The notes under the pieces: model-generated
Database searches by the model: none
Told to the model about the DNA's origin: nothing
The model's input: the letters and a program-made list of their open reading frames with translations, nothing else
Program-made: the position numbers and the translations under genes
Shown here: piece by piece, positions 1 to 64,000 of the stretch
Layout of the letters: each line of letters starts with the position of its first letter
Position numbering within the stretch: position 1 is the first letter of the stretch
DNA from: Octopus bimaculoides
Taxonomy: Eukaryota
DNA: 64,000 bases
Assembly: GCF_001194135.2 (NCBI RefSeq)
Contig: NC_068995.1
Location: forward strand, 42,990,024 to 43,054,023
Direction: 5' to 3'

Positions 1-70
<70 letters not shown>
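1..70. repeat. (TA)n-(TG)n compound microsatellite
   Basis: Directly visible. Similar TA/TG/CA/GA, GATA, AAT, CTT and CAT tracts recur throughout, e.g. 7060-7440, 17323-17395, 19184-19256, 20803-20967, 28430-28740, 33390-33540, 36718-36781, 57096-57178. Confidence 0.98.
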
Positions 71-72
<2 letters not shown>

Positions 73-145
73 GTTTACACACCCGTTTCGTCTTTTGCTT
101 TTTGTAAATACTCACTATATATATCTATACATATATGTATATAAT

Positions 146-480
146 TGTCATGATATAGATAGAAGAAGGAAAATTCTATGCAAAATATTTAGCCAGTTAG
201 GTCTAAGAACCACAATTAGTACCACCGTTGGAGAAGTCGTCTTCCTAGATATTAATATCTTAGCTCAAGAAAATTTAAACCCTCATACAGACAGCAGATA
301 ACATTCTAAATACTAGGGATGAAATCTTCTCTCCTTGCATACACAAGCAATATTTCACACTCAAACACTTGCAGCCCTAAAACGTTCCACACTGTCGTAC
401 AAAAACACAGTCTACAACAGCGCAAATTGAAATGGTAGCTGCATGAAACCTATTTACCGTCAGCGTGTCTTTACAACCGT
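146..480 (+). pseudogene. Penelope-like element RT C-terminal relic
   Basis: HDIDRRRKILCKIFSQLGLRTTISTTVGEVVFLDINI resembles the PLE RT motif RIRKKIxKIFxxxGLxITIxTNxxxVxFLDV. Later KNTVY..SCMKPI resembles NTVKxSYSCM. Contains stops. Confidence 0.55.
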
Positions 481-1595
481 TATACTAACCACCGAATAAG
501 GATACATTTATATCAGCAAACGAAGCAGTACCAAGTTCAAATTTAAACCAAATGGCAAAAATAGTAAAGGTTTTCGAAATACGCAAAAACAATAATCAAC
601 TCGCCTTTTTATACAATTCATGAGAGCGGCATCTAAATATTTTGTATAGAACTCACGATTTCCTGGAATTCTTCCACTAGTATGTCATTCCTATCTATTC
701 TGGTTCTGCTCTCCGTTTCATTACCCCTTTCTTTCTTCCTTTCTTTCTTGCTTTCTTTCTTTCTTTCTGCTTCGTCGATTTCTTTTTCCTTGCTTCTTCG
801 TTTTCCTTCTTCTTTCCCCATTTTTATTTCGATAGAATTTGTGATTTTTTAAATAATATTTCAATAAATGATTTTAAACGAGCTTAGGAAACGAGCTTAG
901 GAAATCAGTAACTATAGTTACCACTAAAGAAACGGAAACTCAAAGACTTAATTCAATGGTAATAACAAACCGACTATGTTGATTTTATTGACTCTTTCCT
1001 TACAAACTCTAGTTTTTAAGGAAACATTCAGCATAGTCAACATCATCTTTTGTTGTTACGGATAAATTCTTTTTAATTGTGGATTTGTACGTTTAAACGA
1101 TCGATTTTCTCTATTTATCTACACGTACTCTCACAACACATCCTTAACTAAAACATACATACACCTGCATACATGCATATACTTACATATATATATATAT
1201 ATGTGTGTATTTGTGTGTGTGTGCTCATGTGTGTGTGCTCATGTGTGTGTGTGTGTATGTGCGTGTGTGTACTTATTTATATATTTATTTATATATACAA
1301 ACATACACACACACACACACACATATATATATATGTGTGTGTTTGTGTATATATACATATATATATATGTATATATACATATATANNNNNNNNNNNNNNN
1401 NNNNNNNNNNNNNNNNNNNNNNNNNNNNNNNNNNNNNNNNNNNNNNNNNNNNNNNNNNNNNNNNNNNNNNNNNNNNNNNNNNNNNNNNNNNNNNNNNNNN
1501 NNNNNNNNNNNNNNNATATATATAATTGTTAAACAGGACGTTAAACATTACGGCAAGGCAAACATTTCGAGTCATATACAATATTATTACAGGAA

Positions 1596-1668
1596 GAAAT
1601 TCAAAATCTTACAGCTGTTTCTGGCATATCCTCGAGTATGGGATATTGCGTCATCAGAGACAAATTGG
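1596..1668 (-). ncRNA. Type I hammerhead ribozyme motif (PLE-type, minimal stem III)
   Basis: Minus strand reads tct-CTGATGA-c-gcaatatcc(catactcga)ggatatgc-ca-GAAA-c-agct-g-TA-aga: core boxes intact, stem II 8 bp with one bulge, palindromic stem III loop AGCT, stem I TCT/AGA. The pair closing stem II at the core is imperfect. Confidence 0.65.
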
Positions 1669-1918
1669 GGAAACATATGGAAAATAAGATGATAACATAG
1701 AGGAAGGGAGTAACAGAATAAGGAGATGGAAAGAGAGAGGAAAAAAGATGCATGAAAGTTCATAGTTCAACTTTCCAAAGTTATAGAACCCAAAGCATGA
1801 GTCCTTAGGTGCAATCCGGCTTATATCCATAAGCGTAAGTCCTTACGTACAATCCTGCGTATATACATGTGGGCTAAAGTCCTTATATAGTAGACATCCC
1901 AAGAAAAAGACGCGAACA

Positions 1919-2239
1919 TATCAACGGTCAATAACAGGATGGTACAAGAGGTGGTTGCTAATCGGTAAAAGTAGAGCAAAGAAAAGAAATAGAAAGAGGG
2001 GTAGATAGAGTGAGGTAGGAGGGGATTTTAAGGATTGGCTTATGATGAAGTAATGTTTATATGTGTATGGTGTCTAACAATTGTGTATAAGGTAGCCCAG
2101 AAGATAATAGAGAGAATGAGGAGGTAGAGGAAGATAGGGTACAAAAATAAGGTAAAAAATAGAGCGAAATGAAAAGAATTTAAGAAGAGGAGTAGATTAG
2201 CAACCACCTCTTGTACCATCCTGTTATTGACCGTTGATA
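1919..2239. repeat. Perfect 45-bp inverted repeat (1919-1963 / 2195-2239) around a 231-bp purine-rich spacer
   Basis: tatcaacggtcaataacaggatggtacaagaggtggttgctaatc and its exact reverse complement, checked base by base. Confidence 0.95.
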
Positions 2240-2591
2240 GGTAATTTCAAAGTCTAAAGTACAAAGGAAGTGCAGAACGAGAAATTGCATAAAAGATATT
2301 TGATTTAACCATGTTACGTTCGCTTTCTTAACATAATGTGATGATGTGTCATATAATGCAAATTATACAAGCCAAATTACGCAATCACCTTTACCTTTCA
2401 AATCACCGGAGAATTGTATTTATAAAAACATGTTGTCTAAGTGAAACTGTGACAGTTGTCAACATTTTGTGGAAGATGCGTGACACTCCGTGTGTATGCG
2501 TGTTTGTGTGCTCATCTGTTGTATGTGTGTGCGTGTGTTTGTGAACGCGGGCGTGTATGTGTGTGTGTTTTTGTGAGTGATTTATGTGTCT

Positions 2592-2623
<32 letters not shown>

Positions 2624-3118
2624 ACAAGCTTACATAGCGTACACGCATCCACAGGCAATAATAAACACTCAGAAGTGTACCACACACACACACAGAAAAA
2701 AATATATACATACAGGCATACACATATAAACATACACTTTCATTAATCATATGAATAAATGTTTCGTTCCGAATCCGAAATATTGCTTTTAAGTAAAGCG
2801 ATAAGCAGAGAGCTTAATAAAAGATAGAAGGATTAGATGAATTACATAATGGTATATGTCTACAGCCAAAATGAAGAATAACTTAAAAATGAAATGAAGC
2901 TGTATACCGAAATCAATCCATACTGTATTCTATGTCTTCTTCAGGTACCATCATGTCTCTAGCACTAAATGTTATTCAATCAATTTTGAAACGTACATTC
3001 CGATATTTCTCTCGGGAAGACCATATTCGCGAGAAAAAAATCCTTGTTCATGTATAGACAGACAGAGACACACACACACACACTCCGCACACGCGCACAC
3101 ATGTATACTCGCATATAT

Positions 3119-3163
<45 letters not shown>

Positions 3164-3883
3164 TATATAAATGCACAAACACATATATTTGCTTATGTTT
3201 ATTTATGTGTTTATACACGTATTCAAATTGACACTTATAGCCGCCAAACACATGTACACAATTTTTTTTTTCCTATTTACTTATATAAAAGCAAATTATG
3301 GTCTCCCAGCATAGCCGCAGTCTAATGGCTGAAACACGTAAAAGATAAAAGATAAAATGTATGCATGTATACATGTATGTATACATGCAATGCACGCATA
3401 CACAACATCCGTTGTAAAGATCAGTCTATCAAATAACGTACTAAACTGAAATCAAAACAGCGGTAAGAGCAATGTGTAATTTAGAGTAAACTATGTATGT
3501 TACTGATAACAAATACTTACTTTTTCAATTAGCGTAATGTGTTACTAATCGTCTCATCCAGAAAGCTGCGCTCTCCCGAGATTAAAAGAGCTATTTCCAG
3601 CTTTGTTGTCTGCAGTGCAGACTCAACCTGGATAGTTTATTGAATATCAAGAATAATTCCCTTTCAGTCCTTACTTCCTGCAACTTCATTCATTTATCTT
3701 CATTTCCCTTCATATTTTAATTGGTTTCTTACAGTAAATATTAACATTTCTAACAATTTAATCTTAATTCTCCCGTAATTTTTTTTTTATTCATTTTAAA
3801 TTTCACTACGCCATCGTAGCACCAATTTTCTAAGTATTCTTTTGAAGCCCATCATCACGTTTTAACATATATCATCTCTTCAT

Positions 3884-4263
3884 TGTTGGCGCTCCGTCGC
3901 TTACGACGTCGAGGGTTCCAGTTGATCTGATCAACAGAACAGCCTGCTCGTGAAATTAACGTGCAAGTGGCTGAGCACTCCACAGACACGTGTACCCTTA
4001 ACGTAGTTCTCGGGGATATTCAGCGTGACACAGTGTGACAAGGCTGACCCTTTGAATTACAGGCACAACAGAAACAGAAAGTAAGAGTGAGAGAAAGTTG
4101 TGGTGAAAGAGTACAGCAGGGTTCACCACCATCCCCTGCCGGAGCCTTGTGGAGCTTTAGGTGTTTTCGCTCAATAAACACTCACAACGCCCAGTCTGGG
4201 AATCGAAACCGCGATCCTATGACCGCGAGTCTGCTGCCCTAACCACTGGGCCATTGCGCCTAC
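3884..4263 (-). mobile_element. tRNA-derived SINE, family B1, full length with 11-bp TSD
   Basis: Minus-strand head aggcgcaaTGGCCCAGTGGttagggc...GGTTTCGATTCCcag (A and B boxes). TSD catctcttcat at 3873-3883 and 4264-4274. Near-identical copy at 34884-35267. Confidence 0.9.
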
Positions 4264-5569
4264 CATCTCTTCATATTCTTTTACTTAGTTCATTAAATTT
4301 CAGTTGCCCCATCATTTTAATCTAATTTTTATTTACATCTTTTGTTTTTCCAATTTTTCTTTTGTATTACATATCATACCCTCGTTACACCCTTTCAAAG
4401 ACGACATCTTCCACACTAACTGACTCCTTTCATTTCTTTATTATTTTATCTTCATATTTCGTTAAATTTCATATTTTCAACTGTCTTCACATTTTTTACT
4501 AATTACTTTTGCTTCATTTTAGATCACAATCTAGGTGCCCAGTTGCCTGATATTACCGCCTCATTTTTCACTTCCATTCCTTCTTACTATGTAACTATGA
4601 CTGCAGCAATCAAATTTAATCAACGATAACAGTCACTAGACAATATAACCCCAGGCTTTTATTAACCCGATTTGATTTTATACTTTCTTATGATCTAAAA
4701 TGTTTTCACAAATGATGATTCTTATATTTTATCTTCAAGTTTATCTCACCCCAACTCCTTTACTTTTGAATATTTTTCTTTCCATATCAGCCGGTTTCAG
4801 ACGTTTTCAGATCTAGCTTAGCTCCTCATTAAAGATTTATGAAGTTATTGTTACCTCACGTTTATTATCATGTCAGCGTCTTCTCTTTTAAACTTTTAGA
4901 TTAAGAAGCCAATTAATTATTATTTCTTATCATTAAGTGTCTATCCATATTCGAAGGAGGTCCAACAAAATTCTCATTCATTCATTCATTCATTCATTCA
5001 TTCATTCATGAGAGAGAGAGAGAGAGAGAGAAAAGCAAAATGATTAAGACTAATACAGACGGAAAGAGTGGCGAGACAAATCAATATGGGAAAAGGCGAG
5101 CACGCTCCCAAATGCGCATATATNNNNNNNNNNATATATGTTTGTATGTATGTATACACACACATGCATATACTCACACACACACACACGCACACATACA
5201 CACACACTCTCTGTCTCACTGTCTCTCTCTCTCTTACACACACACATGAAATCGTCTGCGGAAATTTGTCAGGGCGATACTGAGTCAGAATATAGATTCA
5301 GCTTATAGCTCACATGTTGTGATAAGATATGTGAAAATAAACAAATGATATTTTTTAAATGTTGTATGATATTGTTGGAGATTGTATATGCGACGAGATG
5401 GATTACGAGAGATCACAAAGTGTAAGAAAGAATAACGGAAGAATTTCAAAGAAAAAGAAAATCTGCATTATGGAAGCTAAGAAAATGATAGAGCGGCGAT
5501 TGTATTTTATGGATACGAGATGGTTTTAATGGTGGAATGGAGGGAAAACAAATAATCCTTACTAAGAAT

Positions 5570-6402
5570 GGTACAAGACCTGAAATTCTTTGCGAGATGA
5601 TAGGTCGATTACATCGACTTTCCCAGTGTTTCACTGGTGCTTAATTTATCGACGCCTGAAGGCTGAAAAGCACTTTCAACCTCAACGGAATTTGAACTCA
5701 ACGTAGCGACAGGCGAAATAAAGCTAAGCATTTCGCCTGGCACGCTAATGATCCTGCCTGCTCGCTGCCTTACGAAAAACAAATAACCCATTCTACTATG
5801 GACACACGGCCTGAAATTTTGAGGGAGGGGGCCCAGTCGATTACATCGATTCCTAGTGTTTCACTGGTGCTTAATTTATAGACCCCGGAAGGATAAAAAG
5901 CAGAGTCGACCGCAACGGAATTTGAACTCAGAACGTAGCGACAGACGAAATAACGCTAGGCATTTCGTCTGGCGTGCTAACGCTAGGCATTTCGTCTGGC
6001 GTGCTAACGCTAGGCATTTCGTCTGGCGTGCTAACGCTAGGCATTTCGTCTGGCGTGCTAACGATCCTGTCATCTTGCCGCCTTAGGCAAAACAAATAAT
6101 GAAATGCAGAAAAGAACATAATTGGGGGAAGTTAAATAAGCTCTTAATTAAAATATTATATTAATATAACATTGTTTTAAACTATAGAAACATATCGAAA
6201 TGACATATTTTCTATACAAAACAGGGAGAGGGCCAGTCGATTAGATCAACCCCAGTACGCAACTGATCCTTAATTTATCGACCTCGGAAGGATGAAAGGC
6301 AATGTCGACTTCAGCGGAATTTGAACTCAGAGAGTAAAGACAGACGAAATACTACTAAGCATTTCGCCCGGCGTGCTAACGTTTCTACCAGCTCTCCGCC
6401 TT
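5570..6402 (-). mobile_element. Three head-to-tail copies of tRNA-derived SINE family A (5570-5772, 5787-6088, 6220-6402)
   Basis: Shared head ggcggcgagctggcagaatcgttagcacgccgggcgaaatgc, B box gagttcaaattcc and core gcctttcatcctttcggggtcgataaattaagtaccag (resembles the Nin/Deu SINE domain, from memory). Middle copy has TSD aaaacaaataa (5776-5786, 6089-6099). Confidence 0.9.
5951..6058. repeat. 27-bp perfect tandem repeat x4 inside a SINE-A head
   Basis: taacgctaggcatttcgtctggcgtgc starting at 5951, 5978, 6005 and 6032, with no spacers. Confidence 0.97.
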
Positions 6403-7332
6403 ATACACAGATACATACATATATACAAATACATATTTGCATATATATATATGTTTGTGTGTGTATGTGTGTGTGTGTGTGTGCGTGTTTATATTATATT
6501 CATCTATATGGGTGTGTGCTAATATATCTGTATTTAATTGTCTGTGTATACATATATATGTGTTTGTTCAGTCGTTGTTTTCAGCTTTGTTTATGAAACA
6601 CAATTAAGACAACTGCAACGAAAAATATTGAGTTTTGCACTAAATCATCAAATGAATGAATAAATAAAATATTAACGATAATTTGTATGCTTATGTATGT
6701 TTTCATGAAAACCAACATCTCTATGATATTGATTATTGTGTAAGTTAAGGAATTATATTATCATTATTATAATTTAGAGATCGTTATTAACGTTTTTTTC
6801 TAAAGAATCACCAATATTTTTTTTTTTAGGAATGTTTGCGTAAATTTGAATATTTAAATATGGATTATTTGAATCAGTATTAAGAAATCTATTGATTTTA
6901 GATCCTTCGCTTGACCCTTTTCGAACATTCTTATCGGTTTTTATCTCACGCCAGTTCTTTACATTTTCTCATTTCAGCCCTTCGTCAACATTTTTCCAGT
7001 TTTTTTTGTTTATCCATTTTTTTTATCTCCCTCCCCACAACTTTCTCCTCCACTTCCTTCTCCTCATCCTCTTTCTTCTTCTTCTTCTTCTTCTTCTTCT
7101 TCTTCTTCTTCTTCTTCTTCTTCTTCTTCTTCTTCTTCTTCTTCTTCTTCTTCTTCTTCTTCTTCTTCGGCAGTTCGTCCTTTTCGTCTTCAAATTTTTC
7201 TTTTTCTTCCTTTTCTCCTTTCCATTTTCCGCTTCCGCCACTTTCTTTACTTCTTTTCAACATCATTATCATCATCATCATCATCATCATCTTCACCACC
7301 ACCACCATCACTACCACCACCACCACCACCAC

Positions 7333-7370
<38 letters not shown>

Positions 7371-7639
7371 GCTTCGTCTTCCCTCTTCTTCTTCTTCTTC
7401 TTCTTCTTCTTCTTCTTCTTCTTCCTCTTCCTCTACCTCTTCTTCTTTTCTCCTTCTCCGGTTCTGTCTTTTTCTCTTCAATTTCTTCTATTTCTTCCTT
7501 TTCTCCTCTTTCTCCTTCCCATTTTCCGTTTCTACTGCTTTCTTTTCTTCGTTTGCCTCCTCCTCCTCCTCCCCCTTATCACCATCTTCTTTTTCCTTTT
7601 ACTGTTCCGCCTCCCTCCCTTACCCTCTCACTTATGAAC

Positions 7640-8100
7640 TAAATTTGCAAGCTTCCATATTGACTGATTAAAATTGTCGCCTCGTACAATCTACTTCAAC
7701 TGTGACGCTTTTAGTACTCATCTTTATTCCGTCTGAGCTTCTATTCAGTTTCTTTCCTGCACAGTTAAAACCAAGTATTAATGAGATTTGTCTACCATTT
7801 GTAACTTCCAAGATTCTGCAGCCGACATTTTTGGTCTTACGAAAGTTTACACTTGATAACATTAGACAAATTATATGAAAAGAAAGTGCTAGGGACCGAG
7901 ATGGCTGCATCGTATGAACGGACAAAAAGCTTAGCGACATTTCCTCTATCTTCAAGTTCTGTGTTCACATTCTGGTGAAGTCGAATTTGTCTTTTATTTC
8001 TTCAGTTGTTGTTGTTGTTGTGGTCGTGGTGGGGGCGATAAAATAGGTACCAGTTGGGGTATTGGTGTTAATGTAATCAACTTTCCACGAAATACTGGCT
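7640..8100 (-). pseudogene. Highly decayed LINE APE-endonuclease relic (RTE/L2-like)
   Basis: YFIAPT..TEEIKDKF resembles xYAPT..EEIExFY, RGNVAKL resembles GDFNAKV, and LINTWF...SSDG resembles xTNTWF..TWxSPDG. Needs several frameshifts. Confidence 0.35.
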
Positions 8101-8140
8101 TTGTGACATACTTGAAACCAATAGCATGTGCACATGTGCC

Positions 8141-8260
8141 GGCGTGACTGTATGATAAGAAACTTGCTTACAACCACATGATTTCGGGTTAGGTCCTAAT
8201 GCGCGGCACCTTCGGCACGTTTCTTCGATCAAAGCCCTGTGGGTAGATTTGTTTAAAGTA
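8141..8260 (+). mobile_element. Degenerate 5' half of SINE family C (CORE-like)
   Basis: gataagaaacttgcttacaaccacatg...gcggcaccttcggcacgtttcttc...aaagccctgtg aligns by eye to the family C copies at 19705 and 54910. Confidence 0.65.
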
Positions 8261-9013
8261 ACTGAATGAAGCTTGTTAGCAAACCGATTATAGCAGCGAC
8301 TTCATCTAAGAATATCTGAAGAAGGAATTCTATTCCGAAATATCATCAGACTATGGATGACTAAATTACAACAGGTATGTAGCCCATTGTTTGTATTGTT
8401 GTNNNNNNNNNNNNNNNNNNNNNNNNNNNNNNNNNNNNNNNNNNNNNNNNNNNNNNNNNNNNNNNNNNNNNNNNNNNNNNNNNNNNNNNNNNNNNNNNNN
8501 NNNNNNNNNNNNNNNNNNNNNNNNNNNNNNNNNNNNNNNNNNNNNNNNNNNNNNNNNNNNNNNNNNNNNNNNNNNNNNNNNNNNNNNNNNNNNNNNNNNN
8601 NNNNNNNNNNNNNNNNNNNNNNNNNNNNNNNNNNNNNNNNNNNNNNNNNNNNNNNNNNNNNNNNNNNNNNNNNNNNNNNNNNNNNNNNNNNNNNNNNNNN
8701 NNNNNNNNNNNNNNNNNNNNNNNNNNNNNNNNNNNNNNNNNNNNNNNNNNNNNNNNNNNNNNNNNNNNNNNNNNNNNNNNNNNNNNNNNNNNNNNNNNNN
8801 NNNNNNNNNNNNNNNNNNNNNNNNNNNNNNNNNNNNNNNNNNNNNNNNNNNNNNNNNNNNNNNNNNNNNNNNNNNNNNNNNNNNNNNNNNNNNNNNNNNN
8901 NNNNNNNNNNNNNNNNNNNNNNNNNNNNNNNNNNNNNNNNNNNNNNNNNNNNNNNNNNNNNNNNNNNNNNNNNNNNNNNNNNNNNNNNNNNNNNNNNNNN
9001 NNNNNNNNNNNNN

Positions 9014-9320
9014 AAGGCATCATTCGGTATTCTAGGTATGCAATCTGCTGGCGGTGCATAGTGCATCTACGTCTGAGCGATAATCCTGTGGACCTTATGT
9101 AGTTCTCGTGGCAGCCCGAGCATCTTATTACATAAATAAGATTTTCTGAGGCACAAGTAAAGTTAGATTTAACTTTGAATTTGTGTCCCTCTTTGAAGAG
9201 GAATTCTGAACCTTCTAGAATGTTTGGGCATGTTGCACCATTTGGTCGACCACATTTGTTTACTTTCGCATCTGTTGTTTCGGAAAATAATTTTGCCTTT
9301 GTGAGGATCTTTTTCAGTGA
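9014..9320 (-). pseudogene. Penelope-like GIY-YIG endonuclease fragment (lineage with TCxSxNLIYVIxCxxC motif)
   Basis: Open frame SLKKILTKAK...KCGRPNGATCPNI...FTCASENLIYVIRCSGCHENYIRSTGLSLRRRCTMHRQQI, i.e. the GIY-YIG IYVI/YIG and R...H motifs. Runs into an N-gap. Confidence 0.85.
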
Positions 9321-9699
9321 TATATATATATATATATATATACAAGAGTTATGGAATGCAGTAGGTTAGATGTGAGGTAGATATGTTTAACAGCGGGCAG
9401 AACCTCAGAAGTGGTAAATAGCTAAGCGAGGTGTCTACCACTGGCCACTCTTCAGGCTAAGGATATCATTCTTCGATACCAAAATTATCCATAACCTTCC
9501 GTCTCAATAAACCACTATTGTCCCTGAAAGTTCCTTTTATTTACTACGTATTGCTTGACGCCTACTTTCTTCCTACACCTCTGATCCCTGGATCTTACAT
9601 TTATATGTGTGTGTATGTATGTATCTATGTATGTATGCATGTATGTATGTATGTATGTATGTATTTCTGTTTGTGTTTCTGTGTCAGCGTTTGTTACCT

Positions 9700-10205
9700 A
9701 TTGAACTTTTGACAATTGGTCTTGATATGTTTACGACCCCATAACGTAGCGCTTCGGCCAAAGGGACCTATAGAATAAGTACTAGATTTAAAAAGTAAGT
9801 CCTGGGCTTTATTTCATTCGACAGAAACCCGTGAAGGCCATGCTCCATCATTTTTCAAAATATTTTTATGCGCGCTTTTAAAGACTAGCCAGGCTCATGG
9901 GCCCGCTTTCCCGGTTTAATGGCGTATGTGTTCCCTCCACCTGGACGAGATGCCAGTCCATCGCAGCGTTACTAAAGAAACAGTGAGAGGAAGTTGGGGA
10001 GAAAGAGTACAGCAGAGGTCACCATCACCCCCTGCCGGAGCCTCGTGGAGCTTTAGGTGTTTTTACTCAATAAGCATATACAACGCCCGGTCTGGGAATC
10101 GAAACCTCCATCCTCCGCCCGCGAGACCGCTGCCCTAACCACTGGGCCATTGCGCCTCCCGTGCTCCACCATGGCGTCAGTCAAATGACCGAAACAAGTA
10201 AAATG
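9700..10205 (+). mobile_element. 3' half of SINE family C, interrupted by the B2 SINE
   Basis: gtttacgaccccataacgtagcgcttcggc...gaataagtact...gtcctggg...gaaggcca|gtgctccaccatggcgtcagtcaaatgaccgaaacaagtaaaa matches the family C tails at 55650-55830 and 60360-60545. Confidence 0.8.
9852..10160 (-). mobile_element. tRNA-derived SINE family B2 (B head with a different, V-domain-like 3' module)
   Basis: Head and body match B1; the 3' module is ctgcgatggactggcatctcgtccagg. TSD tgctccaYcat at 9841-9851 and 10162-10172 with one mismatch. Confidence 0.85.
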
Positions 10206-12139
10206 ATTCATCTAATTATTATAAAATTAACATGCATCTTAGTAGACAATCATTGTAATAAAATACTTTTTAGCCATCGTTTGTTTAATATGAAGTAATC
10301 ACTTAGAATTTTTAACATTGTGCACGTATCTCAGTTACGATTCCATTTCGGGGTTTGCCATTGTTTGGCTCATAGTTTCAATCAGATGTGACCGTCGTTA
10401 GGTTATGATTAATATATTCATTGCCGAATCAGTAATTACATACTATTTTAAGTTCATACTATTTTATTGCATGATGAGCTTAAGTACCTTTGTTTATAGA
10501 TGCGTGTGTGTGTTTTTGTGTGTGAGTGAGTGTTTGTGTGTGAGTGTGTGTATGTGCTTGCGTGTATGTGTGTTTGCGTGTGTGTGTGTGCGCGTATCAA
10601 TGAGCTTATATATCTACGTATATATTTATATTACGTATGTATATATATATATGCATATATNNNNNNNNNNNNNNNNNNNNNNNNNNNNNNNNNNNNNNNN
10701 NNNNNNNNNNNNNNNNNNNNNNNNNNNNNNNNNNNNNNNNNNNNNNNNNNNNNNNNNNNNNNNNNNNNNNNNNNNNNNNNNNNNNNNNNNNNNNNNNNNN
10801 NNNNNNNNNNNNNNNNNNNNNNNNNNNNNNNNNNNNNNNNNNNNNNNNNNNNNNNNNNNNNNNNNNNNNNNNNNNNNNNNNNNNNNNNNNNNNNNNNNNN
10901 NNNNNNNNNNNNNNNNNNNNNNNNNNNNNNNNNNNNNNNNNNNNNNNNNNNNNNNNNNNNNNNNNNNNNNNNNNNNNNNNNNNNNNNNNNNNNNNNNNNN
11001 NNNNNNNNNNNNNNNNNNNNNNNNNNNNNNNNNNNNNNNNNNNNNNNNNNNNNNNNNNNNNNNNNNNNNNNNNNNNNNNNNNNNNNNNNNNNNNNNNNNN
11101 NNNNNNNNNNNNNNNNNNNNNNNNNNNNNNNNNNNNNNNNNNNNNNNNNNNNNNNNNNNNNNNNNNNNNNNNNNNNNNNNNNNNNNNNNNNNNNNNNNNN
11201 NNNNNNNNNNNNNNNNNNNNNNNNNNNNNNNNNNNNNNNNNNNNNNNNNNNNNNNNNNNNNNNNNNNNNNNNNNNNNNNNNNNNNNNNNNNNNNNNNNNN
11301 NNNNNNNNNNNNNNNNNNNNNNNNNNNNNNNNNNNNNNNNNNNNNNNNNNNNNNNNNNNNNNNNNNNNNNNNNNNNNNNNNNNNNNNNNNNNNNNNNNNN
11401 NNNNNNNNNNNNNNNNNNNNNNNNNNNNNNNNNNNNNNNNNNNNNNNNNNNNNNNNNNNNNNNNNNNNNNNNNNNNNNNNNNNNNNNNNNNNNNNNNNNN
11501 NNNNNNNNNNNNNNNNNNNNNNNNNNNNNNNNNNNTATATATGTATATCTTTCTGTGTGTGCATGTACGTGTGTCTATACACCGATGCACATATTCATAT
11601 ATATATATATGTTTATATGTTTGTATGTATGTACATGTGTGTATTTCTCTTTGTGAATATAACCGTAATTCCTCTCTTTCTAAATGAGTGGTTATTAAGA
11701 GGTAAGAAATTTTAAGTTCTAAAAGAAACATACCAGAAAACTATCGTTTGTTTTGCCTTATTAGCTTTATATATGTACAATAAAACTAGGAATAACATAT
11801 TTTTGCAGACACTCATAAAATTTTGCAACATGTCTTATTCGAAATTTTTGTGTAGTAAAGGAGGAGGAGGAGGAGGAGGAGGGGCATGGAAACATGTGCT
11901 GAAACAGCTTGTCGCTGCATCCACAAGCCCTTGTCGTTCCCCTACAACTGGCAGTGGATGTCTTTGAACCATTCAGACGACATATCTCCAACCCATAGGT
12001 CTGTTTTCAGTAGTCGTTGCTCGTGAGAGTCTTACGACGTCGGAGTGCAAATCCTAGTTAAACCGCTTTTAGTAGCCTTTTAAGACAGACACATGAAACG
12101 TAGGGTCTATTTTTTTTACATGCTGGTACCCACACAGCA

Positions 12140-12260
12140 CAAGAGCGACATGAAATGACATGTTTTGCTTAAGAACAAAACACGTTGCCCAGATCGAGAT
12201 TGAAACCGATGAATTTGTGATGATGAGTGCAACTCCCTAAATACTAGGCCAGGCGCCTTC
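12140..12260 (-). mobile_element. Old tRNA-derived CORE-like SINE (family E)
   Basis: Minus strand gaaggcgcctggcctagtatttagggagttgcactc...ggtttcaatctcgatctgggcaacgtgttttgttcttaagcaaaacatgtcatttca: decayed A and B boxes plus CORE-like sequence. Confidence 0.55.
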
Positions 12261-13752
12261 TTAGGAAATGAGAGAAAAAAATACGGGTGCATAAGGAAAT
12301 TCTATGTTCGTAGCATTTTTGTGTCTCATTTTGGCTAAAAGATAAAACTTTAGTTAGCATCGCATTCTTGGATGGTTTACTACAATATAAATACAATATA
12401 CTCAATTTTAACAGCTTTAAGCTAAAATACCCATTTGTGTATCAGACAAAACAATATTTACAACACTGACAGGCGTGATGTTGAGGCTTTTGCCCATGTG
12501 AATATCTCTTCATAGATATGCTGTGTTAAAAGTACACTATATGCGGACATCGTCCCAGCAGTGAACCATAGAACACCAGTCACGTTGGGATTATGTACTT
12601 GTTTCTTATATATATATATATATTTGTATGATTGTGTATAGAAGAATATATTAATCAACGAAAGTCCAAGTCTGATTTTCACGTTTTATTATTTGCAATT
12701 TTTAAAATCTTACAATATTGAAACAAACTAGTACTTTCCTGCGTTCTTCAGGTTTATGTAGTGATAGACGTGAAACACAACTGACAAATGTTAGCAATTT
12801 TTGAACGTGATTTTCAGACTAAGTTGGAATTCATTAATATATTTTTGTGTGTAGATATACATATACATACAGAGACAGACAGATAGACAGATATTGACAG
12901 ACACACATAGACAGACAGACACGCACGCACATATATACATAAAACAGTCTGTCTAAGAAGCAATTCCTGTCTGAGACAAATATATAATAATGGCGTCATA
13001 ACAGTGCATATAGCTTAAATAACTAAGATGTGAGACATGAAAATGCAAACACATCTGCGAAAATGCGGATATTACATTTCTTCATACGACAAAAACACAA
13101 AACACAATACAATTGTGAAAAAGAAACAAAAGCATTGGGGTATTTAACAACAGTAAACAATTATTATTACATTACCGGAAGCAGAGAGCATTGTATTTTC
13201 CAAGAAGAACAGCATTACGTGGACAGATAATAAATAAAGTTAGATAAAATCTATAGGATGGAAAACATGCTTATTCAAATTATGCTTCTTGTAAGAATGG
13301 GAATAAGACACAGAAAAATACGACCAATAATTAACAAACCCTGACAGCTAACAAAATAGGCCGCTGTTGAGAAGTGAACAAAAAAGAAACGTAAACTACT
13401 ATTGATACCAGATAACAGGTCTACGCAATCGCAGGAAAGCAAACCACACTTTGAAAATTTCTCTCATGTTTGTTTTTGTAGTTATCATTTACTAGATTAT
13501 CTAACGGTGTTGCATTCCCACATAAAAGCGTTGATTGTTTTTTTCTTTTCTTAGATTGTCTTTTCGTTTATAGATATTTTTTTATTGTCTTTTAATGTAT
13601 AGATATGTTTTTATTAGATTGTTTTTTTTCATGCATAATTTCACAACAGACTACAACATAGGCCAGCTTGCTGCATGAAGCGTGGTATACGCATATTTTT
13701 TTCCATATTTACATATCTATACATACATGCATAGATACATGCATATATATAT

Positions 13753-13783
<31 letters not shown>

Positions 13784-13844
13784 TAGGGGGGAGAGAGAGA
13801 GATGCACACACACATGCACACACACACATACACACACACGCGCA

Positions 13845-14644
13845 GAATGTGCATCCTTGAAATTCTGAGACATTTCCAGAAGTGTCATCTATTAATTTCA
13901 AAGGAGTACAAAACCCCTTCCAAGTACGATCCTCTGACTTTCACGTACTTATTATAGCTCTTCTTTAAAATGAAGACCTCCAAGACACTGTCATATCTTC
14001 CTTTATCTTCTCAGTTCTTTTTAAACCGACTACCTCTTCGGTTTTTACTTCAGCTTGAAGCCTCTAGGGAGAGTGAGGAACAATTTTAATGCCCATTTCT
14101 GTCAAGTTGTCAAGTACCAAGCTGAAATGTCGCCTGCTGCAATGTCCGTATGCAGGTTCTCTGAAATTTTACGACGACATTGTTTCCTAAACACCCCCAA
14201 CATTTCCGCAAACTAATCGTTTTTGACAGTCCTTCCAGAGGGACCGAGTAGGTGGAGATGATACCCGTTTTCTTGAAAAAATGGATTATCATGAGCTACC
14301 CGTTCGACAGTCATTTACCAAGCAACGTATTCCAACAGTGTAGAACATTTCATAAGTTAGAGTAGCGGTTTTTTGCCGGCGAGTTTAGCAGAAAAATTTA
14401 TTGCATAGCCAGCTTCCAAATTGTCTTCATGTCCTTACTGCATTCTGCAAACTGATCACCTAGGACAAGCAGTGTTTAGTAGGGTGCGTTTAATGTTCGG
14501 TTATAGCGGTCACCTTCAAACGGGAATACGAAAAAGAGGGCAGTGCAGCGTAAAAGATGTATTGTTATAATAAACTGAAACTACAATAAGCTAGGGCGGT
14601 TAGAACTTCTGAAAAGTCTCAAAACTTCCAGAATGAACCTCGTA
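13845..14644 (-). mobile_element. Internally deleted mariner (DD34D-type) transposon
   Basis: Imperfect TIRs of about 35 bp (catccttgaaattctgagacatttccagaagt vs reverse complement of acttctgaaaagtctcaaaacttccagaatgaacctcgTA). Transposase remnants EAGYAINFSAKL, KTATLTYEMF, MIIHFFKKTGII, KIVPHSP, KYVKVRGSYLEG. Confidence 0.8.
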
Positions 14645-17322
14645 TGCATACATACATACATACACGTACGCGTGCATGCATATATAGTCTGGCTGTGGTA
14701 GGAGTGTTGAGTAGCAGTCGAGTAGCAGTTGTGTAGCGGTTGAGTAGAGATCATCCGTAGGTGCTAGATAGCTTTAGCGTTGAGACATAACACATACATA
14801 TATACATACATACATACATACATACATACATGCATACATACATGCATGCACGCATGTATGCATACATACATACATACATACTTACATACATACATATGAG
14901 AGTCAGAAAAGTTTATATATACGAGGTAAATGCGTTAAACTAATGCACTCAAATGAATACTCTCTAATTAAACATTTCGCCAGCAAAGTCAGCAAGTCCA
15001 ACTATATATACTTATCATTAAAAATTAATTATGATCTTTAATAAAGTAAGCATGTCATCTTTATTCTCATTTTACCTTTGCTAATTAAGGTTGCATCTTA
15101 GCCATTGGAAATTTTCATCGAAATTTCATTTTGCGTACCGCACAATTACATTTGACAATAAAGTAATTTTCTTGTTTCATTGCAAGTTTAATACAACTTT
15201 TGGTTTCATTCATTCATTCACCTATTGGTAATTAATGGCATTAGGTGTCTATCATGTTGTAATTAGAGCTGATATATGATGCATGTTATTTAACAAATAT
15301 CAGACTTTCGCCACACATTCCTATGAAAACTGAAAATTGCTTTTAAATATAATTAATCTTATTTTATTTGTACTGTACGAAGCATTTACCATTAGAGCGG
15401 AGACCGTTGCCGTATTTTTATTTCAATTTCCAATCGGTTGCATCTGTCAAGTTTTATAAACATTTTATATTCCGGTTAAAATAAAGATGTAGGCTGAATT
15501 ACTTCATCGAGAGTAATTACTTGTTGTGGCAGTGAACATTTTAATGCTCTTATATAACATAACACGTATAACTAATACTCTGCAATATTACGAAAGAAAA
15601 AACACATTTAGAAAATTTACAAAATTACACAGAATCATGCGTTTTAATGTAATGTTATGATGGAGAAATGCGTCATATCCTGTACAGTTGTGCAAAGACT
15701 AATACTTTCAAACAAACAGATATAGTCTTTCATATTGACACACTCATACTCACACACTCGGACACACTCACACACATTCTCACACGGTCACATTTGTCGA
15801 TGTTTGCCAACACATGGATAAATGCATACATTGACACATACAATCTTATATATTACATTATAAAATCTCACATTTATTCCTGTGATTATTAGTGCAATTA
15901 GCAATTTTAGCAAATATCTAGGTGATAATTTCGTAAAGATGGAATGGTTCAGGCAAATAAATTAACAAAATCACAAGAACTTTCCCCAAAAATTATGTTC
16001 GTAGAAAATTAACAATACACAAAAGTCTCCAGGTTCATTGATTAAATTTTGCCGGTAATTATTTAGTTAAATTGCAGTGATAGAGCTTTGTTACTATGTT
16101 GAATTGCTGTTAAAGAATGCGCCCCCCCCCCACACACACACACGTACACACACAGACACACACACACACCAACGAATATACATACATACATAATGGGTCA
16201 CAGATGGAGATTAACCAAATCTGAAATCAACGCTGATACGAGTCTGTCTCGTCAGTATATTGCAATTTGTAGAAAGAATTGTTGTAAATATACATAAGAA
16301 ATTACAATTAGATGACGGGCATATTGAGCCATTATATGAAAACATACCAGTAGAATGATGCTGTAATATCCTCTATGAAATGAATTGAAAACACACCTAA
16401 TGATCTAGGGCTAGATTAAACAGGAGGAGATATTAGTTATCCAGTAGATGCTAAAATAATGCCAAAGAGGGATTAAAATAAATTAAGTATGCCAAACTCA
16501 AGTGAAAACTGAGGACACAATATGTCGAGTAGATATTTAGAATTATTCTTCTAAATATAAAGTCGGTTGGCGTTGTAGTTATCCGACTCAGCACAAAATC
16601 AGGAAAGCTAGGGTTTACAGAACAATCATAGGCAGCAAGGTTTCACAAGCACACATATATGTACGTGTGTTTCTCTATGTGTCCATGTGTCTGAATATGC
16701 ACTCACACATTTTTAACTAAAACAAAAATATTAATACAGTTTAATAAAGTCCCCTGGTGGATTCTTTGTTACTTTGACTTTATTAATATAATATTTTATT
16801 AATAAAAATAGTTTGAGGGAAACCCATATTCGATCTTTTTATTAAACTTTTGGCCACCACATTCACATATACACCGTTGCGAAATTATGGTGTTTCAAAA
16901 CAACGCAACATGTATAAATGGATCGTGTGTCAGTAATAAACATTTCCTTGTTCAGTTAGAAAGCATTTGGAAAGAAGAATTTTTTAAAAATTTTCCAGTT
17001 AAACTTATACCTGAAACCATGTAGTAAATTAAGGCTAATCTTTGAGTCTATTATATGAAATTAAGTATTATCGATAGGAAAAAGAAAAAAATGGGTTGAG
17101 AATAGAGCTAATATTCACAATTATATCGTGAAAAGATCAGCTAATTTACTTTACAATCTGACAATAGTGTTGATGTGTCTGCACGAATGGAGTAGAAATA
17201 TAAAACAGACAGTAAAATAATACCCTAAATGTCTCTGCTATAAAAGAAACGAAAATAGCTGGCCATTATAAGTTGTCTAGCAGCTGAAATTAATTGGCTA
17301 TTTTCATGGCATGTAAACAAGC

Positions 17323-17398
<76 letters not shown>

Positions 17399-17635
17399 TT
17401 TATTAAATTTACTCTTTTATTTTCATTTCTATGTTACTAATAAAGATAATAAAAGTAAAGGATATAGTGTAAAGAAATCCTTCTATGTCGCAATATAACA
17501 TTTTGGCAAAGAACTTTCTTTTTTGAGATTGCCTAACATTTTTCTGGGTTTTATTTGTGTTTCGGTTTCTGTTTATTAAGTCTTGAATGTAAAAAATAAA
17601 AAATAAAAAAAACACAGAAAGATATTCAAACAACT

Positions 17636-18224
17636 AGTCACTGATCTATAAATTAGAAAATATCTATTTTTAAATCTCACAACGAGAGATATTCACCAAC
17701 AGTACTTTGGAGTAAATATTGTTTGCCAACATAACATGGCAATCCTAGTTTAGGACGAATGTTGCTGTAATTTAAGCCCAGGAGACATCGTCTCCAGCCG
17801 TCTATACGACAAGATCTGTGTCCTTATATTTTCGTTGTGAGATCTAAAAATAGTAATTTTCTAATTAATAGATCAGTGACAAGCTGTCACTTTGAAAACT
17901 ATATATTTCGAACGGTAATTTGGCAGCGCCACATCTAACCGAGCAATTATTCTGTGCTGATGAATGGAAATAACCTGGAAATCGCGATGCACAGATATTG
18001 TTTTGAGCTGAGTGGGGGTGCTAGATTCCCTTGTTCGAAACTATAAGGAATTAGATCGTGTCGAGTAGCCAGCTGGAGACGATGTCTCCTGGGACTAAAT
18101 TACAGCAACATTCGTCCTAAACCAGGACTGCCATGTTATGTTGGCAACCATTTTTTACTCCAAAGTACTGTTGCTGAATATATCTCGTTGTGAGATTTAA
18201 ACATAGTAATTTTCAAATTTATAG
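17636..18224. repeat. Long imperfect inverted repeat (about 170-bp arms, 17646-17817 / 18053-18224) with an extra internal inverted copy of the outer 49 bp (17832-17880)
   Basis: Arms compared by eye, e.g. ccaggagacatcgtctccagc / gctggagacgatgtctcctgg and aacagtactttggagtaaa / tttactccaaagtactgtt. Confidence 0.92.
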
Positions 18225-18311
18225 TAAATATAGTTATGATAATAAGCATTTCTTCACAAAGAGCAATTAGTGTTGTTACCAGTTGAATTTATTTGCATCG
18301 TATTCTTCGTA

Positions 18312-18410
18312 TATTCTTGCCTTCTCTAGGCACAAGACCCGACATTTTGGGGGAGAGGGCTAGCCGATTAGATCGACCCCAGTACAATCTGATACGTTAT
18401 TTTTGTAGGG
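18312..18410 (-). mobile_element. SINE-A 3' fragment
   Basis: ctaggcacaagacccgacattttggggagagggctagccgattagatcgaccccagtac matches the tails of other SINE-A copies. Confidence 0.8.
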
Positions 18411-18739
18411 ACGGCGTTCCTGCACCAATATCATTGACTTGTAGCGTTTCGTCAGGTGCTGTTAAGTTAATACCAGGTTATGAAAAAGTGAAGTGATGAA
18501 TGAATAGCAACGTTAATAGGACTGACGAGAGACTCTTTCATTCAGGCGAAACCTTGATCAACATGTACTATTGTAAGAATATTGACTGTCAGTAGCGTGT
18601 GTTTGGCTGTTGTTATGAGCTCTGCTTGTGCCGATAGTCTTAAGAACACATTTAGTCTAATCATATGACTCCTGGGAAATATTTTCATCACCCTTATCTC
18701 ATAGTGATAATGCAAGGAAGCTACTCGAGAAAGTCAACA

Positions 18740-18990
18740 TCAACTCAAGAGCAAATGCAGAAAACTTGATATCAACTGCCCAGATTCAAACACTAGGCTC
18801 AAACGACAAAAAGACGATGGTGGTATCTGGTGCATAATTTGCACCCGACAATACAATTAGACATATATAATTGCCCAGTTCTTTCCAAATCCAGCTACAT
18901 TCACGATAGAATCTACAATTATGTTGTCTGGTCAATATATCCAAATATTTCCACACTGCTATGTAAATATGAATAACAAATGGTAAAAAC
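18740..18990 (+). pseudogene. Decayed R4/Dong-like LINE fragment (pre-knuckle and CCHC region)
   Basis: ANAENLISTAQIQTL resembles AETEGLIxAAQDQxL; TIRHI..CPVLSKSSY.HDRI resembles ETIxHIxxGCPVLAxxEYxxRHD. Confidence 0.55.
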
Positions 18991-19309
18991 ATGTAGCAAT
19001 ACTCGGATCAATACAATTACCGTAGATTACATAATTGTTTTTGAACACTTTTCATTATATATTTTTATATTCATTTTGATTTTATTCTTTATTGTCTTCT
19101 CTTGTCCACGCTAATTTTATACAGCCTCCGTTGAAATCTCTCAATTATTCTGAGGTGTAAAACGTCTCAACATCCACAGGTTTTCTTCTTCTTCTTCTTC
19201 TTCTTCTTCTTCTTCTTCTTCTTCTTCTTCTTCTTCTTCTTCTTCTTCTTCTTCTTCGCCTCCTCCCCCTCCTCCTCGAAATTTCAGGTCTTGTGCTTTT
19301 AGTACAAAG

Positions 19310-19680
19310 AATTATTATTATTATTATTAGAAAATGTTTTTCATCCAATTTTGTTTCTGTTTCCTGCTGAGTGTCTTCCAGACATTCACGGCAGAACAAC
19401 TCACTACATATATTGGTAGACCATTAAGATAAACATACCAGAATGTTCATTAACAAAGTCAGGGTAATGTGATAGTAAAAAGGAGGAAAAGGTAAGAAAA
19501 AACGAAAGCAGAAAATAAAAAATAGAAAAAAATAAAAAAATAAATATGGAAAACAGAAAAAAGTGGTAATAAAAGGAAGTATAATTCATAGCGACAGTGC
19601 TCTTCTCATTATATGTAACGTACCGGTTTAAAAAGTTATTTGCAGTTATTTTACGCATGGTAAGCCAGGGAGAATTCTCA
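19310..19680 (-). mobile_element. 3' end of an R4/Dong-like LINE with (TAA)n tail
   Basis: Terminal peptide GTLHIMRRALSL*. The pyrimidine-rich 3' UTR is homologous to 59590-59830 (ttaatggtctaccaa / ttaatgacctaccaa). Ends in ataataataataat. Confidence 0.75.
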
Positions 19681-19704
19681 AATAATTTTCAGTTTTTGTT
19701 TGGC

Positions 19705-19869
19705 TGTGTGGTAAGTAGGTTGCTTACCAACCACATGGTTCCGCGTTCATTCCCACTGTGTGGCACCTTTGGCAAGTGTCTTCTACTATAGCCTCGGGCA
19801 GACCAAAGCCTTGTGAGGGGATATGGTAGACGGAAACTGAAAGAAGCCTGTCGTCTATATGTATGTATG

Positions 19870-19920
<51 letters not shown>

Positions 19921-19971
19921 GTGTGTGTGTGTCTGTGTTTGTCTCCCAACATTGCTTGACTAAAGGCGGTA
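19705..19971 (+). mobile_element. SINE family C (tRNA head, CORE-like body, internal TA/TG microsatellite)
   Basis: gtggtaagtaggttgcttaccaaccacatggttccgcgttcattccc...gcacctttggcaagtgtcttctactatagcc...gaaactgaaagaagcctgtcg, then the microsatellite. Truncated by an N-gap. Confidence 0.85.
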
Positions 19972-20843
19972 NNNNNNNNNNNNNNNNNNNNNNNNNNNNN
20001 NNNNNNNNNNNNNNNNNNNNNNNNNNNNNNNNNNNNNNNNNNNNNNNNNNNNNNNNNNNNNNNNNNNNNNNNNNNNNNNNNNNNNNNNNNNNNNNNNNNN
20101 NNNNNNNNNNNNNNNNNNNNNNNNNNNNNNNNNNNNNNNNNNNNNNNNNNNNNNNNNNNNNNNNNNNNNNNNNNNNNNNNNNNNNNNNNNNNNNNNNNNN
20201 NNNNNNNNNNNNNNNNNNNNNNNNNNNNNNNNNNNNNNNNNNNNNNNNNNNNNNNNNNNNNNNNNNNNNNNNNNNNNNNNNNNNNNNNNNNNNNNNNNNN
20301 NNNNNNNNNNNNNNNNNNNNNNNNNNNNNNNNNNNNNNNNNNNNNNNNNNNNNNNNNNNNNNNNNNNNNNNNNNNNNNNNNNNNNNNNNNNNNNNNNNNN
20401 NNNNNNNNNNNNNNNNNNNNNNNNNNNNNNNNNNNNNNNNNNNNNNNNNNNNNNNNNNNNNNNNNNNNNNNNNNNNNNNNNNNNNNNNNNNNNNNNNNNN
20501 NNNNNNNNNNNNNNNNNNNNNNNNNNNNNNNNNNNNNNNNNNNNNNNNNNNNNNNNNNNNNNNNNNNNNNNNNNNNNNNNNNNNNNNNNNNNNNNNNNNN
20601 NNNNNNNNNNNNNNNNNNNNNNNNNNNNNNNNNNNNNNNNNNNNNNNNNNNNNNNNNNNNNNNNNNNNNNNNNNNNNNNNNNNNNNNNNNNNNNNNNNNN
20701 NNNNNNNNNNNNNNNNGTTTTCTGTGACCTTTTCTGGCGTGTGTTTATACCATCTTTTTTCTGTTGCTATTCCATAATGTTGGCATAGCTTCCAGTGTAT
20801 ATATCATCATCATCATCATCATTATTATTATTATTATTATTAT

Positions 20844-20968
<125 letters not shown>

Positions 20969-20970
20969 AT

Positions 20971-21053
20971 GTGGCGAGATGAGAGAATCGTTAGCACACC
21001 GGGCGAAATGCTTAGTGGTATTTCATCCGTCTTTCCGTTCTGAGTTCCAATTC
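20971..21053 (+). mobile_element. SINE-A head ending at the B box, joined directly to a LINE
   Basis: gtggcgagatgagagaatcgttagcacaccgggcgaaatgcttagtggtatttcatccgtctttccgttctgagttccaattc, followed immediately by LINE coding sequence. Confidence 0.85.
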
Positions 21054-22645
21054 AGGAAAGCAAAAGCTGGGTGTGTATTCACAACCCGCCAACAAAAAGT
21101 CAATCATTTGTTATTCATGGATGAGCTCAATCTTTATGGTAAAGATGAAGGCCAAGTCAGTTCCCTCGTTGACACGGTGTATAGCGTCAGTGCTGATATC
21201 GGAATGGAGTTCGGACTGAGAAAATGTGGTGTGCTAGTCTTGAAGAGAGGTAAAATCAAATGCATGGACGGGCTAACGATACCGTCGGGGGAGGTTATGA
21301 AGCAGATAGAAGAGACGGGCTATAAGAAGTTGGGGATTTTGGAAATGGATAAATTAATGGAGAAAGAAATGACAGAAAAATTTAAGGTATAGTACTTGCG
21401 TAGACTGAGGCTAATCCTAAAGTTGTAACTACATGGACGGAATAAGATCGAAGCTATCAACACCTGGGCGGTTTTACTCCTTAGATATGGAGCAGGAGTA
21501 CTCGCATGGACAGTAGAGGAACTAAGCAGGTGAGACAGAAAGACAAGGAAGTTGCTAACTAGATATGGGTCACTTCACCCAAAAAGTGACACAGACACAC
21601 TGCATGTACCAAGAAAAAGGGGGTGAAGAGGACATATTGGATACGAACACAGCATTAGAGCAGAATAAAACAACATAGCATGGTATGTAAAAAATGCCAC
21701 AAAGCCGCTATTATTTGAAGTAAGAAGGTCAGGCTTGTGTAGGATGAAAGATTGCAAAGATAAAGCACTGTACAAGAAATTGCAAACGAATGAAACTGAA
21801 AATAGGTGAGTAAAAAAAAGAATGCATGGTCAATTTCAAAGGGATGTTGAAGATAAGACAGACAGAGAAAAAAGATAGCTGTGGATGACTAAAAGTGGTT
21901 TAAAACCGGAAACAGAGGCTTTAATCTGTGCTGCCCAAGATCAAGCACTAAGAACAAACTACATAAAATACAGAATAGACAACAGAGCAGAAAGTGATAA
22001 GTGCAGAATCTGTGGACAAAACGGAGAAACCGTATGGCATATTACCAACCAATATACGCCACTAGCCCAGAAGGAATATAAGAGACGCCACAACAATAAA
22101 GCAAGGCTCGTCCATTAGACACTTTGCAAAATGTACGAATTTCACAGACCAAAAATTGGTACAACCACAAACCTAAAGGCATCATCGAAAATGGAAATGC
22201 CAAGATATGGGATTTTATGATTCAGTGCAACCATGAGATAAAGAATAGGAAGCCGGACATAGTCTTAATTGAGAAAGAAAATAAACTATGCTGGATCATA
22301 GATATAGCATGCCCAGCTGACAACAAGGTATTCGATAAGGAAGAAAGACAGGTCGAGAGATATGACAGGTTAGCTTGGGAGGTAAAGCAGTTGTGGTCGA
22401 TGAAAAAGGTAGCAGTAGTACTAATAATTGTCGGAGTCCTAGGAACAGTGGGCAAGAATATTGAGAAGTACATGGAACAATTAGGGGCTGCAATAAGTGT
22501 GGAGCACTTGCAGAAAGCAGCACTGCTTGGAACCGCTCGAATACTCCGGAAGGCGCTCGAAAAATAGGACGAGTTACCTTAGTTCGCTGGTATTGAACAG
22601 CTGACACTGTAATACATCTCCAGCATTAGAAGCTGAGCAAAGGCA
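21054..22645 (+). mobile_element. 5'-truncated R4/Dong-like non-LTR retrotransposon (RT end, CCHC knuckle, RLE), pseudogenised
   Basis: KVNHLLFMDEL (YxDD-type motif), DIGMEFGLRKC, LKPETEALICAAQDQALRTN, KCRICGQNGETVWHI, KRRHN, WDFMIQC...RKPDIVL...IIDIACP (PD..D), GTARILRKAL*, then a short UTR and (TAA)n. Stops and frameshifts present. Confidence 0.93.
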
Positions 22646-22687
22646 GTAATAATAATGATAATAATAATAGTAATAATAATAATAATA

Positions 22688-22720
<33 letters not shown>

Positions 22721-22766
22721 GTTATTGTTGTTGTTGTTGTTATTGTTATTATCATTATTGTTATTA

Positions 22767-22798
<32 letters not shown>

Positions 22799-22859
22799 GT
22801 TATTGTTGTTGTTGTTGTTATTGTCATTATCATTATTGTTATTATCATTATTATTATTA

Positions 22860-22902
<43 letters not shown>

Positions 22903-36781: not shown

Positions 36782-37139
36782 GCACATCATAATTATATGT
36801 ATATAGAATGTCTACGTGTGTGTGTTCGTGTGTTCATGTGTTCGTGTATATTGTTATCCATTGTTAGCTTGTGTGCAATGTATTTAGTACAAGCCCTTTA
36901 CCGGATCTTTTTAAAACGGGGGCCACATTTTTCATTAACGAAACACTTTGACACTTGGAACACTGGTAGAATGTGTCATATAAAACATCTTTTTCTCTTA
37001 GTCTTCTTAAAAGAAAAAGAAATCCATAAGTTATTTCATGTTAAAGTTGTCGTATTTCTGTAATTTCAACCAATCACTGACGTCCATTCAGCCGATATAC
37101 ATTAAGTGCCGACTACATAAACAAACGATTCTGAAACAA

Positions 37140-37179
37140 TTAACCCTAACCCTAGGGTTCGGGTTAGGGTTAGGGTTAA
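37140..37179. repeat. Interstitial telomere-like palindrome (CCCTAA)2-(GGGTTA)4
   Basis: ttaaccctaaccctagggttcgggttagggttagggttaa. Confidence 0.9.
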
Positions 37180-38169
37180 AGCAAATTTAAAATGAAAAAA
37201 GCAAATAAAACGAAGGTATGGAGATTAAATACGCNNNNNNNNNNNNNNNNNNNNNNNNNNNNNNNNNNNNNNNNNNNNNNNNNNNNNNNNNNNNNNNNNN
37301 NNNNNNNNNNNNNNNNNNNNNNNNNNNNNNNNNNNNNNNNNNNNNNNNNNNNNNNNNNNNNNNNNNNNNNNNNNNNNNNNNNNNNNNNNNNNNNNNNNNN
37401 NNNNNNNNNNNNNNNNNNNNNNNNNNNNNNNNNNNNNNNNNNNNNNNNNNNNNNNNNNNNNNNNNNNNNNNNNNNNNNNNNNNNNNNNNNNNNNNNNNNN
37501 NNNNNNNNNNNNNNNNNNNNNNNNNNNNNNNNNNNNNNNNNNNNNNNNNNNNNNNNNNNNNNNNNNNNNNNNNNNNNNNNNNNNNNNNNNNNNNNNNNNN
37601 NNNNNNNNNNNNNNNNNNNNNNNNNNNNNNNNNNNNNNNNNNNNNNNNNNNNNNNNNNNNNNNNNNNNNNNNNNNNNNNNNNNNNNNNNNNNNNNNNNNN
37701 NNNNNNNNNNNNNNNNNNNNNNNNNNNNNNNNNNNNNNNNNNNNNNNNNNNNNNNNNNNNNNNNNNNNNNNNNNNNNNNNNNNNNNNNNNNNNNNNNNNN
37801 NNNNNNNNNNNNNNNNNNNNNNNNNNNNNNNNNNNNNNNNNNNNNNNNNNNNNNNNNNNNNNNNNNNNNNNNNNNNNNNNNNNNNNNNNNNNNNNNNNNN
37901 NNNNNNNNNNNNNNNNNNNNNNNNNNNNNNNNNNNNNNNNNNNNNNNNNNNNNNNNNNNNNNNNNNNNNNNNNNNNNNNNNNNNNNNNNNNNNNNNNNNN
38001 NNNNNNNNNNNNNNNNNNNNNNNNNNNNNNNNNNNNNNNNNNNNNNNNNNNNNNNNNNNNNNNNNNNNNNNNNNNNNNNNNNNNNNNNNNNNNNNNNNNN
38101 NNNNNNNNNNNNNNNNNNNNNNNNNNNNNNNNNNNNNNNNNNNNNNNNNNNNNNNNATATATATATATA

Positions 38170-38400
38170 TATACATGGGGAGAATTCAAAAAAAAAAGAA
38201 GCAACAGACGAAGACAGGTAGTGTAGAAAAGGAATAGATGTATTAGTATAACGCTCGGGAATTGAAATAGTCTTTAATGTCTCGAGCCTTCACTCTTCCA
38301 CAGAAAGGAACACAGAAAGAAGCACAGAAAGAAGCAAGGAGAGAAAAGAAATGTGTGTAGTGGTTAGCGATATATCATGGCGAATGCCGGAAAGAAGGGT
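38170..38400 (-). mobile_element. Probable PLE-derived non-autonomous repeat with a decayed minimal hammerhead
   Basis: Minus strand ctgtgGAAGAGtgaagGCTCGAGACatTAaagac resembles CTGAAGAG-loop-GCTCGAAAC-TA with core substitutions. Family assignment is from memory. Confidence 0.45.
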
Positions 38401-38436
38401 CATACATACATACGTATATTATTTTTTTATACCGAA

Positions 38437-38555
38437 TTCAACTAAGGCTTTAGTCGGCTTTAGAAATTATTAGAAGGCACTTGAGGAAGGTGTCACGCAG
38501 TGAGACCGAACCCGGAACCATGTGGTTGAAAGCAAGCTTCTTACGACACATCTAC
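38437..38555 (-). mobile_element. SINE family C 5' half
   Basis: aaggctttagtcggc...agaaggcacttgaggaaggtgtcacgcagtgagaccgaacccggaaccatgtggttgaaagcaagcttctt. Confidence 0.8.
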
Positions 38556-40659
38556 ACACATACACACACACAATCACATACGAACACAACACGCACACCC
38601 ATGCATATATCTACATGTATGTGTGTGTGTGTGCGTGTCTGTATGTTCAGTTTTAATAAAAACAATTTTATTAATCTGAAACGCTACTCTATAATTTTGT
38701 TTAATATATATAATATTTTTTAAGCAAGAACACACACACACATATATATATATATGTGTGTATATATATATATATACTCACATGTATTTAAATATATTAT
38801 ATTATTCATATATTAGTATATACATATATATGTATACAGGTCTCTCTCTTTACACACACACATATATAGATATTGTGCCATTAAATAAATTATATTTATC
38901 TCTCACCAGATGGAGTACATATTCTGTTAAATTTTTTATCACAGAACAGTATATTATATTATACTATGTTATATTATATTATACCATATTATATCATATT
39001 ATATAACATATATATATATAGATTTAAAGAAAACAAAAAAGGAGAAGTATTGATGAACAACAATTGACTTACATCAATTATTATTTATTAATTCAATACA
39101 AATAGACTGCAGTTTGTGTATTTTATGTTTTCTTTAAAATTTGATTCTTGATAACCTCATGTTTATGCTTGCATATATACTCCCATGGTTAAACATCGGT
39201 AATATACCGGTAAAATAATGGATCCTTCTATCCCTTAGACGGTTATTTTAACCTCTAGCGCCGCTAACCTTATATATGTGTGTGTTTGTGTGCGTGTTTG
39301 TATATTGAAGATATCAGATTAACAATTCCTCCTTTCTTATATAACGGATTTTCATGCTTTTGATATTGCCTCCATCCGTTGCCGTCATTTTCATAAATTC
39401 TCTCCTTTGTTTGGTTTGTAATTATAGCAATTGTCCTGTATTCTGTAAGCTGCTCCTCGATTTAATTTTTGTAAAGGAAATATTTTGTCTAAGTAATAGG
39501 TTAATAGATGGGTGTAATTTTGTATTGGACCAATTGAGAGTTTTTGTAATATGCTGTGTACACGTACACATACTAACGTACGTATATACCTGTATCTATA
39601 TGTAAGTACGTACTTCTGTATGTATATTTTATGACCTAACTTTAACTTGGTTCAGATATGAATTGTTTCGAATTTGACTCTCCTACCCATGAACGTACTT
39701 GCTGGCCAAAGCTACGGGTAACTATGTTCAGATTGATATCTGAAAGTTTTAACATGTTTGTTCTTCAAGAATTTGCTAATAAACACTAATGATTTGTCAG
39801 TAATTTTAAGCAATCTATTCCCATGTTCTCGTTTAGATTAACTACTAGATTGCATACAAATCAGCGAAAAATGGCAACATATCAATATTTTTAATACTTA
39901 ATTTAGACGTAAATTTTCGAGTGTAATAATCCATTATTATATTCTTGAATTCTTGAGTATTTCCATTTATTTTCTCAAAAGTCCTGCAGTGAGGTAATGG
40001 AATTTTAATGAGGGTAAATATCCGATGACTTAATATTTAAACAATAATATAATTCCATTAACTCAGATGCGGCAATTNNNNNNNNNNNNNNNNNNNNNNN
40101 NNNNNNNNNNNNNNNNNNNNNNNNNNNNNNNNNNNNNNNNNNNNNNNNNNNNNNNNNNNNNNNNNNNNNNNNNNNNNNNNNNNNNNNNNNNNNNNNNNNN
40201 NNNNNNNNNNNNNNNNNNNNNNNNNNNNNNNNNNNNNNNNNNNNNNNNNNNNNNNNNNNNNNNNNNNNNNNNNNNNNNNNNNNNNNNNNNNNNNNNNNNN
40301 NNNNNNNNNNNNNNNNNNNNNNNNNNNNNNNNNNNNNNNNNNNNNNNNNNNNNNNNNNNNNNNNNNNNNNNNNNNNNNNNNNNNNNNNNNNNNNNNNNNN
40401 NNNNNNNNNNNNNNNNNNNNNNNNNNNNNNNNNNNNNNNNNNNNNNNNNNNNNNNNNNNNNNNNNNNNNNNNNNNNNNNNNNNNNNNNNNNNNNNNNNNN
40501 NNNNNNNNNNNNNNNNNNNNNNNNNNNNNNNNNNNNNNNNNNNNNNNNNNNNNNNNNNNNNNNNNNNNNNNNNNNNNNNNNNNNNNNNNNNNNNNNNNNN
40601 NNNNNNNNNNNNNNNNNNNNNNNNNNNNNNNNNNNNNNNNNATATATATAGTCTGAAAG

Positions 40660-41475
40660 AGAGTCTCGCGAAATACACGGTGCAGCACGAGACAAATGTC
40701 TAAGAGACAAAATATTTCCCGGACAACCTTACGACTGTCGTGCATAAGTATTTAAATTGTAAATCATTAAAATTACAACATCGAGACCTAGTTTTGACAG
40801 CTTCCAAAGCAAAAGAACAGGACAGGTGCAAAAAAATTGGCGGAAGATATTTAGATCACCTGTGACAATGCCTTCATTTGGTCGGAAGAAGAGATATTCA
40901 CCGTGGAGGCTATTCTAAACACACAGAATGGCAGGATTTTGACTACAAATACGTATATTGTTCCCAAAAGAGCGTGTAAGGTGTTTCGCTGAATGATACC
41001 CGCCAGAGAAGAGAGATGGTTTGAGTGGCGGTGTCATCCGATTATGGAAAATCTCTAGTGTACATTAAAGAGGGGACGAAAGTCAGTTTGGCATTTTCCA
41101 TGAAAATGTTGTAGGATAATATTTTCGGCATAGGTGATCGAATCAGTAAAAGATAATTACGTGTACACATAAGACAGAGCTGTTTTCATACGTCAAATGT
41201 TACCTAGCAGTGGTGCAGGAGCCATTTCAGAGGATTCTAGGACATGATTGTGTATCCTCTCTCAATCACAGACGTCAACCGATGGACTTCATTATTTGGT
41301 CCATTCGGGAAATTGATAATTCAAGTATTCGATAGGAAAATATAACCTTTCTGAAGAAAGTCTCAGTCACGTCATAGGGACACTTAAGTGAAGAAGTCAT
41401 CCAGTGTTCGTGTGACTGTCTTCTCGGCCACCTTCGGGCGACTGTAAAGGGTAAAGGCGCACATATTGAATTGAA
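40660..41475 (+). pseudogene. Tc1/mariner transposase relic, maT/DD37D-like
   Basis: FIWSEEEIFTVEAILNTQNGRI, *DRA..HTSNVT*QWCRSHF, DVN..MDFIIWS, KGKGAHIE. DDD spacing cannot be counted exactly because of frameshifts. Confidence 0.75.
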
Positions 41476-41733
41476 TGTGTTTTAATGTTACATGATCCTA
41501 TTTCATTAAAACCTAAAGAACTTGTGTGCTTTTATATCCTTTACTAAACGTCATAACTAAAAATAAATTGAAAATTTTAGCCCTAACCCCGTGTGTGTGA
41601 GAGAGAGACTACACCAGAAGATAACGGTACGTAATTCCAGATTAAAATAGAAGCGAGCACATCAACATTTGCGGCACTAACGAACAACCTAACTCTACAA
41701 TTTTTTCCCTCTTTAAATTTAGGAACAAGGCAA

Positions 41734-41792
<59 letters not shown>

Positions 41793-41852
41793 AAATATAC
41801 AATATATATATTGTTAGGGACTTAAAAACGATAAAACCTTTTATCGGATAAT

Positions 41853-41953
41853 TCTTTCTTTATTGCCCACAAGGGGCTAAATATAGAGGGGACAAACAAG
41901 TACAGACAAAGGGATTAAGTCGGTTAGATCGACCCCAGTGCGTAACTGGTACT
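41853..41953 (-). mobile_element. SINE-A 3' part with alternative tail (A2)
   Basis: Sense agtaccagttacgcactggggtcgatctaaccgac (SINE-A core), then ttaatccctttgtctgtacttgtttgtcccctctatatttagccccttgtgggcaataaagaaagaa. Left TSD at 41832-41852. Confidence 0.88.
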
Positions 41954-42572
41954 NNNNNNNNNNNNNNNNNNNNNNNNNNNNNNNNNNNNNNNNNNNNNNN
42001 NNNNNNNNNNNNNNNNNNNNNNNNNNNNNNNNNNNNNNNNNNNNNNNNNNNNNNNNNNNNNNNNNNNNNNNNNNNNNNNNNNNNNNNNNNNNNNNNNNNN
42101 NNNNNNNNNNNNNNNNNNNNNNNNNNNNNNNNNNNNNNNNNNNNNNNNNNNNNNNNNNNNNNNNNNNNNNNNNNNNNNNNNNNNNNNNNNNNNNNNNNNN
42201 NNNNNNNNNNNNNNNNNNNNNNNNNNNNNNNNNNNNNNNNNNNNNNNNNNNNNNNNNNNNNNNNNNNNNNNNNNNNNNNNNNNNNNNNNNNNNNNNNNNN
42301 NNNNNNNNNNNNNNNNNNNNNNNNNNNNNNNNNNNNNNNNNNNNNNNNNNNNNNNNNNNNNNNNNNNNNNNNNNNNNNNNNNNNNNNNNNNNNNNNNNNN
42401 NNNNNNNNNNNNNNNNNNNNNNNNNNNNNNNNNNNNNNNNNNNNNNNNNNNNNNNNNNNNNNNNNNNNNNNNNNNNNNNNNNNNNNNNNNNNNNNNNNNN
42501 NNNNNNNNNNNNNNNNNNNNNNNNNNNNNNNNNNNNNNNNNNNNNNNNNNNNNNNNNNNNNNNNNNNNNNNN

Positions 42573-43181
42573 GGTGGTTGTATTCGAACCACGCTATCTT
42601 TCACTTTCATCATTTTTTAATATTTTATGTAGTCTAACTTGTTCGTCGACAGCTGCCGGGTTCGACCCCTAGCTGCCAACGCAAAACTTTTTTTTTCCTT
42701 TCTCGCCTGCTCAGTCTGGATGCTAGGCGCATCGATAATCCTTTTGGTCACAATACTTTCTGACAAAGTTGAGAAATCTTCTTGTGAAAGCTCTGACGAG
42801 CTTTCCGATACGTCTCCAAATATTTAATACATCCTGCTGTGCACTTTGGTAACGGGGGAATTACAAATTCTTTTTTTCAGGGGAATCCACTGGTTTTTCA
42901 CTTGTAGTTGGCTCCTCGCCAGACAACAGATCTTTCGTCTCACTAGACATTTCTGTGCCAACGTTAGGCCTCTCTCTAGACGTCATTCTTCCCCCCCAAC
43001 GGGGGAATGAACAAACGTGTGCTTTCTACAAGCACTTAGTGTTTTCAAATAAAAACTCCAACAGTTAGAATTTCAACAGAAATTGCAGTTAGTAAAGGAG
43101 TAGTTATTATAAATATTAACACTAATAACCAGCAATTTTCACCACGAACACACGTGCGACGCGTAACCAACAAACTCACAG
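42573..43181 (-). mobile_element. Insert 2: 5' UTR and frameshifted ORF start of a retroposon, continuing into an N-gap
   Basis: Starts after ggtatttcgtct (43182-43193). ATG at 42986 gives MTSRERPNVGTEMSSETKDLLSGEEPTTSEKPVDSPEKK; a later frame reads FGDVSESSSELSQEDF...KEKKSFALAARG, resembling an ORF1 N-terminus. Confidence 0.55.
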
Positions 43182-43193
43182 AGACGAAATACC

Positions 43194-45043
43194 AATTTCT
43201 TTATTACCCACAAGGGGCTAAACACAGATGGGACAATACACACATGCGGGGACAATTAACACATGATAGAATGGAACAATGAAATTAAACAATGATGATG
43301 GGACGGGCACCCCAGCCCCACCCCGGGGCGGCCGCGTTATTTCAATTATTTCAACAGTTCTTAATAGTTCCTTTCACAATCTTCGATATTTCTTTTCAAA
43401 ATTATCTCAATAATTTATCCAAAATAAAACTACTCAGCGTTTTCTATAATCTTATTTCCTCGTAGTTCACCACTGGAGCGCTGGGTTTGAAATTCACCTC
43501 GGGCCCCAGTGGGTTTATNNNNNNNNNNNNNNNNNNNNNNNNNNNNNNNNNNNNNNNNNNNNNNNNNNNNNNNNNNNNNNNNNNNNNNNNNNNNNNNNNN
43601 NNNNNNNNNNNNNNNNNNNNNNNNNNNNNNNNNNNNNNNNNNNNNNNNNNNNNNNNNNNNNNNNNNNNNNNNNNNNNNNNNNNNNNNNNNNNNNNNNNNN
43701 NNNNNNNNNNNNNNNNNNNNNNNNNNNNNNNNNNNNNNNNNNNNNNNNNNNNNNNNNNNNNNNNNNNNNNNNNNNNNNNNNNNNNNNNNNNNNNNNNNNN
43801 NNNNNNNNNNNNNNNNNNNNNNNNNNNNNNNNNNNNNNNNNNNNNNNNNNNNNNNNNNNNNNNNNNNNNNNNNNNNNNNNNNNNNNNNNNNNNNNNNNNN
43901 NNNNNNNNNNNNNNNNNNNNNNNNNNNNNNNNNNNNNNNNNNNNNNNNNNNNNNNNNNNNNNNNNNNNNNNNNNNNNNNNNNNNNNNNNNNNNNNNNNNN
44001 NNNNNNNNNNNNNNNNNNNNNNNNNNNNNNNNNNNNNNNNNNNNNNNNNNNNNNNNNNNNNNNNNNNNNNNNNNNNNNNNNNNNNNNNNNNNNNNNNNNN
44101 NNNNNNNNNNNNNNNNNNNNNNNNNNNNNNNNNNNNNNNNNNNNNNNNNNNNNNNNNNNNNNNNNNNNNNNNNNNNNNNNNNNNNNNNNNNNNNNNNNNN
44201 NNNNNNNNNNNNNNNNNNNNNNNNNNNNNNNNNNNNNNNNNNNNNNNNNNNNNNNNNNNNNNNNNNNNNNNNNNNNNNNNNNNNNNNNNNNNNNNNNNNN
44301 NNNNNNNNNNNNNNNNTATGTCCAGTTTGTCCTCGTTAGGCAGCTCCAGTGTCTCCGGTATGTCACTGTAAACTTTCTGACTTGCTATAAAAAGCACATT
44401 CAATCCATACCCCCAGCAATTTATTTGTTGGGTTCTGCTTATCATAATTATCCTTACATCTTCTCCTTCTCTTTCAGGAAAAACTGCTGCCATTACCCAT
44501 TCCAACTCTATTTTCGGTGGGATCCTACCCACTCTAATCCACGCTGGACGTCTACCCAACTTACTGGGAAAGAGCATCCAATTTCCATTGGCTAGTATTT
44601 TATTGGCGTATTTTTTTGCTGCCTCCTCCGATACAAATGTTATTTCTACAGATGCCTATGTCTTGCCTCTTGTAAAAAACAACACATCTTCTTGGAATTC
44701 CTTCAAACACTCCTCCTTCGTTCCACTCTCTATTCTTTTATTTTTCCTTGGAAAGGATTTATATTCCACGACTCCAATTTCCATTTTCGTCTTTTCCTCC
44801 TCTGATGGGGACAACTTTACGTTTGGCCCCTCCTTCTTTATATTTTTCAATTTTCTCAGCCATGTCTTCATTCCAAGGTATTTCATATTGCTTCAGCAGG
44901 CCTGGGACGACGGAGGCTCGACTACCCGCCGCTGTTGTATACGTCTTCATGTTCTCCATCTCAGCAACGCCCACCAAAAAATAGTGGTGTTATACTAAAA
45001 AAATCGCAGCGAGTAATAACACGTCCGACCAGTAAACTCCCGC
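43194..45043 (-). mobile_element. Insert 1: about 1.85-kb retroposon encoding an ORF1/gag-like (RRM-like) protein, no ORF2 visible
   Basis: Frame KSFPRK...FFTRGKT*ASVEITFVSEEAAKKY...LFPSKLGRRPAWIRVGRIPPKIELEWVMAAV...IPETLELPNEDKLDI, then a 798-N gap, INPLGPEV...EEIRL*, a G-rich tract (43300-43336) and tail ttagccccttgtgggtaataaagaaat. Confidence 0.75.
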
Positions 45044-45105
45044 CAGACGAAATAGCGCCAAGCATTTCGCCCGGTGTGCTAACGATTCTGCCAGGTCGCC
45101 GCCTT
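45044..45105 (-). mobile_element. SINE-A 5' head, interrupted before the B box
   Basis: aaggcggcgacctggcagaatcgttagcacaccgggcgaaatgcttggcgctatttcgtctg. Right TSD at 45105-45125. Confidence 0.92.
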
Positions 45106-45869
45106 AAAACCTTTTACCGGATAATGTTAAGTTAAACAGACAGTTTTTCATACTGCGCTGTAAGATCAGGATGAAGTCCATTGTCAAAATGGGGGTAGCT
45201 AGGTTTTAATAGCCAAATTGTGAAACTCTAAAAAAATTGGCTATACCTCAGCAAACCTTTATAAGCAGAGATAATTGTACCCCAGTTTTTTTTTTGTGAC
45301 AGCTTTTTTAATTTTTCTGTGAGACAAGTTTCAATTGGATTCTGGAAGCTATGACTGTCAGTTTAGTTTATGCACTTTGTGCTTGGTATTAGGCATTTAT
45401 GGTATTACATTATGCTCCAGGAATTCGCCAGAACTTTTTGATCGTCAGTTTTAAAATACTTTGTGTCACATCGTGGTGAGTAAAAAAAAATCTCTTCTGT
45501 TATATTATAATATTTATGTGAATTTTGAACCCTGCATTTGTGGAAGGTTGTGTAGTAATTTTGCTAGCTATTTTCTGTTTTGATAAATGTTAAAATTTGT
45601 ATATATAGCTAAATGGTGTATGAATTTAAGTTGTTCATGTAGCCAATTTTTGTATTAGACAACTAACCGTAAATTTTGTCTAATGGTTAGTCAGCATGTT
45701 TGTATGAAGTAGTTTTGTGTGAATTTAAAACAAAGTAGAATATTTGTTTGACAATTTAATTTTTTAACTATAATTATTGATGTAGTCTGGCAGCCGTTTT
45801 GAGTCACGAAGGTTTAGTTTAAATGGTTGCTTTGACATTAGATTTATTTATGCTTAGGTCGAAGGTTCG

Positions 45870-46075
45870 AAACCCAAGGTTCAGAAACCGAATTTGTGAA
45901 GACAGATTTTATGAAATTCAAATTATCGGAATCCATATTTTTGGGAAAACCAAATTTGTGAGGCCAGGTTTTGTGTGAGGCCAGTTTTGGTGGAACCAAA
46001 ATTTATGAATCCTGAGCTACGAATACAAGTTTGTGAAATTAAGTTGAAGCCGTGGTTCTGAGTCAGAATTTCTAA
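45870..46075. repeat. Degenerate minisatellite with about 15-bp units (aaaccgaatttgtga-like)
   Basis: Recurring aatttgtga, attttatga and aatttatga motifs. Confidence 0.6.
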
Positions 46076-46572
46076 ACTATTTACATATTGCCTTTCTAAA
46101 AATTTTGACTCCACGTCTAGTGTAGCATTAACTTATTTTTTTCGTATATATTTGTTTTGTATGTAGGCTATTTTTTTGTTTTTTTTTGCTGATAATTGTT
46201 AATAAGATTTTACAAAACTTCATAGTGTGTTGTTGTTTTGGGTTCATCCCATCTTTGTTGGTTGTGTAAATTCGGGTTATGGCCACCAGGTCGTAACAAT
46301 ACTTCGTTTTTGTTTCTTGATGGGCTGAGTAATACTACCTTATGACCTTACTATCTAACACACACTGTCTGGTTTCATTTCCACTCAATTATTATTTATA
46401 TTTTTTCTTCCAAAATTGCTTTTGTCCATTTGTCAATGGATGTTGACTCTCATCGAGAAGTTGGCAAAATCAATGAAAATTTTAGAAGAAAGAATATGAA
46501 TAATAAATCAGTGGAAATTGAACCGGTGTGTTAGATAATGAGGTATTAAGAGAGGGTGATTCTTTCCAGGCA

Positions 46573-46610
<38 letters not shown>

Positions 46611-46614
<4 letters not shown>

Positions 46615-46766
46615 CATACAAAAATAAGAGGAATGACCAGCAAAAGTGGACTCCTATATGCTAGAAATAGATGCCGAATAATTTTCGTGATTAGATGATT
46701 CGGCATCTATTTCTAGCATATACGAGTCCACTTTTGCTGGTCATTCCTCTTATTTTTGTATGTAAT
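46611..46766. repeat. Near-perfect hairpin: 69-bp arms (46611-46679 / 46698-46766), one mismatch, 18-nt loop
   Basis: attacatacaaaaataagaggaatgaccagcaaaagtggactc(c)tatatgctagaaatagatgccgaat versus its reverse complement with (g) at the marked base. Confidence 0.96.
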
Positions 46767-46878
46767 AATTTTAATCTTCGGATTTTTTAATATGCTAGAC
46801 CACTGGTTTTAATTGATTAATATCAATTTCTACTCTCATTAATAAATTTTATATATATATATATATATATAATATATT

Positions 46879-46967
46879 AGTCAAAACTCGTTATTAAATC
46901 GCCAAAAATACATTGCTGATAACTACAGAAATCAAACGAAGGCGTGATTTAATAACGAGTTTTGACT
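46879..46967. repeat. 22-bp perfect inverted repeat with 45-nt spacer
   Basis: agtcaaaactcgttattaaatc (46879-46900) / gatttaataacgagttttgact (46946-46967). Confidence 0.93.
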
Positions 46968-47138
46968 GTTATTTCAAGCAGGTCGACATACTTAGTATGT
47001 CCTTTGATTAATTTTAATCCCTCCGCTGTTTAATGCTTTTTTTTATTTTTGGCTTGATGTCGCCTGTATCATTGACTCTGTTATTATTCTTAAAGTATCT
47101 ACATTGGATAATAAAAACATTAATGATACCTTCATAAA

Positions 47139-47185
<47 letters not shown>

Positions 47186-48240
47186 AATATATAATATACG
47201 CATTATTTGTGTGTGTATGTGTGCGTTCTTTTGTGTGTCGAATAGATTCAAATTAAACTATTATTTTGAAGATGAAATATATAAAAGATACTTTCTAGTA
47301 TGTGCATGTGTGTGCATATGTTTTTATGTGTGTGGAAGATTGTGCGTTTGTGTGTCTTCTGGTGTGTATGTTTGTGCTTGCATGCGCGTGAATGTATGTG
47401 TACGTGTGTTTGTGTATGTAAATGAGTAAAAATTCTCAAATTTCCTTTGTTATTTCGATCACTTCGTAAAACATAATCTGCAAACGTTTATTTAGAGATT
47501 TCGATAAAAGTGCAGACAGAAACTGCGTTTATATTTTCATTTAGGCTGTAGAACATAATTATGCAAATAGAGAAAAATAAATTTATTTGTGAAATTGTTA
47601 AATGATTAATAAATTGTCTTGAGTATTTCCTGACAATACAAAATGCGTAGAGACAGTTACAGCTTCATTTTCTGCTTTCAATACTTTTGTATAAAACAGA
47701 AAAAAGAAAGTTTGTGATTATAATATTTACTAAACATAAACCGTTGTATTCGCCTTTCTCTTTTCTGTGTACTATTGAGTTTTTTATATTGTTAATTGCT
47801 GTTATAATGATATTTCGACGTCAGGTGAGATTTGGACATGCACGCACAAACACATCTATCCGTGTATTTATGTTTATTGCATAGATGTGTGTGTGTGCGT
47901 ATGTGTGTATCTGTGTATATGTCTATATGTATGTATGTATATATATATATGTGTGTGTATATATATATATACATATATACGTATATATATATATATACGT
48001 ATATATATATATGTATGTATATATATATATGTGTGTGTATATATATATACATATATACGTATACATATATACGTATATATATATATATACGTGTATATAT
48101 ATATATGTATGTATATATATATGTGTGTGTATATATATATNNNNNNNNNNNNNNNNNNNNNNNNNNNNNNNNNNNNNNNNNNNNNNNNNNNNNNNNNNNN
48201 NNNNNNNNNNNNNNNNNNNNNNNNNNNNNNNNNNNNNNNN

Positions 48241-49153
48241 ATTCAAGGCAAGTAGTACGAAAGTTCAACTACCTCTCTCATGACACCAAATTTAGTAGGT
48301 AAAATTAAATTTCATAAACAGGAATACCGAAGCGCACGGGACAAGACAGCAACAGAACATCCAAAGTGTGGCAAAGTAAAATCCAAGTTTCACCATAATT
48401 TTCCTAGGGACCACAAATACTAAAGTATTTGTAACAGGTCTACAATTAAGTGTTCCTACTCTGGAATGCCAACTTTAGCATCCATTATTGCCTCTTTAAA
48501 TAGGAATAAAGTAAATAAGATATGCGAATGTACGCCACAGAGAAACCCTGTTTCAAATAAAACCAACTGTAAACCACACGACGATGGTGGAACGGGCTCT
48601 TCATTCCCTCGGATTATGCCTAAATCTGAGAATGAGATAAGTGGAATGGTTGATAAGAATAAATTTCTGAGGGCGGTTAATAATGTTGGAAATGACTTTA
48701 AGGGTGGCCGTAAAGAATTATGTAATTGTAGGTACCCTTCTTTATGTCCTCTTGGCGGACTTTGTTTGTCCACAAACGTAGTGTATAAATGTGTAGTAAG
48801 AGCCGAGGACAAACAGAATAAGTTTTATATTGGAAGTTCAGTGAATTTTAAAGCCAGGTATAGGGCGCACATGAGTTCCTTTTCTAATGAGAAATATTAT
48901 AATTCCACAACGCTCGCCTCTTACCTGCATGACCTCAAGAGGAGGAATAAGAAGTACTATCTTGAATGGTCAATCTTATCTAGAACCCCCCAATTTAAGG
49001 CTAATATTAGCAAGTGCTTATTATGCATTAGGGAATCCCTTTCCATTCTTAGGTCTTTTGGGCCGAAAACCTTGAATAAGTTTATCGAGGTAATTCCTTT
49101 TTGCAATCATAAATTTTCCTCCACCTTCCTAAAACTATATAAAAATAGGAATA
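48241..49153 (+). mobile_element. Penelope-like element 3' region: RT end, Cys-rich linker and GIY-YIG endonuclease
   Basis: HNFPRDHKY*SICNRSTIKCSYSGMPTLASII, CNCRYPSLCPLGGLCL, NVVYKC...FYIGSSVNFKARYRAHMSSF, WSIL, KCLLCIRESLSI. The frame is open from 48466 to the gap. Confidence 0.92.
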
Positions 49154-49987
49154 NNNNNNNNNNNNNNNNNNNNNNNNNNNNNNNNNNNNNNNNNNNNNNN
49201 NNNNNNNNNNNNNNNNNNNNNNNNNNNNNNNNNNNNNNNNNNNNNNNNNNNNNNNNNNNNNNNNNNNNNNNNNNNNNNNNNNNNNNNNNNNNNNNNNNNN
49301 NNNNNNNNNNNNNNNNNNNNNNNNNNNNNNNNNNNNNNNNNNNNNNNNNNNNNNNNNNNNNNNNNNNNNNNNNNNNNNNNNNNNNNNNNNNNNNNNNNNN
49401 NNNNNNNNNNNNNNNNNNNNNNNNNNNNNNNNNNNNNNNNNNNNNNNNNNNNNNNNNNNNNNNNNNNNNNNNNNNNNNNNNNNNNNNNNNNNNNNNNNNN
49501 NNNNNNNNNNNNNNNNNNNNNNNNNNNNNNNNNNNNNNNNNNNNNNNNNNNNNNNNNNNNNNNNNNNNNNNNNNNNNNNNNNNNNNNNNNNNNNNNNNNN
49601 NNNNNNNNNNNNNNNNNNNNNNNNNNNNNNNNNNNNNNNNNNNNNNNNNNNNNNNNNNNNNNNNNNNNNNNNNNNNNNNNNNNNNNNNNNNNNNNNNNNN
49701 NNNNNNNNNNNNNNNNNNNNNNNNNNNNNNNNNNNNNNNNNNNNNNNNNNNNNNNNNNNNNNNNNNNNNNNNNNNNNNNNNNNNNNNNNNNNNNNNNNNN
49801 NNNNNNNNNNNNNNNNNNNNNNNNNNNNNNNNNNNNNNNNNNNNNNNNNNNNNNNNNNNNNNNNNNNNNNNNNNNNNNNNNNNNNNNNNNNNNNNNNNNN
49901 NNNNNNNNNNNNTGAGCACTTCTTTTACAGCCTTGTATAAATTCCTGGTTTTCTAATACAAAACTGTTAATATTGAATAATATATAC

Positions 49988-50039
<52 letters not shown>

Positions 50040-50060
50040 GCAAAAATATATACATAGATA

Positions 50061-50271
50061 GGTAATCTTCAAGTAACTGAACGTCTTACCAGTATTCTCC
50101 GTACATCTATGTTTATAAATAAATCACACACGTGATTTGATTGACGTTAGGGTCAGGGTGTCATTTATATATAAACAGCTAGAAGAAAACAGATAATACT
50201 GGTAAGTCGTTCAGTTATTTCCCTTGAATATTTTTATTCATTTTTTTATCCCCCTAAACTTGAAGATTACC
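50061..50271. repeat. Bipartite inverted repeat (14-bp outer arms, 23-bp inner arms)
   Basis: ggtaatcttcaagt (50061-50074) / acttgaagattacc (50258-50271); taactgaacgtcttaccagtatt (50074-50096) / aatactggtaagtcgttcagtta (50195-50217, one mismatch). Confidence 0.9.
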
Positions 50272-50691
50272 CATAGATATATACACATATATACACACAC
50301 ATATATACACACACACATATATATATGTATATATATATAGAGAGAGAGAGAGAGGTTATGCTTAAAGTTTACATAGGAGACTTTCTTATATAGTATCCAA
50401 ACCTTGTTTTGGGTATGTCCGTAGTAGTGTGCCTTCCAGGCACGTTCACTACTTAACGTCTATCAGGCGTTAACTGCGTTGTTGCACTTTAGTCGCTGGA
50501 TCTTCGTGCGGAATTCCTTAGTGCATGTTTACCTAACTAAAGCAAACAGTACACTCTGTCTACCCTGCCAATTATTCAAAATATGTGCGTCTCTGTGTGT
50601 GCGTGTGTATCTTCCTCTCTATATATATACACATAGGCTTATATATAGCTATATATGCTTATAAATAACTATATATGAAATAAATATGACG

Positions 50692-50775
<84 letters not shown>

Positions 50776-51570
50776 CCAGAGAGATAGATGTTCTCTTGGG
50801 AACGGAAAAAATAGATTAGTTTGGTCTGATATTCTGTGGAAATACTCCAGATATAAACAAAAAAAAAACTTGCAATATCTTGTGGTAATAAGTCTCTGAA
50901 AACTCGGATAATGTAATCTAAACCTACTGTGATTCTATTAACACCTTCCAATGGAAGAACAGATGCAGAAATACATTTCAACTGATGGAAATTATGTCCA
51001 CCGTTTCCAATAAATGTAATTTGAGCGTCTGATTCAAAGTAAAAGCATTTCAGATTATCTTGTATCATTTATATATCTGGACCGATGATTTTATTAAATA
51101 TTGGTAATGCCGATATTCTATTGCCTACTTTTATCTCTTTGTTATCTCTTATTTTCTTTATTACATAATATTGATGTTTTTTTGCGATTTTTGTTTTTCG
51201 CTTTCTGTTCTGCCTCTCATGTGTTAATTTTCTTCCTTTCACATTGTTTTTCGATTTTCGTATATCAGGAAGAAAGCTTATGATACATTTCCTCTTTTCC
51301 CGTCTCTTTTCAATCTATAATTACATTTATTAGAGTTCTCAGCAACAAGATGATTTACAAAATGGTAAGGGCAACACACAAAAAGCCCCATTGGTAGTTC
51401 GCTCTTGTCTCTATAAATTTCGAATCCTACTAGCCTTTTCTTTTTTATTCTTTCTCTCGCTTTTTTTCTCTCTGTCCCTTTCTTTCTACCTCACTCTCTA
51501 GCTTTTATACCTCAATCGATGAAACGGATTTGGACATTATTGTTGTTATTATTATTATTTTATTATTATT

Positions 51571-51665
51571 AGAGTGATGAGCTGACAAAAATCGCTAACA
51601 CAACGGATGAAATGCTGAGCCGCATTTATTCTGCCTTTACGTCTTATGTTCAAATTCCGCCGAAG
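51571..51665 (+). mobile_element. Decayed SINE-A head truncated just after the B box
   Basis: gagctgacaaaaatcgctaacacaacggatgaaatgctgagc...tgttcaaattccgccga. Confidence 0.7.
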
Positions 51666-51899
51666 CTCTAATTTGTTTTACTAGTTTTGTCTATTTCTGA
51701 ATCGACAAAGATATCCGATATTTTTTCTTAACTTTAGCAGCCGTCATCAATGATTTCCTTTCTCTTTTTATTCGTTTCGTAGTTGCCTGAGGTAAAACAT
51801 GCTCGAATTTCAAATGTTATTATTGAAAAGAATCCGCTCGAAAGCGTCAGGTTATTTAGATACCTCGGAATTACACTAAAATTTAGGAGTACTCTTGAT

Positions 51900-52545
51900 G
51901 AAAAAAATCAATGTTAGAGTATCCAAGCGATAAATGCTTTGGAAACCATCCTGTTGTTAGTGGGAAGAACACGGTGTCAGTCTGAAAACTAAAATAAAGG
52001 TATAAAAGTCTTGTATTTTGATAACACTTTCCACGAGTCACAATTATGGTGTCCCTGCAAAAGACATATAACGAAACATCTTCAACAGAAGACAGCAAGA
52101 TATCAAATGTCAACATTTTAGAAAAATGAGACAAGTCCAGTACCAAAACATAGCTGCTGAGAATTCAATGCAGATGGGTAGGACATGTTGTTCGAGTGAA
52201 AGATGACCGCATTTCGAAACTCCTTTAGTCTGGCCAACAAATAGAAGTATATCACCGAAAAAGACCCCTCCTAAGGTAGAAGTATGAGTTGAAGCAATCA
52301 CCAAAGTCTCTATAGTTTAATTTGACATTTTGTGAAAGTCATTGCCTGTCTCGTTCTCCATGGTATAAAATGTTATGATGCATCAAAACAATTTGAATTG
52401 AAGAAGCAGAAGACTAAAGGAGTTGTAACCAGGTACATTTTCCCAAATCCTAGGCATACTGAGTATCACCAGTGTCCCAAATGTGACTTCATAGCAAAAT
52501 CCATACTTGGACTCAAATTGCACTCACACATCCATCACAAATAAA
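51900..52545 (+). pseudogene. RTE-clade LINE 3' relic with terminal C2H2-like motif
   Basis: WEEHGVSLKTKIKV, RWVGHVVRVKDDRISKLL, CPKCDFIAKSILGLKLHSHIH*. Confidence 0.75.
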
Positions 52546-53924
52546 CATAGCTACTTTTATTTTTAAAGTTGTTTTCTTTCTATCGATTTTTTATTTAAAT
52601 CTACTCCTTCAAACTCATAAGTCGAAGTTGATGCGAGTGGCCATCACATACGTTCGACATTGAACACATCTCTTAAGAGTTCATAAAGCAAATTCCTGCA
52701 AAAAATGTTAATTCTAGAAGCTTGTAACGAGGCTGTATTGTATGAGAGACACAGGCTATAGTTTCTCGCCGCTTGTGATTTTAGTTTTAACGCATGCGCG
52801 CGCGCACGCACACACACACACACACACATATTTTAATGCGTTTCCCTCACAATTTTGGCAGTCCACTCCAAGACTGTTTTAGTCTTTTCTCTAACATTCA
52901 CCCCGGTTTTGTTATTGAAACATCGAGTAATATCTCCATTTTCCTCACAAACCGTCGTCTTTATTACCATCACATCTGCTTTTTGTTTTTATTAACTCTT
53001 GTTTGGTCAAGAGAAAAATAAATCCCCAAAGACTCGTGCGAGAATCACTTTCATGACAAAATCTAAAAGAAAAGAGACGCTATATAATCGGTATACAGGG
53101 TAGAACGAGTAACTTCAAAACCCATTAATCGCACCCTACTTTTCATTAATCGCACTGGCAAATGAAAAGTACTTGGGTTAATGTTGGTCTTGATCTAATG
53201 TTTACAAATATATGTTGTAAATAATCCATGACATGATCCCTTTTGATCATTGCTTTACGCATTCTGATTCTTTTGGTGATGTTTCCTATTGTAAATCCAT
53301 ATTCGCTATTAACCAGACTATAAAATTTACCCTTTCGCAATAATATCACTTCATACTACTACAGTGTTTCAACTTATATGATCGTCATCATTCTTTGAAC
53401 ATTACCATAAATCCAGCTCTAACTTATTTTACTAGTTTTGTCGATTTCTGCATCGACAAAGATTTCCGATTTTTTTTTAACTTTGGCAGCCGTCATCAAT
53501 GATTGCCTTTCTCTTTTTACTCGTTCATCTTTCAACAACGTCAATTGATATTTTTCTGCTATGCTTTTTGTTCGCCCGATTAAGTAGCTCTGTTGCAGGT
53601 TTCCATTATTGTCTTCCATTTGTTATTCTTCTCCGTACTTGCACATTTGAACCTCCCAACGATGTTGCAAATATATTTTTCTTTCCTATAATAATAGTGT
53701 GTTTTGTCATACATGGGTAGTGTTAATACGAATTCCCCTTTTATTTGATGCGTAAAACATACATAGGTACACGCACACATACACGCATGCACGCACGCAC
53801 CTATACAGTCACATATATACATATGTACGGACGTACAAACATACTATTTACATACATATGTGTGTGTGTCCGTCCGCGCGCGTTTCTGTGTATGTAATAC
53901 CGTAACTGATTTATTGGTATTAAC

Positions 53925-54122
53925 TTTTCTACTCCCCGACATTTTGGGGGAGGGGGCAATCGATTAGATCGATCCCCGGTACGCAACTCGTACTTAATTT
54001 ATCGACCCCGGATGGATTAAAGGCAAGGTCAGCCTGGGCGGAATTTGAACTCAGAACGTAAAGACAAGCGAAATACCGCCAAGCATATCGCCCGGCGTTT
54101 TAACGTATCTTCCTGCCGCCTT
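53925..54122 (-). mobile_element. SINE-A full-length copy (A1 tail)
   Basis: Uninterrupted head-ggtatttcgcttgtctttacgttctgagttcaaattcc-core-ccccaaaatgtcgggg. Serves as the empty-site reference for 41832-45125. Confidence 0.9.
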
Positions 54123-54909
54123 GATTTATTGATATAATGAATTGTGCGTCACGAACTGCTGGTAAATTAAGCCATTTCATTCAGTATAATTGAAAAGCTA
54201 TTAACTGTATCCTTGAACTATCATTTAAAAGCTGATCTATATGTTGGAGTAGACTCAGCACCATACACTAATGATTGGATTCTATCGAAATAGAGAGGAA
54301 TTACACAGAAAGTTCTAGTTGTGAGAGTATTGAATTGCTTGGACGGAAATAGAATTCAATTCTTGTAATCAGTAAACGTCAGTGGAAGAGCTTTGAAAGA
54401 ACACCTAGGTAAATTGTAAAGTCGTTTCAAACCTGCAAAACCAAAAATGATATAGAGAATATATAGCTATTACAGACGCGCATACACACACGAGAAATAC
54501 CACTACGAGTGAACAACAGTAGGGCTAAGGAAATATGTAGAATAATAAATGAGTAACTTATGCGTGTGAGGAGGCACCTAAAATAACTTAATAAATATTT
54601 CTTTACATACAAAATAAAAAATAAAACGAAAACTAGAAACTAATTGCAACAAAGAAAACTACATCAATGAAAAAAGAAAAAAAATCTGAAAATTTGAACA
54701 AAAGCAAAATCAAAATAGATTTTGAAAATATACGAATAGGGAAATAGAGAGGAAAAAATGACCAGTTGTCTAGACAGTGAGGAAGTCAGGCACATGAAAA
54801 GCCGACTATGTGCCAAAGGTTCTAGAATATAGGAAAAATAGGTTTTACTTCGGAAACAACAGATCAATGTCATAGACACACATAGCATATATAAAAACGA
54901 ACAGATGAA

Positions 54910-55560
54910 ACATGCGCAGGAGTGGGTGTGTGGTAAGACGTTTGCTTTCCAACCACATGGTTCCAGTTTCAGTCCCACTATGTGGAATCATGTGCAAATG
55001 TCTTCTACTATATCCTCGGGCTGACTAAAGCCTTGTGAATGACTTTGTTAGAAACTGAAAGAGGCCCGTCATATATATATATATATATACATACATATAT
55101 ATATATATATACATACATACATACAGGGTGTCCCAAAAAGATGTACTGACTCGTTGATTTCCCAGTACTCATGCATTTTGTGTTCAAGTCGATGTTTATT
55201 GAAATACATACAATCCGAAAAAGTTAAATTAGATTCAGGAAAATAGATTGTTGTAGAAACGATTATTTATTGTCATTTAGAATTATTTTATGTTCTCTCT
55301 CATTCCTGCGTGTTCGCAAATGTTCAAACTGCTTTCCTTCATATTCCAAACGAAGCTGATAACGTCCAACAATGGATTCGAGAACTTTGCCAAACATTTC
55401 ATTTGGCCTGATAGCTGGGGAACGTGCAGGAAATTCAACGCTACCTATCCTCCCAATCCATTTGTTTGGATTTGTTGCATCGAGGTAAGCTCGTACATCA
55501 CGATGGTAGTGAGGAGGAGTAATCGTCTGTCAAAGAGTGAGTACATCTTTTTGGGATACC

Positions 55561-55597
<37 letters not shown>

Positions 55598-55830
55598 TGT
55601 GTGTATGTATGTGTGTGTGTGTGTGTGTGTTTTTGTATTTGTCCCCCACATCATCGCTTGACAACTGATGTTGGTGAGTTTACGTACCCGTAACTAGCGG
55701 TTCGGCAAAAGACGCCGACAGAATAAGTAATAGACTGTCAAAGAATAGGTCCTGGGGACCATTTGCTCGACTAAATGCGGTGTTCCAGCTTGGCCACAGT
55801 AAAATGACTTAAACAAGTAAAAGAATAAAC
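54910..55830 (+). mobile_element. SINE family C, full length, with a MITE inserted in its internal (TA)n
   Basis: Head and CORE-like part 54910-55070; tail 55640-55830 ending gaaacaagtaaaagaataaa-like. Confidence 0.85.
55124..55563 (-). mobile_element. 440-bp Tc1/mariner deletion derivative (MITE) with TA TSD
   Basis: TIRs cagggtgtcccaaaaagatgtactgactc / gagtgagtacatctttttgggataccctg (2 mismatches), TA on both sides. Internal remnants VRAYLDATNPNKWIGRIGSVEFPARSP and EMFGKVLESIVGRYQL..EGKQFEHL. Confidence 0.93.
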
Positions 55831-56159
55831 AATTCGCTATCATCGACTACAAATTGCGCAATTATTATACCAGAATGATTAACTTTATTTCTGGTTGCAC
55901 TATATTTGTAAACCCATAATATATCCAAAGAATTGATTATGTTTGCAGTTACGTCCACTGGGCAATATGCCGATGGTTGGAAGTAGTAAGAAGTGATAAA
56001 ATAATAAATCTTTCAGTGTATTTTGAGTATATGACAACTATCTTGTTGCGGTAATTTTTAGACATACCTGTTCAAAGTGAGGATTAGATCGAGCCAAATC
56101 TAGACGTGTTTGAAAATATATGGACGTAAGTATATGCACTTAGAGTGATATCTTGATCT

Positions 56160-56410
56160 GTCCTACTACAAAACATCGATCGAAAAGAAGTGGACAGTAA
56201 ATGTAATATCAATAACAGTTGGACGACTGTATATAATAATCAAGAACCTGAACAAACTCATAAAACCATACAAAGACATACAATACCATGAATTGCAATT
56301 CAAAACAGACCAAACCATACCGATGGTGTCAATTGAAAAGCAAATATCACTCACTAAATTTCAGAACAAAGCGCAGAATATACACAAAAGATTTATCACC
56401 GAATAGTTAA
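56160..56410 (+). pseudogene. Possible decayed RLE-LINE C-terminal fragment
   Basis: KWTVNVISITVGRLYIIIKNLNKLIK resembles WxVxxIPIVxGxLGxIxKxL. Similarity is weak. Confidence 0.35.
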
Positions 56411-56496
56411 AATATTTGTTTCAAAATTCTCTTCTCTTAGACAAGGGAATTATCCTATTTTAACTGACAGCTAGAAACTAAATTCATATATATATA

Positions 56497-56527
<31 letters not shown>

Positions 56528-57094
56528 ATAGATAGATAGATTTTACGTGGCCGATTCTTTCTTGTCTTGACATTCACGTTCAAACGGCTGGGTGGAACTG
56601 CAGGAAAAACTATACAGTTATGTAGACTGATCCGGTGGTGATACTGGGCTTTCTATTTTTTTCATAGCTCCTATGGTTACCGAGATAATCTATTACAATA
56701 ATACTCTTGTGTTTTTGAATGTGAAAGGAAGGGATGATAGATGAATAAGGAAAGAAGAGGTGATGTCATACTTGGTAGTGGGATGATGAAAATTGTACGC
56801 TGAAAAGATAAATCAACCAGCGTTTCAACTTTGTGTGAATATATGAGTGAGTATGTAAAAGGGGGTTTGTGAATGTGCGTGTGTGCGCAATGGAAGTGGG
56901 ATGGTTCATCTTTGTTCGCTTAGTATTTGGGTTTATTTTTTGATTCGGTTGAATCTTGGTTTTGACAGAAAAAAAGTCATTCTAAAATTGTTTTTTAACG
57001 TAAGCGTGCCCAAACAAATCCAATGCTTACACAGACGAGGTTTTACAGCTACCTCATCCAAACCAACCGGGTGAAACAGAGATTAGCTGCTAGA

Positions 57095-57180
<86 letters not shown>

Positions 57181-58429
57181 CCACACAATAAGTATAAAGA
57201 CTATTACCGTAGTAACGAAGTTAAAGCACACAGCGTAAAGCCTCTTGGCATAGATTGAACTTGATTGCCGTTGTACATGCACACTAAGTCTTAACATTCT
57301 GGCTCAATTTCGCTCTTTACAAAGAGGTTATGGGATGTATTTGTTTTTGTTTTATCTACAGATCACATTACACCGCTTATATAACACAAATAACATCGGC
57401 GGAAAAGTTTCAATGCCGCTTCTGCAGATGAAATTGTAAAACAAATTACCAATACGGAACAGACAATTGTCATCAAGTCTTATGATATTAAAATTTTGCC
57501 ATATTTTACTAATCCTTAAACAATGTTTATGTAAATAGTTTTCCCGTAGAATTGAAACTAGCTCTAGGAGAATTCTACAACAGAATAAATTAATTCGAGA
57601 TAATATATTGGGCCCAAATGTTTGTTTATTCAAATTTCTCATGTAATCTTTCATCAAATTCTCACTCAGATTTATGTACAATTCCCAAAAGCGTTTATTT
57701 CTACTAGGAACTGACATCTTCTCTAACACCATCTGAGTCTCACACTATTCACATCACCTAACTATAATCGTACATCCCACATTGATTTTCGTCTCCCATT
57801 TTCTCCATGTTTGTCTTTTCCCAGAGCATTAGTTCTCTACCTATTTCTTCTTTTCCTACGCCGTCTTGCGGCGCACGTACACTACCTCCATTTTTTTCCA
57901 ATAGTTTGAAGAATTATTAACTTTCGAAACATTAGAATTTTTGTTCAAATTATCAATTTTATTCTTCTGTTATGTTTTTGATTTAGTCCCGGCAGACTAT
58001 ATACCACGCGAGCAATTATCGATGCCAGAAAACAACTCAATTTATACGAAATATAATCAAAAAGCAACACTCCATCACCTGAAGCAGCTCAGGCAGTCAC
58101 AAAACAAGGTGCCTTATCATATGACCCACAAATTAACATGATTCAAATAACAGATATTCAACATAATAAATACTCACTTAACGTGACACAAACCACAAAC
58201 GAATCCTTACAACAGAGTGAAACACATGCATGTTGCATATAACGACGCTTCTACATTTCATGCAAATCAGTGGATACGCAATACAATAACATAGATATCC
58301 TCCCGGAAAGGTAGACATTTTCATATATTTTTGTTAAATCACATTTAAAGAATATATTCTAATATGAAATATTAAGTTCCAACAGCCAATATTTTACAAG
58401 GTTACAACGACAACCACCTCCACTGCGTG

Positions 58430-58845
58430 AGGAGGATTTTAATCGATTTCATCGACCACAGTATTCGACTAGTACTTATCTTATTGACTTCGACAGGATG
58501 AAAGGCAAAATTGACCTTCGCAGAATTTGAACTCAATGTACCGACGGGCGAAGTACCGCTTACCATTTCGCCCAGCGTGCTAACGATTCCTTCAGCTTAC
58601 TGCCTTATAAAATAGTAATAATAATGATAACAATAATAGTCATAATAATCTTTTCTAATGTAGACACAAGGTCTGAAATTTTTCTAGATTACATCGACCC
58701 CATTTCTTGACTGGTACTTAATTTATCGACCCCGAAAGAATGTAAAGCAAAATGCACCTCGGAGGAATTTGAACTCAAAACGTATCCCCAAACGAAATGC
58801 CGCTCAGCATTTCACTCGGCGTGCTAACGATTCTGTCAGTTCGCA
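58430..58845 (-). mobile_element. Two head-to-tail SINE-A copies (58430-58608, 58648-58845)
   Basis: Both contain gaatttgaactc and gcgtgctaacgattc plus the core. Confidence 0.85.
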
Positions 58846-58877
58846 GGAATTTGAGTGTAATAAGGAAGACTGAGAGA

Positions 58878-59840
58878 GAAATCAAACCCAAAAGCAGATG
58901 CCGATCGTTTTTATCTTCCCAGAGCTCAAGGAAGTGGATGTTTATTCCAATTTGAAATCTCTTGCAAAACCATCACGAGTGGGCTGGCAAAATATCTTGA
59001 AAATTCTAACGACTGCATGCTAAAACTCCTTGAAAACCACGAGAGACACAAGAAGATTCATTCTATTATGAAGGGAAGTAAAAGATTTACTAGTGAGTTC
59101 ATGCATAATATCCATGCCAATAGTGTAAATAACGACATGACAGAGTTGGCCAATATTTACATTGGATAATATGTCGGCATTATAAAATCAAAACTACTGA
59201 CAAATGGTACACGCACCAACCTGAAACCGTAACTGAGGGAGAAAATGCAAGTAGGACTTTCTAATATGTACAGACCAGCCTCTCAAAACTCATAAAACAG
59301 ATATTGTTATGAAAGACCAAAACAATAAAGGTTGCTTATTGATTGACATTTTCATACCCTATGATCATGATATCTCGGCAAAAAAATTTGATAAGCTCAG
59401 AGAATATAAAGATTTGCTAATTGAAATCTAAAAGATGTAGCATCTCAAGACGGTTAATATATCCGTGATTGTAGGAACACTTGGAATGATTAAAACATGA
59501 ACTGAAAATTATTTGAGAATGGTCCGTGGGTTATCATCCGCGCAGGAAGTGCAAAAGGTTATCTTAACTTGTACGTAACACGTACTGAGAAGAGTATTAT
59601 TGCTGTAAATTATTTTTCATTTTTACCCCTTTATTTTCTTTGTTTCCATGTTTTCATTTTTCCTTTTCCTCTTTGTCTTTCTTTCACCTTTTCTCTATCA
59701 AATGATAGAAATGAACGATCTAGTGTATTAATTTTAATGACCTACCAATGATATAGTAAGTTTCTCTGCCCTAGGTATCAGGAAGACATTTGACAAGAAA
59801 TGGATACAGAATTGAAAGATGATAATAACATCAACAATAA
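58878..59840 (+). pseudogene. R4/Dong-like LINE 3' relic with internal deletion
   Basis: PKADADRFYLPRAQG..LAKYLENSND, RHDRVGQYLHWIICRHY, KTDIVMKDQNNKGCLLIDI, VIVGTLGMIK, HVLRRVL*; UTR homologous to 19310-19600. Confidence 0.85.
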
Positions 59841-60194
59841 AAACAGTAATACAACTGACGCACGATCCTTTACGACTACAGTGATAATTGTTTAGATATT
59901 CAGAGATCTTTGATCTTCTATGCCTTTGTCTTATCTTTTGTGTAAAACCACTTCTAAATTTCAGTAACTGTTCGAGATCAGGAATAATAAAACGCTAAAA
60001 CAAGAGCATACACTTGGATCAAACAAAATTACGAATATTAAATAATTAAAGACTGCAGAAGTAGAATGCGTTACAAACAAAGCACGTTGTATATTAGGGA
60101 ATTATGAACGTATATTATTTATAACCAAGGAGAAGCTAAATACGAAAATGAATTTGCTCACAACATTTTCTTGCAGTTCCAGCAATAATTTATA

Positions 60195-60560
60195 GATTCG
60201 AAGTTCAGCCTTATTGCGAAGCACTTTGGACAAGTGTCTTCTACTCATAGTTTTAGGCCGACCAAAGCCTTGTGAGTCGAATTGGTAGACAGAAACTGAA
60301 AGTAGCCCATCGTTTTTATGTATATGTGTGTGTTTGTGTGTGTCTGTTTGTGTCTGTGCCTGTCCCCCTATCACCGCTTGGCAACCGGTGTTGGTGTGTT
60401 TACGTCCCCGTAACCTAGGGGTCCGTCAAAAGTTACCGATAGTATAAACTATGTACTGGGGTCGAATCATTCGACTGAAACAAATTGTCCAAAGCGGTGC
60501 TGCAGCAAGGCAACAGTCTAATGAATGAAACAAGTAAAGGATAAACGAAAGATAAAGGAT
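60195..60560 (+). mobile_element. SINE family C copy with internal TG microsatellite
   Basis: gcactttggacaagtgtcttctact...gaaactgaaagtagcccatcg-(tg)n-gtccccctatcaccgcttggcaaccgg...gaaacaagtaaaggataaa. Confidence 0.85.
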
Positions 60561-60949
60561 AATGATTCCAATTAGAATATACTTCCTAAATCTAACGTAG
60601 AATGATTCAGTAACCGCGAATACAGAGAGTTGCTGCTCATGTTCGGTTACAAAACTATATTCTTATAGGCGCTGTAGAACTACAGATATATTTAGATATG
60701 AATAATGAAAAACTGATAGAAATATCACAAACACAGTAATTAGATAAAACGGAGTTTCCCCTTTCCAGTGATCCCCCAACTAGATTCATGCCCTGAAATA
60801 TTATTGTATTGATGTGAGTTTTGGTAGTTAAAATGATCCCCTCATAGTTTTGGCTGTTAACATGGTTTTGCTCGCAGTAGATATTTTATGCTTTCGTTTT
60901 TGCCGGCTCTTTTTTTTTACGTTTTAGCCTACTAAATCCTCAAAGCAAA

Positions 60950-62330
60950 TGAAGGACAAAGTTATCTCCCTGTAATTTCCAGGTATTCATTATTTGTAAT
61001 ATGAGGAGTATTCGTTCACTTAATACGGAGTCCCACAGTTATGCAGGTGTTGTTTTTCTTGTGTTTCACAGCACTTGCTTTAGGCATTGCATTCATTTAT
61101 ATTTTCTTCTAGCTTTTAAGATCTTCTTAGATTGGAGTCGAACGTTTTCGTTTTATTTAAAGATTATTCGTTGTTTTATATAACAATGCTTCTTTGCGAT
61201 CTGGCTAGGATCTTCTAATTTTTTTTTTAAACATTCGTCTGAGTTTGAATAATTTGTTATTTGTTGTCAACTTTTGTGTATTTTCTCTCATCATATTGAT
61301 CTTTTCCCTGTTTAGGATTGAAGAAATTCTCTTTAAATTTGTATATTTTTTATATTTGTTTACCCATTTGCTTTATATTTTTGAATGTTTTAGTAGTTTT
61401 ATAAGAGCAGATTGTAGGCGGAATCCACATTCCTTTGTAACTAATGTGATTTCTGCGCATAGTATTCTGTTCAGCTTCGTCATCTGCTGTTTGCATTTGA
61501 TTTCATTAAATCTACGATGACGAGATTTGAAATATTTAGTATTGTTTCCTATATCATTGCTTAATTTTTATCCTTAAGAGGTACGTGTTTTGTGTTCCCT
61601 AGAAAGATCTGAGAATATTAATATTTAGATAATTGTATCTTTAGATTTATACTCAGAATTTCCAAGTTTAGAATCGTCAATTCTTATTTTATTTCCCCTA
61701 TTCTCTTGCGATATTTTATTCAAATAAATTTTATTTTTCAGTGAATTTATATTTATTGCGTGATTTCACTTCACTACCGAGTGTTTGCTGGTTTTGAGTT
61801 ATACATCGCATTGTATTAAGAAACACATTGTTATGTATGTACAGTGTATATTTTATAATAAAACTATTTTCTCTATATTATGCATATGTGTAATTCCCGA
61901 GGTTTGGGTTACGTATTTAAGTGCATGTATTTTAATCATTCCCAAGATGTTTGTTTTTATGGAGGCTGTTTCTATTTTCAGTACACATTTTCTCTTTATC
62001 TTTATTTTCAGATCCTTATATTAGGATAACTTCTCCATTTCTTTTAGCGATACATTACTGCTAATGGATTATTCCATTAGGAAGTATTTCGTTTCTTGTT
62101 GGTCTCGGACATCAATATCTCCCAGAATTATCTCGATGCATCTGCCCTTACACATATTCCAGTGTATGATCTATATTTTATTCCCTAAGATCCATTTTTC
62201 ATGTATGATTTTTATCATCACTTCGTTTGTGATGTTTCATTACATAATCTTTTCCTGTGTTGCTAGTATTTTCATACCTGCTCGTGTGCATTCGAATGAG
62301 TAAAACTGGGCTGCACGAAATATATCATCT
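60950..62330 (-). pseudogene. Possible ancient 5' (pre-RT) half of a Dong-like ORF
   Basis: Scattered matches by eye: KRLCNET, IHEKWIL, KLRRMF, KQRIIFK*NEN, LWDSVLSE..NTW. Many stops. Confidence 0.35.
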
Positions 62331-64000
62331 TCATCTTTTCTCTTACTTAACATACCCAGCTGCATTACATGTTTTAATGATTTACGACGCAAAATTTGTA
62401 ATCCTGTGCCTCAGTCAAGAAACATTTCAGTCTCAGCTTTGAATCACGTGGTTCTCAGACACTGCTGCGTTTCTTATTGCCCATTTCGACACAGTTGAAG
62501 TTTTCAGGTATATCCCATGTATTGGCTTTTCTTGTCATTACTTATGTAAGAGATTCTGTTGCCTAAAGTTAGCTTACATTATATATTTCACAATTTCAAC
62601 TGAAGACATTCTATTTAATAGTTTGCTGTTTGGTAATCTAACCACTTTGTTTATACTTATTGTCGCCCTTCAAAATAGGAAACAGTTTATATTCTCTAGT
62701 AATATATTTTGTATTATAATTTGGATGGAGTTGCATAATATCCCTAACTCACTTTCTTCATGGTAATTATGTTATTTCAATGTTAGATTTTGGTCAGTGA
62801 GTTATTGCTGTATTCATTTTTCTTATTTATCAGTCTCGTATTGCTAATTAATTTAACTCTCCGACGAGTATATTAATATAGTTTCACTTAAAAATCTAGA
62901 GTATTGATGCATCTAATCATCATTTTTGCATTTAATTCAGTTTTCGGTATTAATGTAATATTTCTACAATTTCCTCTTCTAAAATTTCCCCCAATTGCTG
63001 TGTGTATTACTATGTCAACATAACTGATTCCGTTTTTGTAAGTCTGTTTTATCTAAATCACTGTCTATTTACGTCGAAATAAAATCTATATTCGTAGATA
63101 TATTTTCTTTCTTTAGGGTCATTTTGACACAATTTTGACACGAAATTTCTAATGTATGTTACATATAAATTTTTCTGGTTATAATGTGGCAGTTCTCGCA
63201 GCGTAAAACCTCATGACTACAATGATCTCCCCACAATAAAAAAAAAGACTGTCAAGAACCAATATCAGCAACATTTATATGAGCATCATTAATACAAATA
63301 GTTCGAACCGAAATCACGGACAAAACATAGAAATAAAAACAACAGCAGCAACTATGACATAATAACTTATAGTAATTTTGGCAAGTTATTTCTATCAATA
63401 AAGCTACTTTTAAATGTAACATCAATCATGAAGTTTAAATCTGGAATTCCATTAAAGTAGAAAATATCGTATGTCACCGGGGGAAAAGAATTACATAAAA
63501 AAAAAGCAACGAATTAATGTCCTATTCAAATTTCTTTTTAATGTAAAACAGCAAATAGCATATCAAACATTTTGATTTCTGGTTCACGCAGTAATTGTTT
63601 AGCGTTGTGATGACTTTAGACACAAGAGGGTAAAACATGTAAAGGAATCAGCTTGTCCATTAGAAATATTAAAAAAAAGGCTGTTAAAGAAACGAGAGAA
63701 ATAGATTGAAATAGCAAAACATTTTAAAATCTAGAAAGAATTTGGAGTAATCGACAAATAAAATGATACTGTGAAAGAAAATTACGAACAAAAAAGACAC
63801 TGAAAAAGACGGACCGACAGTAAGAGAATGCACAGACGAAAAATACATGTAAATATGAATATNNNNNNNNNNNNNNNNNNNNNNNNNNNNNNNNNNNNNN
63901 NNNNNNNNNNNNNNNNNNNNNNNNNNNNNNNNNNNNNNGTGGGTGGGAAGCTAGGTCGAGAAATGCAGGGAGTGAGAACAAAGTGATGATATAAAAAGAA

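What the first reader, a model, noticed from the sequence alone, without database searches (positions are those of the whole stretch)
41832..45125. SINE used as a sequence-specific landing pad by tandem retroposons that share its tail
Seen: (1) taaaaccttttatcggataat (41832-41852) and taaaaccttttaccggataat (45105-45125) form a 20-21 bp TSD with one mismatch, enclosing a SINE-A head at one end and a SINE-A core+tail at the other, so this is one SINE stretched from about 0.2 kb to 3.25 kb. (2) The head stops at ctatttcgtctg (45044), between the A and B boxes. (3) Insert 1 ends with aataaagaaat and is followed by a re-created target, tggtatttcgtct (43182-43193), after which unrelated insert 2 begins, so two different elements used the same site in the same orientation. 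(4) The SINE's tail is homologous to insert 1's tail. Known: Tx1-clade LINEs insert site-specifically and in tandem into multicopy targets (Tx1D transposon, U2 snRNA, tRNA arrays, 5S, microsatellites), and SINEs borrow LINE 3' ends for mobilisation. Inference: a closed loop in which a LINE lineage amplifies a SINE, thereby creating its own safe-harbour targets, and inactivates each one by separating the Pol III A and B boxes. I know of no description of this in cephalopods but cannot check the literature here.
Basis: partly seen in the sequence, partly recalled or inferred. Interest (0 to 1): 0.9.

Follow-up and report, generated by a model that had tools for sequence, protein, structure and literature searches.

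The report
Retroposons nested at one SINE-head site
One octopus SINE has been split at a fixed spot in its tRNA-like head by two retroposons in tandem, and related loci suggest that a family of L1/Tx1-like elements prefers a short motif found in that head, so this looks like a variant of known target-preferring LINE behaviour rather than a new kind of system.

Summary
On the minus strand, a 21-bp duplication (20/21) brackets a SINE head, then element B, then a regenerated 13 nt of the head (TGGTATTTCGTCT), then element C, then the SINE core and tail. The two N gaps hide C's 3' end and about 70 nt of the SINE.

B is one element of about 1.55 kb. It carries only an ORF1-like gene, 85-87% identical to Octopus bimaculoides A0A0L8HJ83, so it cannot move on its own. 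Its 45-nt tail with a small hairpin is shared with the SINE and with a 5.28-kb LINE in O. vulgaris whose ORF2 resembles L1.

The same junction (tail followed by GGTATT.CGTC of a SINE head) recurs in O. vulgaris. Related elements have duplications or 3' flanks containing TTCGT(CT).

Other relatives sit in (ATT)n repeats or in another repeat, and this SINE itself landed at an unrelated site. So I read this as integration with a preference for a motif that abundant SINE heads happen to carry. I do not read it as SINE-specific homing or a closed loop. Reverse-transcriptase template switching at the head hairpin is not excluded. C is unclassified, and Tx1 membership is plausible but was not tested by phylogeny.

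The parts
45105..45125 (-). Target-site duplication, copy next to the SINE head (ATTATCCGGTAAAAGGTTTTA in SINE sense)
   Evidence: Matches 41832-41852 at 20/21. It is the only isolated 21-mer repeat of this kind in the window.
45044..45104 (-). SINE-A head (tRNA-derived), ending ...GCTATTTCGTCTG, which is the 3' arm of a 10-12-bp hairpin
   Evidence: Aligns with seven other SINE heads in the window. It is 51/60 identical to the complete O. vulgaris SINE-A. Hairpin.
44317..45043 (-). Element B, 5' part: 84-nt 5' UTR (45043->44960) and ORF1-like codons 1-219, with one frameshift and one stop
   Evidence: 188/221 identical to residues 1-219 of P0012, O. bimaculoides A0A0L8HJ83.
43519..44316 (.). 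Assembly gap inside element B. About 471 nt of ORF (residues 220-376) are expected, not 798.
   Evidence: P0012 co-linearity; gap list.
43194..43518 (-). Element B, 3' part: last 24 codons (43518->43447), stop, 250-nt 3' UTR, and a 45-nt tail with hairpin GCCC[CTTGT]GGGT ending AATAAAGAAAT
   Evidence: 20/23 identical to P0012 residues 377-399. Tail is 40/45 identical to the SINE tail and 90% identical over 40 nt to the L008 LINE 3' end. Hairpin.
43181..43193 (-). Regenerated piece of the SINE head, (T)GGTATTTCGTCT(C), sandwiched between B and C
   Evidence: The same tail|GGTATT.CGTC junction occurs in L007.
42573..43180 (-). Element C, 5' part (starts CTGTGAGTTTGTTGG). Only a 41-codon ORF; unclassified.
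   Evidence: No other copy in the window and no homology to any fetched locus or protein. Its 5' motif G(T/G)GAGTTT is shared by eye with B, L004, L006 and L008.
41954..42572 (.). Assembly gap. It hides C's 3' end, any second regenerated target, and about 70 nt of the SINE (B-box region).
41853..41953 (-). SINE-A core (shared with other SINE subfamilies) plus SINE-A tail ending AATAAAGAAAGAA
   Evidence: It is 88/99 identical to L007 SINE-A positions 131-228.
41832..41852 (-). Target-site duplication, copy next to the SINE tail
27680..27853 (+). Comparator: a different short retroposon with the same tail, sitting in a (TATC)n/(ATGT)n array and not in a SINE. Its 3' flank is GTATTTATCC.

Best explanation
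What is there. A SINE-A copy inserted at ATTATCCGGTAAAAGGTTTTA and made a 21-bp duplication. Two retroposons later entered its head at the same place and in the same orientation.

What moves them. Both belong to, or are moved by, a cephalopod L1/Tx1-like LINE lineage.
- The lineage's RNAs end in a conserved ~45-nt tail: a 4-bp hairpin with loop CTTGT, then AATAAAG...
- SINE-A carries this tail.
- So do ORF1-only 'half-LINEs' such as B, and full 5.3-5.6-kb LINEs.

How the site is chosen.
- The machinery starts target-primed reverse transcription preferentially at a nick just 5' of a (G)GTA(T/G)TTC(G/C)T-like motif.
- It cuts the other strand 12-16 nt downstream, which duplicates the motif.
- The octopus tRNA-derived SINE head carries a perfect copy, GGTATTTCGTCTG, as the 3' arm of its hairpin. 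Abundant SINE heads are therefore frequent landing sites.
- Each hit regenerates the site, which allows tandem arrays separated by 13 nt.

Shown: the anatomy, the shared tail, B's identity, the existence of an autonomous relative, the recurrence of the junction, and the motif in other duplications.

Inferred: the order of events, the endonuclease as the source of the preference, and the loss of Pol III activity in the split SINE.
For: - Anatomy and duplication.
- B is one ORF1-only element. Its intact relative P0012 models as tandem RRM-like domains and has a CX2CX..H..C knuckle.
- The tail is shared by the SINE, B, a third element and the L008/L006 LINEs. Stem changes are compensatory.
- The autonomous relative has ORF2 with Exo_endo_phos (weak, E=0.006, below the curated cut-off), RVT_1 and zf-RVT. 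It aligns to human L1 ORF2p over 728 aa at E=1e-61. PMC13282606 lists 13 recently active L1-Tx1 families in O. vulgaris.
- Recurrence: in L007 a SINE-A tail is followed by A+GGTATTCCGTCGGTCTGAGTTCAAATTCC, a second SINE.
- L004 has the duplication GCTGGGTTCGTCTAGC/GCTGGGTTCGGCTAC.
- In L009 a tail is followed by GTTAGTTCGTGA and then the next element. In L010 a tail is followed by GTAGTTCCTTGTC.
- Motif test, leaving out the discovery junction: 4 of 9 junctions match the site at 7/12 or better (binomial P=0.002). One matches at 10/12, against a null of 2e-4.
- Three different ORF1-only families share one site in a homologous repeat.
Against: - Only ten independent tail junctions were available, and only two are SINE heads.
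- SINE-A in the window and the L006, L007:7281 and L008 copies have flanks that do not match the motif; L006 and L007:7281 lie in (ATT)n. The preference is therefore loose, or differs between sublineages.
- With a short core motif, mass action on abundant SINE heads could explain the single extra SINE-head hit (P about 0.24 at an assumed 3% share).
- The L007 dimer has no second head upstream. It is flanked by a 12/15 duplication-like match. That fits a single chimeric cDNA, or homology-mediated joining, better than a simple staggered cut.
- The two 13-nt copies in the window differ at 2 of 13 positions.
- C's 3' end and tail are unread.
- No endonuclease or RT lies in the window.
Confidence: 0.55

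Rival explanations
1. cDNA chimeras made by reverse-transcriptase template switching. RT copying a SINE RNA stalls at the stable head hairpin and jumps to the 3' end of another RNA that carries the same tail (B, C or SINE-A). It later returns to a SINE RNA. The whole composite would then be one insertion flanked by one duplication, with no DNA-level target preference.
For: The junction positions are the two feet of the hairpin's 3' arm. The L007 SINE-A + SINE(from GGTATT) dimer lacks a second head and is bracketed by a 12/15 match right at both ends. The window holds a SINE-head/5'-truncated-LINE fusion with no SINE remainder downstream (20975-22900). All partners share the tail that the RT would bind. 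Template jumping by LINE RTs (R2, L1/U6 chimeras) is established knowledge.
Against: It needs four jumps in one event. Two of them must land precisely after ...TCGTCT and re-copy the same 13 nt. It cannot explain L004, which is a clean insertion in non-SINE DNA with a 15-16-bp duplication containing TTCGTCT. It also cannot explain the motif-like flanks in L009 and L010.
Confidence: 0.2
2. A Tx1-type LINE recognises the SINE as such, through a long specific target. It amplifies that same SINE to create its own safe harbours and disables each one (a closed loop).
For: Two junctions in the window and one in O. vulgaris fall at the same nucleotide of the SINE head. SINE-A shares the LINE tail. Tandem copies with a sandwiched duplication match what is described for target-specific Tx1 elements and SINEU-3 (PMC4494074).
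Against: Close and distant relatives with the same tail lie in non-SINE targets. SINE-A itself is dispersed: the window copy is at an unrelated site. The motif sits in a head common to SINE subfamilies with other tails, and the target SINE in L007 is one of those. No test of transcription was possible.
Confidence: 0.15
3. Coincidence or artefact. These are ordinary nested insertions in a repeat-rich region, with the all-repeat middle contig scaffolded into the wrong locus. The two junctions would then not belong to one SINE.
For: Contigs end inside repeats, the gap lengths are only estimates, and the 946-bp middle contig has no unique sequence. The 13-nt piece differs from the local head at 2 of 13 positions.
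Against: The head|B junction is contiguous with unique flank and the duplication copy. B5 and B3 fit one 404-aa protein in the right order and orientation across the gap. The tail|GGTATTTCG junction exists on a single contig whatever its placement, and it recurs in another species.
Confidence: 0.07

Closest known systems
Target-specific Tx1-group LINEs and their SINEs (Tx1L in Tx1D of Xenopus; Tx1-Mar and SINEU-3 in Mariner-N4_AMi of crocodilians; Kibi/Koshi in microsatellites) - Kojima 2015, PMC4494074
   Same: These are APE-type L1-group LINEs that insert at a fixed site of an interspersed multicopy element or a microsatellite. Dependent SINEs share the target with varying strictness (90%, 23% and 13% in that paper). 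Tandem copies sandwich a target-site duplication. Here some relatives also sit in (ATT)n.
   Different: The preferred carrier here is the head of a tRNA-derived SINE, including a SINE with the LINE's own tail. The specificity looks looser, a roughly 10-nt degenerate motif. Clade membership was not tested by RT phylogeny. The evidence is a handful of loci, not a genome count.
HAL1 ('half-L1') non-autonomous LINE derivatives of mammals (my own knowledge: Bao and Jurka 2010)
   Same: Element B and its relatives (P0012, P0013, P0015, P0026) keep the 5' UTR, an ORF1-type gene and the LINE 3' end but have no ORF2. They must use a partner's endonuclease and RT.
   Different: The ORF1 type differs: RRM-like domains plus a CCHC knuckle, not the coiled-coil/RRM/CTD type. 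There are several diverged families in octopods. The tail is a specific stem-loop rather than poly(A).
Stringent-type LINE/SINE pairs that share a 3' stem-loop (my own knowledge, e.g. eel UnaL2/UnaSINE; Ohshima and Okada 2005, listed in the reference list of PMC9115989)
   Same: About 45 nt of 3' end are conserved between SINE, half-LINE and LINE. The small hairpin is kept through compensatory changes.
   Different: Recognition by the RT was not tested. The stem has only 4 bp.
U6/L1 and similar chimeric retrocopies made by RT template switching (my own knowledge; also discussed for SINEU in PMC4494074)
   Same: A small-RNA-derived 5' piece is fused in the same orientation to a LINE-type copy inside one duplication. 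The L007 dimer and window 20975-22900 look like this.
   Different: The classical chimeras switch to the 3' end of the small RNA. Here the switch points would be internal, at a hairpin, and would have to be used repeatedly.

Membership tests
Tx1 clade (L1 group) non-LTR retrotransposon | ORF2 with an N-terminal APE endonuclease and an L1-type reverse transcriptase | tested here: met
   Not present in the window. It is present in the tail-sharing relative L008 (O. vulgaris): RVT_1 6.5e-31, zf-RVT 1.7e-8, and a partial Exo_endo_phos match (E=0.006, below the curated cut-off). It aligns continuously to human L1 ORF2p over 728 aa at E=1e-61. In L006, ORF2 starts MANLRIGCLNVRGL.
Tx1 clade (L1 group) non-LTR retrotransposon | RT domain groups with Tx1 references in a phylogeny | not tested
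The only indirect support is that PMC13282606 annotates 13 recently active L1-Tx1 families of about 5.4 kb mean length in O. vulgaris.
Tx1 clade (L1 group) non-LTR retrotransposon | Type I ORF1 (RRM plus CCHC knuckle), reported as consistent with Tx1 in PMC5203782 | tested here: inconclusive
   The CCHC motif is visible in P0012, P0013 and P0031. Pfam zf-CCHC reaches only E=0.003 in P0013, below the cut-off. The AlphaFold model of P0012 resembles tandem-RRM proteins (best Foldseek E=4.6e-4, mean pLDDT 69.6).
Tx1 clade (L1 group) non-LTR retrotransposon | Insertion at one specific target sequence with a fixed duplication, often in tandem | tested here: inconclusive
   Two junctions in the window plus L007 fall at one SINE-head nucleotide. 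L004 has a TTCGTCT duplication. L004, L005 and L007 share a site. L009 and L008 are tandem. The motif enrichment is P=0.002-0.007 on 9 junctions. Several relatives lie elsewhere.
tRNA-derived SINE with a LINE-derived tail | tRNA-related head with Pol III A and B boxes | tested here: inconclusive
   ARAGORN and Rfam find no tRNA. A-box-like TGGCAGAATCG and B-box-like GAGTTCAAATTCC are seen by eye in eight copies. In this copy the B-box region is in the gap.
tRNA-derived SINE with a LINE-derived tail | 3' end homologous to the 3' end of an autonomous LINE | tested here: met
   The SINE tail is 85% identical to the L008 LINE 3' end over 41 nt, and the B tail is 90% identical over 40 nt. The hairpin is conserved with compensatory changes.
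tRNA-derived SINE with a LINE-derived tail | Dispersed copies flanked by target-site duplications | tested here: met
   A 21-bp duplication here. A complete SINE-A is present in O. vulgaris L007.
ORF1-only non-autonomous LINE derivative (HAL1-like) | A single ORF1-type gene, no ORF2, and LINE 5' and 3' ends | tested here: met
   B equals P0012 residues 1-219 and 377-399, followed by a stop, 250 nt and the tail. The L004 element is 1,731 nt with one 379-codon ORF, bounded by a duplication. The C-terminal F..D.GPLG motif is also present in the LINE ORF1 regions of L008 and L006.

The most novel reading that the evidence does not exclude
An octopod L1/Tx1-like LINE lineage, together with its half-LINEs and its own SINE, has evolved real sequence-specific homing to the tRNA-derived head shared by the genome's most abundant SINEs. 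SINE amplification would then keep supplying harmless landing sites. Each landing would split the Pol III promoter and regenerate the site for further tandem entries.
Probability: 0.25. Interest if true: 0.7.

Novelty: new variant of a known kind. Interest (0 to 1): 0.5.

Why it matters
If a genome-wide count confirms the preference, this would be a case where a LINE family's favoured target is the head of a SINE. That includes the SINE the family itself mobilises.

- That would link SINE expansion to LINE 'safe-harbour' supply in a genome where SINEs and LINEs each make up more than 10% (PMC13282606).
- It would also explain SINE dimers and SINE-LINE composites in octopus assemblies, and why contigs break at these places.
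- It would give a defined 12-13-nt substrate for testing a cephalopod LINE endonuclease.

If only a short motif plus sheer SINE abundance is at work, the finding is the octopus counterpart of L1 and Alu landing in A-rich parts of Alu, which is ordinary.

Tried and rejected
- Searching for other genomic copies by exact ORF identity. None of 10 window ORFs is in the protein collection.
- Word-indexed protein search with B's ORF gave no hit, although a 90% relative exists. The same search with a family alignment gave only 3 hits, swamped by low-complexity words.
- Scans of metagenome, prokaryote-genome and viral contigs for the SINE head gave nothing. No raw octopus DNA was reachable that way.
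- LINE C-terminal ORF hits on ENA contigs (L001-L003) come from another organism without this SINE.
- Pfam on B and C ORFs: nothing. Rfam and ARAGORN on the region: only microsatellite look-alikes.
- Similarity between the 5' ends of B and C is not significant (p about 0.07). Only the short G(T/G)GAGTTT motif is shared by eye.
- C against the 5' regions of related LINEs, and blastx: nothing.
- The idea that the 50-nt spacer in the L008 tandem array is a sandwiched target was rejected. The same segment lies inside the L006 LINE, which is bounded by (ATT)n on both sides.
- The two L007 copies of one half-LINE are an inverted segmental duplication that includes flank, not two insertions.
- L011-L016 are one and the same ~1.7-kb Logan contig recovered from several runs and gave no junctions.
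- Sequence strings of the SINE were not found in the paper library or in the supplements of PMC9115989.


Full report
**What the window is.** The window is an AT-rich scaffold with 14 N gaps, many microsatellites and at least eight copies of one tRNA-derived SINE head. The closest protein to anything in the finding is Octopus bimaculoides A0A0L8HJ83. All further relatives are octopod: O. vulgaris, O. sinensis, Argonauta hians.

**Checking the observation.** Read on the minus strand, the region has this order:
- duplication copy ATTATCCGGTAAAAGGTTTTA (45125->45105)
- SINE head (45104->45044), ending GCTATTTCGTCTG
- element B, 5' part (45043->44317)
- gap
- element B, 3' part (43518->43194), ending TAGCCCCTTGTGGGTAATAAAGAAAT
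- TGGTATTTCGTCT(C) (43193->43181)
- element C, 5' part (43180->42573)
- gap
- SINE core and tail (41953->41853), ending TAGCCCCTTGTGGGCAATAAAGAAAGAA
- duplication copy ATTATCCGATAAAAGGTTTTA (41852->41832)

The 20/21 duplication is exactly 21 nt long. It is the only isolated repeat of that quality within 5 kb in the window, once tandem repeats, SINE-SINE matches, the tail match and one repeated segment are set aside.

The head aligns with the other SINE copies and stops where they continue with TCGCTACGTTCTGAGTTCAAATTCC. The break therefore lies between the A-box-like and B-box-like motifs. The downstream piece begins in SINE core that is shared with subfamilies carrying other tails, so it is SINE and not merely a LINE tail. 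Against a complete SINE-A later found in O. vulgaris, the head is 51/60 identical. The core+tail is 88/99 identical and maps to positions 131-228. The tails of the SINE and of B match at 40/45 positions.

**The gaps.** The program's warning was tested first for the B gap.
- A full HMMER search with B's reading frame found a 404-residue O. bimaculoides protein, P0012, at 90% identity.
- B's 5' contig covers P0012 residues 1-219 (188/221 identical, one frameshift, one stop). B's 3' contig covers residues 377-399 and is followed by a stop.
- The two contigs are therefore the two ends of one element, in the right order and orientation. About 471 nt are missing, where 798 N are written.
- This is the only independent support for placing the 946-bp all-repeat middle contig here.
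- The second gap hides C's 3' end, about 70 nt of the SINE, and the junction that would decide the mechanism. Nothing here can test it.

**What the inserts are.**
- B is about 1.55 kb: an 84-nt 5' UTR, one ORF, a 250-nt 3' UTR and the tail. There is no room for an endonuclease or RT.
- The intact protein has a CX2C...H...C knuckle, and relatives have a canonical CX2CX4HX4C. Its AlphaFold model (mean pLDDT 69.6) resembles tandem-RRM proteins, best Foldseek E=4.6e-4. Pfam sees only a weak zf-CCHC in one relative.
- B is thus an ORF1-only, non-autonomous 'half-LINE'.
- Several diverged families of this kind exist in octopods, 25-46% identical to each other.
- C has only a 41-codon ORF. It matches nothing that I could reach. 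It stays unclassified beyond a short 5' motif, G(T/G)GAGTTT, that B and the related elements also have near their 5' ends.

**The autonomous partner.** O. vulgaris locus L008 holds three tandem copies (99.1-99.6% identical to one another, the third 3'-truncated) of a 5.28-kb LINE.
- Its ORF1 belongs to this family.
- Its ORF2 carries RVT_1, zf-RVT and a weak partial Exo_endo_phos match. ORF2 aligns to human L1 ORF2p over 728 residues at E=1e-61.
- Its 3' end is 90% identical to B's tail over 40 nt and 85% identical to the SINE tail.
- O. sinensis L006 holds a second full LINE of the group with a related tail.
- Eight of nine tails keep a 4-bp stem with loop C(T)TGT just before AATAAA. Paired changes (C-G to G-C, G-C to A-T) occur between families. 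This is the usual signature of a 3' recognition element shared by a LINE and its dependants.
- A 2026 repeat annotation lists 13 recently active L1-Tx1 families in O. vulgaris, with a mean of about 5.4 kb per insertion (PMC13282606). Type I ORF1 variants are described as consistent with Tx1 (PMC5203782).
- Tx1 membership is therefore plausible. I could not run the RT phylogeny that defines it.

**Is the site preferred?** No octopus genome could be searched as DNA. The test therefore rests on about 190 kb: the window plus loci reached through family proteins. Ten independent tail junctions were found.
- The strongest is in O. vulgaris L007. A complete SINE-A ends ...GGGTAATAAAGAAAT and is followed by A and then GGTATTCCGTCGGTCTGAGTTCAAATTCCGCCGAGG. 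That is a second SINE, of a subfamily with another tail, starting at exactly the same nucleotide as the 13-nt piece in the window.
- L004 is a half-LINE in non-SINE DNA bounded by GCTGGGTTCGTCTAGC / GCTGGGTTCGGCTAC.
- In L009 a tail is followed by GTTAGTTCGTGA and then the next element.
- In L010 a tail is followed by GTAGTTCCTTGTC.
- The third tail in the window is followed by GTATTTATCC.
- Each flank was scored against GGTATTTCGTCT with a null drawn from the same DNA. The nine non-discovery junctions reach 10, 8, 7, 7, 6, 5, 4, 4 and 4 of 12. The null gives P(>=8)=0.014 and P(>=10)=2e-4. The binomial P is 0.002-0.007.
- The L004, L005 and L007 half-LINEs belong to three families but sit at the same site of a homologous repeat. 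Flank similarity has p<0.002 and p=0.008.

There is a real, if loose, target preference in this lineage, with a core near (G)GTA(T/G)TTC(G/C)T. The SINE head carries its best instance, as the 3' arm of a 10-12-bp hairpin.

- Members with the same tail also lie in (ATT)n (L006 LINE, L007:7281) and in other sequence (L008).
- SINE-A in the window landed at a site that does not match the motif.
- The motif belongs to a head shared by SINE subfamilies with other tails.
- In the window only about 3 of roughly 100 expected GGTAT sites are SINE heads (my estimate). One extra SINE-head hit among nine junctions is therefore not by itself more than a short-motif-plus-abundance model would give.
- The data support motif-preferring integration that often hits SINE heads. 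They do not support recognition of the SINE as such, nor a closed loop.
- Loss of Pol III activity in the split SINE is inference.

**The main rival.** The L007 dimer has no second head upstream, and a 12/15 match sits directly at both of its ends (shuffle P=0.045 before counting position). That is what a single chimeric cDNA would give: RT leaves the SINE RNA at the hairpin and continues on the 3' end of another tail-bearing RNA. It is also what homology-mediated joining between the two identical heads would give. The window also holds a SINE head fused to a 5'-truncated LINE with no SINE remainder downstream.

For the finding itself, template switching needs four jumps. Two of them must land at the same nucleotide and re-copy 13 nt. 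It cannot explain L004. I rank it second.

**Comparison with known systems.** The behaviour is closest to target-specific Tx1-group LINEs and their SINEs.
- These insert into DNA transposons, LTR elements, small-RNA genes or microsatellites.
- They form tandem copies that sandwich a duplication.
- Their dependent SINEs show weaker specificity than the LINE (PMC4494074).
- B resembles mammalian HAL1 in design (my own knowledge).

I found no description of a SINE head as the preferred target, nor of these octopus families. Repbase and Dfam could not be consulted.

**Verdict.** The best reading is a new variant of a known kind, resting on few loci and with the decisive junction unread.

Noticed in passing
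window 20975-22900 (+): A SINE head (about 80 nt, through the B-box-like motif) is fused directly to a 5'-truncated LINE. The LINE has RT motif FMDELNLYG, a 147-codon C-terminal ORF and a (TAA)n/(ATT)n tail. Microsatellites lie on both sides and there is no SINE remainder downstream. It looks like a template-switch chimera or a rearranged nested insertion.
   Followed up: partly
window 48466-49153 (+), running into gap 49154-49912: An ORF of at least 229 codons with a weak GIY-YIG nuclease match (Pfam E=0.003) and cysteine motifs upstream. It is possibly the endonuclease end of a Penelope-like or other GIY-YIG element.
   Followed up: partly
window 5942-6083 (-): One SINE copy has a 27-nt unit of its head (GCGTTAGCACGCCAGACGAAATGCCTA) repeated about four times in tandem. 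This is the hairpin's 5' arm region.
   Followed up: no
window 27680-27853 (+): A short retroposon with an unrelated C/T-rich body but the same ~45-nt tail, inside a (TATC)n/(ATGT)n array.
   Followed up: partly
L008 4445-19184 (O. vulgaris OX597840): Three head-to-tail copies of a 5.28-kb L1/Tx1-like LINE, 99.1-99.6% identical to the middle copy, abutting tail to 5' end. The third copy is cut at unit position 4198, which target-primed insertion alone would not produce.
   Followed up: partly
L004 9922-11652; L005 ~9920-11715; L007 ~9935-11771: Three different ORF1-only families (44-46% protein identity) sit at the same position of a homologous repeat. The L005 copy has lost its tail and is flanked by a ~75-bp direct repeat. 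The L007 copy's 3' part is duplicated in inverted orientation together with its flank.
   Followed up: partly
window 43519-44316: The N run is 798 long, but co-linearity with the intact protein predicts about 471 nt. The gap estimate is off by roughly 330 nt, or this copy carries an extra insertion.
   Followed up: yes
window 51676-51760 and 53427-53510: A direct repeat of at least ~85 nt, about 1.75 kb apart, with a few mismatches. It was not examined further.
   Followed up: no
window 29700-30200: A minisatellite with a unit of roughly 115-135 nt, rich in TCA/TCG/CCA triplets. It gives long serine/proline-like or aspartate/glycine-like ORFs on the two strands. It is probably not coding.
   Followed up: no
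The word-indexed protein search missed a 90%-identical O. bimaculoides protein that the exhaustive HMMER search found. Negative results from the indexed search should not be trusted for eukaryotic repeats.
   Followed up: yes
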